Shown here: piece after piece, positions 1 through 20,000 of the stretch
How positions within the stretch are numbered: the first letter of the stretch is position 1
Layout of the letters: each line of letters begins with the position of its first letter
NCBI GenBank assembly: GCA_013115125.1
Contig: JABANN010000081.1
Coordinates: forward strand, 58,609-78,608
DNA from: Perkinsus olseni
Lineage: Eukaryota
Length of the DNA: 20,000 nt
Direction: 5' to 3'
Program-made: the position numbers and the translations under genes
The notes under the pieces: generated by a model
The model's database searches: none
Told to the model about the DNA's origin: nothing
What the model saw: only the letters and a program-made list of their open reading frames with translations

Positions 1-77
1 CTCACTAGGGAGCACAACTCCTAATCATCACAAGATAAACTCTCTTGATACATCGGGAAATGCCAGATAAGTGAGCG

Positions 78-99
78 CTATTAACTCAGTATTACTGAG
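78..99. repeat. 22-bp triple inverted-repeat lesion (degenerate)
   Basis: c-tattaa-c-tcagta-t-tactga-g; intact paralog has only ctactgag (+14 nt). Confidence 0.8.
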
Positions 100-122
100 C
101 ATTATAAATTACTTCTCAGTCA

Positions 123-144
123 CTCGAGCTGCTCGACTCGAGCA
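123..144. repeat. 22-bp triple inverted-repeat lesion
   Basis: c-tcgagc-t-gctcga-c-tcgagc-a; intact paralog has ctcgagga (+14 nt). Confidence 0.85.
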
Positions 145-171
145 GTACCAGACTACACGCCCCCTGAATGA

Positions 172-193
172 CTCCGCACTGCGGAATCCGCAG
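172..193. repeat. 22-bp triple inverted-repeat lesion
   Basis: c-tccgca-c-tgcgga-a-tccgca-g; intact paralog has ttccgcag (+14 nt). Confidence 0.9.
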
Positions 194-452
194 CACAGCG
201 ACCTGCAGGCTCCTTATCACAAAATCGCCCCACAAAGTCACCGTCCCAACAAGGAATCTCAACCCCGTATGTTGGCTCCGTCCTCAATTGCCATATCCCG
301 CTACCTCCCTACGGGGTGGGGACTCCATCGGAGTCAGTTGGAGGCACTCCAACTGAACGCTTCCGCTTCGTTCATCCGTGACAGCTTCTCTCGTAGAGCA
401 GCGAATACTGTTACCACCGTGCATCTCAAAATCTACTGTGGACACGGTCCAT

Positions 453-513
453 TGTGAGCCCCACCGGTACTCGGACCTTCCCGAGCCTGCATAAGTGTGA
501 GCCCCACCGGTAC
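453..513 (+). repeat. 18-bp direct repeat pair
   Basis: tgtgagccccaccggtac at 453-470 and 496-513. Confidence 0.8.
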
Positions 514-705
514 AAGTCGACATGAAGCGCGCTCGCAGGAACCCTTCTGCTGCTGATCGATTCCTAGAGTCTTCTGCTCCTTCCTCACATTCCTCTCAGG
601 CATTCTGTTCGGCCTCACACGTCGCCGCTAAACGAGCCGGGCTCGTTGTCATGGTAATACAGTCGGACCGAGCCACAAACAGTTCGATGTTATATCATGT
701 TATGC

Positions 706-727
706 TGTCCGGCCCGGACAGTCCGGA
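706..727. repeat. 22-bp triple inverted-repeat lesion
   Basis: t-gtccgg-c-ccggac-a-gtccgg-a. Confidence 0.85.
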
Positions 728-1481
728 AAAGCAATACAGTTGCAACCAACAAATTATTGCTAAGTTACTGTAGCAATGCTAACAATCATGCTGAGTGAGT
801 CGTCATGTAGCTCATGAGGATAGTAATCAAATAGAATCAAGCGGCGAGTGAACAGGTGTCCGGCTGTACCCAAACTTGATCCGTTGCCATGTATTAGCGT
901 TCATGCATCATCCGCTCACCGCGTTTTCTCACTGCGGCACAACTTTTGGTTTTCCGCCTCTGTTTTGTACGAGGCCCACCATTGAATATTTGCTGTAAAA
1001 AATAATAATAAATAGCAACAGCTGGAGCAACCGTCGGAGGACTGGCGACTGGGACGGTGACCGCGAGGATGGAGGAAGATGCAGATGAAGTCGGTCGAAG
1101 CCTTAGAGCAGGAAGACGTGATGACTAATTCATGTATTGCTCGTTATTAAGGAACGTTTCAATCTGTTTTCTCACTGCGCCACATAACTTCATCCCCGCG
1201 TTATCCGCTCCCTCGCCGGGCTGCAGGACCGGGTTTTCCCGCTCCTTCAGCCCCCCCCCCCACCCCCAGTCCAGCCGGCACTGCTGGAAATGAACACACA
1301 GACTGTGGCAATCCTCACAAATAAAAAAAGTTGCGCTGCGCAATAATGCACCAAAAACCACCAACGCACGAAGCCCTTGATTTGCGCATCTTCATTTTGG
1401 CTCGCCTGCAAGCCGCGACCGCGATGCCATCCCAAGCACTGGAGAGTTCTCTGCCATAGTCTTGTCTCAGCGGCATCTCGA

Positions 1482-2003
1482 ATGACTACCCTTCTCATCT
1501 TCATTGCTCTCCTCCTCGGAGCTCATGCCGGTATCTTCGACGGGTACACTCTTCCGGGAGATGAAGACTATTGGGCATCCGATGACACCCTCCCCAACTC
1601 CACTACGGCCCTCACCACGACCCCAGCCTCCACCTACGTGGCCGCCTCTACGGAACCCTTCCTCCAGCAGCTACTCAAGCTGGACATTCCGGTGAACCGC
1701 GGAGTCCCTACAACGGTCGAGCCCCTGTCACTGGAGAAGCTGGAAGCTCTGGACATCCGACCCTTCCGTGGGTTCACCACAAGGCCTCTCACAACAACCA
1801 GCCCGATGCCTCCTACCACAAAGTCGGTGCTAGAGCACCTACTCGAGTTGAGAATCCCCATCCATGGGGACATCTCGCCGGGATCTGACAACACGACTGC
1901 TCCTCCCCCGGGGAACCTGCGAGCAGGTGGTCTAACCAGTCACAGCGGCGCCGTATCGGTTTGCTTGCTACTGGTAGGGTTAACAGTTGAGACAGTCTTC
2001 TGA
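1482..2003 (+). CDS. Secreted, probably GPI-anchored Thr/Pro-rich (mucin-like) surface protein, 173 aa
   Basis: ATG 1482 opens a signal peptide (MTTLLIFIALLLGAHAG). T/S/P-rich linkers, three LxxLxxL(D/R)I(P/R) repeats and a hydrophobic C-terminus (AVSVCLLLVGLTVETVF). Paralog at 10677. Confidence 0.8.
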   Translation: MTTLLIFIALLLGAHAGIFDGYTLPGDEDYWASDDTLPNSTTALTTTPASTYVAASTEPFLQQLLKLDIPVNRGVPTTVEPLSLEKLEALDIRPFRGFTTRPLTTTSPMPPTTKSVLEHLLELRIPIHGDISPGSDNTTAPPPGNLRAGGLTSHSGAVSVCLLLVGLTVETVF

Positions 2004-2179
2004 GCGCAGCTTAGAGAAGGATGGCCGGTAAGCCCACGTGGCTGCCGGCGGCTATAGTACTATTATTTTTACGACTATAGTACTATTACTAATTAGTTAT
2101 GACCCATTGATTTAATACTATATTTTTTGTTGCCCAGTGAAGTAACCTGCTGAGTTGAAGTAACTCCCATAAAACTCGG

Positions 2180-2201
2180 GAGTAGAATCTACTCAGTAGA
2201 T
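2180..2201. repeat. 22-bp triple inverted-repeat lesion (perfect)
   Basis: g-agtaga-a-tctact-c-agtaga-t. Confidence 0.9.
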
Positions 2202-2259
2202 TAGAGGGATGTCATTTCTGGGGTGGGAGCCATAAGAGCCAACATGATGGCGAATCTAT

Positions 2260-2854
2260 CGGGGTGTTCAGAGAACCTATTCTGAAATTCAGAATAGATT
2301 CCAGAATGCAAAACACCAAAATCGCGTTCAGAGAACTGGCCCCGAAATGCATTCTGGAAAGTGTTCCAGAATGGATTCCGAACGCGTTCAGTAGACTTAA
2401 GATTGTATTCCGAAACGTATTCCAGAAGGCGAAATTTGGGTATGAGAAAATCGTTTTCTGAGCGAATATTTTACGGCGCGTAGCTTTTCGTGGCGCGTGA
2501 ACGTTCTACCCGACTTCATGATACGTCCTGCGCAAGGATCGAACTCGCGGTCTTGCGGATAGGGGCTGCGCGCTTTACCGCTAGGCCATTCGACTGGATT
2601 TCAGCGGCGACGCCTGTCAGGGGGCCAGGCGCTTGTACGCTAGCGGAGGTTGCGCATGAAACGTTTCCAGAATCCATTCTAAGATTGCGTTCTGAGAATG
2701 CGATCCGTTGAACACGTTTCGGAATCGATTCTGGAACATATTCCGAGATATTTGAGAATGGAATCCTCTGAACACGATTCGAGAATCAATTCTGAGAATC
2801 GATTCTAAGAATACTTTCTGGAATTGATTCCGGCTGATTTTTCTGAACACCCCG
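2260..2854. mobile_element. Non-autonomous TIR DNA transposon (MITE), Tc1/mariner-like ends
   Basis: TIRs cggggtgttcaga (2260-2272) / tctgaacaccccg (2842-2854), with 'tat' on both sides. Both arms are arrays of ~12-13 bp GAATnnATTC-like motifs. The paralogous locus at ~11.4 kb lacks it. Confidence 0.85.
2525..2594 (-). pseudogene. tRNA-derived sequence with Pol III A/B boxes inside the MITE
   Basis: Minus strand GTCGAATGGCCTAGCGGTAAAGCG...GCGAG-TTCGATC-CTTGC: A box TGGCCTAGCGG, B box GTTCGATCC, T-arm pairs. Acceptor and anticodon stems are degenerate (loop CCCCTAT, possibly Arg-CCT origin). Confidence 0.75.
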
Positions 2855-2992
2855 TATGTGTGCGCAAGATACAGTAGCGCACGCCCTAAATTCAGTAGGT
2901 CCACCAATTCAAATTGAAGGACGAGCGATAGTCGGCGACCATCAATCCTTCGAGGCTTGATAGTCATCAGTAGATCTCTAGTCATCTGTGCC

Positions 2993-3016
2993 GTCTGTAG
3001 GTCTGTAGGTCTGTAG
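2993..3016 (+). repeat. Tandem repeat (gtctgtag)x3
   Basis: Seen directly. Confidence 0.8.
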
Positions 3017-3679
3017 ATAGCTCCCGATCCCGAGCATTGTCTTCGAGATAGAGAGCTACCTGCAGGACTCAACAGCCCGCAGCTCTCAACTGATAAATGG
3101 CAGAACCGCGTTTTAAGAACACCGATAGACTGCTCGCAGAGGCCTGCTGCAGTCCTGTAACAATTCTCAGGTCACAATACAAGTTGTGTTCTGTTGTGTT
3201 GTGTCACACAACGAGTGACGAGCAGCAGCAAAGGAAATCCAACGAACCGCGTAGACCGGCACGATGGCAGCATTATAGAAACTGAGCAAGCAACTGACTT
3301 CACGAATCGTCGAGCATTCACGAATCGCGCAATAAGCGAATGCTCAAGTTCAGGCTTGAACTGCTCAGGCAGAACAGACGAGCGAAGTGGCAAGGCGTCG
3401 GACTTATTCTTCGCCTACATCCATCTTCTGAGGAGAAGATGAATAGAAGATGCTCCCTTCTCACCGCCAGCCCTACAAGCATCACACCCAGGATAATTCC
3501 GGCATTCATGGCCTATGCCAGTAACAAGATTCATCTCAAGAAACAGTACGAGTGCTCGAGATACGGCTGCTTCACTGTGAAGCCTTCACACAAGCAAAAC
3601 AAGGCCGGCGGTACGACCTGGAGCTAAATGCATGGTGCCGCCCTGATGGTGGTGGAGCGCCATTGCATGCCGCTGGTCA

Positions 3680-3701
3680 ACGATTTTTAATCGTCGATTA
3701 A
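3680..3701. repeat. 22-bp triple inverted-repeat lesion
   Basis: a-cgattt-t-taatcg-t-cgatta-a. Confidence 0.8.
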
Positions 3702-3802
3702 CCGCCGCGGTGGGTCAAATTACTGGCCTTCCCCACTGGTACCGAGTAAAAGATGTAAATCACGATGGATATCAACTCCGCTGCTGCATCAGCTTACAAT
3801 TC

Positions 3803-3840
3803 GACTCACGGTGAGCCACCCACTACTAGTGAGTCACTAG
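3803..3840. repeat. Two overlapping 22-bp triple inverted-repeat lesions
   Basis: g-actcac-g-gtgagc-c-acccac-t (3803-3824) and c-ccacta-c-tagtga-g-tcacta-g (3819-3840). Confidence 0.75.
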
Positions 3841-3933
3841 ATAACACAAATCCTGATCATTATTAGATGAAATCTATTAATCTGTCGAAAAATGCCAAAT
3901 AAGTGAGCGCTACTGAGCATTATCAATTACTAC

Positions 3934-5388
3934 TCAGTCACTCGAGGAGTACCAGACTACACGCCCTCTGCTGAATGATTCCGCAGCACAGCGACCTGTT
4001 GGCCCCTCATCGCAGAATGACTCCACAAAGCCGCCGTCCCAACAAGGAATCTCCACCCCAGATGTTGGCTCCGTCCTCAACTGCCATATCCGCCCTCCAG
4101 CTTCGAGCAGCCTTCTAAATCCAACCCACAATTCATGTTCGTGTGCCACGCCGGTGCCATGCACTGGGCAGCGGAACTCTACACCGCCATCCCAGAGCAG
4201 GCGGATTCTTCCACTGAAGAGGCCGTGCATGAATGCTGCTCTTTCCGGTGTAACTGGAGTGTACCCCAAGCCGAGGCGGGTAATATTCGGACAGGTCTCA
4301 AGTAGACTGAAGAGCATATCCTCGGTAATGTTCCATTCACCCAGACCCAATACACTCAAAGGAGCCGGGCTGATGGTCTTGAGACCGTCGAAAAAGGACA
4401 TAAGATACTCATCGCTTGATCCCGTGGGTCCAGAGAAGTCAACGCATCGCATGCGGGGATTCGATCCCACCCAGCGGAACATATCATTGACTTCCTCGAC
4501 GGGAGCTTCGAAATATGGGCGGATCATTTCCAGGTTGCAGAGGTTGGCACAAGAAGTTAATCCATTGTAAAAGAAGCCGGCTCTGATGATGCCTCCCGAG
4601 AGACAGAGGACATTTAGGCTTGAAGGAAACGGATAGACTATCACCCCGTGATAATCCGAAGTTGCCGTCGATGATAAGTGCAACTCTTTCAGAATACAGC
4701 ACCTCTCGATTGACTTGCGTAACTGTTCGATGTCGGTCGACCGTGTATTCTTCTCAAAGTGAACGCTCAAGCCCAACTCCACCAGCGGCTCATGGGCTTG
4801 GCCACAGACAACCTTCAGGCGAGCCAGAGGAGCTTTAGTTCTCTCGAGGCGAAGGACTCTCCACGGCTTCAATCTTGCTCCACCATCCAACCAACCCTTA
4901 CCGGTGACGGAGAGCCACACCACCAACAGCTCTGTGAGGTTCGGCAGACTGCCACAGCACAGCGACAGATCATCATCTTTGATACCGGGATGGTACGACA
5001 AGTCGAGTCGGACCAATTTCGGCAAGCTGTCCCACAGTCGCCCATTCAGGCGGAGACAGCGTGTCGCCAAAGTCCTCAAATTGGGAGCAGCACCATTCTC
5101 GAGAGCCTCTTGGAGTTCATCCCCGTCGTCCTCCGTCGGTGCGTTAAGCTCCCCCGCGTACCTTCCATACGTCTTCATGATGGCACTCAAGCGTTTCTGC
5201 CGAGGCATCGTTATCTTCAATATCCCATAGCCAGTCCTAGCTCCCTCATGAAGTAAATAGTCCAGCACAGCCCTTCTCCAACTGCTGCACACTGACGCCA
5301 TTCGGACAGCGCTGGTGACATCAGAGATGAGCCAAGGGAGGATGTGCTCGAGGATAAGGCCATCAATGGAAGGGGAGATTGGAAGCAT
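3934..5388 (-). CDS. F-box/leucine-rich-repeat protein, 484 aa
   Basis: Uninterrupted ORF with an N-terminal F-box-like segment (LILEHILPWL...RMASVCSSWRRA) followed by LRR motifs (LPKLVRLDLSYHPGIKDDDL, CPNITRLGLGYT). Confidence 0.8.
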   Translation of the reverse strand: MLPISPSIDGLILEHILPWLISDVTSAVRMASVCSSWRRAVLDYLLHEGARTGYGILKITMPRQKRLSAIMKTYGRYAGELNAPTEDDGDELQEALENGAAPNLRTLATRCLRLNGRLWDSLPKLVRLDLSYHPGIKDDDLSLCCGSLPNLTELLVVWLSVTGKGWLDGGARLKPWRVLRLERTKAPLARLKVVCGQAHEPLVELGLSVHFEKNTRSTDIEQLRKSIERCCILKELHLSSTATSDYHGVIVYPFPSSLNVLCLSGGIIRAGFFYNGLTSCANLCNLEMIRPYFEAPVEEVNDMFRWVGSNPRMRCVDFSGPTGSSDEYLMSFFDGLKTISPAPLSVLGLGEWNITEDMLFSLLETCPNITRLGLGYTPVTPERAAFMHGLFSGRIRLLWDGGVEFRCPVHGTGVAHEHELWVGFRRLLEAGGRIWQLRTEPTSGVEIPCWDGGFVESFCDEGPTGRCAAESFSRGRVVWYSSSD

Positions 5389-5973
5389 CTAGAAGATACT
5401 GAAGGCAGACTCAGGACGATTTCAACAGCTGCTTGCAGCTACATGTTCGACCATGAGAGCTTCTCACTGATAAGTATCGAGCTACTAAGGCCGACGAAGA
5501 AGTGGTTCAATAGAGGCAAAATATTCGCGTGTCGAACGCCGGTTCCGACTCAGTTAGACTCTTGCCGATGTGCTTGGTCGGGGGCGCTATGTAGCATTGA
5601 TGAATCATCGATGATGATGAGCTTGGTGTCGACCTCCCCCCGACCATTAGCCATCGAGAGCCCTCATCATCTCGCACTTTTCACGGGCAGGCTCACGAAC
5701 GATTCACACTATGGGATGTCCGCGACATATGAATGCCGTTCTCTTCATTAACTGCGATAGCCACAAGCTGAATAGCGAAAGTCAAATTCCTCCCTCGACC
5801 ACCTCATGATTAACGAAACTCTGTCCAACTCCAGGGAGACATTCAGCATACGAGGTTCTCCTTTGGACCCTCGAAACTCTTATAAATCAAGGAACTTGAA
5901 ATAACTGATGATGTGCTACAGCAGTCCTTGCATGAGGCACACAAGCAACTTGTGCTCTCAAGAGGTGCAGGAG

Positions 5974-8628
5974 CTATCCCTGACTCGCTGAGTGACTCAG
6001 TGCTCTCGATCTCGGATGCGAGATTGAAGGGGACGTTGACCGAGGGATCATTTCAACAGGCACATGGCATCCGAACAGCCTCGTCTCCAAGACAGTCCAC
6101 TGCTCAGAAAACAACTTCAAAGCATACATCAGGAAGAATGCTCTCGCTCCGCCAGAGTCGAGCTTCTCGCTCAGAGGCTCGCTCCAATCCTTCGCCTCAT
6201 CAAGATCTGCTTTCCGAGCAGCAAAGAACGCGTCAAAGCATTTCTGGACAGCCACATTGACGTCCTCGTTGAATGTTATGTGGCGAGACCTCGTATCATT
6301 TCTGATCTCATCAACAACACGCATTCTCGCTAACGTCAACGCAGCTTCCATTTCCTTCAACGGCGGGAGAACTTTCGATAGCAAACCATCTTCTCTATCC
6401 TTGGGAGACAAAGCAGTCTTCACTAGCGCGTTGTGCAGAATTATAGCGCATCTATTCATCTTGCTGATCTCTACCTCGGAGTGAATCATGCTCTCCACCA
6501 GGCGAGGAGTGATGCCGACAGGACCATACACCAACACTTCAGCTCGACTGTCGTTCAGAAGCGATAACCGTTCTCCCAGCAGCTTGAAACTGAGAGCGCT
6601 AAACTCGGCGCGATTATCTTCCACTTCGCCCTCAGGGCGAGTGTAGACGTCAATTAGCTGAGCCACCGCCTTCTCGACCTCTCTGGTGGAGTTCTCAATC
6701 GCGAATGCTGATGATAACCGTAAGCGGTAGGATGCATATGACGGGACAACCACACAAGAGAATATACTCCCAAAGATGACACCGCCCAGGGTCAAAGCGG
6801 ACCGCCACGCTGAGGCGATGAGCATATCCTCGAGCTCATCGTCGTACATTGTGAAAGAAAGGCCCATGCAAACGACGGTCCAGGTGAGAAACGTCACAAG
6901 AGAGGCATAACCAATCGCCTCACTAGACAGCTGAATCAGCTTACAGAAGAAGGATATAATGAGCATCTCGACCACCATAGACGATACACTGTGAGCATTG
7001 ACCCATAAGCAGAGCATGCCGATCATACATCCGAGAACAGTACCGATAAATCGGTGTGTGCCACGGACTAAGGTCGCGCCCGCGGTGGGCAGCGAGGCTA
7101 CTTGTACGCCCAAGATGCACCACAAGGATCGAGCTTTCAATAATGGTAAGTATAGGGCACCCGCACGTAACAGTAGTGAGCCAACCGTGATTGATAGCGT
7201 ATACCGCACCGAGAACTTCATCTTATGCCATATGCTGGGGTCCTCCTCCAGACCAATAAAGAAAGGCTTCTTCCACCAGTCATTGAGGAAGTCTGCGAGC
7301 TCGTAGATAGGGCCAAACAGCAGCTCCATAATAGGAAGCTGAAAAGAATCAAACATCCAAAGCAGCTCGAACGTAGCAGACTGATGGGCAGAGAACTCGG
7401 ATAATGATGTCGAGGAGAGCTCAACGCTGCGTGGTACGCTCATCGGCTCACCCTCTCTTTCTTCCTCCATTGAGATCGCAGCTTCGTGAGAGCATCGTGA
7501 AAGGCTTGCACCTCTGATGCGAAGTACAGCATATTCCCTATACCAAATCTAAACCGCATCAGCTCATCATAGTCCGAAAAACTGCTGCCTAGTAGTTCTT
7601 CGCATGCCAGTTGATTCTTCAAAACTTTCTCGAAACATTTCCGTGAGAGATCCCCAACATTGTCATTCTCCACAGTAGCCGGAGTGTTGTTGTCAAAGCT
7701 GCCTCTGAGCATAACCGCGGCCTCTGACCTCAAGTCCAGAATATCTACGGCAAGCGGACGCCAGAGCAGATCGATTAGAGTATCGTCGAACGGACCACCG
7801 GAGATCGCCTCCTTTATAGAGATTAGGAATCCAATCATACGCCACATCGTATTCTTCAACTCAGGTGGTATGGGGAGAGCTGACATCTCACGACATTGCT
7901 CAACCAGCTGAGCATACGTTTGATCAATAAGAGCAGGATGCTTGTTAGCAGACGTGAAGAAGGTACAAAATACATCGTAAACCTCGGCCACAGTCGCAGC
8001 GAAAGTTTCAAGTCTCGAAGGGCCGCCTCTCGGAAGAGCATTGAATGCACTCAAAATTCGCATAATCACCATCGCCACAACGGCCCCGTACGTACTCGCA
8101 GTTGTAAAAACGAGCCCATCCAAATAGGGGTGAAAAACATAGAAGGCCACAGGAGAACAGTTCATGATCAGTGCCGCTTCAGCTAACCACAGCTCTCTCA
8201 GTTTGCACGGCGAGGCTCGGTGACCCATACAAATAAACAACGTAAATGGTATATTCAGAACAATACTCCACAGCCTATGATACTCATTAGCCGGGAGCAG
8301 GGCTGCGATTATCGTGTGGACGAGAGCACCTAGGCCGTAACCCAGCCACGCACCACAGATGACTTTTAGAGAGAATCGACGACAGGGTTCATAGCTGAGT
8401 TGAACGGCGAAGACGGCCCAGATGGGGGCAATCGCCTGAACAGCGAGCATCAAGTCTACGGTAGTGTCATGTCATACTCACCAAGTAGTATTCATACCAA
8501 GGGTGATGGTACGACATAACAATGAAGGGGATGGCGGCTATGCCACATACAATCGACGCCAATATCGCGCAGTGGACAACCGATGAGGGGATGGTTGCTG
8601 GACGAGTTACTTGGTGACGCTTAAGCAT
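5974..8628 (-). CDS. ALMT/FUSC (aromatic acid exporter-like) multi-pass membrane protein, ~831 aa, 3 exons
   Basis: Exons 8482-8628, 7452-8435 and 5974-7338 joined by phase-0 GT-AG introns (46 and 113 nt). Motif WCILGVQVASLPTAGATLVRGTHRFIGTVLG is typical of ALMT/FUSC. Two hydrophobic clusters. Confidence 0.8.
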
Positions 8629-9112
8629 ACTCTGGCAAGTGGAAAGGAGCTCTCTACGGGAATACTACACCGAAAGCTCGAGCCGCTGTGCTCGTCGAAC
8701 ACACGTAAGACAACAAGCTGATCATTATATCACCAAACTAGAAGCGCAACACGGTGACGGCTTTAATGAGGAAGCTCTCTGCACTCATGTCACAGCACAG
8801 CTGCATATCAACGATCAGTAGCAGCGGTCTCGAGGAGCTGCCTCCGATCACCTAAGGATGAAATACCGTACGCGCCGGTAAACTTCAGCTGGCAGTAAGG
8901 GGCAGTTGGCCCGGGCCCACCGATGGCCGAGTTTTGGCCGAACCTAGGGGTGTCCCGAGCCGTCATTCCCTGGGCACTACCTGAACGCGTTCCGTCAACC
9001 AGGATGATTCAGGATTTCGATGACCCGCTTATCATATTTTGATGCTCATAGGTCTCTCGTTATTCATTCTCAGTTCCTACAAAAGGGAAAGTTCGACCCC
9101 TCGACACTCGAG

Positions 9113-9134
9113 CTTTAACGGTTGAAGTTCAACC
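9113..9134. repeat. 22-bp triple inverted-repeat lesion
   Basis: c-tttaac-g-gttgaa-g-ttcaac-c. Confidence 0.85.
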
Positions 9135-9220
9135 ACAACGCGAGATGGACGCTACGCTGTGGAAGTGCAAGCACGAAGCACGGGAATGGCCATGACGCAG
9201 ATGAGACCTACAAACCAACA

Positions 9221-9293
9221 GCCTCGGTAGCTCAGTCGGTAGAGCGCGTGCCTTTTAAGCCCGTGGTCGTGGGTTCGAGCCCCGCCCGAGGTG
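9221..9293 (+). tRNA. tRNA-Lys (anticodon TTT)
   Basis: Acceptor GCCTCGG/CCGAGGT, D-arm GCTC..GAGC, loop CTTTTAA, T-arm GTGGG-TTCGAGC-CCCGC. One T:C mismatch in the anticodon stem. Confidence 0.88.
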
Positions 9294-9429
9294 GATGACC
9301 TATAACTCAATTGAGTAAGTCTATGAAGATGTACTTGACGTACTCCTCCGCCTCATCGCCCCCGCGCAACACTCTCCCACATCAGCTCCTCTCGGACCGC
9401 TGGACTGGGGCGGGTTGCTTCTTTGGTGA

Positions 9430-10100
9430 GACTTTTCGCGTACCTCTACCCAAGCCTACTGCCTGATAGTGAGCAACGCTCCCGAAACTCGACTTCTCGA
9501 CTGGTCGTACCCACCTACAGTCGCGCGGATTCAGTGCAGGTTTGTCCCGCGGCGCGAGACCGCGACGCCGCCTCCGCGCGTCTCCAAATTTCCACTAACA
9601 ATGAGACTCTCAACTTCCTTCGCCGTTCCTCCGAACTTCTGTCGAGTTCATTGGCAATGAATCATTGTCAATGCATGATTTCACACTCACTCTCCGGTGT
9701 CAATCGTTCCAAGAGAGGTTACCCTACTAAGGTATCATACCCTTGCGGTACGCTCCCGCTTAGTAGGCGTCAGAGCAAGCAGACTGAGCACCAATACTCT
9801 GTTACGACTTCTGTTTCTTCCTCTCCCCCTCTCTCAAAACCCAATCCAACTCCTATTCCAGCACAGCTAACTCCGTCTCTCGCCCCTCAATCGTAGTCGG
9901 CTCGCTACGGTGACCTCCTCTCTGCTGTGCCGCTCGGAGCGGTCCGCTCTCAACTGGCATGATAGACTCGACACGCTTATTAAAACAAGCTTAAGCTCAG
10001 CAGTCTCTAACGGCCTGACTACCGGCCTAATCGACATGATCAGATCAGATGGGCTCTGCCCAACGCGCGCTGGCAGTAACCCCTTTTCTGCCACTCGATT
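9430..10100 (+). mobile_element. Possible highly decayed 3' end of a non-LTR retrotransposon ORF
   Basis: Broken frames give ISHSLSGVN...YPCG...QTEH / ILC, loosely resembling a LINE C-terminal CCHC knuckle. Weak. Confidence 0.2.
9647..9674. repeat. Period-7 alternating inverted-repeat lesion (four arms)
   Basis: t-tcattg-g-caatga-a-tcattg-t-caatgc. Confidence 0.8.
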
Positions 10101-10676
10101 CCGAAAGTCTCGCGCTCCTTCCACACATTCCTCCCCTCAGCTGTTCAATTCCGTCTCACACCCCACTGCAATTTCGCCGCCGCCGGCTCCCCCGCCTCTC
10201 TCACCGCGATGCAAAATAGCTACGGCGACAGATCGGAAGTGCCACAGTTTCACATCGCGGACCGGGTTGGTCGTGCTTGGCTCAGGGATAATGGCGATAT
10301 CATAAGTGAGCCTTCTCTATTTTCACACGACGAATTTTGCTCCACTGCGACCGTTCATACCGCTTGAAAGAAGACCCCCCCGTGCAGAATAGAAATCATA
10401 ATTCTGCCCTACCCTGAAGGGGCCCCCGTCACGGGGGAATTTCCCCCGGCATAAACGGTGCTTGAACCACCAACAACGCACCAAGCGCTCGAATTCCGCA
10501 ACTCCATTTTGGCTCGCCCTTTTTCCGCGACCGCGAAAGACCACCGCGACCACAATCCTCGGACTAGCCGACTATGAATGTACCACTAGTACCTCTGAGC
10601 CGTTAAACAAGGTCGTTCATCACACCACATGCACTCACGAAATTCCTTTCAGGATACTGTACCACCAACTCCCAAA

Positions 10677-11213
10677 ATGACTATCCTCTCTCTCCTCATC
10701 GCCGTCCTGACCGGAGTTTACGGCGGCATCTTCGACTCTACCTGGGGACGAGCAGTATTGGGCTTCTTTGAGCGGTACTAGTACCACTACCACAGCTCCA
10801 AGTACAAGTACTTCCTCTACTACGCCGGCCACTACGCCTGAGTCGGTGCTCCAGCAGCTCCTCGCCCTAAACATACCGGAGTATCGAGGTCTCCCTACTA
10901 CGGTTGAGCCGATATCGGTGCAAGAGAGGTTGCAGGGTTTGGATATACCTCCGTACCCCAGTATCCCACAGCGGCTCCTACCGGGTAGGACCCACCCAGT
11001 CGACCTCTACCCCGATTGCGACGAAGTCGGTGCTGCAGCAGGTGGCTGAGCTGGATATCCCCCTTCGTGAGGGCGTATCGTCACTCGCGACTACCAACAC
11101 AAGCGCTCCTCCACTAACACACCTCCGGGATGTTAAGCGTACGAGCTTTACCGACGGGATATCGGACCACAACCTGGATCGTAGCCGGTGTAGCGTCAGT
11201 GAGAGTCTTCTGG
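10677..11213 (+). pseudogene. Frameshifted paralog of the Thr-rich surface protein
   Basis: MTILSLLIAVLTGVYGGIF / TLPGDEQYWAS...ESVLQQLLALNIP...LDIP / TKSVLQQVAELDIP... / WIVAGVASVRVF, split by three frameshifts (~10735, ~10965-10995, ~11165). Flanks are also homologous to 1340-2970. Confidence 0.85.
10976..10997. repeat. 22-bp triple inverted-repeat lesion inside the pseudogene
   Basis: t-cctacc-g-ggtagg-a-cccacc-c. Confidence 0.85.
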
Positions 11214-11327
11214 GGACGAACTGAAAATGGATGGCCAGCAACCCCACGCGGCTGCCGGCGACTGTACCATTACTAATTTGTGATGAACACCGCATGATTG
11301 ATATATACTTTGTTGTCTATAGAAACG

Positions 11328-11349
11328 ATGCTGAGTCAGCATTGCTGAC
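11328..11349. repeat. 22-bp triple inverted-repeat lesion (perfect)
   Basis: a-tgctga-g-tcagca-t-tgctga-c; paralog at ~2148 has a single tgctga. Confidence 0.9.
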
Positions 11350-11921
11350 TGAAGTCAAGCTGCTGTTGCGTTGTAGTTGGATAGCGAGCGGCTTTGATAA
11401 TCTCAGAGAATCACCACATCAAGTCGAGCTAGAGCCCCTGGCCTAGAGGGCAGTCGAGTGTGTGCAACTTGCGTAGTTCGCGCAAGGTGCAGTGGCGCGC
11501 ACCCTAAATCAAGTCCACCATCACGGAAAAACGTTATGCTGACCAATGATCTTCGAACTCGACGGTCATCCGCGACATTAAAGGAGTAACAATGAAGCCC
11601 TATGGTAGTTTTGAAAGAACTTGGTTTTCTGAAATCGCAGATCCCAACACAACGCCAAGTTGGGAACTAGTCATTCGACGGGAAAATCGACTCTTCCCGA
11701 GCGCCCCATGCATAACAACAACATCACGAGAGCAAAGATCGAGGAGAACAAGCAGGCTGAGAACAATAAAAAGTTAGCATGATATTGAACCTTCCCTGCA
11801 TACTCCAGCTGCCCTTTACAGCGAACTGTGTATAGAGGAGCTCCCTCGGCCAGCATACTCGAACTCAGTAGCCCACGCATGGATCGAAAACATGAGGATA
11901 GAAGTCGGCGGTGCATGGCAA

Positions 11922-14900
11922 TCATTCAATATCCACATCAGAAACCTACAAGGAGCGCAAAAAAACTAATTTCCCGGATGAAAAGCTCCAGCTCACTACG
12001 CCGTACCGGCATATGAACAACATAGATAGCCCTGGGCTTTGAACCATGCTCGGCCGCATCAACTATGAGTAACCTCACAGAGTCTGTGATTCCAGAGGCA
12101 GGTTCTCCGATGAATTGCAGAGGGATCTGATCACAAGCTACTTGGTCTTCCTTTATGAACGTCAGCCAACAGCAACGTCCCTTCGTCAAGAGGGTAAAGT
12201 GAACTACTAAGGAGTTCGTACAGGCTGTACGGTACAGCACAGCACAGCCTACATAAAACGAATACTCAATGCCCGGTACTAGAGTCGGTAGCCGCATCTG
12301 CGGGGTGTCAACGCTGTACCTGAATGAAGGCCGCATCAGGGTATCAGATTCCCCGACTGGTCATGGGACACGAGGCGGACGACGCCCATCTGGCGATCTC
12401 TAGCGACGCTCGGCGACATTCGACCGTCGCTTCATCCGGCCTGGATCATGATAGTCTATTCTCATGGGCGCCCGAAAATCGACGCAGTGACGAACGAGTG
12501 ACAGCAGTGCTGACTCAGCACCCTCAGCTAGCTCTAGATACTTTCTACTATCATGTCAGCTCTGCGTGTTCTAGTACAATGATACGGTCCACTGCTTCAT
12601 ACAGGGTACTCCCATTGTTGATAGCAGCTGAGGTCCGGCAGTACCATAAGATGCCTTACAGCTGAGTGTTAGGGAAGGTTACGAGAATCATATCAGCCAG
12701 AGGCCGCCCTCCGCCTCTCGCCGTTATTGAGACGCTCAGCCGAAACAGTGGGCCAATGCCTTGAACCTGATATAGGAGAAGTTGCCACAGCTAAGCGACG
12801 ACGGGCCCAATAGTAAGCTCTGAGAAATCACATAAGTAAAAAGCTGGAAAGGTCAAGCACAGCCACATTCTTCATACAGTGATGTGCTCAAATCAGGATA
12901 CAACCTGTATACCATACGCGTACCAACCACGGATACTTACCGAAGCCTTGACGTCTATCTTATTGTCTGAGCCGGAAGACTTCACTGTGGTGATTTGCCC
13001 TCTGCGGTTAGCCGAGAGAATCTTAACATATTCGCGGACAGTGCCTGACGAGACGCAACAAGCAAACTATCCACCAATGGACACCTCCATGTAGATCGAG
13101 TTTTACACTGCGAAACAAATTCTTAGAAAAAGTACATTATATCTGATTTCGCTTGACACAGGTTGCAAGGTTTTTACTGTTTTACCATCAGATCAAACCG
13201 GAAACCCCCACAATAGTACACTGTCCTTACGAAGCCGCAGCTTGCATAGATCTCGTTGAAAGGCTCTGTGAATCTCCACAGGCTGCTCTCTCTCCCTCTC
13301 AGTCTGTTCTATATACAGACGAGTCTTTTTTGGCACCTGTCAAGGGATGTGGAATGGGACCCCAACCCTCCAAAAAACTACGTTCAATGGGATATCCTGC
13401 TCAGGGGGAGGACCCGCAGTGGAACCCTCTTTCGTATTCAGCTTGACGTCTCCTGAAGGACGGCAATGACATAACGTCGTGAAAGCATCCTTATGATGCC
13501 CATGACCCCATTAAACGCTATCTACTTGCTAGGGGTCTCATAATGAGGAATTTAACGGGAGAGGCGCCAGCGCTCAACCTCATGACCTTACTGTGCAGGG
13601 AGCCGAGAGCCAACACGTACAGTAGAGCGATCACAATGGGAGCACTGGCTCACTTTGAAGGATCTTCAATATCACAGCTCCGGCTTTGGTAGAGACCGCC
13701 ATCGTGGCCTCCTCTCGGCCATATGTCCCCAGACACACACCAGCAACCATATGCCCGCCTCTCAACGTTATGGTATTGACCTGAGCTCGTACGCATGCAC
13801 ACGTAATCGAACACTCTAGGAAGGAGGGCTCACTAGATGCTTGCCGTTGTAGATACGTATCTCGCCATTGCGCAGGGCCACAACGAGCACTTTCACTGAG
13901 GGAAAATGGAGTCTGTGTGATCGCCCAGGAGAACCAACAGACGCCAACCAACTGGACGATGAACGGGATTGTCGAGGCACGCTGGTCCAAGCGGTCATCA
14001 CTCGACTGGGCACCACTAGCCCGTCCACCGCTTCTTGCGACCATCTTGCAACTACCGTAATAGCAGACACATACTTGTTCCGGTCGTCTCCCAACTGAAC
14101 TCCTCCATCGCGAGTATCGGGGCTGGCATGAGTAACGTGTGCATCTTCTTACCCTTCACATGGTAGCAATGCAGCCTAAAGTTCATACCTCGAAAGAGCA
14201 TGACATTTTATGTTATCACGAAAGCCGCGGTTGCTGCGAGATGGCAGACCCATACCACAGATCAACAGAGCCATTACAGCACTAACCTGCCGCCAGTACT
14301 ATCCCTCTCGCAAGCATTGTGTTCCGACACACCGTCTTTCCAGTTTTACCACACAGACAATATTCTCACCCCCGCACCCGCTACTATCCGCCTGGCCGAA
14401 AGACCGCTGTCCAGAGAGAAGAATACTCTCTCAGAGAAGTTCGGAAATGGCTAATCGCAAGTCTTGAAATACAAGCAAAGTCCACGAGGTGAGCACCGGA
14501 CTATCCAGATGGTTTCGTCAGGTCGTTATGCAATACTCCATAGGAACATTGTAGGCTAGCTAGGTCCTCGAGGCCCCGGCCAGAAAACTCTGACTGAATC
14601 CAAGAGCGCAAGGTACTACAAACCGTCAAAATAGCGATCGCGTCTTTGGGGTCGAAGAGTGCAAGTAGCAACCTACATCCAACATAGATCATCTTGCCCA
14701 GCTTCACCAGCCCCACAGGCATCGCGTCCAGGCTGATTTTCACATTCATAACCTGCGCAGCGAGAATCTCGTTCCACAAACAAAACGCTGATACCATTTT
14801 GAGTAGACTCATTCGTTTCTGAGTACTACCAACGCCCTGCTTGAAAATATGATTCGAGAAAACGCCACTGGCATTCAAGAAAATGCTCGCAACTTTCAGT

Positions 14901-17900
14901 GGCTTGACCAGCATCATCACCCATTGCGCGCTGCTCATCAACAACACATTGCGCGTGCGTGCAAGCTCGAGTATTCCTACGGCGGCAAGGTGCTACTCCT
15001 ACCTGCCCATTCTTAATAGACAGTATTGCCCCTCCTCTAGTCGCTATAACAATACGGTACTCAAGATCATAGAGACCGCTGACAGCCATCAAGGCGGGCA
15101 CAGAGCCCTCCGGAAGATCAACCTGACACCAATAATACAAGCCCGCTCTGAATGAGGACTCTTCACCCACTTTGGTGGCTATTCCCGTGAGACCAGAGTT
15201 CAGCACGAACACAGTGCCTGACTCGCAGGCAGCTACCAACATGGATACCGCAGTCTTCGAGTTCTGATTCTTCTTCAGTGCCTACGATGGAAGTGTGGCC
15301 TTCACCGATTCGAGACAACTCACATCAAGACAAGTTATCGTCTGCCATGTCTGCAGCAAGGCGGCGTCGTCAGAGGCATCCACCTGACACGGAGGGTAAT
15401 TTTCACCTCACGCGCGGTCAAGAAAGCGTGCTCGGAAATCCAAGAGAATTCGGATGTCACGGGACTGGAGCCTTCGATACGGAAAAGCAAATGGATAGGT
15501 GCAGATGCAAGAAAAAGAGAACTCATGCAATTTCTGACACCATCTAATGCAGACGAGATCGTCAATACCGAAAGCCGAATAAATACAGGCAACAAATAGT
15601 GCAGTAATGACCATACTCGAATGCTTTCTGGAGACCGACCGTGAACGCTACTGCAAGCTCGAACGAGTGCAAGGATATTTTCCTTCCCCCATGACCAACC
15701 GAGATCCCGCACGTCGAAGATTTCAGCACGACTCAGCCCGGCGGAATGCAAAGCACAGTAGGCGATACGCATAGCGAACGATTACTTGGAGAACCTCATT
15801 GAGCAGACCTTCCATCAGCCTAGGATTCTCCACAGTCGCCAATATGTCCTGCGCTCGAACGGATATGTTCCTGAGAGTCGCAGCGTCGACCACTGCGCTA
15901 GCTAGACACACCAGCCGAGCCGCCTGAGCTCACTTCCCAGACTCTCTCAGCTCCTGCAGGCGACCCAAGTAGAAATCCAGAGCGACGTCCAAGTCGTCAG
16001 GCAGACGAGGGCTGGCAAACACCGGAACGATCTCTCTTTCTGGCACGGCCAAGGCCAAACCGTGATCAGCGACGACGCACATCAAAAACTGATCGGCGAT
16101 CTTTCTATTCGCATCCCACTGGACGCTACGCGGAAGGCTCCCGAGCTCGTGACGGTAAGACGGAGGGCGCCAGCGCGACTATCTTCCGAAATTTTCCGGA
16201 TGAGTTTCCACTTCTCACATCTCACCACAGGCTCGTTTGGCGGAAGAACGCGTCTTCTTTGGGAGCATCGGAACGTTGAGGATCTCACCCCCAACGACGG
16301 CCAACGGAATCTCTCAATTTTTCATCAGATTTGTAGACGCCTCGCGTCGCCAAGAGTTCCTAATGATCACCCAAGTACCTCTCCGCTGCATCTTCGTCTA
16401 GTTCTGGAAGAGCCAAGCCACTCTCCTCAGCCTCATATCGATCAGAGCGACGACTCTTCAAGGCGGCGAAGCGTAAATCCTGAGGACCGGACTGAAGGTG
16501 GCAAAAGTACTTTGCTCTCGTGCAAGGGATCGAGGTCATCAGAGCCGTTCTCGGCTGTCAACAGAAGGGAGAAAAACGATCGAACCGTTACGACTCGGCA
16601 CCCCATAAGAATGAAAGCATCTACACCCGGAGAAAAACAGCCTGTACTCAATCTCAAATGCCCCTACAAAAACTAGATTTTCTCGCTCCCTGAAAAGTTC
16701 GGAAGAGCTCATGGACTTACGCCAGGAGGACGAATTGTCTCAATTTCCCCCCAAACACTGCACGGCAGCATCCGAAAGTGTGAACTCGGATGCACTAAGG
16801 ATTCGGCGACCTCGTATCCGTTGGAAAGAGACGAATCAGGGCTCAACGTACATACACGAAATACATGCTCGGATCTCGTATATTACAACTCATGAAAGGA
16901 TCCGGTCGTTAAGCGGCCGCCACTACTGAAGTCCTCTCACCGAGGTAATTGACCACAACTTCAAGTAGAGACTAACACAGCGGCCATACGCTATGAGTGG
17001 ACTATGACTACCATCAGCCACGATCTTACTCATACCGTAAATCACACACCCAGCCCTACTCACCTGCCAGATGGCTAGCTCTTCAGCGGTGGCCTCGATG
17101 GCGGGAAGGGTGAACTGAGAAGGGACCGAGATTATCAGACGTCCCTCCCCGGAGAAGTATTCAACATTTTTAATAAGCGCTATTCCGGTCCAACCGGAGA
17201 AGCTGAGAACGTAATTAATCTGATAATTCTGACAATGTTAGGAGCGCGATCGCTAACCAGAAGTGCGAAGCTCGAAAGGACACTACCAGCGGAAGTGAAC
17301 TTCCTCTTACCTTCAGATGAGGTTTGAGAAACCTATACACGAACAAGTCGGCGCCAGATGCTACCGCGATACCTGAGTGATCAAATAGTTAGAGTTTCGC
17401 TAGAGGACCGATGGTCCTACTGGGGACTGCGGCGTCGGACGATGGGTAGAAGGGTTGTACAGCTGTCGGGATGGCGGGCAGAAGCTGCTCCCAGGCCACC
17501 TTCGTACCTGTTCCGTTATGATCACGTTGAGCCAGTACCCAGCTAGGATTCATGCGACCACTTCGATGTTGAAGGGATTGATGAAGGTCCGATCATTGTG
17601 AAAGACGAGATTGAATCAGCTCTCCTATAAAGCGCATGAGGGACACTATTTGCGCTTGAACAGGGTGTGCGATAACTGAACTCTCAAAGCACTGTTTACG
17701 CCCTCCCCGCTCACCCTGATAAACTCGAATCCGTCTCTTCCTGTCAACCATGATGAGCCGGCCCTCCCCAGAAGCGTCAACATCGGCCATACCTGGCCAT
17801 CTGGCTGAACTGGTGAAGGAGTGGTACTTACACATTTGCTGGGAGTAGGATACGAAGTCGGCCGATGGGCACTCCCATGCATCGATCCAAACACGTTGTG

Positions 17901-17910
17901 ATGAATCCAT
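11922..17910 (-). CDS. BBS1: Bardet-Biedl syndrome 1 protein (BBSome subunit), multi-exon
   Basis: Colinear exon peptides match BBS1: MDSSQRVWIDAWECPSADFVSYS (17832-17910), MADVDASGEGRL (17715-17792), 17421-17507, IAVASGADLFVYRFLKPHLK (17311-17372), FTLPAIEATAEELAIWQ (17064-17114), ALKKNQNSKTAVSMLVAACE, VSGLYDLEYRIVIATRGG, LDAMPVGLVK, HVKGKKMH, LRNGEIRIY, GTYGREE, VPKKTRLYIEQTEREREQPVEIHRAFQRDLCKLRL, VQGIGPLFRL, LPTLVPG, HMP|VSDVDIE* (stop 11922-11924). Some middle exon boundaries are unresolved. Confidence 0.92.
12217..12238. repeat. 22-bp triple inverted-repeat lesion (perfect, BBS1 intron)
   Basis: c-gtacag-g-ctgtac-g-gtacag-c. Confidence 0.9.
12500..12521. repeat. 22-bp triple inverted-repeat lesion (BBS1 intron)
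   Basis: g-acagca-g-tgctga-c-tcagca-c. Confidence 0.85.
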
Positions 17911-18366
17911 GAGTAAGAGTGAAACGGAGGCAAGCTGTGTCCACCCCCTCCCCGCGCCCTTCAAAAGGTCGCTTTGAAATTGACCTGAACGTTCGTCAAT
18001 GATCCTTTGAACGCAACTGGACGAGCACGAGGGGTGTGTCCAAAAATCCGAAGGTGGTTCCCAGGCACTTCGTCTACCATCCGTAAGGGAGGCTACACTG
18101 GCGGTATGTAGGATCCACACCCCACCCGTTCCCTGTTGAACTGAGCCTTCTGGAGCACCGGAGTGACCAATCCGAAACACGGGAGCGGTGTAGTGTGATA
18201 GAGTATGATGTTGTTGTCGAACAACAGGTGTTCCCAGGAACGTCTTCTACCACGTTCAATATCATGATCCGGGGCCGACGATCCAGAGAGGGCTCGGTGA
18301 GACTTCAGAACAGCTTCGTCGGTTAGTGCTGAACGACACCATGACAGACAGGGTGTTCCAAATATT

Positions 18367-18407
18367 AGCATTCGGATTCAGTCAGGGCCTGACTGAATCC
18401 GAATGCT
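18367..18407. repeat. Perfect 20-bp inverted repeat with 1-nt centre
   Basis: agcattcggattcagtcagg-g-cctgactgaatccgaatgct. Confidence 0.95.
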
Positions 18408-18642
18408 GATTCTCCGCGTGACACCATTCGAGTGATGTGCAGTGCCGGCAGCCGACCCAAACTACTCCCCGTGGTCCACGAACTTCTCGCAGCGATGAGA
18501 ATTTTGATTCGGCCCGGTGCCGCTGATGCAAGTCAATGACTGATAATACTGGTAACTCGAGGACTGTATCAAGTACAACAAACAGTACATCATGAACATC
18601 ATTTTATAAACACTATTGTATCACGCATGGAATCAGTCAGGT

Positions 18643-19404
18643 CTACCTACGTGCTGCTTCCCAAGACTTCACCACCCTTTTCACATTCACAAGGCTCGGC
18701 AAAGGCAAAGCTCTCTCATAAAAGCTCGCAACCCATTCCAGTCCGGTATCATATCCTCGTGGCGGGTTCGTGGCGAGGATGACAAAAACCTTCCTACACT
18801 TGGCCATATTATCGTCTGCAGAATTGCGTTGGTGGGGAATCCAATTTCTCAATTCCGCATTAACCTCTTTCCTCAGTTTAACAAACGGCGTAAGGCCAGA
18901 GAAAAAGTCATAGGCTTCCTCAGCCTTGCCCATTTCCTCATATTCGATGGTCTCTTCGCCGGAACGTTTCGTAGTGACGGCAAATGCACCATTGCCTTCA
19001 AATCTGAGGTCAACCACAGGCGATACTGAGTGCAGATTACCGAGACTAATAACAGAAGAACGGCTACTCAGGGAAAGGTCGCTTCAATGTCACTTGTGAG
19101 CTTACCCGATAGAATGGTAGAAGGACTTTCCGTCCTTGGGGGTCCAGTCAATGAAGAAGCTCCCTTCAATGACCCTGCCTTTCTTTTCAAAATTATCTTC
19201 CAAACGAATATCCAACATCTTATTATCCCACTTGATCACACAGTGGTTATCAGAAGTCACGGATACGTCACCGAGGGCCTGTTCACGAAACTACAACGAT
19301 ACTGTTTAGAAGTGTGAGACTACATCTGCGAGTCTTTTGCTGCCTTGGAGTGCTGAGGCGCCAGATGATAGTAGAAGTAGAAGGGCGATAGTCGGCAGTG
19401 TCAT
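18643..19404 (-). CDS. Secreted hypothetical protein, ~224 aa, 3 exons
   Basis: Signal peptide MTLPTIALLLLLSSGASA. Exons 19324-19404, 19106-19278 and 18643-19063 with 45- and 42-nt GT-AG introns stay in frame. C-terminal part contains PFVKL...C...NPPRGY. Confidence 0.75.
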
Positions 19405-19483
19405 CGAAGAGATTTTGGTAGGCCAGGCAAAAATCGTCAGAAGGGTCCCCAGGCTAGTCCTCAGGCTAGGTTTCATAACAGCT

Positions 19484-19505
19484 GTGTCGGTCCGACACTG
19501 TCAGG
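19484..19505. repeat. 22-bp triple inverted-repeat lesion
   Basis: g-tgtcgg-t-ccgaca-c-tgtcag-g. Confidence 0.8.
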
Positions 19506-20000
19506 CAAGCTACTTGCTGCAAATACGGGCACGTTACTTCGTCAAAAAATGCTCTACGGGCCCCACTACGAGCCTCAAAGAGGGGCACAATCAACAACTC
19601 TCGAGTCACAACTTGGCAATAACAAGCACGAACGGGAAGCGCCGCAGCTAAGTTGGTTCAGCCAACCATTCGGCACTCGGGATATTTTCGACTCTCTGTT
19701 GAACTCAGTTAGACACACCTGCGGTATGAAGAGGTCGGCGTTTCGTTAGACTCATAGTGAAGGTTCGTAGCCGCCTTGGAAAGCGTCGTGCATAAACTTG
19801 ACGATCTTGAACTAACTTGAAATCCTGACGCATCTTTACTCTCGCTCGCCCTGTGCAACGGGAGTTCAAGGGCGAGCGAGATGCTTCGACTTTCTCGGGT
19901 ATCCCGAGAGGCACTGCCAGGGTCTGTCAAAACCCGCAACGAAATCACGAACTGTCCAAACAATGGGTGAGAGAGAGGCGGACAGACCGCGACCCGAGCG

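Follow-up and report, generated by a model that had tools for sequence, protein, structure and literature searches.

Clustered 14-nt insertions in a Perkinsus olseni gene remnant as probable hAT-type excision footprints

Excised DNA transposons normally leave traces that are too varied to be recognised without an element-filled allele for comparison. Among the closest described systems, Ac/Ds footprints contain palindromes centred on the complement of the base adjoining the element (PMC5873905), and their repair proceeds through opened hairpins that are joined at microhomologies (PMC1978519). In hAT transposition the first cut falls on the non-transferred strand and the flank is sealed as a hairpin (PMC6900584), a 1-nt offset has been described for Kat1 (PMC4763223), and the reported target patterns are nTnnnnAn for Hermes (PMC10368747) and nnnTAnnn for Buster (PMC3499496). 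Here we analyse a window of 20,000 nucleotides of Perkinsus olseni DNA, in whose first 200 bases three 14-nt insertions lie close together. We conclude that they are very probably excision footprints of a hAT-type cut-and-paste transposon at 8-bp sites.

Three insertions in a gene remnant and their polarity

The first 301 bases of the window duplicate positions 3833-4092. The features that matter for the comparison are listed below, with T denoting the 8-bp site of each scar.

1-301, minus strand: copy A, a 3' remnant holding about the last 55 codons, the stop codon and downstream DNA of a duplicate of the 3934-5388 gene
78-99, no strand: scar 1, T = CTACTGAG; empty site at 3910-3917; older, with three later substitutions; just beyond the former stop codon
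123-144, no strand: scar 2, T = CTCGAGCA; empty site at 3941-3948, one base different; in former coding sequence
172-193, no strand: scar 3, T = TTCCGCAG; empty site at 3979-3986; in former coding sequence
3910-3986: part of the intact paralog with its three empty 8-bp sites (3910-3917, 3941-3948 and 3979-3986)
3934-5388, minus strand: the paralog gene, an intact 484-aa open reading frame (ORF) with a weak F-box-like match
3803-3840: two nested scars in the paralog (3803-3824 and 3819-3840), equivalent to a 28-nt gap in copy A
1-8: empty site in copy A (CTCACTAG) for the paralog scar at 3819-3840, which has 1 mismatch in 22

A single 1700-nt contig from run X10 spans the 484-aa frame and shows 0 differences. 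The frame's F-box-like match falls below the cut-off (E 0.0067; 16.6 bits, cut-off 24.3), and its cluster relatives carry the name F-box domain-containing proteins, Perkinsus olseni. Homology between copy A and the paralog ends at 298-301 and in the other direction reaches to about 90 nt before window base 1. Over 343 aligned columns the pair differs by 57 substitutions, against six scar events, in a region that was picked for its scar density.

We aligned copy A (1-300) to 3833-4095 with MAFFT and with a separate global aligner. Both produced clean 14-nt gaps after positions 78 and 121, and both produced a third gap of 10-11 nt. The third gap is shorter because copy A also lacks 3 nt immediately before scar 3, so that the net difference of 11 is a gain of 14 minus a loss of 3; the spacing near site 3 in an outgroup family member, on contig C2514, equals that of the paralog and assigns the loss to copy A. 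The initial annotation had claimed three separate 14-nt gains, and these are borne out by the two aligners once the third is read in this way. The pairwise check that it had proposed, 1-299 against 3833-4092, is in substance this comparison, and the paralog coordinates given there as 3919-3976 should read 3910-3986. It was also right that two of the three gains lie in former coding sequence, because sites 2 and 3 fall in the last codons of the ORF at 3934-5388 (minus strand) and site 1 just beyond its stop.

The short state had been taken as ancestral, and the outgroup agrees, having the short form at sites 1 and 3. Its sequence around site 2 has diverged too far and includes extra bases of its own, so this site is polarised only by the paralog's open frame. 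As an intact reference the paralog holds in so far as its 484-aa ORF is open, but it is not pristine, since the 28 nt of its two scars at 3803-3840 are missing from copy A. Polarisation is reciprocal: each of the two copies has scars missing from the other. Copy A also holds a +11 scar variant, in a CTG-repeat site some 45 nt before window base 1, as if annealing had slipped by one repeat unit.

There is no sequence common to the three copy A inserts. Each rewrites its own 8-bp site, from 8 nt to 22 nt, following the model T(1-7)+revcomp(T)+T(2-8). Against this model scar 1 has 3 mismatches in 22 and scar 3 has 1, while scar 2 has 4 when the model is built on the paralog 8-mer. Three of those four are one G/C difference repeated through all three repeats, leaving a single mismatch when scar 2 is compared with its own T, as read in all three repeats. 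The left junction base fits the model in all three scars and the right one in one of three (site 3 only), the right junction base being T1 itself rather than its complement in scar 2 and a third base in scar 1. In scar 3, the T1 predicted by the junction base is still present in the paralog. The exact 6-1-6-1-6 arrangement has a probability of 6e-8 per position, and the window contains 9 exact scars of this form versus 0.0 in 5 shuffles, which bears out the earlier claim that the motifs are insertions and not chance palindromes. In each insertion the local 8-mer has served as template, and the geometry is that of hAT excision; the initial annotation gave no mechanism. Among the best rows listed of the run comparisons, no element-filled allele was found at sites 1-3.

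Several other parts of the window are described here in their own right. Positions 1377-2069 and about 10470-11280 are paralogous genes with a hydrophobic start and end, resembling those of secreted or surface proteins, and a search with the 1377-2069 gene returned no Pfam match; together with the pair 527-620/10065-10161, they suggest an old tandem segmental duplication in which copy A's side lost its middle. Positions 743-1213, about 5531-5601 and 9217-9293 are multi-copy repeats, with a summed depth of up to 8,663 in run X7, and the matching X7 contig lacks 743-1213. A gene of the ALMT/FUSC transporter family occupies 5974-8453 (minus strand), and contigs of three runs skip its segments 7339-7451 and 8435-8480, which have intron-type ends. 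At 455-512, a 17-nt direct repeat flanks a 25-nt spacer. Elsewhere in the genome, C3135 carries a tandem array of a 21-nt unit at 22402-22678.

Scar form across the genome, clustering and strain differences

We scanned a non-random sample of 527,621 bases of the same genome, in 23 stretches. The core pattern M6-1-rcM6-1-M6 occurred exactly 136 times, compared with 0.0 in three local shuffles; among the other geometries whose core was at least 6, none rose above 2 occurrences in the same bases. Exact matches to the full model numbered 108 for a site of 8 bp, 1 for 7 bp and 0 each for 9, 10 and 11 bp; two near-exact matches at 9 bp both came from one compound site. On each side, the junction base complemented T's end base in 121 of 136 scars; it was identical to that base in 3 and 4. 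Scar cores differ from site to site, each copying its own flank, and a mobile 14-nt element or palindromic repeat family was rejected because the copies have no sequence in common. In 36 paralog alignments, 5 of the 10 gaps of at least 10 nt were 14 nt long, and all five fit the scar model (two are from copy A). The canonical product was counted 102 times versus 0 by chance, and all shorter footprint classes together lay about 45 above chance, in a comparison where short classical footprints are harder to detect and precise excision is invisible. Plain 8-bp tandem duplications were rejected as a class (14 versus 5.2, with no spike over 9- and 10-bp units), and the 101 apparent ones of an earlier count were discarded as low-complexity repeats.

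The sites show a target bias. The pattern nTnnnnAn was present in T in 43 of 254 scars (17%), against 15.5 expected, and T at position 2 or A at position 7 in 200 of 508 (P=2e-13). Buster-type nnnTAnnn occurred in 18 of 254, with no excess. Moreover, 26 paired-hairpin scars keep both arms, 22 of them with both centres complementary, and none was found in 5 shuffles; their arms reach 26 and 29 nt, and a few of the 26 are neighbouring canonical scars rather than single events. Single palindromes with arms of at least 16 and one central base numbered 17 in the sample, where none had a 0- or 2-base centre. Within the window, a palindrome with 23-nt arms and one central base at 18364-18410 is a long-armed hairpin scar whose second half is not clear.

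These observations bear on replication template switching, a known source of inverted triplications, in which a polymerase track running forward, back on the other strand and forward again would yield micro inverted triplications. The scar product is formally just that. Such switching has no ruler for 8 bp, however: variable lengths would be expected, and the 7-, 9-, 10- and 11-bp forms are nearly absent. Nor does it predict the target bias, two independently long arms or the half-scars at hAT ends described below. Template switching is already strongly disfavoured, and we regard it as extremely improbable.

Scar density varies about tenfold among contigs, from 47 exact scars in 78.6 kb on the window's contig to 7 in 110 kb of C1. 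Extrapolation to the genome gives about 4,800 exact scars and about 9,800 with at most one mismatch, based on 331,280 non-random bases that were neither chosen for this window nor adjoining a hAT match. The initial annotation saw strong local clustering in copy A and offered local hopping or freedom from selection as its cause. Local hopping is not needed, because 0.2-1.9 windows of 116 bp with at least three scars are expected on this contig alone at its scar density, and the excess of close neighbours is weak (10 versus 5.0 at 8-30 nt, P=0.037; P=0.06-0.10 in three wider bins). Freedom from selection is the part that gains support: copy A is a 3' remnant, and none of the window's 18 scars falls within either of the two transcribed ORF blocks, so that scars appear to survive where constraint has been lost. 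ORFs of at least 900 nt make up 13% of the sequence and contain 2 of 254 scars, which adds weak support, as the comparison is partly circular: a scar breaks an ORF.

Two sites distinguish the window from run X7, a divergent sample.

11328-11349: exact scar, missing (14 nt) from run X7
11831-11838: empty site in the window, where run X7 has its own 14-nt scar

These are the two 14-nt indels among the 12 of 129 rows listed for X7, and the gains are reciprocal. Runs X11 and X12 have no cover at 1-868 and are uninformative there.

Assembly or library artefacts come into question at this point, since fold-back chimeras produce palindromes and 78-193 is not among the independent-run matches listed. 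The scars at 9647, 9929 and 11328, though, lie within X10 contigs with 0 differences, and X7 has a scar of its own. Furthermore, scars decay by substitutions that fall about equally on each of the three repeats (40/37/39). We consider an artefactual origin next to impossible.

hAT elements, repair genes and the proposed excision pathway

The hAT dimerisation domain was matched at 11 of the 20 places scored in this genome. A complete hAT copy of 4,094 bp, flanked by an exact 8-bp duplication, lies on contig C293 (L059:328-4437). Its transposase is divided into three or more open pieces, through breakage or splicing, and the element itself contains scars of the same type. A second hAT family, about 3.0 kb long, has a terminal repeat of 16 bp and an open frame of 819 aa. 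Its middle part is collapsed into C521, and two left and two right ends lie on other contigs. One copy of this family has ACTGTAGC on both sides. The other is bounded by the two half-scars of GGAATGTA, with the left half on the left side and the right half on the right side (C1438 end, C521, C3003 start). Its left flank reads GGAATGT, the complement of A, an 8-nt inverted arm and then the element end; its right flank reads element end, a 6-nt inverted arm, the complement of G and GAATGTA. This copy is young, its ends being 99-100% like the intact copy, and it lacks 4 and 2-3 terminal bases. As it is split over contigs, the two ends were paired by elimination and by their common 8-mer. The simplest reading is an excised element that was rejoined into its own opened donor site; an element that inserted into an older scar and later suffered damage at its ends could also account for it.

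The three 8-mers at real elements all fall short of a full nTnnnnAn match. The 527,621 bases contain one 8-bp-flanked element, on a stretch fetched for its hAT match, and no non-autonomous 8-bp-flanked element was found in this sample. An 11-nt end pattern of the C293 family was rejected (36 matches versus 9 in the control, with only 3 element ends among 30 viewed). The window itself contains an element of about 600 bp at 2260-2854, with 16-nt terminal inverted repeats and many internal short repeats; run X7 has 47 other bases in place of 2187-2857. Its ends resemble Tc1/mariner-type repeats, and it was rejected as the scar maker because there is no 8-bp duplication at its ends.

Most MULE families make target duplications of at least 9 bp. 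A MULE with an 8-bp duplication would make flank hairpins by chemistry that is otherwise the same, and MULE transposases are encoded here (18 matches among 34 scored, several in long open frames), although no terminal repeat or duplication was readable at MULE ends in the four MULE contigs examined. Muta1 does form hairpins on flanking DNA, but more than 90% of its excisions in yeast are precise (PMC5499845). A 9-11-bp version of the scar has no exact match, the two near matches at 9 bp being the one compound site; the target bias is the hAT one, and so is the element between half-scars. A MULE source is, in our judgement, very improbable.

Scarring might also proceed without lasting insertion, through a transposase-derived host nuclease like yeast Kat1 or through abortive touch-and-go events. 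Thousands of scars against few elements would suit such a process, as would a sample that lacks a non-autonomous 8-bp-flanked element, and domesticated hAT proteins are described as producing hairpin-capped breaks (PMC4763223). Both scar halves, however, carry the whole T, so T must have been duplicated before the hairpins formed, and a prior duplication requires strand transfer and gap filling. Real elements with 8-bp duplications exist, one of them between half-scars, and under conservative hopping each jump adds one scar while the copy number stays the same. Element-free scarring therefore seems to us improbable.

Under the preferred hAT reading, an element would insert at an 8-bp site T and duplicate it, as observed for two hAT families here. 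On excision the transposase would nick one base into each flank and close a flank hairpin, a step modelled on known chemistry with the geometry read in the scars; the left end would then run T1-7 followed by the complement of T8, and the right end the complement of T1 followed by T2-8. A host nuclease would open the two hairpins at a distance from the tip of at least 8 and up to about 30 nt, mostly leaving 3' overhangs, as long-armed scars and junction bases suggest. Since both flanks held T, the overhangs would be complementary over revcomp(T); they could anneal there, have their flaps trimmed and be ligated to give T(1-7)+rc(T)+T(2-8), a gain of 14 nt. Such annealing would let many opening positions, at least 8 nt from the tip, converge on one +14 product. 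It also predicts a class in which annealing failed and both arms were kept, and 26 scars of this kind were found. In the dead copy A, the three scars would have accumulated separately. A +14 insertion shifts the reading frame, so that scars survive in non-coding DNA and dead gene copies.

The genome encodes an SNM1/Artemis-family (DRMBL) domain and a Ku domain (2 matches, one locus). A lack of classical end joining was considered as the cause of scar uniformity and rejected, because a Ku-domain locus is present.

Several points weigh against the hAT reading, among them the lack of a filled allele at sites 1-3, the incomplete nTnnnnAn match at real elements and the presence of Ku, all given above. 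Scars (about 5,000-10,000) far outnumber elements, and MULE transposases, which also form flank hairpins, are encoded in this genome. Excision in model hosts leaves footprints that are short and varied (PMC5873905, PMC3499496). A bolder and rather unlikely proposal is that repair of hairpin breaks in Perkinsus is near-deterministic, with distant opening, 8-nt annealing and flap trimming, and that the +14 scars come from a few constantly re-hopping hAT copies or from a host-captured transposase without lasting elements. If this were true, the scar would mark a mutational process that is constantly at work in this lineage and can be counted, disabling gene copies through frameshifts and providing dates for strain splits.

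Significance and comparison with known systems

Because the +14 trace identifies itself, past jumps can be counted, target preference read and ages ranked from one assembly. The scars show how an early-branching alveolate repairs hairpin ends, provide near homoplasy-free markers between strains of a shellfish parasite and add a mutation type of weight in the non-coding DNA of this genome; a link between the signature and an element comes from the hAT copy that lies between two half-scars. Flank-hairpin chemistry and the centre-base rule are already known. In literature listings and the openings of abstracts, we found no description of a dominant +14 footprint kept by the thousand, a form that footprint tables in supplements may have.

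V(D)J coding joints with P nucleotides are similar to the scars in that hairpin ends are opened off-centre and joined. They differ in having no target duplication for annealing, no one-base offset and heterogeneous products. Open-and-shut and hybrid joints are known in V(D)J recombination, and the half-scar hAT copy resembles them as an element rejoined to its own opened flanks. The Hermes nick has a one-base offset. Hermes agrees with the Perkinsus sites in cutting the non-transferred strand first, in its flank hairpin and 8-bp duplication and in the pattern nTnnnnAn (PMC10368747, PMC6900584), a bias that is partial in Perkinsus (17% full match). Muta1 and other MULEs have flank hairpins and long duplications in common with the system described here; their repair is mostly precise in yeast (PMC5499845), and Perkinsus is without a 9-bp scar class.

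Ac/Ds, as described in plants, S. cerevisiae and C. albicans (PMC5873905, PMC1978519), has the 8-bp duplication, the palindromic P-insertions and the hairpin opening with microhomology joining, and long arms occur there too, up to 20 nt in yeast. Its footprints are nevertheless short and heterogeneous, with 28 types in 128 clones in C. albicans, whereas in Perkinsus one product dominates, with both centres and the whole inverted 8-mer. The Perkinsus scars are a natural, genome-wide record, while the Ac/Ds data come from an assay.
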